Shown: positions 1 through 64,000, numbered from the stretch's first letter. The stretch is DNA of 64,000 nt from Mizuhopecten yessoensis (GCF_002113885.1 NW_018480077.1:1794145-1858144); one strand, 5' to 3'. Numbers and translations are program-made. Notes: a model not told the origin generated them from the letters alone.

Positions 1-100
1 AATAAGTTGTTTGTTTTTAGTCTATTTGAAAATTAATAAGTTGTTTTTTAGTCTATTTGAAGATTAAGAAGTTGTTTTGTTTCTTTTAAGTCTATTTGAA
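1..100. repeat. Short tandem repeat, about 33-bp unit, 3 copies (aagttgttt...agtctatttga)
   Basis: agtctatttga occurs three times within positions 1-100, each preceded by aagttgttt. Confidence 0.7.
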
Positions 101-1060
101 TCTATCTATCTTTAAAAACAACAAGTTCATACATCTGTCCGATATAAATTCCTTCTCTCATTGGAAAGAAACAATCAAAACTCTGGAATTAGGTAGTATT
201 TTATGATAAATATCCTTATAAATAAAGTCTAATGTAAGTGTAAACCTCTATTTTGTATTAAAAAAATACGGTCTTTTACATTTCAGATTTGGAGTTGTCT
301 AGATACCACATGAATTTCCTCAAATTTTGGCAGAGATATTGCCACTTGAAGTATTTCCAACATTCGTTGATGCTTATGGTGAAGTGGACATGACGCAAGC
401 AACTAGAGGATGTATTATAGTCCATAGTTATACCAAATAAATCCTGTATATGTAATAGTGTAGTTAAAACTACTACAAGGGAAATTGTACTCACAAAGGG
501 TGCTGCTTTATTATCATGCAATAGGGTCATCTTTCTTGTGTCAAGTTTGAAAAAATACACAAGATAAAGTGGTAATTTAAAGTGATATATACATATTATT
601 GTTATAACATTTATATTTACATGTGAAAATGGCTGTGATCTTTTTAATTTCATGTATACATACATGTACATGTTTATTATATGGTTGATATTTTTATAGA
701 TTTTTTTTGTATGATTGGAGTTCCAATTACATTCCAAATGAACTTTGGTATACTAATTTGTGATCTGTAGTTTACTACATGTACCAAGTATGTAAACATT
801 AACATTACATATCATGGATATTTTTAAATAGTTTAAAAAATCAAAAAATCAAAAAAAAATCAATGTTTATGAATGTCATGTGTTTATTGAAAAATAAATT
901 TATGAATTATTTCTATAGTCACCTTCTTATTTGTGATGGAATGAATATTGATGCAAAAGGCAACAATTCAACTACAAGTTCTAGCTTGGGGATCATGAAA
1001 AGTTCTATTAAATAGGTGTTTGTGTGAAAATCTGATTGTTTATACTAGTTAACAATTTAA

Positions 1061-1143
1061 CCCTTTTACCACTGTAGACCATAATGGACTCATCCATATA
1101 AATGCATGGTAGAGCCTACTAAAGTTACATAGGGTTGAAAGGG
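1061..1143. mobile_element. piggyBac-like MITE
   Basis: ttaa|CCCTTT ... AAAGGG|tcaa: CCC/GGG termini with a TTAA target (right copy mutated). Confidence 0.5.
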
Positions 1144-2339
1144 TCAATAGAAGATGCTTAGTATGTACCGACATAGCTAATTAGCCGAAATGCATTTCCC
1201 TATCAAGCCTGATATTATATCTATCAAACACTTTAGTGTATTTGTTTAAATATTTTACCCTGCACCAGAAGTGGCGGGTAAGAAAAGAGACAATGTTGTA
1301 GTCTTGTGTACCAGGTATATTCATGAAAATATAAACTTTCTTGCAGACACACCCAACAATACTGAAAAGCAACTGAAGCAATGTTGTAATGATTTGTTTT
1401 CTTGGTTATCGTACTTATGATAAATAACGGTCTTTGATCATAAAATGTTTCAAAACACTTTTATTAACCTCGGAACAAAAACTGTTTGAAATTTAAAGAC
1501 AAAATTCATATCCATGTAATCATTTGAAAATTATTTTTTACCTAATATTGCCACTTTAAGTTTCATATGAAATCACATGGGCTAAGTGTCTTAGGAAGGT
1601 TTATTTTGGATTGGGATGGAATTAAGCCATTTTTGCTATTCTTTCACTTACCCAAATAACATATTTTAAGGGAAAGCAACAGTAAAGTTAAAACATTGTT
1701 TTTAATAGTGTGTATTCCTTATTTCTTTTCTATTTCGACCTTTTTCACTGTCATGAAATATTTAAGGTATTTTTGACAGAAGTGTTCCATGTAAATCATA
1801 TCTCACAATACAGATAGAGAATTAAAACTTTTCAAAATTTAAGTGTTTTACTCAAAAATGTATTCACTGCCATATCTCAATAGCTTGACAAGGGAAGTAA
1901 CTCTTAACAGCGAAAAACTTATTTCTGTTGCTTCATCTTTTAAGTTTTATAAAAAATTGAAAACCAAGTTAAAAGATGTAAGGGGGAACAATTCTTTGCA
2001 ATTATAACTGAAGCAGTGGTACCCTTTAAGACCCTATGACTATGTATTCTTATCATTTTGAGAACCTTACAAGTAAACCAAGCCTTTAATAATTTAACCA
2101 AGCCTTTAATAATGTCGCCAGTAATAGTATCAGCTGATGTTTTTGAACATGACTCATTTGTATTCTGAATTACTTTTCTATTTCAACCTCGTGATCATTT
2201 TTTTACAGAACAATATGATCATTGAAGATTGATCAATTTTCTAAAATAGGGATTACATAGAAAATTGTCTAAAGGCCAAGAGTGCTCCAGACTATCTAAA
2301 ATTAACACTGAAGGAGAAAACACACTGAACTTCATATTA

Positions 2340-2546
2340 CGGTAACAACATTTAATTTAGCTACATACACATTTTGTGTTTCAATTAATGATACATAAAA
2401 AATATGACTTTTTTACATGAAAACATTTACACATCTGTACTGTTGAAGATTGTTTATGTTGAAATCTGAACCAGTGGATTGGAGATACTGCATCTTCATT
2501 GTCACTATGTTATAAGTATGATCTTGTTCCTTCCCATCACCCATTT
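2340..2546 (-). other. Probable non-coding terminal (3'UTR) exon of DAD1
   Basis: GTAAGT donor at 3654, 9 nt after the stop codon; strong acceptor ttttctttctttcag ending at 2547; ATTAAA poly(A) signal at 2351-2356 on the minus strand. Confidence 0.65.
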
Positions 2547-3663
2547 CTGAAAGAAAGAAAATTGATTGAACAGTTTATAGAGTATCTTACTGGTTAAGCA
2601 TAGTTATTTCTTGCACTTTAAAATCAGACTACAAATATGAAAGTTTCCAGTTGAAGTCTGCATGAACGGAAAACATTGTACTTCTAAACCAAATACCTGA
2701 AGGATTTTAAAATAGATTTAGAGCTTATATTGCTTGTCTTTTATACAAGAAACTTACCATATTAGCTCATGAACAGCTCATGAACAGCTCATGAACAGAT
2801 GTGAAGGACAAAACTAGAAATATGCTTTATGTTGTTCATTGTCGGGAAAACTTGGTACCAGGTAGGTAAGACCAAATAAATATAAAAATCTGGTTAAACC
2901 AACAGATAATACAAACCAGTTGTTTATACAAAACCATAGGAAGACATGTCTGGTAAAATCATACAATAATATAATACATAGACAAGTCTGGTAAAACCGG
3001 TAATATATAGGGTAGTTACAATACATACACCAGTCATCGGGTAATATTTACATTCTGTATGCTTAGACCCATTGACAAAAATTACATTCATAAATGCATA
3101 ACACAGGTGTTCATAGAATCTCAGCACGTGGGAACTGATAGTAACCTGATCACACTGCGTAGTAATACACTACAAAAACTACTCACTCGGCACGACCGAC
3201 CTAGATGCTTAATTCTTACATCTTAAAATATTATTGAACTGTGCTTTGTAAAATATCCACGTATTCACGTGTCCTGTGCTACAAATAAACATTGAATATG
3301 GAACTACATTTTGTTGTGTTATTGTTGTTGACGGTTGCTAAGATATCTCACGATAGTGTCACATTTCCCCGCGAAAAAACACTGTTCTCGCCACTGCGTT
3401 GCACCCGTGTATAAGCAGGAACAAACCCTGTTTATTTGTTTTATTCGTTGTTATATCGATCCACTGAAAGGATTCGTCAATGTAAATATAAGGAATGATA
3501 TTTATTTTTTCAACATTTATGAGGTCATAAAAGTTGAAAAAATAAAAATCATTCCTTAAATACCAGTCGATAAAAGACGGACAAGTCAGGAAACTAGACA
3601 TCACTATTGTGAAATAAATTTGCTTTTTGTTGGTGTTTCTTAAGCAAAACTTACCATAACATA

Positions 3664-6284
3664 CTATCCAATAAAGTTGATAACAACTAAGTGTAAAATA
3701 ACATGAGCAAAAACGAAGTCGGCAAATGCTCTTTCTGGACCAATTCCTGTGAAGTCGTGTTTATTCTGTGGATTCACTTGTAGCCGCAAACATACTGAAA
3801 ATAAAAAGAACAATGTCACAATAGAGAAAAGGTATGTCCACAAATGAAATCACTTAAGACAATGCCTCCCTCCCTATTACAATCACTCAAATAATTTCTA
3901 CATTCATTGGAGACGAAGCAGTCTTCAGTATATTGTATCATTTCTATTGTATGCCAGTTAGTATGTGGGTCCCATACAGAACAGACACACTGACTCTATA
4001 TAAGTTTTTACAAGGGAGATATATGCGTACTGTTTCAGTTAAGATTATATTTGAATGTTCCTTCTAAGGAAGCTTTAAGCTTTATGCTTTAGAGCATATC
4101 ATATATCTTCAATATGAAATTCCCACTTTAGGTTTGATCTTGGACCTCGACCAGTGCCAACGCTTTCCCAACCCATCCCCACTGCCTCAATACATCTTAC
4201 TAAAGCTGGTAGACTCTCGTCTTACCAAAGTCATATTACTGTCTTTTAGGTGGGGAATGGCCCCACCACTTGGCTGCCAGTGCATATTATTTTTCTTTTT
4301 CCCCTTCCCTCATGTCCACATGTGTGCTATGTGCACTTATTATATGCCTACCCTTTTTCTGATCAGTGATGTTTGTTATTTATGAAATTCTTCAACAATT
4401 TATTATTATGTTATAAATTATATATAAAGATTGACATAAAACTATTTACATGCCAAGGACACCTTAAAGTTGCAACAAATGCAATTTCAAACATGAGAAA
4501 TATCTGGGAGTCACCTGACCCAGGGTTATTTATTGCTGCGTTGTTTTGCCCTAAAAATATCTTTCATGGTCACTTTTTCAAGCCTGTTTAGTTGAGTGTA
4601 GAGACCAGATCTCCAAACAGCACATATATATACCTCTACCTGAAGTTTACCTAAACACAATTGTCTGAGAAATATAACAAGAATTACGCGTAATTATATG
4701 TGTCGCCTGTCCCGCTTTGTCAATATAATAAGCATTTGACATGGTACATAAGGAAACGGACCTAAACGCAAAATCATAACATTGATTTTTTTAAAGTCAA
4801 GGAATTTCAGGTTTTTATTCGAAAAAGAGCAGAAATCTGTTATATGTTTTCAGAGTAGTAGGCTCTACTACCCATGATACATGTATGATTGAGGTTTGGT
4901 TGGTCTAGCTCTTATACTTTGTCAGAAAGAGCCTAATATGCAAGAGCTAAACGCAAAACTTTAACGTTGAGTTTTTTTCTAAGTCCAGAAATTTGAGTTT
5001 TTTAGCAAAAAAATACAGAAATCGTTAAAATGCTAGTAAAGAGTGTAATGCATTCAGCTATACATCCCATGGTACACCTATGACCCAAGTTTGGTTGCTC
5101 TAGCATTTATACTTTGTCAGAAACAGCCTAATATGTAAGACCTAATGCAAAACCTTTACGTTGAGGTTTTTTCCCCCCCAAGTCCAGAAATTTGAGGTTT
5201 TTACCAAAAAAAAGCAGAAATCAATGAAATGTTTTCATTGCAGTAGGCTCCACTACCCATGCTACATCTATGATCGCTGTTTTGTTGGTGTAGCTTTGTC
5301 AGAAACAGAGCTAAACGCAAAACATTAACATTGTTGACGCCGCCGTCAGAAAAGCAGCGCCTACATTTGTATGTGTCTTTCCGACATCCGTCGTAGGCGA
5401 CACAAAAATGATGTTAATAAATTTAAAATCATACATTAGGGTGTAACAACACTGAGATAAGTGGATTTAGGGTGAAACCTGTAGTGCAAATGGGATTTGG
5501 GGAAAGACATAGCTTCCCAAGAACTGCCTAGTAAGCAAGTGATTGGGCAGCCCCACCGAAATTACTTGACTGTCTGCCATTTCTAAGGTGGGATGGGTGG
5601 GGGGTTGTTTGGTTTACTGGCAGTGATAGCTTTTAAATGCAACCAATTGATTGTCAACACCGACCAGATTAATCCTATGCGGATTGCCCCATAACATATA
5701 ACTTTTGGGATGGGGGGGGGGGGGGGGGGGGGGCGGGGGTAACTGGCAGTGATTGCTTTTAAAAGCAACCAATTGATTGGGCAACACCTACCAGATTAAT
5801 CCTATGCGGATTGCCCCATATATAACATAACACTTCATTAGCTTACTGGAGCTATTTATCATGGAGCAAACCAGGGTGGAGGACAATAGTATAAAAGTAG
5901 TTGTTTCCATAAGTATCTTATATATCAGTGAGGCACACGGTAACGCTTTAACTTGGGATATGGATGGATACATCCCCCTCCAATTTATGTCATGTTATAT
6001 ATTATTTTACAACGCATTCGCGTATGCCTATTGTCTAGTATATGCAGTTTTAGTTTCAAAATGTGTTCAGTACCTCCTAAAACGAATGAACCGACGGTTG
6101 AGATGAAACCCGACAGGAAAGAGTTAAAAGGAAACGTTCCAACCAGCGCACAGTACATGAACTGGATGACGCCTGTCAGCAGGATGTAGAACAGGTATGA
6201 ATCTACAATCTTCAATTTTTTCGGAGTACTGTTTATATACTCATCTGTGAATTTCTTCACCACGGAAAATAAACTCTCAGGCAT
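3664..6284 (-). CDS. DAD1: Defender against cell death 1 / oligosaccharyltransferase subunit OST2; coding exons 6284-6074 and 3794-3664 (113 aa)
   Basis: Exon 1 [12 protein letters not shown]...[25 protein letters not shown] donor at 6073; tttcag acceptor at 3795; exon 2 [43 protein letters not shown]. 211+131=342 nt = 113 aa + stop; [12 protein letters not shown] and ERAFADF are DAD1 signatures. Confidence 0.97.
4676..5408 (+). mobile_element. Helentron-associated non-autonomous element (HINE-type) with internal ~185-195-bp tandem repeats
   Basis: Starts aacaag; subterminal inverted repeats tgtgtcgcct (4699) / aggcgacaca (5395) followed by an A-run; core repeat ctaaacgcaaaa...aacgttga at 4762, 4947, 5142 and 5311; short gacgccgcc microsatellite after the last partial unit. 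Confidence 0.7.
5617..5828. repeat. Direct duplication (~85 bp x2) separated by a poly-G run, in DAD1 intron 1
   Basis: actggcagtgat...ccagattaatcctatgcggattgccccata at about 5617-5702 and 5742-5828. Confidence 0.8.
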
Positions 6285-6324
6285 TTTGTAGAGTAAAAAT
6301 CAACGTGGCAAACAAACACCGGTG

Positions 6325-6345
6325 GATTTAACAGGAAGTGAATGA
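6325..6345. promoter_or_regulatory. ETS-type site (ACAGGAAGTG) just upstream of the DAD1 start
   Basis: acaggaagtg at 6331-6340, about 50 bp upstream of the ATG; a typical housekeeping promoter motif. Function not shown. Confidence 0.4.
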
Positions 6346-6827
6346 CACAAAGTAATTACCGGAGTAGGACAAATATTGCCGGTTAACGGATATACAGCAT
6401 ACATTGATGAAATAAAAATATATATTATTCTTAACATTGTGATAAATGAATTTTTCAATGTTTTGTAGTGGGAGCAGAAAAATGCATAGCCATACCGGGA
6501 TTCGAACCTAGAACCCTCCGAACTCTGTGTGTTTCTCGCCGTCTTGTTTTATTCTTTTCTAGTCTTTTCTAGACGCTTTGCATTGGAATATTTAATTACA
6601 GTCATTACATTTTGTTTGTACAGTTGTTCAATTATCTAATGATTCAGATAATTTTATTTACTTTATCATAGTTATTCATAGGTAAAACATATTGATCTTA
6701 TTTCAATAGGTTTGCCAATTTCCACCGTTTACCTTTACATTGGCGGATCCTGTATCTTCACCATTTTCCTCAGTTTTGGTTTAAAATTATTCGTAGAACG
6801 CCAATGTTCGATGTCTTCCGATACAAT

Positions 6828-6892
6828 CACAGGTTCTAGCCTCGTAATATACTATAGTATAGATGTATTGACAGACGAGGCTAGTACCTGTG
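6828..6892. mobile_element. Tiny palindromic MITE
   Basis: TIRs cacaggttctagcctcgt / acgaggctagtacctgtg, flanked by the direct repeat atacaat. Confidence 0.65.
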
Positions 6893-7258
6893 ATACAATT
6901 ATATATTTTATCTCACAATTGTTAATAAATGATAGCAGAGACGTATATACTCTGGTATGTAATAATCTTTACAATTTTTTCCTACACTTTCTTTGCAATC
7001 TTGAAGTCGTCGTAGCATGGATATTGAATTCAGAGAAAGTGTTTTTTATTCTGCCCACACAACTCCAACAACCCAGGTGGAGTATAAATTGGTCTGGGTG
7101 GATGTAGTGAGGTGGCACTAGAAAAAGGAGGGTGAAAGGTAGCGGAACTTCCGTTGGAAGCACGGTCCCATTACAAACAGAACACATGACATCTCCAGCA
7201 CACACGCAGACATACACACATAGGGAGATATCAGCCAGGAGGCATAGGACTAGTAGCT

Positions 7259-7436
7259 ATTCCGTCTTTGCGTATTGCAGAGTTATCTTCTCTTGGGAGC
7301 AGGTCTTGATTGTTACGTCATTGGTTTGTGCGAGAAAATTAAGTTGTTTTCTCAAAAATCGATGACGTTACTCTCACAAACAAGTGACGTAACAATCAAT
7401 ACCTGCCCCCAAGAGAAGATAACTCTGCAATACGCA
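7259..7436. mobile_element. Palindromic MITE (family A), right end truncated
   Basis: Long TIR attccgtctttgcgtattgcagagttatcttctcttggg...; same family as 24251-24438; lacks the terminal aagacggaat. Confidence 0.85.
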
Positions 7437-7912
7437 GTCTTTTCTAGACGCTTTGCATTGGAATATTTAATTACAGTCATTACATTTTGTTTGTACAGTT
7501 GTTAAATTATCTAATGATTCAGATAATTTTATTTACTTTATCATAGTTATTCATAGGTAAAACATATTGATCTTATTTCAATAGGTTTGCCAATTTCCAA
7601 CGTTTACCTTTACATTGGCGGATCCTGTATCTTCACCATTTTCCTCAGTTTTGGTTTAAAATTATTCGTAGAGAGGAGTCGTTTCTGTTGATATTTGATC
7701 CAAATTTGTGATATTACCTTTAGATTTTCCAACTCAAACTGGAATTTCAATGCCTATATCTGCTTGTACAATAGATTGAAAATAGTTTCAGCTAATGCAA
7801 CAAAATTAACAATTACTTGAAAAAGTTTATACGTATAGCGATGGGAGACGTGACAGTCTCTAACCTGCTATGTCTAACATGCTAAACACATTTAAATTAA
7901 AAACAGAGACAT

Positions 7913-8078
7913 CAGTGGCGGATCCAGAGACCTATCTGGGGGGGTTTCCAAATTTCCTGGGGGGGTTTCCACATGGGGAAAAATTGAGGAAAATGGTGAA
8001 AATACATGATTTTTAAAGAAAATTCTCAGGGTGGGGGGGTTTCCTGAAGCCCAGAAAACCCCTCTGGATCCGCCACTG
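7913..8078. mobile_element. MITE with CAGTGGCGGATCCAGA TIRs (hAT-like termini)
   Basis: cagtggcggatccaga ... tctggatccgccactg; partial right-end copy at about 63176-63216. No clean TSD. Confidence 0.8.
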
Positions 8079-8699
8079 TACATCCTTCATGGATTGGCAT
8101 ATCAGCTCAAACCATTTGTTTAAACATTATGCCTAGCGTTACAACTCTCATTATCATGTTTACTCTATGATTTTTTCAAATGGCATTTGTTTCTTTCGGA
8201 TCAAAATATTAATATATGATATTATGTACAAATGTACAGTACGTGCTTCGCTCTCTCGGGGATGTGTACACATCCCTGGCTCTCTTAAGGCCATGCCTGA
8301 GTCATATTATTAGAAGGAAATCCCATCTGAAATAGAGGAAAATCTTCAAAAACCTTGGTCTAGATTTTTTTTGGACACAGAAATAAGGTCCGCCCAGAGA
8401 CATATTAAGGCAGTAGTATATACGTCTCTGGTCCGCCACTGCTGCTTATCGTCATATCCTAAGAACCTGTCAGTAGCAGGCGATGTAATATTGACGGATT
8501 TGCCGGCCGACTCCGTCTCTAAATTTCGTTTTACCTTACTTTGGTCATTTACTATTTTATACTAGTAAATATAAGAAACACAGCAATACAGATACTAAAA
8601 TATGCGACATAAATAATTTGCAACTTATTTAATAATAAATATGAAAATCATCAAATAACGGAATGTATCGTGAGACTGAGATATCTCACCATGTGACTT

Positions 8700-8789
8700 T
8701 CTCTGGCGTACAACCAGATCACGTGATCGGCCTTTTCGCCATCATGAACATGGACTACAACGAGACAGATATCAAAGTTTGCACATGAT
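8700..8789 (+). promoter_or_regulatory. Probable promoter / first non-coding exon of the ZNF507-like gene
   Basis: Palindromic gatcacgtgatc E-box at about 8717-8728, cgccat YY1-like core, GTAAGT donor at 8790; matching acceptor tctttgttttacag ending at 11574. Confidence 0.6.
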
Positions 8790-9960
8790 GTAAGTAAAAA
8801 CACATGATGAACATCCCAAGATTATCAAGGAATAGTTTAAATTATATATTTCAATAATACTTGCCGATGTGCTAAAGGAAAAACGACGTTCAGTTATTGT
8901 CTGATTTCATCGCTGAGAAGAGCAGACCGAAATTCCCGCTTGCATGCTGCAAGATGCCGTGTACAAAATAGCATGGCAACATATACTATTGTGTCGGTTG
9001 CACTGGCTGGATTTATTTGAATGATATTTCCAGCAGTTGGGCCTGTCATCATATCAATACACATGCTTTAATGTAATTGAAAATGTCGTCATTTGTATCT
9101 AATAATCGGTAATAAAGTTGACAGTTCACACTGGAAATTTAAACTTGACATTGTGTATTGCATTACATCGCTACTGTTGATGTGCATGTTCTATTAACAC
9201 ATTCACACATTAAATTCTTAACAATCGTTTAAAAATTGAGTACTTAACAATAGGTCAATATCTATTTCATCATAATCTAATTTGCATTTTACAGTGTTGG
9301 AAACCTGCAAATAAATCCTATAAGTATGGAGATCTAAAAATATAATTTATAAATACATGTATGCATATCGTGCTTTATGATCGTTACAGCACAACATTTT
9401 TACCAGACAAAACTTATTTGGATTGTTTCTCATTTATTTGAATAAAGGTGCATCCACTTCAGCCAGTATAACATTCAGTTTTCAATTCTATTGATAGAGA
9501 AATAAAACTTAAAATATGTAACACATTGATAAAACAATAGAAGATTGAACATATAGAAGATATTTGGTGAAATCGTGATGAATATTGCATGATATTTTAA
9601 TCAATTTCTGGCATCAGATGTAACTGGGTCAATGACCTACTCTGTGAAGTTCAGTTAATTATAAGTTTCACAGTTTATAGAGCTAGATATCTGTTAAAGT
9701 AAAAAAAAAACGAAAACCCCCCAAAAAATTCATAAACATGTATTATTTTACTGTGATCGAGAAAATTAATCTATTCCAATGTAACCAATCATTGGACGGT
9801 CATTTTCAAATATTCATCGGAGTTGTCCAATCCCCAATGATATCATCTACAACATGATCAGACATGATTTTCGTTACTATTGTACATGTACTATTCCGAG
9901 TTTGGTTATGTACTTCTATGGATAAGCTACATTGTAAGTCATTCCTTAGATCTATACCAT

Positions 9961-10420
9961 TGTAACAGGAGAGGAAACATTTATGGCTCAGAACTCTAGA
10001 TGGACGCTGTACCATTTGAGCTACCTGGTTGCCGGAAATCATCCCAGTCCATACTCATAAAACATAAGAGGCCGCTGGTCAGCCTTTTTTCTATCGGATA
10101 TAATATACACGGCGCCTGTCATAGAACTGGGTACTCCAACAGTGTTGGAGATACTTTCACTACAAAGTACAAGTAGTAGTATCTCGCTGTGTAAACCTCT
10201 AACACTGTTGGAGTACCCAGTCCAGTGCCATTACATTCCACCCTCCTTAAAAATCTAAGCCCGAAGACACACAAAACCCTATACTACCTTCCACAAGTAT
10301 ATAATTTCGTTGGGCATCAGATATAACAGGAAAGCAAAATTGCACAGCTAGACCAAGATTTGAACCAGAGACCTATCAAACTTGAGATGGACACTTCATA
10401 TACCAACAAATGCAGTTGAT
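9961..10420 (-). mobile_element. Degenerate copies of a tRNA-LTR miniature retrotransposon (TRIM)
   Basis: LTR-like tgtaacagga... at 9961 and tataacagga at 10322; LTR end ...cccagtccagtgccattaca at 10235; PPT (aaggagggtggaa on minus) 10236-10248; PBS-like TGATGCCCAACG (10/12 match to the tRNA-Lys PBS TGGCGCCCAACG) at 10319-10308. Confidence 0.6.
10127..10220. mobile_element. Palindromic MITE
   Basis: TIRs ctgggtactccaacagtgttggag / ctctaacactgttggagtacccag. Confidence 0.7.
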
Positions 10421-10740
10421 CTCATGATTAACCAAGGGGATGGCAATCCACCTAGAGAATGCTGTCTTCTCTTCCTGTCTATGTTTTATATATATATATA
10501 TTTATATTTAGAGACGCTATCTCTGTCTTTTGTTCTATTTTTTATAAACAGTCTCCTGATGAATGGGGAATCAACCCGAGAAAGGCCTAGAGACGCTATC
10601 TCTGTCTTTTGTTCTATTTTTTTATATTTAATTCCAACACAAGGACTTCTCACTGTTTTCTTTATATTTATATATATATTATAAAAAGAAAAATTTTCAA
10701 CAAGTCTTTAGTACTTTCATCTCTTCTAGGAGAATCTTCA

Positions 10741-10770
<30 letters not shown>

Positions 10771-10774
<4 letters not shown>

Positions 10775-11150
10775 ACAGGAAAAAGACAAATGAACCGTCA
10801 GATCGGGATTAAAAGCTTTGACCCTTCAAACTCTTGATAGACACTCTACCTATTGAGGTACCTGGTCGCTTACGATCAACCCAGTCCAGGTCTGCTACCT
10901 TCCTCCCTCCTTTTTCTAAGTCTTCCCACCTGACAACACAATTATTTACAACTCCAATTATGATATCTCCTTGCTAAGAATTCACCCAGTGCTTGGACCC
11001 AGGGTTGGCAAGCTAGCCAATTTTGTAACAGGAGAAAGTGAAATGGAACGTCCAGACCGGGATTCGAACACGGGACCCTCCGAACTCTAGTCGGACGCTC
11101 TACCAATTGAGCTACCTTGCTGACGATCGACCCATTCCAGTTCCACTACA
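10771..11150 (-). mobile_element. Complete miniature LTR retrotransposon (TRIM) with tRNA-like LTRs (Helenus-like)
   Basis: Two ~128-bp LTRs (11150-11024, 10899-10771) with TGTAG...TTACA ends; A box tagctcaattggtagagc and B box gttcgaatccc inside the LTR; TGG-initiated PBS-like sequence after the 5' LTR; PPT agaaaaaggagggaggaa abutting the 3' LTR; TATA on both flanks. Confidence 0.75.
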
Positions 11151-11676
11151 TATATATTATTTCCCGTCAAATGGTCATTGATCCTACATAATTTATATCA
11201 TAAAATTACTAGTAACAGTTGTAGAAGAAGGAATAGTTTTCTATATGTCAGCTGTCTAACCACACAAGAAATATTGCAGGGCTTGCACCATTTAATTGCT
11301 GAACTGTCATTATCAGTGTTCTAGTTATGATAATTTACCACTAACTATATATAATGGACACAAATTAATTAATACCCCTAATTACATTGGGTAATTTAAT
11401 TTAGATTTAAAATATTATTTGGTTTAAAAAAGGGGGCCTTTTTATACTGGATATATAAATAAATAAGCAAGTTTTGTAAATACACACATAAGATGAGCAG
11501 AAGTACAGAGATGACCATGAGCTGTAATCAATATGAGTGATGTTTTTCAATAACAGTTTTTCTTTGTTTTACAGGGATCCATCCTCAGGTGTGTACAACC
11601 CAGATGTCAAGTGAATCGGGGTCCATATCGTAAGCTGTGATGGACTTCAGAGGACTGTCTACCTGAGAACATAACT

Positions 11677-14600
11677 ATGGAGGTGTGCACTCCGCTAAAC
11701 GATGCCGTGAAACAAAGTGCTACAGGTATAAAAATAAACCCAGATAGCCAACAGTTTTCCCCAAATCAGATGGCCAGTTCAAGGAGTTCCCAAACAATTA
11801 AGCAATTGACACCACAATCAGACAGCCGTAAAAGATCTGACAATGGAGACAAAATCTCAGTTACCTTCTCTTCATCAGCATCAGTCATGAATCCTGGAGC
11901 AACTCGTCCTAAGTTGCTTGCAGAGTTGACATCTGTGAGAGCTAAACAGTTGGCTGCCCATTCACTTCCCGGTGGGGCAAGTCGGACACTCACCGTGGGA
12001 CAGGAAAAAGCCGGCAGATCAGAGAGTCCAATCATCATCATTGAAAACATCTCTAAAGTTTTTCCAGTGCCGTTGAATTCTCATGGACAAAAAACTGTGC
12101 ATAATCTCATACCCAGTGAATCTCAGTTGACATTGAGTAAGAAAGCCACCTCTCAGAGTAGCACTCCAGTGAAAAGGACAACCATTCAGGTCACTTCATC
12201 TACTAGTCCTGATCATAATATCAAACACCAAGACGCAGCTCTCACAGACAGCAATCGAACGGCAAAAGAAACATTTAAATGTGAAGAATGTGAATATACC
12301 AGTTACAACAAGCATTATTTAAAGCAGCATGTAGACCTTGTCCATCACGCTGACCGACCATTCAAATGTCCCTTCTGTGACTATGCAGGGAAGCGTAGTC
12401 ATTCTTTGCGGGAACATCTAATAGTTCACTCTAACGAAAGACCCTATGAGTGTACACACTGTAACGCCACGTTTAGAAAGAAAGGCCATCTCACAAACCA
12501 CACAAAACTCCACCAGAAGACAGTCTTCTGTAACACCTGTCGCAAATCTATCATTCACGCCGAGTTGGAGGCACATGTGAAAACATGTCGTGCTAGGGAA
12601 AACGTTTTTGTGTGTGAACTTTGTAGTTTTGTAGCTCCAGATGAAAACGCCATCTTGGAACATATCAAAGTGCATCAATCACAACAGATCTATGTGTGCA
12701 GCACGTGTAAACACATGACTAGTGACTTTGAAGCATTTGTTGCACATGCAGAAACACATCAACAGACATCTTCAAATACAGACTCGAGCACTGCAGAACT
12801 CAAATCTGCTTCTATTAAGGCAGACCTAAAACAGACTATTCTATCCAAGCGTCCACATGACCTAGAGCAGGGAAAGGAGTCACCTGTGTCTAAAGTTCGA
12901 CCTGTACCTGCGGCAACTAGTCAGCCTGGTAAACAGGACCTACTACTGAAATGTTCTGAGTGTGGGTTTGTTGCTCCTACTACCACACTAATGAAAAACC
13001 ACATGTGGACCCATTTACAGAGTATGGAAAACCCTTCCCCATCCTTCAAAGAGGAAGTCACTTCACAGAAACCTGCAATAGAGAGGTTGCCCCCACAGGA
13101 AAAGTCAGTGTACAAGTGTGTGGAATGTGACTTCATGTGTGGTGAAGCATACAATTTTGTAGTGCACATGTTGGCACACAAACCTGAACTTCAGCATTCA
13201 AATGTCCCGTCGATACCTGTTCCGTCACTACCTGTACAGTCTGCATCATTGCAGTCCATGCCAGTCCAGTCCGTACCATTGCAATCGGTACCAATGCAGG
13301 CAGGTCCAGTCCAGCCAGTTCCTGGTCAGTCTGTAACAATGCAGGCAGTTCCAGTCCAGCCAGTTCCTGGTCAGTCTGTAACGTTGCAGGCAGTTCCAGT
13401 CAAGCCAGTTTCTGGTCAGTCTGTAACGATGCAGGCAGTTCCAGTCCAGCCAGTTCCTGGTCAGTCTGTAAAAATGCAGGCAGTACCAATGAAGGCAGTA
13501 CCAGTGCAGTCAGGACTAGTGCCCTCGGTACAAATACAGCAGTTAAAACCTGTTAATACTTCCACGATTGAAAAATTAGTAACTTCTGTCCCCATGACAT
13601 TAGTTTCCTTTTCAAGTCCTTCATCAGCGAAGTCCTCGTCTGCTACAACACCCTCAGCTTCAGTGCCAGCTACGGTCACATCAACAGGCAAGGAGCCGGC
13701 ATCCCCTTTTGCCATCAGACAAGATTTGAAGGAAAGCATCCTAGCCAAACAGCAAAAACTACCTGCAATTCAAGACTATTTGATTAAAAGTAAAGATGGA
13801 GAGTTACCTCCCTTCGTCCATGACAGGGTGAATGCCCGATACCTGTGCACTATTTGTGGATACTCCTGTGAGTTTCAGAGAACTATAAAAGCTCACATTT
13901 GGAAACATTCAGGAAATCAAGACATTGAATACCCCATGTTTCAAAATGGCCCCCTCAGTATTTATGATTCTGCTGTAGAATCTAAATCTTGTTTGAATTT
14001 AACACCAAGTTCTGTATTTATGATGGAAAAGGCACAGAAAGCATTAAAGGAAAACACTAAGGAACCCAACACAAAGGTTTCTACCTCCCAGCACACCTCT
14101 GTCAGTCCCATTGCTCCTGCCTTGGCCCACCTTTTGGCTGCGAGGGCCATGACTGGACTCACACAGGAAGTGACCTTACCAAAGGTTACAGAGTCTGAGG
14201 TTAAATCCCAGTCAGATGTCCAAGATTCCAAGGAGGAAACTGAAATAAATTCAGATTTTATCTCAAAACCAACGGTGAAACCAGCCTCGAAGATTTCTCA
14301 AGGGGAGGATGCAGAGACCATACCTTCAGAGACTGACGCAGAATCCAGTCCGACAAAAACATCAGATGTACTTGGTACAGCGAAAGAAAACGAACAAGAT
14401 GATGATCATCTAACCACTTCTAACACGGCACCTGCTGAAACCGTCAGTGTTGGAAATGATGATGAAGAGCCGATGGATACTACAAGTATGACACAAGAGA
14501 CATCGGAGGATTCGGTGGATAAGTCAGATGCAGAGAAACAAGATGATACATCTCCAAAAACCTCTGGATCAGCCCAGGGACAAAATGGTGCTAAAAAACG

Positions 14601-16701
14601 AAAACTGAGTGAATCAAAGTATGACGTGAATGAAATGTTACAGATGGTGAAGCTGTTCTGTGCTGCAGAGGATGTAGAATGTGAGGATGTGGTGGAGCAG
14701 GGCAATGTTGTCGTGGAGACGGTGGATTGTGTGGTAAACTTGTCAGGGCTGACCAGTATAAAGAGTCAACAAAGCAGTCCCCGTACATGCTCTGGAATAA
14801 CAGGGTCTACAGAGGGCGAAATCACTGGTGAAACAGAGCAAGACATGGAGTGTGGTGACTCCGGGTTCATGTCGGATACAAATTCCAGTCAATCACAAGC
14901 CACCTCAAAAGTGGAGCATGCCTACATGTCAACAAGATCAAGTTCCAGACAATTGGAAAGATTGAAGAAAAATGTCAGTAATTCTCCTAAATCGAAACAC
15001 AAGGAGGGCATTGAGCATGCGACAAAAGAAGCAAGTGGGTCAGGGAAACATCAAGAAAAAGTTAGGAAGGATGAGGCACAGAACAGAAACTGTGCAGAAA
15101 ATGAAGATTTAGAGGAACATGATGAAGAGGAAGAGGACATTCCTCCATCTTCTATGGCAGAATCAGCTGTAACTTTGCTGTCTTTGCTGAAAAAAGGAGC
15201 AAACCATAATCCAGCATGTCCATCATCAGCACAGAAAGTGAAGGACGAACAGTCTGAGGTCACCAGGACGAAAGGAGACATTACGAAGGAGAAGAAACCT
15301 AAATCTCAGGGCATTTCTTCATCTTTACTTGCTGTTATAGAACAGTTGAGAGAACGGGCACGGACGGAAACAGACTATGATATAGAGTCTGGAAAGAAAG
15401 GTACAAAAAAGAAATCACGGAGGCTCTCTGCAGAGGATGAAGGGCCAATGGAGAAGATGGACAATGTGGAGCGTATCGAGGAGGCAGAGGAAGACGAGTC
15501 GAGGTTTCGTTGTAAACTCTGTCACTACTCTAACTCCAGTACTTTTGTAATGAAACAGCATATGCGTCTACACAAGACGAAGCGTCCATTTGAGTGTTCA
15601 CTGTGTGACTTCATGGCGGAATCTAGTGAGGACTTGCAGAACCATATGATAAAACACTGTAAAGTTCGAACGTACCAATGTAAGTTGTGTCCATCTGCAT
15701 TTAACTACAAGAGTCAACTGCGTGCTCACATGAGAGCACACAATGAAAAAGACGTTTTTGCTTGTGAGGAATGTGACTTTGAAACAGGAAACCCCAATTT
15801 ACTGAGGAACCACATGAGCAATTGCCATGAAGTCAAGCAATATGTGTGTGAAGTATGTGAGCGGAGATTCGTCTCCAAGCACCAGCTCAGAGTCCATAAG
15901 AAAATCATGTGTAACGGAGAAGAAGAAATGCCGTTGATGTTGTGTCCAGATGAAAATGGGAAAGAAACACAGGATCAGAAATCTCACGGAAAGTTCCAAA
16001 AACAGGACTTCAGGTGTGCAAAGTGTGATTATGTAACTAACTCATTTGCAAGATTTGGAAATCATATGAAGACACATGAGGAACCAAAGGTTCTGAAATG
16101 TGAGCTATGTGACTTTCCAGCTGTGTCCAATCGTAGCCTTAAGTCACACATGAAGCGACACATAAACGACCAGCGGTTTGTGCAGCAGCCACTGGAACAG
16201 TACAAGTGTAATCTTTGTGGCTATGTGTGTCACCACCTTCCTTCGCTAAAATCACACATGTGGCGCCATGCTAGTGACCAGAACTACAGCTACGAATTCA
16301 CAAATGAAGTCATCAATGCAGCCATTGATTATGACAGCCGTCTTGACACCAAAGAATGCTGCGAGGAAGATGTTGCAGAGTTCAATAAAACAATTCGTGA
16401 AAAGATGCGGATCCGACTCGCTAGTCAGGGTGTCACCAAAGATGCGGAGAGTCTGTGTGCTGTTTGTTGGGTTACCTTCCGCTGTTGTCAGTGTGGGTTT
16501 GAAGTCATCAATAAAGCGCAGCTAAACTTACACATGAAGACACACTCAGATGTTATTCAGTGGACTCTGCAGGTCTCCCAAAACAGTACTACCAGCAGTG
16601 GTACAAGTGGGGGGCAAAGTAGTGCTATCACAGTGGACAGTGGGGAAGGCAGCAGCCATGTTAAACAAAGACCTGATAGGAAAGGTCTAGAGATACAATA
16701 A
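11677..16701 (+). CDS. ZNF507: C2H2 zinc-finger protein, ZNF507-like (1674 aa, ~18 fingers, single coding exon)
   Basis: Long ORF with C2H2 fingers. Blocks recognised as ZNF507-like: KAHIWKHSG..YP, GISSSLLAVIEQLRER, HCKVRTYQCKLC..FNYKSQLR, CGYVCHHLPSLKSHMWRHASDQNY.YE. Splice acceptor 102 nt upstream of the ATG. Confidence 0.85.
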   Translation: MEVCTPLNDAVKQSATGIKINPDSQQFSPNQMASSRSSQTIKQLTPQSDSRKRSDNGDKISVTFSSSASVMNPGATRPKLLAELTSVRAKQLAAHSLPGGASRTLTVGQEKAGRSESPIIIIENISKVFPVPLNSHGQKTVHNLIPSESQLTLSKKATSQSSTPVKRTTIQVTSSTSPDHNIKHQDAALTDSNRTAKETFKCEECEYTSYNKHYLKQHVDLVHHADRPFKCPFCDYAGKRSHSLREHLIVHSNERPYECTHCNATFRKKGHLTNHTKLHQKTVFCNTCRKSIIHAELEAHVKTCRARENVFVCELCSFVAPDENAILEHIKVHQSQQIYVCSTCKHMTSDFEAFVAHAETHQQTSSNTDSSTAELKSASIKADLKQTILSKRPHDLEQGKESPVSKVRPVPAATSQPGKQDLLLKCSECGFVAPTTTLMKNHMWTHLQSMENPSPSFKEEVTSQKPAIERLPPQEKSVYKCVECDFMCGEAYNFVVHMLAHKPELQHSNVPSIPVPSLPVQSASLQSMPVQSVPLQSVPMQAGPVQPVPGQSVTMQAVPVQPVPGQSVTLQAVPVKPVSGQSVTMQAVPVQPVPGQSVKMQAVPMKAVPVQSGLVPSVQIQQLKPVNTSTIEKLVTSVPMTLVSFSSPSSAKSSSATTPSASVPATVTSTGKEPASPFAIRQDLKESILAKQQKLPAIQDYLIKSKDGELPPFVHDRVNARYLCTICGYSCEFQRTIKAHIWKHSGNQDIEYPMFQNGPLSIYDSAVESKSCLNLTPSSVFMMEKAQKALKENTKEPNTKVSTSQHTSVSPIAPALAHLLAARAMTGLTQEVTLPKVTESEVKSQSDVQDSKEETEINSDFISKPTVKPASKISQGEDAETIPSETDAESSPTKTSDVLGTAKENEQDDDHLTTSNTAPAETVSVGNDDEEPMDTTSMTQETSEDSVDKSDAEKQDDTSPKTSGSAQGQNGAKKRKLSESKYDVNEMLQMVKLFCAAEDVECEDVVEQGNVVVETVDCVVNLSGLTSIKSQQSSPRTCSGITGSTEGEITGETEQDMECGDSGFMSDTNSSQSQATSKVEHAYMSTRSSSRQLERLKKNVSNSPKSKHKEGIEHATKEASGSGKHQEKVRKDEAQNRNCAENEDLEEHDEEEEDIPPSSMAESAVTLLSLLKKGANHNPACPSSAQKVKDEQSEVTRTKGDITKEKKPKSQGISSSLLAVIEQLRERARTETDYDIESGKKGTKKKSRRLSAEDEGPMEKMDNVERIEEAEEDESRFRCKLCHYSNSSTFVMKQHMRLHKTKRPFECSLCDFMAESSEDLQNHMIKHCKVRTYQCKLCPSAFNYKSQLRAHMRAHNEKDVFACEECDFETGNPNLLRNHMSNCHEVKQYVCEVCERRFVSKHQLRVHKKIMCNGEEEMPLMLCPDENGKETQDQKSHGKFQKQDFRCAKCDYVTNSFARFGNHMKTHEEPKVLKCELCDFPAVSNRSLKSHMKRHINDQRFVQQPLEQYKCNLCGYVCHHLPSLKSHMWRHASDQNYSYEFTNEVINAAIDYDSRLDTKECCEEDVAEFNKTIREKMRIRLASQGVTKDAESLCAVCWVTFRCCQCGFEVINKAQLNLHMKTHSDVIQWTLQVSQNSTTSSGTSGGQSSAITVDSGEGSSHVKQRPDRKGLEIQ
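13255..13510 (+). repeat. Coding minisatellite (45-bp/15-aa unit QAVPVQPVPGQSVTM built from 5-aa subunits)
   Basis: About 4 near-perfect copies of cagccagttcctggtcagtctgtaac inside the ORF. Confidence 0.85.
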
Positions 16702-17727
16702 CAGATCTGATAGACAAGGTTTAGAGATATAATAACATGTATGTCAAGAAAGGTAGAGATACGATAACAAGACTGTTAGGTTTAGAGAAGGAGATAGGAA
16801 AGACCTAGAAATTTGATAAAAGATCTGATAGGAAATTAATGGTCTAGAGATCCAATAATGGATCTGATAGGTAAGGTTTAGAGATACGATAATGAAGCTG
16901 ATGGATAAGGTTTAGAGATACGATAATGGATCTGATAGGTAAGGTTTAAAGATACGATAATGGATCTGATGGGTAAGGTTAAAAGATACGATAATGGATC
17001 TGATAGGTAAGGTTTAGAGATACAATAATGGATCTGATGGATAAGGTTTAAAGATACGATAATGGATCTGATAGGTAAGGTCTAGCGATACGATAATGGA
17101 TCTGATGGATAAGGTTTAAAGATACGATAATGGATCTAATAGGTAAGGTCTAGCGATACGTTAATGGATCTGATAGATAAGATTTAGAGGTACGATAATG
17201 GATCTGATAGGAAGGTCTAGAAATACAATAACAGTTCTGATAGCTATATAAGTAAGGTCTAGAGATACGATAATGGATCTGATAGGTAAGGTCTAGAGAT
17301 ACGATAACAGATCTGATAGGTAAGGTTTAGTGATACGATAATGAAGCTGATAGGTAAGGTCTAGAGATACGATAATGGATCTGATAGGTAAGGTCTAGAG
17401 ATACGATAATGGATATGATAGATAAGATTTAGAGGTACGATAATGGATCTGATAGGTAAGGTCTAGAAATACGATAACAGATCTGATAGGTAAGGTCTAG
17501 AGATACGATAATGGATCTGATAGGTAAGGTCTAGAGATACGATAATGGATCTGATAAAAGGTCTAGAGATACGATAACAGATCTGATAGGTAAGGTCTAG
17601 AGATACGATAATGGATTTGATAGGTAAGGTCTAGAGATACGATAACAGATCTGATAGGTAAGGTCTAGAGATACGATAACAGATCTGATAGGTAAGGTCT
17701 AGAGATGTGATAACAGATCTGATAGGT
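16668..17727 (+). repeat. 34-bp minisatellite, ~31 copies, spanning the stop codon and proximal 3'UTR of ZNF507-like
   Basis: Unit gatctgataggtaaggtctagagatacgataatg; periodicity 16861/16895/16929. Confidence 0.95.
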
Positions 17728-20504
17728 TATAAAGGACTAGACTAGAGGTAATTGGAAATTGAACTGGAGTCCCAATAATCTAGCCACCGTCATTGCCAGC
17801 AAAAGTATTAAGCTGGATTGTATCAATAGTATAATTTGAGATGGCTGGACAGTTTTCTATAGATAAAGGCCAATCTTGTCTCCTAAAAATGGACAACCAG
17901 ATTAGTGGTGGCTGGATAAACAGTTGACTGTTCACTGTATCTCATAGTAAGGTCAATATCCTTGTTTTATCTCGGATCTGGAGTCGGTAGTCTAGAACGT
18001 GCACAATAACAGTGCTATAGAGATTGAGGAATATTACTAGTCAAAATAGTCAGGTTTTGCTTTCTCAGTTTCTTCAGGTCTTGTATAAGAAATGGGATTG
18101 TGTTGAAAATTTTAAAATTGTTATTCTCATAATACTTCCGTCACTTATTATTTTTTTTACCGATATTTGCCAGACTTGCGTGGTACTTTCTGACTTTTGT
18201 TAGTTCACTCAGTAATTACTATCAATATTATTGAGAATAACTCAATTCTTTCGTATAAAATAATGTAACACTCTTTCCACCTTATGATAGAAATGAGTCT
18301 CAGATCTGTTTTGAATAAGTTATAAGGTCAAATCATAATTTTCCTTTAGATATTTGTAATGAGGATGTACATATAACCATTTATTGTTTGGTACAATCTT
18401 TTAAGTTGTGAAAGATAGAGTGATAAGATTTAAGATAACTGCTATAAAAATAGCAGATTTACGGTAGCTTGCTTGTTGACTTATTATTATATGGGCATCA
18501 AGCTCAAATTTACAATTATAACGTGTTTATGATATTAAACTACAATAATGTAGCCAGGATTAAGATTAATGACAACTTCACAATATGCATTTATGTTTTC
18601 CTGGTCATCAATATGTTTGGAGTCTATTACATGAGATCTTGTAGATCTGGACTCATATTCATGAAACTGCTCTCATGCTCAAACTCAGACTCTGTGCTCA
18701 AGACCAATTTCTTGTTCCGGTGATAAATTATAAAACAAAAAAAATGTAATTTTGAAAAATTATGGGGACACTTTGAAGCCAAATTGTCTTTACAGTGTTG
18801 ACACCTGACTGACCGAGTCACATGATTTTAGTATAAGTTACAAGTAGGTTGGTTTTAGCACAGAATCCATGCTTGAGCATGAAAATGGATTCACGAATTC
18901 AGGCCCTGGTCACCCACCAAACTAGAACTACTGTTAGAGACCAAGGAAAAAAAGCAAAAATACAGAATTTTGAGATCTTAATACATTCTGATTAAAATTA
19001 AAACGCCAGTAAAGTTTGAAAGCTAAAACCAAAGATGTGTAAGTTATTGACGTGACATTCAAAACATAGTTGAGGAATGATCAATGAGGATTCACAGTTT
19101 TAACTAGTTTCCAAAACTATTGTACCATGTAGTTATAAGTTAGATGATTTTATGTACAGTACTGAATGTAGATAGAAGGGATAAAGAACCAGTAGTATAT
19201 AATAATTTATTATAGGGATTTTTGTTGTGATACTCACAAATGATCTTATTTGGATTAACTGTAAATTATTAAATTGTATTTAATTAAATCCATTATATAT
19301 ATATATATATTTTTTAAATGTTATCTGGTAAGTAATTACATTGAAAGCACAAGGTACAGAAAGCATAAATTGTTCGTATTGGGAAGTACAAACATTTTAC
19401 TGTATTTCCTATCAATATTAATTACCGGTACATGTTGACGAGTTTAAACATTGTTGGTGTTTAAAGTATTGTATTTAATGATTTTTTTCCCTCCACATTT
19501 TGCAACATTGGTCTGAAATTATGAATGCATAATTAGTTTTGTTTAAAATTTATATATTAGTATATATGTGTTTGTATTAATGGCTATACAGGTGTTGAAT
19601 TGTAATACCCAAGCCATAAGTAAAAGATCAGCATTTCTTTTTTCTATATATATTTGCTTATTGTAGCTGTAACAAGTTTATTTTTAAACAATAAATATGA
19701 TGTTATGTGTTTCCTTTGGCTACTCTCCACACACATCACACAAATACTGTAACTGTTTGCTCAAAAAAAAGATTTTTACACAACGTTCTCAAATATATTT
19801 TTCTGAATTTGCTGTTTGTTTTTATTATGAAAATTTTGGGTTCGTTCACTTGAAAAATCTTTAAATGTTTGTAAATTAATTTTTTAAATCCATGTTTTGA
19901 CATTGACTGTCCTGACACTGAGTGTACCATGTCTGTAAGTGTATGGGTGGTGAAACCGATTGTTGATCATCGTATGCATCTACTGGCTGCAAAGACAGTA
20001 AACGGTGTCTGTCAACGTTTCTCCAACTTCCGGAAATGTTTTTGTTTAAATCTGATCTTGGATGAATATCAAAAAAAAATAGCATAATATTTTGAAGAAA
20101 AACAGTACGAGAAATTAAAATTATTTATTTTTTGTAAGTACATGTATCTGAGTTTTAAAAGGACATCTTGTTCATCACAAAGTGACTATCATAATTTTAT
20201 TTATTTTTCTGAAAATGATGTAGCTAATTGTAAGCCTTTGGATATTTTTTCAGCTAAGTTTCCCTGCATCATCCTGTTACAAAAAAATCGTTTTGACTTT
20301 TGTGATTTGGTTTTGTGTAGTATTTTGCCCAGAGTTATGTTGCTGTGTACAGGAGGTTTAACATGCTTTTCAATTTCATCTGCATTTAGTTATACCTGGC
20401 TTCAATAACTGACTAACACATCCAAGTTTGTAAGTCACAATTTAAAAAAAAACCCAGAGGAATTTCTTTAAAACTGTCACAAAACATGTGCTGAGGGTCC
20501 ATAT

Positions 20505-20690
20505 GATGATCTTTGGTGAGGGTCGCCATGGTGATCTTTGGTGAGGGTCGCCATGGTGATCTTAGTTGAGGGTCACCTTGGTGATCTTTGGTGAGGGTCG
20601 CCATGGTGATCGTAGTTGAGGGTCTCTTTGGTGAGGGTCGGCATAGTGATCTTTGGTGAGGGTCACACTGGTGATCTTTGTGAGGTTCCC
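20505..20690. repeat. 25-bp tandem repeat, ~7 copies
   Basis: Unit gatctttggtgagggtcgccatggt. Confidence 0.85.
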
Positions 20691-21831
20691 AATAGTGACT
20701 ATCATGACTTTTTTGCTGGTGATCTATGTGAGGGCCCTGTTGTTGCCCTTTGTTGGATTCTGATAGTGACCCTCATGATGGTGATCGTTGTTGGTCTTGG
20801 AATGTTTACATTTTGTTTGTCTCTGATTCAAAGTCTAAATTTGTCAGTATGTTGTAGAAACTTGATATTACGTGATGTTGTATACAGTGTGTTATATATG
20901 TGTATTAAAGTGATATAGATCTGTTAATGAAGTACGATTTATCTTTTGAGAAGATTTTTTACCAGTGTGTGTACAAGGTAATCATAAAATATTTCTCACA
21001 GGATATCTCATTTCAACTAAATGATAACCAGGTTAAATGTTCTTTGGTCAGTTTTATGAAACAAAAAAGTGCTGTTTTTATTGAAGTGTTTTATATTTTG
21101 TATATTTATTTAATGACTATAAACCAGATGAAGAGATTGACATGGGTGGTGATTTCTATTTTTTTTTTTTAAACCCCAATCTGACCAATTATAAAATGTG
21201 GCATGCAGTTTTTTCACGGTCACAGTCATGTCTACTGTTATGGCTGGAATATATACATTTCCATGTGTATACGTAAAACGATTTTTTGGCACTTGGTATT
21301 TAGTTAAATATCCGAGAACATTTCAATGTCATTGTTTGAAGACTGAAGATCTGATTGTGGTGTTGATGAAGTATATCTATATTTAATGTCATTTTCGAAA
21401 ATTCCGAATTTCATTAACATGAAATAAGAGTATATTAAGCACAGCATCTTTTTCCATAATATGTGTTACACCTTGATTAAGAACAGATTGAAATCTAGAG
21501 AAAATCGGAGTCAAACTATACACAACGTGCTTTGCAACCATTGAAATCAAGACCATCATTTTACCAGTATAATGTTAACCCATATGAGGGCTTGCTTTGG
21601 GCTGAAGTGTATGATGGTATAAGGAATTATTTTACTTTGTACAGATTATCAGAATTTTCTTTATCTTTAAATGATAACTGCTTTAATATATATTTTTGTG
21701 TATGTTGATTTTGTGTTAAGGGATATAATTTATACATATTGTCAACACAAGACTTTGGCATACATGTTGAACATAACAATCTGGTACACATGCATTTATT
21801 TTCATTAAACAAATCAAAACAAAAAAATGTT

Positions 21832-22310
21832 TGATGCACAATATGTACACACTATCAAAACATTCAATAAGCTTATACTTTGGTTGATGCACAATAAGTA
21901 CACACTATCAAAACATTCAATAAGCTTATAATTTGATTGATGCACAATAAGTACACACTATTGTAACATTCAATAAGCTTATACTTTGATTGATGCACAA
22001 TAAGAACACACTATCAAAACATTCAATAAGCTTATACTTTGATTGATGCCCAATATGTACACACTATCAAAACATTCAATAAGCTTATACAATAAGATTG
22101 TATTTTGATACACAATTATTATAGAATATCATAGCATACAACAAGCTTAAACTTTGATATCCAATTACTGTACAGTACAGACTATCATAGCATGAAATAA
22201 AGTATGTTTAGATGCACAATAAGGATAGAATATCAGAATAAGCACATCCTTTGATACACAATAAGGATAGACTATCATAGCATACAATAAGCAAAGTTTG
22301 ATGCACAGTT
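21832..22310. repeat. 53-bp tandem repeat (5 good copies plus degenerate tail)
   Basis: tgatgcacaataagtacacactatcaaaacattcaataagcttatactttgat at 21832, 21885, 21938, 21991 and 22044. Confidence 0.9.
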
Positions 22311-24250
22311 GTCCTGCAACAACGTAGACATTGATCCACAACAGACAGTGCTTCGTCCATGGGTTTAAACAGAAAATACAAAGAAAATACAAAGAAAATA
22401 CAAAAGGAAACATTAAAAATTCCAATGCTTTATTTGTATCGAAATGGTTGTGGATATTTATAATTGTAATTGTAATTCATTTGAGATGTATCACGACATT
22501 TGATATGTCAAACAGGATAGTTTGTGACGGTATCACCACGATATACCCCCCGCAAACCTTTTTGCATGTGAAGCCCGTATGGTGATTGTTGATTAATGAT
22601 GTCAATGACCCAGGCACGTTTTGAAGTTGATTATTCATGAAGTCACGAACAATATAGTGTGACCCCGAAAGGTCAACAAATTCAGACTCTCTTTAATCCT
22701 AACGTCACAATCCAAGACAGAGAGACCTAGATTTGTTTTAGAAAACGCTTGAAACATCTAAAAACTGTCGTATCTTTTGGTAGTTTTAGTTGACATGAAT
22801 TAGATAAGAATGCGGATAACTCTACTGTATTTTGAGATATACAGAAGGGTTATCCCCTAATCATAACATGCAAACATCTTTCACTTTGACCTTTAACGGT
22901 AATATGGTGTAAATGGTAATGCTGTGGCAATGGTATCGGTCACCATACATATTGATCAACCTGATAATGCTACAACCAGGCGTATTTACAAGAAGAACAT
23001 TTTATTTGTGGATGTTACCACTGCGCAAACTGTGTTTATAGGTTATCCCCTTACAATGAATTAAAGCGTGTACTCCTTATCTTTGATACCTTGACCTCCC
23101 CAAAATAGGTACTTGAACACAACAGCTGTCCGGAGTGACCTTCACCTACTAAGTAGTACACCACAGACCCTGTTATCACAGTAGCATATTCTTACAGGAC
23201 TGGTTGTTCACATTAACAAATTACAGTATTGAATACGTTTCAAAATGAGCGGAAAACTGATATATAATGTGAAACAGCAATCGCCACATTTTTACCACAT
23301 TCAGTTTTTCTTGTACTGTATTTCTTTTATCTATTGTCTTTCACTTTGACAACAATATGTTTGATGTTTGTCTTGAAGTTTGTAAGATCGAAAAAGTTTT
23401 GCCCATTGCTAATTCCTCATTTTCTTGTTAATTAAATAGAGTTTCGATACGTGAAAAATATAAGAGGTGTATGAAATGCATTTTTCTCTCTTCAGAAAAT
23501 GCTACACCATCATTGATGTATATATTATCTACATATATACAGAAGGGATTAAGTATGTATACACAACGCGTTTTTAAATGACTAAACGTTTTGGTCCTTC
23601 CGGCATGGTTTCCTAGATTTGTTCCGTCGAAACATATTATTTACAAGTCGCAGATTAAAGCATACTGTCACTATGATGAGTGTATTCTATATAAGGTTAT
23701 TTGTGTGTTTTATTTGTATTCAGTGTGTTACTTGTACATATATATATATATGTAAAAAAGCCTTTGTTCATTTAACTGATCTCATACTCAAACTCGGATT
23801 CTGTGTTGAAAGCCCAAATACTCCTTGTTCTGACGATAAGTTGTCAAAAAATTCATTTGTTTTAATGTGTAGAATATTCAGAGAGACTTAAATCCTATTA
23901 TCGCTTTCAATGTTACAGTGAGTTGATAGAAAACTGGCTTGAACACAGAATTCATGGTTGAGAATGAGAATGGTGTCTTAGGTACAGGTCCGGGTGTTTT
24001 GACGATTCTGATACATACACTGATGTTATGCAAGTTTTCATTTTTTTCAGTATTATGTAGTTTCGGTTATAGATCAGATGTAATTGGACTGTTTTAAATG
24101 ATATCTCAGACTTATAAATAAACTGTAGATTCGTTTTTACTTGTGTAATGTTTTTATTTTTGTTTATGTACAAAATGTTAGAAAACTTTGCTTTTTGTCT
24201 TGATCATCTTTTTACATTTGGTGTATTGGACGCTAATTCCTCTCATCGCT

Positions 24251-24438
24251 ATTCCGTCTTTGCGTATTGCAGAGTTATCTTCTCTTGGGGGCAGGTATTG
24301 ATTGTTACGTCATTGGGTTGTGTGAGAAAATGACGTCGTTTTATCAAAAAGTGATGACGTTACTCCCACAAACAAGTGACGTAACGATCAATACCTGCTC
24401 CCAAGAGAAGATAACTCTGCAATACGCAAAGACGGAAT
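24251..24438. mobile_element. Palindromic MITE (family A), complete
   Basis: attccgtctttgcgtattgcagagttatcttctcttgg... / ...ccaagagaagataactctgcaatacgcaaagacggaat; TIRs of about 70 bp. Confidence 0.9.
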
Positions 24439-25223
24439 TGACAGTTTGCAATGCAGATATCCTACATCTCCAACACACTAAGCTCGTTTTACCCATTGCT
24501 AGAAGATACAAGTTACTGGACAGATGGGAAATCAAGTATATTTCCATCAAGACAAAGCAAGCCATTACACCAATCGGGACATTTTTTAGGCAAAACAGTG
24601 TCCAGATGTTAGGTTGACCTGAAAGGAGGTCTCCAGGTCTGTCACCCATAGATATTGTTTTGGAAAGGTGTCGACGCCGCCAAATCAGTCAAGTAACTTA
24701 TAAGATTTGAGGCGGCACATCAATGCGGTTACACAGGTAAATTAAGGATTCACCTGTTATTAGAATGCGTATTTTCGCAATGTCACCCCCATTAAAGACC
24801 TGCAAATTCATGCAGGTTCGACGGATTATTTTTATCTAATATATTTCAGACAGATGATCTCTACTTTAAATACTATATATCATATTATCTTAAATAACTC
24901 CATATATTTATATTCGTAAAAAAACCCCAATTATTTTATTAAGATTTTAACATGCGAAATGAAATACACTGCACAACTCTTTGTCACATTCACTTGAATA
25001 ACATTTCATTAGATAAGAAAATGAATTCAACTGTACATTATTGGTAGCCAGTATCTGAACAGTTAATAATACATTTCTGAACAAAGGTTTCAGGGAAATC
25101 TGGAAGGTGTGCCTTTATATCAAATGGCCTGAATACAAAATGTTATTGATCATTGACTCTGAGATAAGATAATCGCCCGCGACATATACCTATTTCTGGT
25201 AGGTGTTTTTCGTAATTTGTGCC

Positions 25224-28200
25224 ATGTATTTGTCCTTGACTGTTGTCTGCTTGGTGCTGGGAAGAGTGGTAGCCAATATCACTGGACAGCACCCCGTGTC
25301 CGGGACGTGTCTGTGCCTCAGCACCTCCAATGTCAACGCACATACAGGCCGTAAGTACTTGACATAATATCAACATTGCTTACTGCAGATTCTTCCCATT
25401 ATTTAACTGTTTGAAATTCATAAAGTATTTTTGTTATATTTCGGTACCAAAATAAACATAAACTTACCATCAATATCACGCCGAAAGGAAATTCAAAATA
25501 TAAGAACCAGACATTATATACAGACTTGAACGTTGGCTAGTCTCATAATAAGTAGCCCGAGTTTCCTCTGGCCCTTACACCAGACTTACATATTTTGACC
25601 ACTATCTGTCAAAATGTTTAAATCTGGTGTCAGGGCCAGAGGAAACTCGGGCTACATAATAAGTAGCTATCGTAAACATGTAATCTTACAACTTTCACCT
25701 GTCTATACAGTTCATACAGTTAACAGAAAATCACTTATGTTCGCGTTTGTACATCCCGAGACGTCAGCAATCCATGCATTCCCTTTATTAGAATGTACAA
25801 AGAAACCACATGGTCACGGTTCGTAAAAAACGCACATTCCCAAATGTCACCATACTAGTGCAAAACATAACTCTTGAAAAAGTACAATAAGGCACACACA
25901 TGGGCATAAGCAACAACTCCTACCTTCATATCACACAAATCTTTCCCAATGCGATGACGATGGCAATCACAGAATTTGTCACCATTTTCTGTCACAGAAA
26001 AATAGCATTCATAAAATTTACAGTAGGTAAAATCACAGCAAACTATGTTTATCCGTGTACATAAACCCAAATATAAACACTTTCACATAGCCATGCTGTT
26101 GCAACAAACCAATGATTAGTCTAATTAGCATATCTAGGTGTTTTTTTTAAAGATGGGTTTCTGCCAGAGTGTTTTGATTTTTTTTTTGCAAGTATCAAAG
26201 AAACTTTCCATAAGTACCAGCAATGAGAAAAAACAATCTATAGACTAGTGTACTTCATTAACACGAAATAGTTTGGGTTCATAATACATACTGTAGCTTA
26301 ATTTGGTCTAACCACTATCACAGTTCATACTATTTATGTGGCTCATTCGATTAATAGAAAAAGTTAAAAGGCGTGTTTGCAGATGTCAATACTGAATGTG
26401 TATACGTAACAAAAGGTAACAACCGAGAACCCTTGGATTTTAAAATTAGGTCGGTCACCACATGTAGAAAATATATGTGTCTCTATTTAACTAATAGCCT
26501 CTGGGGATGGGATATTGAAGTTCATCAAAACACCATTGGATTGGTTCATATTCCTGTCGTATTCTATGTAAACGTTGATAATGCTTCGAAACACATGCCG
26601 ATAATGCTTTAAAACTGTGAATGCCATCTGGAGGAATTCTCGTTTATTTGGCCAGGTGATCAATTATATATCGATTTAGGTGATATCAACATCACATACC
26701 CATTTAAGATCTGAAATAGTAACAAATAGAATTTTTGAACTATTAGTCATCTTAACGTTCTTATATATATATATCCTTTTCTAAGCTTGTTGTAATCTGC
26801 TTTTTCTGAGGTTCTCGTGACCTTACCTTACTTAATGTATATCTTTATTCCTCAGTTAACGACATCTTTGTTTCCTTTCTTCAGCTGTATATGTTGACTA
26901 GCTGTCCTTGGTGTACATTCCTCAATCTCGCCTGGCCATCATCTCCTCACCTCATCTAACTCTCCCGTTATGTTTTCCTTTCAGCTGGCCTCCATGAGCC
27001 GGTGCATGCGTCCTTGTCTATAAACCACTGCTACAAATTCCACGGTGGTATCCTCACCAAAGATGGCTACGAGTGGTACCAGCTTCAGAACGTTAATGGA
27101 GAGGTAACATAAAATGTCTATTTAAAAATGAAGTCTGATTTTGAAAGAATATTGGAACATGGCCATGTAAAATTATTAAAATGAGTATTCTTGATAACAA
27201 TCAAGAACTTTTTATATTATATTTTGTGTTTGATCCTTAACTATTGATTTAATTACAGTGGTTTGAAAAATAATTATAATAATTAAGCTTCTTGGCCTAT
27301 TACACCAAGACTAAAATATCGAGAAACATGATCTGTTGAATGGTAATGTTAAGTAATGCTATCATCCTTACAGATGATTTAATCACAATGTTTAGAATTA
27401 AGCAAAACAAGAAGAGTTTAGGTGGAAACTCTTTCTGAACAGGCTAAATCGGTGACTTGAGGGGTGAAAGCAAGTCTGTTTTGATGACTCCTTCACCAGA
27501 GCATATTAAAGCAACCAGGGATAGAGTTGTACTAGGAATCAAAGACTTACATCACGATCGTTGTGAATACTTCATGTGTATATGTATACGTAATGAGCCT
27601 CGTTTGTTAGACAATGTTGGTCATCCTACATATTTTTTTCTACATAGATATGTTCTTGAATCGTTTGAAGTGAAAATTAAGTCTCTGATATCATTTTGAT
27701 CCCAAAATTGATCAACATACTTAAAGCTCTTTGCAACCTGTTTTTTTTTTTTACTAACTTTACATTATAAGCAACACATCATCGTCTTTGTTAACTTCAT
27801 AACTGACATTCCCTACGTTATACGATGACTATTTTTAATTTTCGGTCATAGGATTTATATCAGAAATCTGTTTAAGTGCATATTCTCTTTTCAGAACCTT
27901 TGGGTAGTAGGGCGATACTTAAACATTGGATCTGATGTATCCCTATGTACTGGTAAGTACATTTTCTGTTCTGATCTGGCAGACTTTGATGAATGTTTGA
28001 TAAAAAGTTAAATTGACTTAAAAATCTATCACTGCTGGTTATCTATTTTTTTCACATTTTATTTTATTGCCCCACAACATTTGTTTTGAATACTGCCAGG
28101 GTTTGGGCCCTGAATTCAATATACTTACAAATATGTCCTCCTGCAAGAGGGCTATCTATTTATTGCTATTTCCCCCATAACAAATATACCAAATCAGTCT

Positions 28201-30372
28201 TAAAAAATGAAAATTAATTGCTTATATTTAGGAATTTCATATTTATTGAATATATAAACATTTATTGCTCATTCGACCACCTCCGTTTTATCAATTTGTC
28301 AGTTTTTGATATGCCACTAAATGTATATTTTCTTTAAAAGAATGAGTTTCAGTTTGGGAGTATTTGTATGAGGTTGAAATTCTTAATTAATACCAAACTT
28401 TTATCTTGATAGGTACAAGTGGTTTTTTTTTTTTTTTGCAATTGAAAACCCACACGTTGAAATGAACACTGCTCTGAGTAGCCACAAAAATACTGGATAT
28501 TTTTGAACGGAATATACCACTTTCGTAGAATATTGTAAATATGTTTAAAATCATATTGACACAATGTGGATTACAACTGAGTGAGATTGAGAGAATGAAG
28601 GTTCAGCGACAATCTCTGAAATTTTCACTCGGACTAAACCTATTTCTTAATCAACGTCAACAAATTTTACGTTTTATAACTGTACATTACAACACTTTTA
28701 TTCCAGCTGGAACTTCTTCATGTTCAGATACAACTGCTAAGAACCAAGCATGTGAAATTCTACAGCTACATAACTCTGGTCGAATCGTTCTCTGGGATCG
28801 CCATCCTTCGGGTAACCACGACAATGCCTATGCTTACAACAATATCCGGGATACTTGTAGGGGACTAGGAGCTTCTAGGTCAAGGTGTGTAACAGGATTT
28901 CTTATTTAATGCGATCTCACTTGCATGTTTCCATAATTATGCAAATGATGTATTAATATCTGTAAAATAAGGCAAAATTAAAATGTATGATTCCCCTGAT
29001 ATAATGTAATAATAATTACTGGTACTAAGTAAAAGGTATATATATTACGTTCAAATTATCTTTCAGCAAGGGCTGCCAGACAAAATATACAATCTATATG
29101 CAGTTGTATTGCGAGCCGTCAAATAAACTTCATATTTGTATATAACATTTCAGTTTACAATAACCTTTAAGCTGGACTTTGTGTTATTGAGTGTCGTAAA
29201 CTTTGTTGATCAGAAGCGCTTGTTTGATTCGTGTGTGACGTCATAATTTATGCATGTCTGTTAGTTCCGAGTGTCAAATTATTTGTTGATTACACACGTC
29301 TCGTAGATTCAAGCATTTCACTACCTGTGTTTTTTGTGTCATTTATAATCGATGTATGTAGGTTGAATACGCCTGTTACTTTCAGCTATTACTGCGACCT
29401 ATGTGGTAATAACACGCCTGGGGGTCACGTGTGTCTCAGTAGGACCCTGTTACAATTCATATACGATTTGGCCAAAGCAGGCAGCATGCATGTAAGTGAA
29501 AGCGCTGACCATTGAAAGTATTGACCAGTAAAACAACAAGAACTAGAACATTTAAAAAATTTGTGCTCTTAATTAAAATTTAGGTTGTGTATTAAAAAGT
29601 CAATAATGTTTTTCAAATGACTTTATTTTAAAATAGTGTTCAATTACTCAAATATAATTTAATTGGTTGGTTGATAATTTAGTGTTGCCTGTGCCAACAC
29701 TAAATTACCATTCTCGTTTAGTGCAATAGTAGAGAGTGAGACAATGGTAAAAAGTAGCGTTCGTATCAGTTTTGGGTCATCATATTAACAATGTAAGAGT
29801 TTTGTTTTGAAATTAAAAACTTTTATTAAAACCATTCTATTTCCACACTTACAAAAATAATTAAATTCCGCATGTGCATAATTAAATATCAGTGTGTCTA
29901 CATGTGATAGATCTTCATTTCAGCATTTTATCTTAAAATTGATCATTGCAATATTTACAAACACCTATGTTTCAGACAATGAAATGAATGTCAAACAATT
30001 TTAAGTTTTTCCATGTATGTATGTTTGAACATTTATTTTTGGCATTTGGTTTTTCTCATTTTTTTTTTAAACTGTGTGATGATGTAGTTTGTACATTGAG
30101 GTAGTGATCATTACATCCTTACACAGATACTTAATATTTATCATGTTTATTGTGTTATTGTTTTGTTCAGGGATAATACATATAGTGTAAGTTTCGTTCT
30201 ATGCCAGGTGAATGAAATAGCGGGGGCGTGTCACCACTGTAACTCCTCTCATTACAAAGGCACAGCTGTCGACATCCAGACCAGTTCCAGGAACACAGAG
30301 ATCATGGCCAAGTGTAGATCAATGGGAGGATTCGCTCTCGATGAGACCAGCCACATCCACTGTAACTTCTAA
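25224..30372 (+). CDS. Secreted SH3b-like + LAS/M15-type Zn metallopeptidase (putative peptidoglycan hydrolase), 250 aa; exons 25224-25350, 26985-27103, 27895-27952, 28707-28884, 29386-29491, 30208-30372
   Basis: All five introns are GT-AG with compatible phases (1,0,1,2,0); 753 nt open; gccATG start; hydrophobic signal MYLSLTVVCLVLGRVVA; SH3b-like CLCLSTSNVNAHTGPG...DGYEWYQL..VNGENLWVVGRYL; catalytic SHYKGTAVD and HIH; AATAAA at about 30377. Confidence 0.85.
25553..25654. mobile_element. Palindromic MITE with 9-bp TSD (Mutator-like) in intron 1 of the peptidase gene
   Basis: tagcccgagtttcctctggccct...agggccagaggaaactcgggcta flanked by cataataag on both sides. Confidence 0.85.
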
Positions 30373-31812
30373 CAAAATAAAAAATATATTTTCAAATTTG
30401 TTTTTTCGATCTCTGGAACTGTACAGAAAGTGATACTATATATACAACTGGGAAACTTTCGCTGCAGTTTAACAGCAATTTCATTTCTGTTAATATTTTA
30501 ACAGCATTTATAAACATAGTAGTTAAATGTGTTGTGCGAAATAAACACTGGGCGAAAATTGCTTTCAGAGGCAAAGGGCGGAAGTTTGACTGGGGGAAAA
30601 ATTCCCGGCATACAGTATTGAATATTTAGATTATGTTTCCTGAACCAGTCCTGAAGTAGAATATTAACTAGATGTTAACTGGACACTTGTGACATCATCG
30701 CTGTTTTAAGTATAGGTGAAGATGATTTGGGAGGCAAGCTTAGTGTTTAGAGAGTGTCTTATCATTTTGTGTGCTAGGGCTGTTCACAAACATTTTTCTC
30801 TGCTGTTGCAAAAATGAAAACGGAGGTAAGAAATGAATGGAGATTTCTTTGTGATATTAAAAACCACCAACAATTGTATCACTATTGTAATTCAAACAAT
30901 GTCTCTTTCATTATCAGTCATTTTTATCGATAAAAATATTATGTTGTTTATAGAATTATTTATTACTACACTGATCAGAAAATGTACATTGATGCTGATA
31001 TGATCCGCATTGTAAACTGATTGGTCAACATCAGCGTAGTGGAATGTGATTGATCAACATACGATTAATCGAATGTTACAACAGACTAGCGATGCGCATA
31101 TGGTCGCTGGTCGATGTCTTTGTATTCTTATACAATGGAAATGCCTCTACAGCACTGGTGTAGCTGTCAAGCCTGATAAGCATGATCATGTGTTAAATAT
31201 CACAGGATAAGTAAATGCTCCTGTTCTGAAAACAGGTATTGTGTAGAGCTAGAGTGGATATATTGATAACATATGTTAATAGAAAGTATTTTATATTGAT
31301 ATTTATCATCAAAATGACCTATGACCTTTGCTTACCTTTATGATTATTTCGATCTCTAATTACTTTGCTGTGGTATAAAAATGCAAAATAAAGGTAAGTT
31401 ATATTGATAGACATTGATACTCCGTCTTACCTATATTGGAGACCTTTAGAGGACTATTACATGAGCAAATGAAAGGTTTGTCAGATAGATCCATAAGTTT
31501 GACATGACCTTTTATATAATTTTTCATATGCTATTCCGTTTTCAATTTTGCAGTGATATGGTAATATACAAACACTTAGTTAAACTCTTTAAATTAGTAC
31601 AATATAAATTATAGATAAAACTGGGGTCTGTTTGATCTATATTCTATATCTATTCTTCAAATTATCACACATACATTAAAAATACAAAAGCTGCATCCTG
31701 ATGCCAGATATGTCCAAGGTAAAGTATATCAAGTGTTTCGCATACTGTGGTTCAACCTCACAGAGATGAAGTATTTAAATTAATGGAATTTCAATCTCAA
31801 TGACTTAAGTCT

Positions 31813-31882
31813 ACCTTTGATGAACAATTGTTAACCTTTGATGAACAATTGTTGACCTTTGATGAACAATTGTTGACCTTTG
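31813..31882. repeat. 21-bp tandem repeat x3
   Basis: Unit acctttgatgaacaattgttg. Confidence 0.8.
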
Positions 31883-32479
31883 ACTTAACTTACATTGTTA
31901 TAACATATCATGCACATAAAAATACGCAATATCGATTCATTTATATAACTGTTTCTACATATGTGATCTTTAGTGGCCTATATCGTGTCTTTTTCGTTTA
32001 GATTTACATTGCAAATGAAAAGTATATCACATTTATCAATATCGAAGAAGGATGGTTTTCGGTTATTTAAAAATGGAATCTCTTGACAATTAATTACCTG
32101 AACCATCGTACTACGGGGCCATTGACTTATTGTTCATTAAAGTTATTATAATTCGCCTCGGGTGACAGTGATACCCTCGGGGTGACCTTAGGCACTGTCA
32201 CACTCTAATGAATGTAGTATATATTTTATTGTACCGAAAGTCAGCATGGCGGTTGAAACGAACCATATGCGCATCTTATTTTACATCGCAAACACACTGT
32301 CACTCGCTGCTAGGGCGTTGGGAAGCACCCTTCTCTTGACTCAATGTTAAAGCGAATGTGACAGTGTTTGTCTCGACCAATCAGATTTCAGGATTTTCAC
32401 AAGATGTGTTATAATATGAAATGACAACGAATTTATAAAAGGATTTGTTTATTTGAACAGCCTTGTGGAAAACATATAA

Positions 32480-33145
32480 TAAAAATAAGTTTCAATGACT
32501 TCTAGGGTTTAACGAATTATGTTAACGGTATCTAGGCATAATTGAAGTAATGTCATCGAATACGAGGAATTAAGGTTGTTACCTCACCGACTTCTAGGGA
32601 TAGACGAGCTAACCAAACCGACTTGAAGGGATTTACGACTTTCCACACCGACAACTAGAGATTAATTAATCAACCACACTGACTATGAGAGATTAACAAA
32701 GTTACCTCACCGACTTCAATGGACTTACGAATTGACCAAGCCGACTACTATTGACTGACGGAGTTATTTTATCCTCAACTAAGATTCACGACTACTTGAA
32801 ATCAGTGTCTCATCAACTTCTAGGGACTAACAAAGTTACTTTACGAAATAATAGAGTTTATCAAAGGTATCTCGCCACCACTACGGAGGGATTAACGAAT
32901 TTACACGTATCTAACAGACAATATGGGTTACTGTCTACTACGGATTAAAGAAACTATCTTACCGACTTTTATAAATCATAGCGTCTTCCAGGGGTGAACG
33001 AAGTTGTTAAGTCGTCTATTAGACATCAGGCACCACTAGGGTGTTATCGACTTCCATAAGTTATCATTGTTATCAAACAAATCTGTCGAAAATATAACGT
33101 CAGAACACCAGAGGTGACTAGTAACCGCTTAATGAATTCACATAA
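32480..33145. repeat. Degenerate 31-bp satellite plus unique tail, paralogous to ~37540-39615
   Basis: gggattaacgaagttacctcaccgact-type units; tail ctcgccaccactacggagggattaacgaattta...aaccgcttaatgaattcaca matches 39358-39612. Confidence 0.75.
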
Positions 33146-34586
33146 TAATAATAATTTTTCCCCAATTGAATTTATGTACCGATAAGAAGATAATCGCATT
33201 TAAAAAGAATCGATAAGTTATTTATCTCAGTTATCAGACGCTTGCTAACGAGACTGTCAAGTTTTGATTTTGAATTCATATGAATACAATAAACAACAGG
33301 TTTTTAAGTTAACAGATGATTTTTTAGGGAGAGTCACTGAATCAGAACTGAAATTAAAATCTTTTGTTACACAGTATATATAGAAGACATCCGGGGCGAT
33401 AAAATGCTAGTGTCTCAAAATTTTGGTAGGATATAGGGAAAAGCTCCAAGATGATTTTTGCATCAAATAAAGTATAATCTAATTGAGAATTACGTGTACA
33501 TGTATGCTACATAATATGTTTTGTCATAAATGTACCATTGCATATTTCAAGGCACAGCAATATCAATTAATTTCCATACGGGTCACAAGATTTTAGATTT
33601 TTATCGACCGTCAAATCGTTGATATATATATATATTTTTAAATTTCAATTTAAACACACGTTTACAACCAATTGATTTCAATATCTCTAAGAATGCTGTT
33701 GAATATCTTTAAACTCAGTGTAGCTTTTAATATAAAGACATTTTTTTTAAATGGCTTAAAATAATCATAAAAGATGAATGTACTCTGAAAGATTCAGGTG
33801 AGATTCTGATTCTGATTGTGAAGAACAGTGTGAGTAACTTATATTTTCTAGTTATCACTCATCATATGGATGATGTATATATCCCTATTGTACGAGTCAC
33901 AGAGTGTTAAATCAGTATATCAACACACAAGCTACAATTGGTGTTGCCTAGTCCTACATGTATTGTATAATAAAGTAGCCGGATGAATCAGTTCACCTGA
34001 CTTAGTTATACTTTGTACTAGTGCTTAAATAAAAGGCTCTTGTTAATTGCATGCATTTTTGTAATTTAAAAGATTAACTAATCATTTGAGGAGTTGTTGG
34101 ATCTGTAATCAGTTACGAATTGCTCGTAATAAGTTAATTGCAATTGATTACCTTTACATTAGCATTTGCCCCATGCCTGCTAAAGATATCAGATTAGGAT
34201 ACCAAGAGGCCTCATATTGCTAATTACGTTTTGTTATAAGCTGTCCAATATGACAGTTTAAAAAATCCTGTTTGCGCTTCAGCGAAACAGTCTACTTATG
34301 AACTATTTTTATCTTAAAAGGGAAACAACTGTCAATGCACAATGTTAATTAAACTTATACATACTAGACTTGGTGCACGTATATTAGCAAGCCGATTTAC
34401 CCGGATCGTTGCTCAAAATATAAGTGTTATATATTTCATTTTCACACAATGCTGCCTTTCATAAAAAAAACTAAATAATGATGTTTTGATTCGTCTTGTT
34501 ATAACTTCTGGTGACAGGTATTTATAGATTAGGCATTTCCGCCAAAGAAAGATTGCTTATCATGTGAAAAATGATTTCGGTGACAG

Positions 34587-37248
34587 ATGTTTCGGACAGT
34601 GGCAAGCAATATGGTGTCTTCACTTTGGTTATGTTATATATTTTTGTATTTTTCTCGTGTTGGAACTTCACGAACAAGCGATACCATTCAAGCCCAATTA
34701 AATGAACTGAAACAGGAGCACGAAGAGTTCAGGAGAGATATTACGGCAAAGTTCAAGGTCGAAATATCAACATTGAAACACAGACTTAATGCGTATAAAG
34801 ATGTTCAAGATTTAATGATCGCGGATCTTACAAGGATGCACAGTAAGTGAACACTCTTGGATATCTTTAATTCAGCGATTGTTTTACTCACGTGTGAAAA
34901 TCCTGATCTTTAAATTTGAAACAATGTAATGAGAAACAATATGAAACATAATATTAATTTTCTAACTCATGTAAACATTAAACAGAATCGTGTATGAAGG
35001 AGTCTGAAGTCCCAAATGGTGAAAAGAATAAACGGATATTGCTAAGCGATCCGAACTACCTACAAAACGAGCTTCACCAAATACAGGTCAAACTACAGGA
35101 GTACGAAGTTGTCAAATCAGAGGTCGACGCTCTTCAAACACAAATTACTCATGGTAAGTATGTTTGATATGCGAAATAAAGTAATTAAATTTCAGCGTTA
35201 CACATATGTTAGTCATTATTCTGCGTGGAAACTATGTAGTCTCATCAATGACATTCTGTTTCTCTTACTGTTGAGAGGTATAACCACACTTTCCCCTGTG
35301 TGAGATATCCTTGTCTCACCACAGGATTGAGATGGGGGGGGGGGATCCCCTATTCATAGCAATTGTAATACGACAAGTCGACAATGCATCACCGTCTCCT
35401 CAACCCTGTATTTAGCCTGTAAGGTACTATTATTCCCCCCCTCCCCTCCCCTTGAGGCGAGATTTGTAATTTGGATCTCAACCCTCGGGGGAAGATTCTA
35501 GATTCTAACGTTGCCAAACGCTCGGCAGAGCCTCGTGTTCGCAACCTAAAATACCCGCCCTCGGGTTCAGATTCCCCTATCTCATCCTAAAGGAGATGAG
35601 ATATTCTATTATTCCCTGCTTCGTGATGCATACAGCTGAATCTAACCCGGTCTCGATGTCCTGCAGTGATTGAACGGTCCTGTATTTGTAACAGATTAAA
35701 TTATATAATTATAAATAAGAATTACACAAAAATGAAAACATTTATGCGTTTTAAAACCCTTTACTTTCGTCAGGAAGGATGTCAGTTTTACATGGTAACA
35801 TTTCATAGTGTCATTACTCACATAGACCGGAACAATATTGATTAGGACTCTGGTCCAAGGAAATTATTCTTTAATCTAATACCAAAATAGTGTTCTCTTT
35901 TATTTTATTACACCTTGAAATAAATACTTCTTTTTTTTTTATTAAACTTATTTTCTCTAAATGACCGCGGATTCATCATATTATTTCTTTATTTGAACAG
36001 CCTCGTAAGAGAGATATAAGGAGAATAAGTTCGTCCTGATGGATGTTGATATAATCTTTTACAGGTGACAAGGGTGCTGTGTACGTTCGGTGGGGGAGGA
36101 AGGACTGTTCAGATGGAAATACTACAGAGCTGGTCTACTCGGGTAAGTGTAAGTTGTAGGAGAGAGAGCGTGCTTAAAGTAAACATATACCAATTAGTCA
36201 TCAAAACTACAAGAGAGGCAACATAAGCCCCTCTAAATGGGGACTTTTAAATAAAGACGGAGGAGGTACACCAATAAGTCACCAAATCACTTATCAGTCT
36301 ATGCTGAGTTTTGAACAATGCAACTATTGTTTAGTATTTTGCTTGACCAATAATTGCAATATAATTATGTTTCGTGATAGACTTATTGAATGTCATATCA
36401 TTACATTCCTTTAAACTGGTATCTGGTGAAATGTTGCACATCGAATTGGGTTACAGACAATGGGAGGCAAACTTTTGAAAAAAAATGTTTTGTGTGCATA
36501 CAGTATAAAAAAATTCACATACAATATACAACATGTGACCTTTTCAAATTTGCATTAAGGCGATCTTACATAGCAAATTTAATAATCTATCAGACTTACC
36601 TAACATTTCGGCGACAAAATATCAATATGTAAACATTGATGTTCAAATAACAAGTTAAAATTCGGTGATGATAGATGATATAAGTTCTTGTTTTGAGTGT
36701 TAAGATATTAATTTACAGAAATCTAAACTTGTGCAGTTCAGTACGTAAATCAATAATATATTTCCTCTTAAGGTTACACCGGTGGATCCAATTATCAACA
36801 GTCTGGTGCTGCAGCAGAGTACGTGTGTCTACCTCCGGACCCGACTTGGGGACCACATAAAGACATCCGTACCTACGCTCCTGCTTATATGTACGGAGCT
36901 GAGTACGAAGATCCCATTCTATTTGGAATGCCTGACTACAAAGAAGACGTCCCCTGTGCTGTGTGTAGGAGCTCCACCCACTCCACTTCAATCATGATCC
37001 CAGCCCGGACTTCGTGCTATCCTGGATGGAAGGAAGCCTACCACGGGATTTTGTCGGCTGGTGCTTATAGCCATTCTGCTGCGACCCAATACGTTTGTGT
37101 TGACGGGACCCCTCAGACTCTGACAGGCGGTGGTAACACAGATGGTAATGGGAAGCTGTTTTATCAGGTGCGGACGGTTTGTGGTTCGCTGCAGTGTCCT
37201 CCGTACGAGAATGACAAGGTCCTTTCTTGTGTTGTCTGTCTCAAATGA
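34587..37248 (+). CDS. Secreted coiled-coil protein with 'short-chain collagen C4'-like C-terminal domain (~325 aa); exons 34587-34842, 34986-35153, 36065-36142, 36773-37248
   Basis: Three GT-AG phase-1 introns, 978 nt open; signal MVSSLWLCYIFLYFSRVGTS; coiled coil and KRILLSDP; domain YVRWGRKDC..LVYSGYTGGS...YVCLPPDP...DVPCAVC..MIPARTSCYPGW..EY/AY.G...C.VC; ATTAAA at 37265. The start could be 34587 or 34611. Confidence 0.85.
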
Positions 37249-38191
37249 GGCTGCATTGTGTGCCATTAAAATTACTTAATAGCATATTAAAATACTTCGT
37301 CATATTTGTTATCATAAGCACCTCTTTTGCATAGGGTTGAATATTTGTTTACATCTCCTTTCATCCAAAGCGGCAAAGTTACCTTATCGACTAATATGGA
37401 ACAACGAAGTTGCTTCCCGAACAACTACGAATTAGGGTCACCTATGGAATGACCTAGTTTCCTTTACGTCTAATTGGAATTAACAAATTTATCTCACATA
37501 CTACAAGGGGCTGCTTAAATATCTTCAATAACTGCCACGATTTAAAGAAGTTATTTAAACGGCATCTAGGCATTATCGAAGTAATGTCATTGACTACCAA
37601 GATTAACGAAGTTACCTCAACGACTTTTGGGGATTATCGAAGTTATCTCAAAGACTTCTAGGAATTAACAAAGATACTACAGAAGATTTCTAAAGAAACC
37701 TCATCGACTTCTAGACATTCACAACTAACCACACCGACAACAAAGAATTAACGAAGTTACCACACCTTCTACAGAAGATTTACGCCGACTACCAGGGATT
37801 AAAGAAGTTACCTCACCTACTTCAAGGGATTAAAGAACTATCCACACCGACAACAAGGAATAAACGAAGTTTTTTCGCCTACTACAGAGAATTAACAAAC
37901 TTACCTCATCGACTACCAGGGATTAAATAAGTTACCTCACAAACTTCAAGGGATTACACCGATATTAGGAATTAACTAAGTTACCTCACCTGCTTAAGAT
38001 AGTTAGCGATATTACCACACCGACTACCAGGGATTAACGCAGTTACCACACCTAATTCAGAGGAATAACGAACTTGCCACATCGTCTACCAGGGATTAAC
38101 GATGGTACCTCACCTACAACAGAGAAATTACGAACCTACCACACCGACAACAAAGAATTAACGAAGTTTCCTCACCTACTTCAAGAGATTA

Positions 38192-38341
38192 CGGTGGTCG
38201 GGTGGTGCCATGGATAGCGCTATTGCCTTTCACCAGGTGTTCTTCCCACACTAAGACCCCCCGCTCGCTAACTTCCGAGCCAACAAGAATGATTGGTATA
38301 GGCTTAAATATTTGTTTTAAAATAGATAAAGTTAATATTAT
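38192..38341 (+). mobile_element. tRNA-derived SINE inserted in the satellite
   Basis: Head ggtcgggtggtgccatggatagcg, body ttcttcccacactaagacc, AT-rich tail; flanks aagagatta / aagtgatta. Confidence 0.7.
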
Positions 38342-38639
38342 AAGTGATTAACAAGGAATTAACGAACTTATCACACCTACAACAGAGGATTAATGAACTT
38401 ACCACACCGACAACAAGGAATTCACGAAGTTACCTCACCTATAACAGAGCATTAACGAAGTAACCACATCGACAACAAGGAATTAACGAAGTAACCTTAT
38501 TTACAACATAGGATAAAGAAACTTACCACACGGACAACAAGGAATTAACGTAGTTAACTCACCTACAACAGAGGATTAATTAACCTACCACATTGACTAC
38601 CAGGGATTAACGAAGTTACCTCACTATTTCAAGAGATTA

Positions 38640-38803
38640 GGGTGTTCTCCGATCGGACGTGAAAAGGTAGGCGTCACTTAGGTGTTCTCCGGGTTCTCCG
38701 GTTACTTCCCGCACTTAGACTCCCGCGCACTAACATCCGGGCCAACAAAACTTATTAGTATAAGCTGTACTAATTCTTGTAAAATGAATAAAGTTTATAT
38801 TAT
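38640..38803 (+). mobile_element. 5'-truncated SINE of the same family inserted in the satellite
   Basis: Core ggtgttctccgggttctccggttacttccc, tail aataaagtttatattat; aagagatta on both flanks. Confidence 0.75.
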
Positions 38804-39904
38804 AAGAGATTAACGAAATAATATAACCTCATCGATAACAAGGAATTAACGAAGTTAAATCACTTACAACAGTGGATTAATGAACTTACCACACCGACAA
38901 CAAGGAATACACGAGGTTAACTCATATACAACAGAGGATTAACGAACTTGTCACACCGACTACCAGGGATTATCGACGTTACCTCACCTACATCAAGGGA
39001 TTTACGAACCTACCACTGCGACTACTAGAGATTAACGAGCTAATAAAGCCACACCGACAACAAGGAATTAACTAAGTTACCTCACCTACAACAAAGGATT
39101 AACGAACTTACCACACTGACTACTAGGGATTAAGGAAGTTACTTCACCGACCACTTAGGACTAACGAAGTAACCAAATTGACGACTACGGCTTGACTAAG
39201 TTTCCTCGCCAACTTTCACGGATTGAGTAGTTACGTTACCGACTCCTTTGAATTACCGAATTACTTTTATCCACTATAGGGTTTACGACTACGTATAATA
39301 AGTGTTCCACTGACTTCTAGGGAGTGACTTAGTTACCTTACGAAATAAAAGAACTTATCTCGCCACTACTAGGGAGGGATTAACGAATTTAGATGTATCT
39401 TACAGACATTTTGTTAGTGTCTACTACTGAAGAAGCTATCTCACCGACTGTAAGGAATTAACGTCTTACGGTGAACGGAGTTATCTAGTCGTCCTTTAGA
39501 TATAAACCTCCACTAGGTGGTTAACGACTACCATATGTAATCATTGATATCCGCAAATCTATTGGAAATAAAACGCCACAATACGAGAACAGCAACCGCT
39601 TAATGCATTCACACAACTGTTACTATTTTTCAAGAACTGAAGACTTAAATTTAGAATCAATGAACATCACAATGAAAATGAATTTGTAAGCTTCTTACTT
39701 ACACTTGCTAGTGACACAGCAGGGACGATACGTTGTAGTTAGTAGTACTTTATAAATTGATCCATTGGTATTGTATAGCGAATAGGGACCGCGGTGACCG
39801 AGTTGTTAAGACCAGTGTGAGTTGGCTACTTATTCAATATTGGGATACTTCACGCTGGTGTGGTTAAGGCGTCTGACAATCTGCTACCACCAGCCCTCCA
39901 TCAA

Positions 39905-40025
39905 TGGAGAAAATGACAAGGTCCTTTCCTGTGTTGTCTGATTCAAATGAGGCCGCCTTGTGTGCCGTTAAAAGTTACTTTATAGCATTCTAAAAACTTC
40001 ATCATGTTTGTTATTATTTAGCATC
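39905..40025 (+). pseudogene. Fragment duplicating the last codons and 3'UTR of the C4-like gene
   Basis: aatgacaaggtcctttcctgtgttgtctgattcaaatgagg... matches 37210-37320; the last Cys codon TGT has become TGA. Confidence 0.85.
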
Positions 40026-40229
40026 ACTCTTTGTTGGATTAGATACATTGTACTTTCAAGCAAGTGTTTACAACCTAAATGTTAAAGAGGGCTGGCAGAT
40101 ACAAACCTACAATCGATGCGACACCAGCTACTTTTGTTTTATCTACAAATAGCCAGAGTGTATTTTAAATGAGATTCATCAGTTTGGTAATAATACTATA
40201 AGCAAGTTTATCGGACACAAGCAGTTATT

Positions 40230-40640
40230 AAAAACCCACAAACGTTCAAAAAAAATGTCCTTTCTCAAGTAAAGAGTGCAAGTGGCCGGTGTCTAGACTA
40301 TCCTGCAGAAAAACAACACACGTAACTACAATGTGCCGAGTAAGGTGTCCGAATAATATCGAGACATTTCGTCAAAATAGCACTTTAATACTGCAGACAT
40401 GCAGGGGGACGGCTATATTTCACCAATTCCACCCCACGGTCAATGCAAAAGGAAAACAAGACAGAGATGGTTTATCAAATTCCATGCAACAGCTGCAACC
40501 TCACACATATCGGTGAACCGAGATTTGGGACATGCCTTACAGAACGTTGGACGCCGAAGCCATAGAACAGCACGTATATACTATTACTACAAGACATATA
40601 TCGCTGCGTTATCTGTATGACCCTCTTTAACACCTACAAA
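40230..40640 (+). mobile_element. Decayed Penelope-like retroelement (GIY-YIG endonuclease remnant)
   Basis: 40467-40545 reads MVYQIPCNSCNLTHIGEPRFGTCLTE, matching the Penelope GIY-YIG pattern VY.IPC..C...YIGET.R.FGTRL.EH; upstream VAGVS-like remnant with stops. Confidence 0.7.
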
Positions 40641-41496
40641 GGGGCAAGGGTTTCTGTTGTATGCTGTTAAAGTTTCCTTATCCAATTATAATAAAGCTGC
40701 CTCATGTATTACTACCAGCTGGTGTCTACTATGCAATGACTGAGTTATCTCGACAATGAATGAGTTTAATCGAAATTATCATACAAACTAAGGAATACGT
40801 TATTTCTTCACTACAAGGATTTGACGAAGTAACCACACCGACTACTAGGTAGTAAATTTGTTACCATACATGGTTAACACTATAGTGTACCAATTGAAAA
40901 CGTAAGTTTAACATTCATGACCAATTGATGAACCAATCATCCATAAACTTGTGACCTATATCCGTAGTCAGACACTTGTAAGTGAGACTGTCAAATTGTG
41001 ATGATTGACCAATGTCAAAACACACTATGTATAATACATGGTTTTTATTACATATTTATTATTTTGTTTGACATACAAAAACATAATAAGAACACCAATG
41101 TTATATAACGAATATCATAAGATACCTCATAAAATCCCACGAATCAACCGTTAAGATTGATACCGTCGATAAATAACAACATATTTCATTTAAACATTAT
41201 CCTAGACTATCACTGCATCGAGATGAGTATCAACAATAAATGGAGATACATCCATACCATAGTGTCCCTTTTTGTATCAATAATATATGTAGGTTACATA
41301 TTATTTCATATATATATATATCAATAGACTGTTCTCTCTTCTTTAAGGCTCGGTGTTTGATTCGCATGAGGTAGCTAATAAATCTGTCCATTCTCCAGTC
41401 ACAATGCATAGATTACAATTGAAAGATCCATATATTTTACCGTAAAATGTACCGTTTTAATAATGTGAAATTTACCATTACGTTTAAGCTACCCTT

Positions 41497-44400
41497 TTAT
41501 ACAATGGTTCTTCTTTGGTAGGAACCAGGATTTTGGTAATCAGTACTGCGGCATGGCATTTCCTTTCTGAAGTATGTATCAGCATTGATGCAGTCAGTAT
41601 CCCGGTACGGGGTCTCCGTCCGGTAGTGAGTATCAGCGATGCTGTTGTAAGTATCATCGGTGCAGCAGCGAGTACCACGGCGTGGGGTTTCCCTCCTTTG
41701 GAATGTATCGATAGTACTACAGGCAGTAGCAAAGTGAGGGATTTCCCTCCTGTTATAGGCATCAGTGTCGCTGCAGTCATAATCACGGCGCGGGGTTTCC
41801 TTCCTGTGGTAGGCATCAGTGGTGCTGCAGCGAGTACCACGGCGTGGGATTTCCTTCCTGTTGTAGCCACCAGTGGTTCCGCTGTCAGATCCACAGATTG
41901 GAATGTCCTTCCTGTACCGTATTGTGTCCGGGTTAGTCGCTTCAGTTGGACTATCTTTTACATCACCTATCACAGACGATAAAAGAAATATTTTTATTCT
42001 GCAATTAACACGGAAAAGGTCGGATAACCCGACATTGAATTAACTGCACGTGTGGTTGTAAACTACAACCGTACATTAATGTGGGCACAATCTACAAAAA
42101 TGACACTATCTTTTACAACTGGACAGCAATGTTGAATTTAGATAAAGCAACTTTCAAATGCTTTATTTGAAACAGATCATACATTTCAAAATGGTGATCG
42201 TTCCCACATGTACATTACATATCTTGGCACATTAATATATCTTTTAGCAAAACTGTAAGATAACGTCACTATAGGTTTTTCGCTACAATTTTATCATATT
42301 CAACATAAAGCTATAACTGTTCTATCTTTTTGAAATAATCCCTGCATTGATATTGAAAATTGAAGGGTTGAGTATAGTTATTCGTTTTATAGTTGATGTT
42401 GCTAAAGAACGCAAGTTTCTCGTTTCCTTCCTTTACATGACAACGGAGAGCTATCGAGATATAATAAAAAGATTATCTTTAGTTGTGGAAAATTAAACCT
42501 ACTCAATCAAACATAACTAACCTCTGTTTGGACGTGTTGACAAATATTTGGTTGTAAAATATCTGTTTTTGATAACAGTATGCTTAGGCGTTTCTTCGAT
42601 GTGATCCGGAGTTCCATCATTGCCGTCTGGACGTAGTGTTGCATCCTCCTCGAGGTGTTCAGCTGGATACAGAGGTTCTAAACAAAGAATTCATCGGTGT
42701 TTGTAATATAACAGAGATTATTGTTCTATTTATTTATGGTTAATTTGTTTGTGCATGCATTGAAGATTGTCGCCAATCGAGGTTTTTCAATCACAACACT
42801 GTAAATGACATACCCTGATCATGGCGTCTGGCCAGGTATTTAGCGGTGAACTGGCGACTCCTGTGGGATGCATTTGGTTGAGAATCTTGACAACCTGCTT
42901 CTTGTTCTGTTCTAACATCAGGAGTACCATCGGAACTCCTTGGAAAGGGTTCAAGAGGAGCTGTGAATATTTAATGTGTGTAAAATACTTCGTAAGCTTT
43001 AATCATTGTAAATGTGAGAAATGTAACGCAGTTGTGAAAAATAAAGTGACACTGTACTAAATAATAAAAAAATACAAAAGGTATACTTGTATAACTATGA
43101 TAAAAGGTACTATAACTATCTACATTTGAAAGCAGTGTATAATTATGAAACAACACTAACTTATACAAGATAGATAGGAAACAGCATTATAATTGTATAA
43201 CAATGATACATACATATTTCTGTACAGTATAATCTGAAAACAATTCAATTAATAGCTTTTTTATATAACCGCTGAATATCTAATAAGGGAAGAAATAAAT
43301 GTCTTATAATGATATATTAACAGTTTACGGTCTCTTTTGGTAAAATATGTATTACTCCTGTGTAAATAAAACATAACTATTTGATTCCGCTCTCTGAAAA
43401 TCAATAAATTTTATGTAAACTGTATAAATATCGCACAGACATTATACTTTATGAATATGATACATGTATAAAAAAAGGTTTTAGCTGTGTTAAACTTAAA
43501 CAAGAGTTATGATACAAATAAGGTACCTGTAGTGTTGTGTCTGGCTAAGTATTTAGCTGTGTACCGTCTCTCCCTGACCAGTGGTGTTTTCTGGCACTGA
43601 TCGGTTATGTTGGCATCGCCGTTAGCAATTATTCGTTCAGTTGTACAGACATTCGCACCAACTGACGCTGTATAAAAGAGAAAACATAAACCTTTAAAAC
43701 TGTGATTAGGATACAATGGAAAGATAAAAAAAAAAACCACACATTTTCGAAATCAGAATATAGTGCAAAACTCTTAGTCCTCTGACCGCAGACTGTTAAA
43801 CACATGTACAGACATCTTAAAGTCAATATTATTGAATTACATTTATTACACTGTTACTTATCAACAGAACGATTCTAGAGTAAATGTCATTGATAAAATA
43901 CAATGATCTTGAATACAACAAACTGGCACTTCATAGCTGAATGCCTGGTTTATAAGGTTTTTCACTGTGTGTGGTCAGTGGTAATGACTTACCTTTCTTT
44001 TTTGACAGGTACTTGGTTGTAAAACGTTTACTCAAGGTACTACGTTTGACGTTTTCATCACGAATTGTTGTATTGTTATGTTCTGTGGCAATGGATTCTT
44101 CTTTAATCTTGTCATCATGCGACGGTTGAAAATCTGAAATCGAAAAACATCAAAGAAAAATAAAACACAAAAATTATAGAAATACAAGTATCAGTAGGAA
44201 TCTACGTAACACAAATACAATGCGTCAATAATCATAGAATTGCAAATGACATAGTATAAACTGATTAATACAAATTAAAATATTTAGAAAAGTCGGCAGT
44301 TTACAAAAAGCGTTAGCACACAACGGCAAAGTCAGATTACCCAACTGATACTGTAAGACAACAATAGGAACCGCGCAAGAAACAAAACCTTGGAACACGG

Positions 44401-47400
44401 GCAAAACTAAGTGCTTTGCACGTTTCCTGAGCTACAAAGGCCTCCCGTCAATATTAATTGCGGGAGATTAGTATATTACTTTTACAGAGAAATGAACCTT
44501 AATATCTTGACATTACAGAATTGTCACACTAAGTTAAAGTCAGGGTATGCTACATGAACTCCCATTAACTATTGAAGCTTAAACTAAATGTCCTTTGATA
44601 GTGCATGCTACCAGTCCCACAAGCAATACTCATCATGATATGTACTGCCAAATTGTGAGCATGTCTTTAATATTTACGAAATCCGGTTACTTAAAACATA
44701 GATCATGAAGTGAAAATATGATAGTTGAAAATTACAAGTACCTTTCCTGTACTGATTCTGGACGAGTTGCTCTTTGCCTGAGTTACAATATGTTAGGTAG
44801 GAGCCTAGATCAAACGGGGAAATTCCAACGACATCGTCAGTCTTTTCGGGAGAGACGACCTCCAAACGGTGTGATTCCGTAATATCCGATGATAAGCCGG
44901 CTGATTTCTTCAGAGCGCCACCTGGTGACAGGTTATCCTGGTCTCTGCTGTCACGCCTTGGTGATTTATCATGATCTTTGCTGTTATTACTTTCGTTGAG
45001 ATGAGAGTGAGAAGTGTTCCGATCATCTTCTTCCTTCATTAAAATCGTCATAAAGTTTGATGTCATAGCTGTTCTCATGCTCGTGTCTGTTGTTGGGGTA
45101 CCGTCAAAAATTTCTCTTTGGTCAGAACTTAGGTTAGGTGCAAACAGAACATCTTCAAGGAAATAACATGGTTTTAAGTCATACAACAATTTAATGTCAC
45201 AAATAAATAGGTTATATTGTTCACGCATCTTATTCAGAATGAAAATACCTAACTTACGTTTTATTGTTTTAAATATATAGCAGTGAAACCGGATTACTTC
45301 AGAATCTGCTAATCCGGAAAAGTATAGCAAGCTCCTTTCGATTATATAATGTTTTATAAAGGAGCTCAATGGGTTTCATAAAAAATAGATCAAACCGAAA
45401 CGAGTTTAAGAGTCGTGTTATCATATGACGTGATAATAATGAGTGATAGCCATCTCAAATGATAATACAGTAAAGTAACTTCTTAACAGTGTAAATCGTA
45501 CCATTGAAAAACTCGATAGTTTAGTACTATGAAAATGTATAAAGTTATTCTATCATCAGGGTATCATATATCTGCAATCATTGGGAGAAAAGAAACGCTA
45601 CATATCTCACCTTTGATTCTCCTGTAAGTGTTGTTGCACTCGGGTGGTCCTGTATCATACTGGGGGTCCAAAAGGAAATCATGGCCATCCTTCGTAAGAT
45701 CTATGTTTGAAGATTCTTCATAAGTTAATTTTCTGCTGGATGCAATATCCACCTCAACTTTGCGGTCTAGTATGTCTTCATCTGTCGAGCTCTCATAGCT
45801 GTAATCTTGAAAATCTGTAAAACAAAAGTGTAAGTGCAGTTACATAGCAGCAAATTATTCAGCAAGAAAACTACATGTTACCGTCTATTTCATTCTAATA
45901 ATAAGAGCATGCAGTCTTTGTTTACATTTTAAAAGGGACATGCACAGTTTTCTCTATTTTGTTTAATAGTATTACCTCCATCGGAAGAAATGTTGTTGTC
46001 ATTCCTCAATCCTGAAATATCATCACTTAGGTAGATACAAGGAATGCTGAAATCTTCGTCTGATGATTTAGCGTCTTCAGCATGTTTCGCTTTTGTTACA
46101 TTTCTGCTGCCCTCATCAAAATCTAAATCTGAAATGCATGCTACTGGGGCTTGTTTGCTCATTGGTCTTGTTTGGGCACCAGTACCGCAGTTGTCCTCGA
46201 AAATGAGTTCATCAACTTCTTCAACAAGCTCAGCCTTCGATAACTTGTTGCTGTCGTCGTTGAAATCCAAAACGGAAATGCCTCTTTCTTGGACAGGATC
46301 ACTATTTGTTATTGTTTCTGTATCCTTGCCAGTAACAAAAATATCTTTGAGCCTCACGTTAGGAAAATTGCGGACTTCGTCATTCTCATACGCCATATCA
46401 CTGTTTTTTGTCTTGGGTACATAGTCTGTATCGGGATCTTCATTTATCTGAAAGGGGCCAGAGGAATCGGGCATTGATACATTATTTTGTTGAACACCAG
46501 TTTTATTGCCTAAGAGCCCTCTTTTCATTTCATGATGATTGCATTCAATTCGATCGTCATCTGATGATGTCTCATACGTGTAACCATGGAAATCTGCAAA
46601 ATTAAAAAAGGGGGAAATATCATATTTGCAGGAAAAAAAACCATTTCCCCAATATTTTTATGTTTAAAAAGATTGGATGGTAAAACTGAAACCCATATAA
46701 TTTTCCTTACATAACAGCAATCTTTTCCTGATCATGAGTAATGTTACGGTGGATGAGCAAATAATCAATGAACTTTATTTATCTTATAACAATTATGACA
46801 CAACATTTTTTCCAGTTTACATAAATCGCACTTGTTGGCCCGGATGGAAGCGCACAGAGACTCTAAATATGGTAGAAAACTGCGCAGGTAACCAATTACC
46901 TTTTAACTTCTAATTGGAAATCGAATCCAGGCCGTATTGGTGAATGGTGAGTACACTATCCACTGCGCCATCTGACCACTCTCAAATTAGTCGATCCCCT
47001 CCCAATAAAGTTAAGGAAAGTTAAGAATTATAAAATAGAGATAAGATCAATATCATATGAGCACACTTCTGCCTTGGTTACACAAATTGCATTGTTATTT
47101 TAAGTGTTTTTTTTTTTATAAACTAACAACATAAACTATTACCGTCTATAGATGGAATTCCTCTTGCTAATCTGTCCGATCGAACCAAAGCATGGTTTGT
47201 GGGCATCTCTTCGTTTGAAGAACCAGCACAGCTATCATCCTGAAAGTCTGAATGAAGAACGTTCAGGTATATAAATAATATTCATTAATCATTCAATGAA
47301 ACAAAAACAAAAAAATCTCAATATTCTAAAACCGATCAGTTTTAAAAGCATCAGAAAATGTTGTTACCTCCAACTGATGAAATGCTTCTAGCCTCCAAGT

Positions 47401-50400
47401 CAGAGTTATAGTCCATTAAATCAATACATGAAATATCTTCGTCATCCGATCTTTCAATCCCAGCATTGTGCCTATATTTTGTCGACTCATCCAATTTCTG
47501 AGATAAAGTTACTTCTATTTGATCACGATCAGATGCTCTTCTTGACTCAGGATTTGGGCTGTTTGCAGCATTCCTCTTTTCCTTTTGTTCGGGTATCAGA
47601 CTTATAACTTCAACTGTATCAGCCACGTAATAAATATCCTTGCTAGGGTCAGAACTCTGGTGAATTTCAACTTTATCAGGTTCATCTTTAGCGACGAATT
47701 TTGAAATGTTTTTGTTTTCCTTGGTCAGATCCTCATTAGAACACCCCTTGTAACTAGGTGTGTCCTGGCGTACCAATGTATTCAGATGATCTTCGTTTCC
47801 TACTTCATTTAAATCACTGGTGGTGCTGTCACTGTCCCAATCGCAAAGATTGGATTCAAAACATCCAGACTGTTTTTCTTTCGAATCTTTTGAAAATCCA
47901 CCGATTACAACATTTTCCTCTTCTGTATATTGACTGCTCTCATCAATCTCAGGGAAAGATATTCTTTTGGGGGATGGTATGTCCTGTTTGGTCGCATTTC
48001 CAGCGATATTTGATTCTGGGGAATGTTTCCTTCTGTTATCAGGACCTTTCTCTGTGAATTCTTAAAAAAGAAAAAAGAATGTCATTTTGAAAACCTCGTT
48101 ATACTGCCATCGTTAACTATAGATACGTTATGAAATAGTTTGGCGGTCATCAAAGACACGTTCATAGAAATTGTTGAGAAAAAAGAGGTGGAAGAAATAC
48201 GAGTATAATACTGTGACAATCATGAAACCGAAAAACATTACAATGAAGTTTTGCTGTACCATAAGGTGAATTGTCATAACCCGGAATGGAGTTTTTTCGA
48301 GCCAGGAAACAAAGTACTACCTTGTGCCGATGCATCCTTTCCGTACGGAGTACTTTTCCCTGGCTCACTGTCTCCATCACTATCCCCGTCAAAACTGTCG
48401 TCTCGTGACTCCTGATCCTTTGCAGCAGGTTTGTATTCTAAAGCAGTTTGATCCAATGCTTCATTTGGATATATCTTGGATCCGTTTCTGTTTTCCAGAT
48501 CATATCTGTCTGCAGCCGCCAGACCAATATCTGTATCATTGTTAGTGAATGCGTTGACAGAAGATTCCTTCCTTCCATGGTCCTCAGAATGCGCAAGTAT
48601 ATCTTGAAGAGAAAAGACTTGTCAATTAATTATACATTTCTTTGAAACGTGGGAAAGACGAGTACCTCAATAAACTGGCATAACAGTAGTGATTTAAAGA
48701 CGTACTCCTTTTTGATACCAATTTCAGCTAATGCAAAATCTGAACTAAAAGATTGTATTGCCAAACGTAATCATTTTTCGTGATCACCAGAAAGTTTTTT
48801 TCGTGAAGACCAATAAACATTTTTCAGGTGAGACTATTATGTACATCTGACCTGCAGGTGTTTTCCTGCATAAATTTACTTATAATTGGTGTTGGGCTGT
48901 AAAAAGCCCCATTTGGCATCAATCCGTTTACCGTTTAACAAAGCTTCTGTCCACTTTTTGTCATCTAAATCATCGCTGTCACTATCCCCTTCCGATAGGA
49001 GTGCGGAATTCGGATATTTTACAGGTAGTTTTCCAGTTATCTCACGATGTCCCGGTGATCTACGATCAGATTTGCATGCATTCTGTGCTAAACTCGGTTT
49101 CTGATGGTCGAACTCGTATTTCACACTTGATGCCAACGATTCTTCATCATCATCGCAGAAAGATTTCTGATTTGCTACAAAATGCACATAATCATAAATT
49201 AAAACTTCAGAATCTATTCATTTGTTAAATTCGTTTCCTCTTTTGTCTGGTCATATACATTACCATTTAATTACACTTATTCCAAGTTCCATTGAAACTT
49301 TCTTCTTGTACATAAATTAATAATGAAATCAAAATTAATTCAATATCAGCCGATATATTTCGTTCCGGTATCTGAACTTCCAAAGTTTATATCAATTTCT
49401 AGAATCACAGTTTGTTAACCCTATGACCATTGAATACATGTCTTATTGCATAAAACTATACAATGACGGATTACCGTGTTGCGTTGAATCCTTTCCAATA
49501 AAACTACTGCTCTTCGGTTTTTCTGCTTCACTCTCTTCGTCATTATCCCAGTCAAAATCGGAATCAATGTCTTGTACCATATCAAGCAGTTCATCTTTTG
49601 TAGTAGGGTTTTTCTCACTACATTGGTGTATTTGGTGTGTTCCATCGGTAGGAATAGCAGTTGAGCCATGGTCAGCAACTGCTAACGGAACATTGGGAAC
49701 ATTCCCCTCCATATCGGACATAGCGATGTTTGCTAACTGTCTTTCCTGACCATCGATTGACATCGACATATCTACAAAAAACGACAAAATCAATTGTATC
49801 TCTAAAAAGGTTGTTACCATGACAATGTGTTCAGTCAATTCCTAGTTAGATATTATCTATTAACTTAATGAAAAGGTATCTAATCATTCTGTTTTGAGTG
49901 ACAGATATTTTGTAGATTAGTAACGTCAGCACTTCGCAGAATATCTGTCTGTTGTCAATTACCTTGTATAGACGGTTGGTCTTCCAAAGGGTCGCTGTCA
50001 CTATCCCAGTTCGAGTCGGAACCCTGTTTTGGTTCTCCTCTTAATGTCTTTTCTTTAAAAGCTGTCTTCTCTTCTGACGATTTATGTTCAATTAATATAT
50101 TGGAAGGTGATCCAGTAATATTTGTGTGATCAGAAATATCATTGTTCGTCAGAGAGTTGTGTTTATCTTTTGTCAGGGAAAGGATTACAGCTGATTCCTT
50201 CATTTTGTGATCTGCAGGAAAACAATATTTTTACTGTCAATCATGTTTTTCTTTATTTAATTCATTACAATAATATAGTATAACCTATCAAACTGATATT
50301 CACTAAACGTTAGAGTTTTGCTGGTAGTTGCAAGTGCATTCAGGGAATGATAATTATGGTTACATGAAAGTATCACATTTACACATATACCAATCCCCTG

Positions 50401-53400
50401 TGCAGGTTCGGGCACCATTCCACTGCATGTTGTATGTGGCTATCAATGAAGTGCTCTCAGCAGAATCGAAGGTTTTCTTCAATGTCTTCTGCTCAAGGGA
50501 TATTAAATAAAACTTAAATTGATCTGCTGCCCAATTGCAACATTTGGGATCGCAGTGTTTTTCTTTTCTTACTTTCCTAGGCCTTTTTTGCGATGTCTCC
50601 CTAGACACCCGTCATCATATGACCAAACAAACACACAAACAAACCAACATTACACAATGGCCTACTACGACTAACATAACTATGTTGCACATATTCTATC
50701 ATCCTTAACATCTTAAAGCAACACATACATACATGCATGCATGCATACCATATATACACAAACAGGCGCACATTTTCACAGACACAATCCATACATAAAT
50801 ATAAACTTATTTGACTTAAACACACAAGGCTTATATAACCCATACTAATAGTTCTGAACAGCTGCAAAATACAGATCATGCGAGCATTAAGAATTAAAGA
50901 ATCCATATTGTTTTTAAGTTTATGTCATTTATCTTGTTGTCTTTAAACATAATTTAATTAGATTATTAAAGTTCATGCACATTTATAATAAGATGACATG
51001 TGCTATTCGATAAAACCTTTCAGTGTTTAATTACCTTGGGGCGACGACTCCTTTCCAATAAAACTACTGATCTTTAGTTTTTCCGGTTCACTTTCCCCAT
51101 CACTACCCCAGTCAGAATCGGAATTAAAACTGTGCAACTCTAGCAATTCCTCTTTTGTAGCAGGTTTTTCCTCACTAGATTGATGGTCTTTTTGTATTCC
51201 ATCTGTATGATCCATAGCTGACCCATGGTCACCAATTGACAACGGAACAATCGGAAATACTTGCTTCTCAATTTCGGATGCAGCAAAGTTTGCTATCTGT
51301 TTTCCCTGACCATCGTGTGATATCGACACATCTGTCAACAAATAAATAGTAGTCACTAAAGGTATCACCCTCATGACAATGAATTTAGACAGATGTCAAT
51401 TATATATTAATGGTTAATGAAAAAGGTATGTGATTTACCTTCTATAGACGGTTGGTCTTCCAAAAGGTCGCTGTCACTATCCCAGTTCGAGTCGGAACTC
51501 TGATGTGGTTTTTCTCTTGGTGTATTATCTCTAATACATGTCCTCTGCTCTGGTGATTTGTGTTCAATTAACATATTGGAAAGGGACCCAGTAGTATTTC
51601 TATGGTCAGAAATATCATTGTTCAACACAAGGTTGTGTTTCTCTTCAGTAACGCTTAGAATATCAGCTGATTCTTTCATTCTGTGATCTATAGGAAGTTA
51701 AAATTATTACACTTAAATTTTGTTAGTTGTATTCATCTTGTGATTGATTACAAATCATGAAACATACATAAAAGTAAAAAATGAAACATGTGCTTTACTG
51801 AGCCCGATTTTCGATGTTTAAAGAATTCATTGTCCAAGAACAAATATATAAGTCAACATGCAAGTCTAAAATAGACTTCAATCAATATCCGGTAATATAA
51901 AACATGATTGTAATTTCATATGAGATGAAGATAAAGTCACTTTGCAAAATATGAAATTATTAATTATTAAACCGAGATTCCTGTTTGTAGTTTCAGGTAT
52001 ATAATGGTTGTGACAATCAAGGGATACATATCATCATCAATAGTAGGATAGCTCACAACTTATTCGTCTACGATAAAATGTCAAGTTTGACAAAAACGCA
52101 GTACTCATATTCCTCAAATTAAGATGGTATCGTTTGCCCTCAGTCTTTGAAAGACAAGGAGACATTTTCTTCAGGAAAGAATACTATGTACATCAGCCAT
52201 TAACGTTATTAACAGTGAACCATAAAGCTAATAGGTTAGGAGACGTGTGACAGACCAATTAGTAACAACTCATTTTACCCTCTAAGAAAGCCTCTTTCGC
52301 CTTCATGTTGTCTGAATCATCGTTGTCACTATCCCAGCCCGACACAGGTGTGGAGTTAGGACATTGTACAGGTAGTGATCCAAATATCTCACTCTGTTCT
52401 GGTGACTTGTGACTCGTTGCTAAACTCAGTTTCTGAGCATCTAACTCGTTGCATTTCACAGTTGATGCCACCGTTTTCCTAGGCGATATATCTGCATTGC
52501 CATCGCAAAACGATTTCTGATTAGCTACAAAATTCAAGTAATCTGAATATCAAACATTATGGAACCCTATAGTTTGCAATAATATATTATTTATCCTGAC
52601 ATATTTAATTACAATTTTAATTTCAGATATTCAAGTTCCTTTCAACCCTTTTTGCATATCTATTAGTTATAAGATGACATCGATTTTAGTTGGATTTTTT
52701 TTTTTTTTTTTTAAAGAAATCTTCGAAAAAATGTTACATCGAACTTCCAGGATTACAATATAAAAACCTTATGACTGATAAGTATTTGTCTATTACCGTG
52801 TTGCGTTGAATCCTTTTCAATATAAATACTGCTCTTTGGTTTTTCGGTTTCACTTTCTCCGTCACTATCCCAGTCAGAATCGAAATCAATCTTTTGAACC
52901 ATATCTAGCAATTCATCACTGAATTGAGGATCTTTGTGCATTCTATCGATGTGATCAACAGATGAACCCTGGTCAGCATTCACAATTGCCAACGGAACAA
53001 CTGGAAGGGCTTTCTCCTCGATATCGGTCACAACCAATTTTGCTAGCTGATGTCTCTGATCATCGTGTGACATCGACTTATCTGTAAGAAACGACAAGTG
53101 TCTAGTCATTTCTTGAAAAAATATTATTTCTTTACTTATTAAAATATCACCTGTTTTGAGTATCAGATATTGTGTCGATCTGTAACCTAAATCAAAACAC
53201 TTGAAGAATATTTGTATCTGGTATCCAATATAGCAAATTACCTTGTGCTGATGGTTGATCTCCTGAAGGGTCGCTGTCACTATCCCAGTTCGAGTCGGAA
53301 CTCTGCTGTGGTTCTTTTCTTGGTGTCTTTCCTCTAACAAGTGTCTTCACCTCTGATGATTTGAGTTCAATTAGGGAACCAGTGATATTTCTGTGGTCAG

Positions 53401-56400
53401 AAGTATCATTGTTCGTCAGAGCGGGGTGTTTCTCTTTAGTAATGGTTAGGACAGTAGCTGATTCCTTCATTCTGTGATCTGCGAAAAGACAAATTATCAC
53501 AGTTAAGCTTTAATATAAAACCTTTATAAATTGAAACCTTAATTGAGCAGAAACATTATTATCGATATTTTGTCGATCTGTAACCTAAATCAAAGCACTT
53601 GAAGAATATTTGTATAGGGTATCCAAGATAGCAGATGTTTATTACCTTGTGCTGATGGTTGATCTCCTGAAGGGTCGCTGTCACTATCCCAGTTCGAGTC
53701 GGAACTCTGCTGTGGTTCTTTTCTTGGTGTCTTTCCTCTAACAAGTGTCTTCACCTCTGATGATTTGAGTTCAATTAGGGAACCAGTGATATTTCTGTGG
53801 TCAGAAGTATCATTGTTCGTCAGAGCAGGGTGTTTCTCTTTAGAAATGGTTAGGATAGTAGCTGATTCCTTCATTTTGTGATCTGCAAAAAGACAAATTA
53901 TCACAGTTAAGCTTTAATATTAAACCTTTATAAATTGAAACCTTAATTGAGCAGAAACATTATTATCGATATTGTGTCGATCTGTAACCTAAATCAAAGC
54001 ACTTGAAGAATATTTGTATCTGGTATCCAAGATAGCAGTTGTAAATTACCTTGTGCTGATGGTTGATCTCCTGAAGGGTCGCTGTCACTATCCCAGTTCG
54101 AGTCGGAACTCTGTTGTGGTTCTTTTCTTGGTGTCTTTCCGTTAACAAGTGTCTTTACCTCTGATGATTTGAGTTCAATTAGGGAACCAGTGATAATTCT
54201 GGGGTCAGAAGTAGCATTGTTCGTCAGAGCGGGGTGTTTCTCTTTAGTAACGGTTAGGACAGTAGCTGATTCCTTCATTCTGTGATCTGCAAAAAGACAA
54301 ATTATCACAGTAAAGCTTTAATATTTAACCTTTATAAATTGAACCCTTAATTAAGCAGAAACATTATTATCGAAATTTTGTCGATCTGTAACATAAATCA
54401 AAGCACTTGAAGAATATTTGTATAGGGTATCCAAGATAGCAGTTGTAAATTACCTTGTGCTGATGGTTGATCTCCTGAAGGGTCGCTGTCACTATCCCAG
54501 TTCGAGTCGGAACTCTGTTGTGGTTCTTTTCTTGGTGTCTTTCCTTTAACAAGTGTCTTTACCTCTGATGATTTGAGTTCAATTAGGGAACCAGTGATAA
54601 TTCTGGGGTCAGAAGTAGCATTGTTCGTCAGAGCGGGGTGTTTCTCTTTAGTAACGGTTAGGACAGTAGCTGATTCCTTCATTCTGTGATCTGCAAAAAG
54701 ACAAATTATCACAGTAAAGCTTTAATATTAAACCTTTATAAATTGAACCCTTTATTAAGCAGAAACATTATTATCGAAATTTTGTCGATCTGTAACATAA
54801 ATTAAAGCACTTGAAGAATATTTGTATAGGGTATCCAAGATAGCAGATGTTTATTACCTTGTGCTGATGCTTGATCTTCTGACGGGTCGCTGTCACTATC
54901 CCAGTTCGAGTCGGAACTCTGTTGTGGTTCTTTTCTTGGTGTCTTTTCTTTAACAAGTGTCTTCACCTCTGATGATTTGAGTTCAATTAGGGAACCAGTG
55001 ATATTTCTGTGGTCAGAAGTATCATTGTTCGTCAGAGCGGGGTGTTTCTCTTTAGTAATGGTAAGGATAGTAGCTGATTCCTTCACTCTGTGATCTGCAA
55101 AAAGACAAATTATCACGGTTAAGCTTTTATATTAAACCTTTATAAATTGAAACCTTAATTGAGCAGAAACATTATTTTTCTCAGAAACAATAAAAAAATA
55201 AAGGGTTACCTCATCTCAATTTCAAAGATTGTATAGTTTAAAGACAAAATGATTACCCAAGTCTATATTAGCCTGAAATTCCTGTTAGAAAATGTATGTA
55301 ATTAATTAAATTATATCAAATTACTTCACCCTAATAAGTTCACTATCCTATCTCTTACCCAGGAATTCATTATGAAAAGTTGCTTTACGCAGATCACTTA
55401 ATTAAAAAAAAATATAGTAAAGAGCGCATTAACCATGAAACAGAGTTCCGTCCCCTTTTTTGTCGTCCGATTCATCGGTGTCGCTACCCCAGTCCGACCC
55501 AGATGCAGTCTTCTGACCCTCTACAGTTAGTGTTCCGGCAACCCCACCAGGGTCGAGTCCGTGATCAGATTTGTACCCATTCAATGCGACACTGGGTTTT
55601 CTAACATCTAGCTCATGGTAGTTCACTGTTGGTATTGATGGTACCATAAGGGATGTTTCCTGATTATTATTCCGCAAAAATATTTCTGCAAAATGCAAGA
55701 AACCTGCCTTTCATATATGACATAATCAAAATATTCGCTAGACATGCGAAGTGAGGGAGCACCTATCGTTATACAAGGCAAAATGGTAGAAATAAATATC
55801 GTAGGTGTTCCTAGAGATACTCTGAAGTAAAATGCTGCAGGATGTAGAAAATGCTTTACAATGGGTACAGCAGATCAATTATAGATTCTAGTCCTCTGAG
55901 CAGACGACAAAGAAGAACGCCCTCAACATTAAAGATGTCCATCATTAGTTGCCTCATACGATCATGCAGTGATATACACCAGGTGAATTATTTCCTCGGC
56001 ACCTGCATGGGATAGGCTGACTATACCATGACTAAGAAAGCTTAACTGTGAAAATGTAATTGTAACTTTGTCATTGAAGTCGTTCAATAAATCAATATGT
56101 GTATACCTTGCACTGTCGTCTCCCTTTCATTGCATGCAATGCTCTCTGGTTTCTTTGATTCACTGTCTTCACTATCCCAGTCCGAACTGGACGCAACATC
56201 CTGTGCATCTTCTGGTGCCTCTTTTGCAGCAGGCGTGTTGGGACAGTCCTTCTTCTCAGCCTCGCACACAACGATTCTTGCAGACTGCTTTCTTTGATCG
56301 TCTTGTGGCATCAATATATCTTAATGCAATTAGACGGAAATTGTAAATATGCAACGAAAAAAAGGAAACGCAATATTAAGAGCTATATTTGGGCAATTAC

Positions 56401-59400
56401 TCACGGAATTATTTTTAATATCATTAATGATATAAACTTTATTTATTTTTCAACAATTATGAAACAAGTTATTTCAACTTATATTAGTCACTCTTGTAGG
56501 CCCGGATGTAAGCGCGTGGGGGTCTTAGTGTGGGAAGAAACTAGTGTACAACGCAATATCAATCTACGGCAATACATTGTTTTATTTATTGTCATATATA
56601 TTCATTTAAAACTTGTTCAACAATACAAAATGATGATGTAAGCTGCATATATTTAACTTCAACGTTGGAGTATAGTATATCAACAAAATAAAAGAACAAT
56701 TTACCTGTTAATGATAGATTACGTTTAATGACTGCAGTCCTCTTTTCGTTCTGTAAAGAGCTACTGTCACTACCCCAGTCAGAATCAGACGCTGATGTGT
56801 GTCCCTTCACCAAGCCTGTATTGAGTTCTTCAAGCGTTTGCTGCTCATTGTTGCGGGCAGGTGCATTCAATTCTGGCTTTGGGTTTTCTGCATTTTGCGC
56901 ATTGTCTTGGACTGTATCCTTTACTTGCGTTTCTATTTTGGTATCACGATATATTTTCCAATTAGGTACAAAGTCATATGTACTTATAAGCACATCAGTA
57001 ATCAACTATGAATTACTTAGAAGCAATATCGAATTACTTTGTACAGTAAAAAGTATACACGCGGAAGTTTTCGATCCAATAGAAATGGCCACACCGTATA
57101 CAATAACCTACATAAAATAAGCAAGTGGCACGTGCTACATGAATTCTTAACAAAACTGAATAAAGTGTAGTTTGTAAAAAAATAATTGTAGTTAATCAAT
57201 TAACATAATTTTAAACCCATTTAAGGATGTTTTTTCTCCACGATGTACTTACTCATGTTACCTCCTAGATCTCTTGAAACCTCGCTTTCACTGTCCCAGT
57301 CAGAATCGTGTGATCCACTCTTGACCTCAACTAGTCCTGTTCCCTCCATTTGTAATTCATTCAGTCCCAGAGTCATGCTGCAGGTACCTAAAGATACATG
57401 CTGCTTAACATGAAGCTCAAGCTATGAAAATAAGGCGTTTGATAGGTGTTTTACATGGTTTATGGCTTGATGGAATATCTTCGAATTCAGGTGTGAAGAA
57501 CTGGACATCGGTATGCAGAGTACGGACAATTTTATAGAATTTAGGAATCCTTGAGATATACCCAGTTATCAAATCTGTACATCTAAAACTACATAGAATA
57601 AAGCTACATAATATGGATGAACGTAAAATGTTACCTTGTACTGGCGATAATTTTCCATTGGTTACATTAGTTTTCGATTTCTCTGGTTCGCTGTCTCCAT
57701 CGCTATCCCAGTCGGAACCAGACGTAAGATTTCCTACGATATCTAACACGTCATCCTTTTCAGATGGTTTGTTTTTTGAAGATTTGATAGCAAGTGCCTG
57801 ATCATGGTCGGAAAGTTCAGTGACCAAAGGAGTAATGGATCCTGAGGTTCTCTTGGTGATGTCTGGGTTGGAGATTGATTCCGATCTTTTGTGGTGATCA
57901 TGAAGCATGAGGATATCTGTAAGAAACGTTGTAATAAAAGGTGTCACTAAAATAATTTCTATTGAAAAAATGATGCCATCTAAAACTCAATGAAGATATG
58001 ATGTCAACGTAGTTACGACACATCGGTCCTTATTTATGTCGGTGAAAACCTCAATCACAGTGGTGCTAACACATTTTTCCATAGCGAGTATGAAGATCAA
58101 ACGTTACCTTCTACATCCTTCCTTGATCCTTCATAATCATCGCTGTCTTTATCCCAGTCAGGGTAGGATGTCTTGTTCTCCAATTCCTTTTTAATCTTTG
58201 TATCACAATCTGCAAGTAATATATTTCGTACATGTAGACAATCAGTGTATGAGGAAAACATATTCGATCACTGTTGTGAGAGAAATTTAACCCCCGGGAT
58301 AGGGTTTTCGTTTTCAGGACTAGACAAATGTTTGCTCTGGCCTTACAGAACTATTTTCCTCAGGTCGCGATTTCCTTGTCTACACCACAAATCGGTGGTG
58401 ATATATTGCATTGACCTTATTCTCATGAATTGAAGTATATATATTCTTTGATGTACTACTTAGTTGAATCATAACTGATTTTATTTCAATAAATTTTTAA
58501 TATTATATGTATATCTATGTTGTGGAATGATTTTTCCGTTTCACGTACAGTGTACCGTACCAAAATAATAATACTTTGTAATTGTAGACGGTGCTACTAC
58601 ACTGTTAAAGTTCCAAACTGAATTGACATGCTATTTCGTTCTTAGCCATACAGTACATACCCGGGACAACACGTTTGTTCGTGGTAACGGACTTTTTCTT
58701 GTCATCACTCCAATCTATACACGAACTGTCGGACTCTGAGACATGGAACCTGGTTACTTCAGTCATCTCGACTTCTCTGACTGGGAAACCATCAGGAATG
58801 TCAGTCACTGGGAACCAAAAGCTGTCTTCATTCTTTTGATCAGCAAATGGAGACACGTTTGTTCCTGTAACAATGTGTAAAACAGACATACGTTTTCATT
58901 TTTGTATTTCTGAAGTTTTTGACGTAGTAAGTTAGTCAACACTCCTGGGGTCTTATTGTAACAGGTATATAGGTTAACAGTAATGGATGAGAGATAGAGG
59001 AAATCATATTAATATCTTCACATCTCTGATATATCAGACTTTCATTTACAGTGACATGGATACCTTTCGCAGAGGCCTCCGGATTTCCGTTGATTATCCA
59101 GGCGGACGTCTTGCTGCTGGTGCATTCATCTGTATCTGTTCCCCAGCAAACAGAGTCCTCCTTCATCGTTGTTTCAGCGATGACGGAATGTGGTTTTGAG
59201 TCCATCACACCACATTTGGTTATATTTCTGTACTTTGCCTGAGGACCGGAATCATACTCGTTGTTCACTGGTTCTAATTCTTCGAGAGAACCACCTTAAA
59301 ATAAATAAATAATTATAGCTTATAATGTAATTAAATTAGTAAGAATGATACTCTGTCACGTTTTCATGCACATGTAACTTCTGATATTGCAAGGTAATGT

Positions 59401-62400
59401 GTTATTTATAGTCATAGTACAAACAAAAATGTAGTTTCTAATGGGAATTCAGGTGAATTGTGTGTTCTTTAAATTGTTTTTCAATAGACAAAAACTAAAT
59501 TTCACAGCATGATTTCCAATCAAATATTTTTTTATTTTTTTTTTATCATTAACCGTCCAGAAACATACCTTCTGCAGAAACATCATCTGCTTGAAAAATT
59601 GTCCCATTGCCTACTTCTGTGGTTAGTGCATGGCAATCTGCTTCCTCGTCTGTCACAGAAACGATGTCCATGTCCGATACGTGCCTAGGCAATGTTTGCC
59701 GATCTGATTTTTCGCCAGTTACAGACTCAATGTCTCTGTTATATTCTTGTGCACAAAGTTCACTGCGACCTGTCTCCTCGTCTGTTACAGATTCGATGTA
59801 CCCGTTACATGCTTGTGTACCATGAGCATGGCAATCTGTCTTCTCTTCTCTTTCAAGGCCGATGTTTCCGTTATATACTTGTGTACAAAGTGCATGGCAA
59901 TCTGTCTTCTCGTCTGTTTCAGACTCGATGTTTCCATTACATACTTGTGCACAAAGTTCACTGCGACCTGTCTCCTCGTCTGTTACAGACTCGATGTACC
60001 CGTTACATGCTTGTGTACCATGAGCATGGCAATCTGTCTTATCGTCTGTTTCAGACTCGATGTTTCCATTACATACTTGTGCACAAAGTGCACTGCGATC
60101 TGTCTCCTCGTCTGTTTCAGACTCGATGTTTCCGTTACATACTTTTGTATCTAGTGTGCGACAATATGTCTCCTCTTCTGCTACAGACTTGATGTTTCCG
60201 TCACATACTTGTGCACAAAGCGCACTGTGATCTGCCTCCTCGTCTGTTTCAGACTCAATGTTTCTGTCCCAACCTTTTGTACCATGTGCGCGGGAATCTG
60301 TCTCCTCGTCCGTTACAGAATCGATTTTGACATCACCTACATAAGTTTTCAATGTACGACAATCTGGCTCGTCCTCTGATACTGAATCAATGTCCATGTC
60401 GCATTCCCCGGTGGACGGTACCTGGCAAGCTGGCTTCTCGTCTGTTACAGAAACGATATCCACATCACAGTCTTGGGTCGACATTGCATAAACATCTGGC
60501 TCTTGGTCCTCGTCATTGACGATATCTCCTTTATGGACATCAGACTCATCACAAGTTAAAGACTGAGTGTCACTGTCACATTCTAGTGTGGACGTAGCAT
60601 GGCTGTCTGGCTCTTTGTCAGACAGTACGCTGTCCTCGCAAATACCTCTCCATTCTCGAGCCATACTCAATGACAGACTGTTATTGTACTTCACTTCATC
60701 CACTGACTTGCCTCCAGAGGTTGGTAACACGAATTTGAAGGGTGTGTCCAACTTCAGTGTTATTTCTTGATTGGTGTATCTCTGGTCGTCATCCGATTCA
60801 TCTGTTACATATGCAACGATTCCGGATGTCATTTACAATACCGAATAAATATATAAACATATATGCATGTCATGTACCGCAAAACTGGAAATTTTCGTGA
60901 AGTGAATATGCTCCGGTCTTTCGCGCTGATTAAATTATCAGATTAGATTTAGATTAAAGTTAGAATAGCGCATAACGAATTTAAGAATCGTTTCCACACA
61001 AATATTTCCACAGCGCAAGGAATCACACCGCAAACATTTCCACTCGCGACAATTTCCTCTTTTATAGTGTTTTATAGTATTACTGAATGTGCTCAGTATA
61101 TATGTATGTTTATCTTGATTTTCCTTCCACACAATTTTCTCAATAAATCCTAGTGAATCTCCGTTGTAATGAACAGAAAATATTTAAAAGATATAAGAGA
61201 AGGTAGGAGAAAGTGTGCCTCACGTTTTAGTCACATTAACAGATAAATCCTTTCGAAACCTCTTAATCTTATAAAATAATGAAGACCCTCTCCTATCCTA
61301 CTTCAACCAACCTTTCTGAGCACTCAGTTGCTACGATACCATACTCATTGCCACTGTAATACTATCTGAATATTTAGTTTTAAATATTACCGCGCGATTC
61401 TTTATATTTACTGCTCCAAACTGTTGCAACATGGGATTCTACGTGATGTTATATTTTAGTATTTCTCAAACCTTACCTCCCATTGGTTGAAACTCCTCAT
61501 TAGTTGCCCCGCTTTTTCTAGGCACGTCTTCAGCAACATCATACCCAACAACATTACCGGAGAGGCTGCGAGTTGGACGGACAATCAGTAACATACACCC
61601 ACCATCAGTTTGATCCCTGCACGAATTGGTGTCGGTGTCTTCAGAACTTGGCAGTCGCGATCTTTCCTCGTGTAGCCGTTCTTGAGGTTTTCTGATTGGC
61701 TCATCAATGTGTTGAAAGTTCCTTACTGCGTAATTCCCATACTTTCTTTGCTGATCCGTGTGTTCTCCTGTATATTCTGATCGGCAAGTGTCAGCTGAGG
61801 ATATCTGACTATGAAAGTCGTCGTGTTTTGGTTCACTTCCGAGCTGCCTGTGCTCCGTGTTCCTCAATAGCTGCTTACAAAATTTATCCTGATTGCTACT
61901 ATACACTGGCTTGGGTGTGCTAATGCAAATTGGTTTAGGTGTGCTACAATAAATTGGTTTTGGTACTTTGGTCTGGTTTCGTTGAGAATCCCTTGTCAAG
62001 CTGTTGTGACGACCGATCTCTAAATTCTTACTGTCGGAATGCCTCAGTGACGACTCCTGTCCTGCTTGCCTGCGCCGGACGGAAGCCTGATTTCTGACCG
62101 AAGAACGATTGGCACTGTTCTTTGTAATTTCACTTGTACGCCGTTCTTTTGTTTTGTGATATTCAGCAATGATTCTCTTTGCCTCGGCTTCAAACGTGTT
62201 TACTTGGTCCACACTGGTCATGGTTGTGTTGCCGTGTCTGGTAGCGGTTTTGGAAGCAGCATATTGGTCGACTGATTCCCTAGTTTCTGCCACAGCAATG
62301 TGCGAAGCAGCGTGGTGGTGAAATATTGGCCCAGTGTCTCTATGCTGGTGATGTTGAGGAAGAGAGTACTTCCTTATGACTTTTCTAACATCATTTTCCA

Positions 62401-62749
62401 ATTTGTCGACTCGATCAAAGATGTCTTTTGTGGAAATCGGATCTTTGCAGGGTCGGTGTTTTCTACGATCGTGCGATTCCAAACGTTGTGACTGAGTTCT
62501 GCTGTATTCTCTAGCTGTAGAGTTCGTGAAACTGTTCCAATGGGCCGGTTTCGTTTTAACGGCATCAATGGTGTCACTCCAGCTTTGTTTGGTCTGCAGA
62601 AGCTTAAGTCTCATATTCATCAAGCGAAGTCTATTAACTTCCTCAAGGATATCAGCATGACCGTTGAAATCTTCCTTTACATTGAGTTGCGAGGCAAGAC
62701 CATAGTTTTCTTGTCTTAGTTGGTTGATCTCGTGAATTATATCTCCCAT
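41497..62749 (-). CDS. Giant low-complexity protein (~3,520 aa or more) with N-terminal coiled coil and exon-encoded W-acidic repeats; at least 33 exons
   Basis: Exons: 62767-61477, 60801-59569, 59294-59064, 58864-58661, 58209-58108, 57916-57635, 57387-57262, 56932-56705, 56319-56107, 55685-55434, 55094-54858, 54690-54454, 54286-54050, 53882-53646, 53478-53242, 53081-52797, 52524-52279, 51687-51439, 51331-51035, 50211-49963, 49771-49475, 49174-48932, 48602-48321, 48060-47368, 47247-47143, 46593-45976, 45814-45611, 45152-44742, 44133-43993, 43667-43527, 42960-42814, 42677-42522, 41966-41497. All GT-AG, all phase 1, open frames; AATAAA at about 41044-41060 on minus. The first exon has an acceptor and an open frame upstream of the ATG, so the true start may lie further 5'. 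Confidence 0.8.
41520..41915 (-). repeat. 54-bp/18-aa coding repeat x7 in the last exon (RKEIPRRGTRCSTTDAYH-like)
   Basis: RKDIP../RKEIP../RKETP../RREIP../RRETP../RTETP../RKEMP.. at mostly 18-aa spacing. Confidence 0.85.
46771..46980 (-). mobile_element. tRNA-derived SINE (same family as 38192/38640), intronic
   Basis: Minus-strand head gtggtcagatggcgcagtggatag...ggattcgatttcc; body ccatccgggccaacaag; tail aataaagtt. Confidence 0.7.
53155..55175 (-). repeat. Five tandem 404-bp exon+intron units
   Basis: Exon starts at 55094, 54690, 54286, 53882 and 53478 (exact 404-bp period); introns nearly identical. Confidence 0.97.
56440..56545 (-). mobile_element. 3' fragment of the same SINE family, intronic
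   Basis: Reverse complement of ttcttcccacactaagacccccacgcgcttacatccgggcctacaagagtgact. Confidence 0.65.
59610..60630 (-). repeat. 66-bp/22-aa coding repeat, ~15 copies (IESETDEETDRSALCAQVCNGN)
   Basis: actcgatg at 60055 and 60121 (period 66); the repeat is clear in the 427-aa ORF. Confidence 0.9.
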
Positions 62750-63300
62750 TTTGTCATTTCTGTTGTTCTGTGAACAAAAATAGCACTATTTATATGTAGG
62801 TACTTTAAATATATATATTCGTACACAAAATGAGTATTTGGAAACACTGTCGTTTCTGTCTTCATGTAAATAGTTAAGGTACGATTATTTTGTAGACCTG
62901 TATAAACATATGACGGGCAACAAAATGTCTACCTGGGGAAAGCTGTCGGCTAGAAATTAAACATGCGTTTTGATTTATACATGTATTAACTGCACGTTAC
63001 TAATGTGATCTAATAAAGCTGGGTGACCTGTAGAGGTGCACAATAACGATAACTCTGTTTCATTAAAAAAATATCTAGCGGTCTCTCTTTGGGTATAAAA
63101 TATTGAGTTCGTTTTCTATAATAGTCCTAATTACTAGAGCTGTAATATATAGTTTAACAAGAAAATCCATAAATTTGGGGTTTCCTGAAGCCCAAGAAAG
63201 CCCTCTAGATCCGCCACATATATACGTAGCATGACAGGGGTGGGGTGGGCGGAAGGGGGATTTCATACGGAAACCTGTGATTTAATGAAGGGGCGGGGTA

Positions 63301-63453
63301 TGTACAAAAATATATGTCACCCTGGTCAAATACTAGCCTTGGCTAGGGGGCGTTTCTCTATAGCTCATTCGGGAGAGCGTTTAAGTCTAGTAAACCAGGG
63401 GTCCAGGGTTCGCCTCCTAGCGGAAGCATTGAAAAATTATTTCATTTGTTACA
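63301..63453 (+). mobile_element. tRNA-like LTR (TG...CA) preceded by a polypurine tract; second tRNA-LTR TRIM family
   Basis: gaaggggcggggta|TGTAC...TGTTACA; internal A box tagctcattcgggagagc, ctagtaa loop, B box gggttcgcctcc. Confidence 0.55.
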
Positions 63454-64000
63454 TGTATTCCACACGAATACCAATAATATCAAATCGTGTAGTCCGTATC
63501 TGCATTCGTTTTAGTTTCAAGTTACTTTAATATGCTATCAACAAGTATACATTTAATTCGGTTATTTTTATCAATATTATTTTTTTGGAGTTATATATAT
63601 AACTAGGAATTAAGGCGTTAGTAGGGAATGATTCTTCAGGATAAAAATTATAATTAATTGTACTTATTAATAAAATCAGCGACGGAAAACCAGAAAATAG
63701 TTGTCGATATGCAAACACAATATGTGATATTACTTGTTTAATTCCAGTTTCATATGGACGCTGACTGACCACAGAAAGGAAGACCCGGAAACAGACTTAT
63801 ATCTGCATCTTTTGGTGTGTGATCAGAGTTACATGTATACAAAATATGTCTAGAAAAAACCCTGAGTTTGGATCTCATCGTGAGACGGCTCCGAAATGAA
63901 ATAATTTGAAAATAACAGTACCACAAGAAATTATAGATGTCAAAATAATCGGACAGTACTAAAATAACGTAGATGTCTACGTAATAACAGTACCACAAGA

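Follow-up and report, generated by a model that had tools for sequence, protein, structure and literature searches.

A spliced six-exon scallop gene for a putative secreted protein with an SH3b domain and a Hedgehog/DD-peptidase-type zinc-site domain

Structure and expression of the gene

The window analysed here is a stretch of 64,000 nucleotides from the scallop Mizuhopecten yessoensis (GCF_002113885.1 NW_018480077.1:1794145-1858144), and positions are counted from its first letter. We observed that its plus strand carries a six-exon gene encoding a protein of 250 aa. A preliminary description of this DNA had proposed an intron-containing animal gene with six exons joining in frame, and our exon-by-exon translations were identical to the protein sequence given there. 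Exon 1 (25224..25350) contains the start codon, a signal-peptide-like N-terminus and the first predicted SH3b strand; this exon aligns to the orthologs and ends in phase 1. The SH3b core lies in exon 2 (26985..27103), and the last SH3b strands and a linker are in exon 3 (27895..27952), which ends in phase 1 ahead of the predicted catalytic domain. Exon 4 (28707..28884) encodes the N-terminal helices of that domain and ends in phase 2 within a Ser codon. Exon 5 (29386..29491) covers the middle of the domain (the P-G-G-x-V-C-L motif and a helix) and ends in phase 0 before V-N-E-I, and exon 6 (30208..30372, stop codon included), as read from the sequence, carries the catalytic core. All five introns read GT..AG, with phases 1, 0, 1, 2 and 0.

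RNA-seq across the five junctions had been suggested as a check, and all five were present, with spliced RNA in four studies. The joints 25350>26985, 27103>27895, 27952>28707, 28884>29386 and 29491>30208 were found both in transcript contigs and in raw RNA-seq reads. Single transcript contigs of 629 and 657 nt (from two runs) each span exons 1-6, while partial contigs from a third study and raw reads from a fourth also support the splice joints. The RNA depth at the locus was confined to the exons. Right behind the stop codon, an AATAAA read from the sequence at 30376..30381 (plus strand) is a candidate polyadenylation signal, and transcript depth stops at most about 60 nt past it. The 988-Mb scallop genome contains one copy of the gene, its GC content is the same as that of its flanks, and of four polymorphisms seen in the transcripts three are synonymous. 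These data establish the locus as a genuine scallop gene that is both spliced and expressed.

The ortholog from Ylistrum balloti (P0082) is 86% identical and has the same exon structure, the identities for exons 1-6 being 71, 90, 68, 90, 89 and 94%. Synteny is conserved, with a zf-C2H2 gene upstream in both the window and Ylistrum. The gene is under purifying selection, with a dN/dS of 0.08 (at a dS of about 1) between the window gene and its Ylistrum ortholog.

The two predicted domains

All folds were modelled on the full-length Ylistrum ortholog, and the window exons were searched singly. The whole-protein model had a pLDDT of 91.1, and the model of the C-domain one of 97.1. At the N-terminus of the window protein, residues 1-17 or so form a hydrophobic stretch of signal-peptide-like composition, ending in V-V-A before N-I-T-G, and the ortholog model has a helix at residues 2-12 of its signal-peptide-like N-terminus. 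Composition and helix together agree with the signal peptide claimed earlier (still putative), and from them we infer that the protein is secreted.

Residues 27-95 of the ortholog resemble SH3b structures. The SH3b of the model matched 9ovi with a VIA Z of 9.0 (rmsd 1.6 A, 64/67 residues), and the wall-binding domains of lysostaphin, ALE-1 and phage endolysins came next among the SH3b fold matches (Z 7-8.6). By profile, SH3_3 passed the Pfam cut-off of 27 in the Sinanodonta ortholog P0081 (28.5 bits) and was seen in the family member P0028 with an E of 0.007. Exon 2 of the window searched alone (39 aa) was without a match in Pfam or in PDB sequences. The SH3b-like domain that had been proposed was thus borne out, modelling having confirmed a predicted bacterial-type SH3b fold at about residues 27-95.

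For the C-terminal part, the preliminary description had pointed to an H-x6-D motif and a C-terminal H-x-H as a LAS-type zinc site. We located these at H211 (codon 30250-30252) and D218 (30271-30273), and at H245 (30352-30354) and H247 (30358-30360). H205 (30232-30234) and E242 (30343-30345) are likewise encoded in exon 6, all on the plus strand. When 26-47 family members were aligned, the columns for H205, H211, G214, A216, D218 and H247 were invariant and that for E242 nearly so, while the first His of H-x-H was missing from a few members. Exon 4 carries an H-P-S-G..D-N-A-Y..N-N-I-R-D stretch that is conserved in the family alignments. The mature window protein has 14 cysteines.

The C-domain of the ortholog model has an intact H-x6-D / E-x-x-H-x-H site. 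Compared with solved structures, it matched ShhN best (Z 7.6-7.7, 102 aa, 21% identity), and then fly HhN (6.9), 1lbu (6.7, 98 aa), VldE (5.8), MepA (5.3), VanX (5.2) and Ply500 (4.7). The best of these Z values (6.7-7.7) are only middling. In the ESM Atlas, TM values of 0.78-0.86 over 131-135 of the 146 C-domain residues were obtained with bacterial clusters named 'Peptidase M15 family', 'putative Carboxypeptidase' and 'PG-binding domain 1', and values of 0.84-0.86 with the 'Peptidase M15 family' and 'Carboxypeptidase' clusters; the TM to Hedgehog was just 0.52-0.56. The domain is therefore predicted to have the Hedgehog/DD-peptidase fold (LAS, clan MD) together with the zinc-site motif H211-x6-D218 and H245-I-H247. 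A fold lacking the His/Asp/His site had been named as evidence against the proposal, and the ortholog model keeps that site intact.

No Pfam model, including Peptidase_M15_3 (PF08291) and Peptidase_M15_4 (PF13539), reached its gathering threshold in the catalytic domain. Exon 6 scored 16.4 bits against PF08291 (cut-off 23.2), which was sub-threshold in 15 of 43 family members (best E 9e-4), and 18.6 bits against HH_signal (cut-off 22.1), at profile positions 110-160 only. NCBIfam gave no above-threshold match to the catalytic domain, and in the bacterial members just the PG_binding parts matched; PHROGs gave nothing significant for the C-domain, whether from animal members or from bacterial ones. 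Against PDB sequences, exon 6 matched ShhN and the family profile matched Hedgehog N domains only (E 4e-6). The label 'peptidase M15 / endolysin' given earlier thus fits approximately at best, no Pfam, NCBIfam or PHROGs threshold having been reached.

We also considered membership in a phage endolysin family and rejected it on the PHROGs result and on the weak BFVD matches to the C-domain (best E 8.7e-4), although phage relatives exist (an ESM Atlas cluster with 58% phage/viral members matched at TM 0.76). Some family members bear automatic names ('lysozyme 3', 'Cyanovirin-N domain', 'Killer toxin Kp4 domain', 'Peptidase M23 domain') for which neither Pfam nor the sequences gave support, and these were set aside.

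Family distribution, shared introns and bacterial relatives

Orthologs were found throughout bivalves and gastropods, in over 15 genera of molluscs, and five echinoderms have paralogs. The two scallops, Lottia (limpet), Crassostrea (oyster) and Patiria (starfish) agree in the position and phase of three introns that lie at the border of the catalytic domain or within it. The phase-1 intron ahead of the domain is shared by Ylistrum, Lottia, Crassostrea and Patiria, and the phase-2 and phase-0 introns at the ends of exons 4 and 5 are kept from scallop to starfish. Since intron position and phase are common to scallop and starfish, any transfer would predate the protostome-deuterostome split. These comparisons place the family in animals by that split at the latest (early bilaterians), with apparently vertical inheritance since. 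In word-indexed searches, which are limited by word sharing, no homologs from Ciona, Branchiostoma, coral or Trichoplax were among the matches listed.

Paralogs in Patella, Lottia, oysters and echinoderms have one or two defensin-like cysteine repeats where the SH3b would be, a repeat that also occurs in PGRP and lysozyme-type proteins. The comparison showed that a single conserved phase-1 intron marks the point at which the catalytic domain is coupled to differing modules on its N-terminal side.

Among the bacterial family members, which carry 2-4 PG_binding_1 domains, one had the Streptomyces albus DD-carboxypeptidase as its sole PDB match (E 0.15), through an L-G-P-G-x-x-G-H-x-x-H-x-H tail that is also present in echinoderm members. 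A related-locus search with the bacterial member P0038 returned just its own Thermomicrobiales contig. In the unrooted tree, one branch parts animals from prokaryotes (UFBoot 93 / SH-aLRT 95), and midpoint rooting, in which the root itself is not inferred, puts the animals within bacterial diversity. An ancient bacterial origin by horizontal transfer is plausible from these sequences, with the direction unproven in an unrooted tree.

Horizontal acquisition and domestication of a bacterial enzyme had been proposed at the outset, with nesting of the animals within bacteria as its expected support. The bacterial relatives with PG-binding domains and the single animal clade agree with this, but the nesting appears under midpoint rooting only, and the introns shared with starfish mean that the acquisition was not lineage-specific. 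Vertical inheritance had been named as an argument against acquisition. The same introns do indicate vertical descent since the split, while an earlier transfer is still plausible. As a source of the Hedge domain, the family was rejected on two grounds: its Atlas TM to Hedgehog is low (0.52-0.56), and bacterial proteins 50% identical to ShhN form a separate group much nearer to Hedgehog (PMC6027127).

Proposed function and comparison with known proteins

The best explanation of the whole, to which we give a probability of about 0.65, is a secreted SH3b and LAS zinc peptidase that cuts peptidoglycan and belongs to an ancient animal family with bacterial relatives. After removal of the signal peptide, the N-terminal SH3b would anchor the protein to bacterial peptidoglycan. 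In the C-terminal domain (about 146 residues), H211, D218 and H247 would be the zinc ligands, with H205, E242 and H245 assisting the cutting of a peptide bond in the peptidoglycan stem or cross-link; the protein would serve in antibacterial defence or in the digestion of filtered bacteria. We infer zinc binding, catalysis, substrate, secretion and biological role alike, and a peptidoglycan-cutting enzyme of defence or digestion appears likely. The catalytic family of molluscs and echinoderms probably includes the rusticalin-like proteins. Its nearest relatives would be bacterial proteins, along with some from phages, that are fused to PG_binding_1 and resemble the zinc D-Ala-D-Ala carboxypeptidase (M15A) of S. 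albus. The mollusc and echinoderm family may have entered or arisen in animals before the protostome-deuterostome split and then taken different N-terminal modules at the phase-1 intron.

A wider reading is held more tentatively, at a little under even odds: that molluscs and, more thinly, echinoderms have undescribed secreted peptidoglycan peptidases in which an ancient M15A-like cassette was combined by exon shuffling with interchangeable targeting modules. The cassette would be a single three-exon zinc-peptidase unit, with introns inherited since before the protostome-deuterostome split, and at the phase-1 intron it would be joined to SH3b, to VWA domains, to one or two defensin-like cysteine repeats or to no module at all.

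An intact LAS site can have a non-enzymatic signalling role, as in Hedgehog. It is conceivable, though unlikely, that the protein is a non-catalytic pattern-recognition or agglutinating protein whose SH3b and LAS cleft bind peptidoglycan uncut, with a structural zinc site (compare the non-amidase PGRPs). The use of SH3b in the mollusc recognition protein MgPGRP5 (PMC11810698) would fit this, as would the retention of the same site by Hedgehog without an established substrate (PMC6027127) and the few members that lose the first His of H-x-H. However, molluscs, echinoderms and bacteria show little or no variation at the zinc ligands and at the His and Glu proposed for catalysis, the dN/dS is 0.08 and the bacterial relatives resemble wall hydrolases.

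We regard as less probable still a Hedgehog-like signalling ligand, or a peptidase whose target would be the matrix of the animal itself (for example mantle or shell matrix, or proteoglycans) and not bacteria. Hedgehog N domains are the only solved relatives by sequence, ShhN is the top solved fold match, and hhalign gave 95.6% for exon 6 against the scallop's own hh exon; yet the sequence match covers about 50 residues, and the bacterial wall-enzyme clusters are closer in TM than Hedgehog. The protein has no Hint domain and no N-terminal Cys-Gly-Pro-Gly, and its stop comes three residues past H-I-H. Its partner module is SH3b or, in the paralogs, the cysteine repeat that PGRP and lysozyme-type proteins also have, and the bacterial proteins that are 50% identical to ShhN form a different group (PMC6027127). 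A separate, true hh exon lies on another contig (C5024), and with HH_signal sub-threshold the earlier statement that this is not Hedgehog held. As for the possibility that scallops gained the gene by a recent horizontal transfer, that the assembly is contaminated with bacterial DNA or that the frame is open by chance and functionless, bacterial homologs do exist and the domain is missing from curated animal families, but we consider this refuted, with only a vanishing chance left to it, by five spliceosomal introns, spliced RNA in four studies, GC equal to the flanks, the Ylistrum synteny, the distribution over molluscs and echinoderms, the introns common with starfish and the dN/dS.

The known enzymatic means by which animals attack peptidoglycan are lysozymes and PGRP amidases, and peptidases that cut the peptide stem are known in animals mainly from a few horizontally acquired genes. 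On the wider reading given above, and if the enzymes are active, they would stand beside these two as a third class of enzymes with which animals attack peptidoglycan, cutting the peptide part of the wall. The architecture of the gene product mimics bacterial and phage lysins. Although it occurs widely among molluscs and also in echinoderms, the family has no name in Pfam, NCBIfam or PHROGs. It adds an animal branch to the Hedgehog/DD-peptidase superfamily, bearing on whether the Hedgehog zinc site is a working peptidase site, and is a candidate effector against bacterial pathogens in the aquaculture of scallops, oysters, clams and mussels.

Rusticalin-like proteins have been described from tunicates, amphioxus, corals and Trichoplax (Daugavet et al. 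2019, PMC6339383). These proteins are secreted, measure about 250-270 aa and combine an N-terminal pair of defensin-like cysteine-rich repeats with a C-terminal MD-clan domain, thought to be bacterial- or phage-derived, that has two introns at strictly conserved positions and the phage Ply500 L-Ala-D-Glu peptidase as best template (PMC6339383). Compared by description only, the window gene is alike in its secreted type, size and C-terminal MD-clan domain with two conserved internal introns; it differs in having SH3b and no cysteine-rich repeats, and in the low rank of Ply500 (Z 4.7). Since the mollusc and echinoderm paralogs with cysteine repeats before the domain have the rusticalin-like architecture, the gene can be read as an SH3b variant of the rusticalin-like kind. 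The preliminary description had proposed a peptidoglycan-attacking activity distinct from lysozymes and PGRP amidases. We read the SH3b variant as new, and in a phylum not reported before, while a closely similar type of animal protein was already published in 2019 (PMC6339383).

The zinc D-Ala-D-Ala carboxypeptidase of S. albus G (MEROPS M15A, PDB 1lbu) is similar in fold and in its H-x6-D and H-x-H ligands, and the bacterial family members share with it PG_binding_1 next to a catalytic domain and the L-G-P-G tail. However, the sequence similarity to 1lbu is marginal (E 0.15 for the bacterial member, none for the family profile), and mollusc members have a shorter tail, many extra cysteines and SH3b for PG_binding_1. 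With ShhN (Pfam HH_signal), the protein shares the S-x-H-Y-x-G-x-A-V-D and H-I-H-C motifs, with a His aligned with Shh H135, but the likeness is limited to the catalytic core, and the lipidation motifs and Ca-site region are absent along with Hint.

Lysostaphin, ALE-1 and Gram-positive phage endolysins also join a zinc peptidase to an SH3b targeting module of like fold. In the scallop protein, the order is reversed (SH3b is N-terminal), the peptidase is M15A-like and not M23, CHAP or amidase, and the gene is an intron-bearing animal one. The Pacific oyster MgPGRP5 is likewise a secreted mollusc protein, one of immunity, with SH3b beside a peptidoglycan-directed domain, but that domain is of the PGRP amidase type (PF01510) and not a LAS peptidase (PMC11810698). 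The possibility that the SH3b paralogs of the scallop genome are parts of PGRP genes was ruled out, no PF01510 match being found near them. SH3b was seen to be a widespread N-terminal module in molluscs.

Gene structure, transcription and conservation

We read six exons from the interval 25000-30600 of the window, all on the forward strand, at 25224-25350, 26985-27103, 27895-27952, 28707-28884, 29386-29491 and 30208-30372 (stop included). All five introns are of the GT..AG type, in phases 1, 0, 1, 2 and 0, and the three split codons encode P, A and S. Exon-by-exon translation reproduced the 250-aa protein of the preliminary description, where six in-frame exons had been claimed. The five splice junctions, proposed there for checking against RNA, were all present in transcript contigs and RNA reads. 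Two contigs of 629 and 657 nt (from two runs) each crossed all five joints, partial contigs came from a third study, and the same joints were seen in raw RNA-seq reads of a fourth. We observed four transcript polymorphisms, three of them synonymous and one Q>L. RNA depth was restricted to the exons, except for one repeat within intron 1. This is an inverted repeat (window 25546-25661; 54-nt arms, 89% complementary, 8-nt loop) that looks like a MITE. Its depth in the RNA contigs and reads was 35-210, against 4-50 for the exons of the gene, with many loose ends, and it therefore belongs to a dispersed, transcribed repeat family.

The gene is present in one copy in the 988-Mb scallop genome, and exon 6 has just one other genomic match, on contig C5024, where the true hedgehog gene lies. 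The hedgehog exon (locus L002, 1435-1674; C5024, about 240,148-240,387) encodes that half of the Hedge domain which holds the zinc site, and is 47% identical to exon 6 across 45 residues.

A phmmer search with exon 6 against 1.84 billion representatives returned 43 matches, each of them to the C-terminal end of a short secreted protein. Follow-up searches and cluster look-ups showed the arrangement of signal peptide, SH3b-like domain and C-terminal domain, in proteins of 247-262 aa, in bivalves (Dreissena, Mytilus, Ostrea, Pinctada, Mya, Mactra, Ruditapes, Mercenaria, Sinanodonta and Ylistrum) and gastropods (Lottia, Patella, Littorina, Biomphalaria and Gigantopelta). The Ylistrum balloti ortholog, P0082, has the same length as the window protein (250 aa) and is 71, 90, 68, 90, 89 and 94% identical to it in exons 1 to 6 (212 of 247 whole codons). 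The Ylistrum gene has an identical six-exon layout with the same giant C2H2 zinc-finger gene upstream, and the dN/dS of 0.08 (at dS ~1) between the two scallops indicated strong purifying selection. By this comparison, the window belongs to a pectinid scallop.

In the window, the zinc-finger gene is an unbroken 1674-aa ORF at 11677-16701 (+), with many C2H2 zinc fingers and ZNF462-like matches. The neighbourhood is syntenic, since Ylistrum balloti has a 1608-aa counterpart of it upstream of the P0082 gene. Just upstream of the ORF in the window is a tRNA-like element at 11054-11117 (-) (Rfam tRNA, 38.3 bits). Two adjacent intronless ORFs, at 59549-60832 (-) and 61466-62749 (-), are each exactly 427 aa; they have no Pfam match and are mutually unrelated (28 identical positions).

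Predicted folds, catalytic motif and N-terminal modules

Exon 6 fell below the Pfam cut-offs for both HH_signal (18.6 bits; 22.1 needed) and Peptidase_M15_3 (16.4 bits; 23.2 needed). The 43 family members behaved similarly, with Peptidase_M15_3 matches in 15 and HH_signal in 6, all sub-threshold, and the C-terminal domain had no match in NCBIfam or PHROGs. When we compared the family profile with PDB sequences, only Hedgehog N domains were matched (E 4e-6), and for the hh exon of the scallop itself hhalign gave 95.6% probability over 52 columns. A bacterial member had a single PDB match, 1lbu (E 0.15), which runs via the common tail L-G-P-G-x-x-G-H-x-x-H-x-H that is also kept in the echinoderm members.

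The folds were predicted with AlphaFold2 on P0082, standing in for the full-length window protein, using a 47-sequence alignment (pLDDT 91.1). Residues 27-95 superimposed on a Bacillus SH3b domain (Z 9.0, rmsd 1.6 Å, 64/67 residues), and lysostaphin, ALE-1 and several phage endolysins have wall-binding domains that matched as well; Pfam SH3_3 was above cut-off in the Sinanodonta ortholog. The C-terminal domain, modelled alone (pLDDT 97.1), had as its best solved structure ShhN (Z 7.6, 102 aa, 21% identity), followed by fly HhN (Z 6.9), the Streptomyces albus zinc DD-carboxypeptidase 1lbu (Z 6.7) and then VldE, MepA, VanX, Ply500 and VanXYg, all of them LAS / MD-clan. In the ESM Atlas, this domain matched bacterial clusters over 131-135 of 146 residues (rmsd 1.6-2.2 Å, TM 0.78-0.86) with names such as 'Peptidase M15 family', 'putative Carboxypeptidase' and 'Peptidoglycan-binding domain 1 protein'. 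Phage members make up 58% of another cluster, which reached TM 0.76, and Hedgehog clusters reached just 0.52-0.56.

The invariant or near-invariant columns of the family are H205, S209, H211, Y212, G214, A216, D218, E242 and H247 (window protein numbering). H211, D218 and H247 occupy the canonical LAS zinc ligand positions, H205 aligns with Shh H135, and E242 and H245 lie within an E-x-x-H-x-H motif. Judged by the conservation of these positions, the catalytic apparatus of the C-terminal domain looks intact.

Every N-terminal module finishes in phase 1 at the conserved junction ahead of the C-terminal domain, and four kinds could be verified: SH3b; one or two defensin-like six-cysteine repeats (Patella, Lottia, Batillaria, Littorina, oysters and echinoderms); VWA domains (one environmental sequence); and a signal peptide alone. 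The six-cysteine repeat occurs also in mollusc PGRP and destabilase-type proteins. Two more three-exon modules of signal plus SH3b were found on scallop contig C2904 (about 962,100-963,900 and 970,700-971,500; loci L009-L012), whose SH3b-like domains share 53% and 42% identity with exon 2. These continue into long repeats, rich in Thr and of about 17 residues, with no LAS domain there, and a PGRP domain looked for near them was not found. L012 includes an N run.

Origin and age of the peptidase domain

Among prokaryotes, the members belong to Streptomyces, Chloroflexota (one being from a Thermomicrobiales MAG), Deinococcus and Myxococcota, and carry 2-4 PG_binding_1 domains N-terminal to the shared domain. 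Trees were built from the C-terminal domain only. In a quick tree search on 100 sequences, one branch set off all animal sequences (SH-aLRT 99), and in a careful tree search on 49 sequences the animal/prokaryote split had UFBoot 93 and SH-aLRT 95, being a single split in 94% of bootstrap trees. Under midpoint rooting, where the root is not inferred, the animals fell within bacterial diversity. Echinoderm proteins branched near the base, as did an oyster clade; both groups have cysteine-rich repeats. The SH3b forms were in a mollusc-only clade (99/96).

One database record, P0106, is a 262-aa gastropod-like SH3b-peptidase on an 898-nt contig, filed as 'hypothetical protein, partial [Escherichia coli]'. 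In the tree it groups next to sequences from Littorina, inside the mollusc-only portion, and is almost certainly mollusc cDNA contaminating a bacterial assembly.

Three introns occupy identical positions, with identical phases, in both scallops, Lottia (SH3b form), Crassostrea angulata (cysteine-repeat form) and the starfish Patiria miniata: a phase 1 intron immediately ahead of the C-terminal domain, a phase 2 intron within the Ser codon preceding a conserved Tyr, and a phase 0 intron ahead of V-N-[EA]-I. As they are common to molluscs and starfish, the intron-bearing gene predates the protostome-deuterostome split. The gene had been proposed to be a bacterial peptidase, horizontally acquired and domesticated. 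The age of the introns rules out a recent acquisition, while horizontal transfer as such stays unrefuted. A bacterial origin of the domain is plausible, and any transfer would be ancient, with vertical inheritance since.

Probable function and published relatives

The observation behind the preliminary description thus held, and its interpretation was supported in part. We put the architecture and family placement of the gene product at about 90%, and hold an enzymatic, antibacterial or digestive role to be somewhat better than an even chance. The mechanism we favour as most likely is that of a secreted zinc peptidase, targeted by its SH3b domain, that would cut peptidoglycan peptides.

Bacterial Hedgehog-like proteins that are 50% identical to ShhN (Roelink 2018, PMC6027127) belong to a different branch from this family. 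The rusticalin-like proteins described by Daugavet et al. 2019 (PMC6339383) are secreted, 248-271 aa long, and combine two defensin-like cysteine repeats with a peptidase domain of the MD clan, presumed to stem from phage or bacteria. Ciona, amphioxus and Trichoplax have two introns in conserved places within this domain. The cysteine-repeat paralogs of our gene are built in this way and have as many conserved internal introns, and, likened by these descriptions, the two are probably one family. Our literature searches turned up no paper that describes the SH3b form of molluscs. We read this SH3b fusion as a further form of a known kind of protein of putative function.
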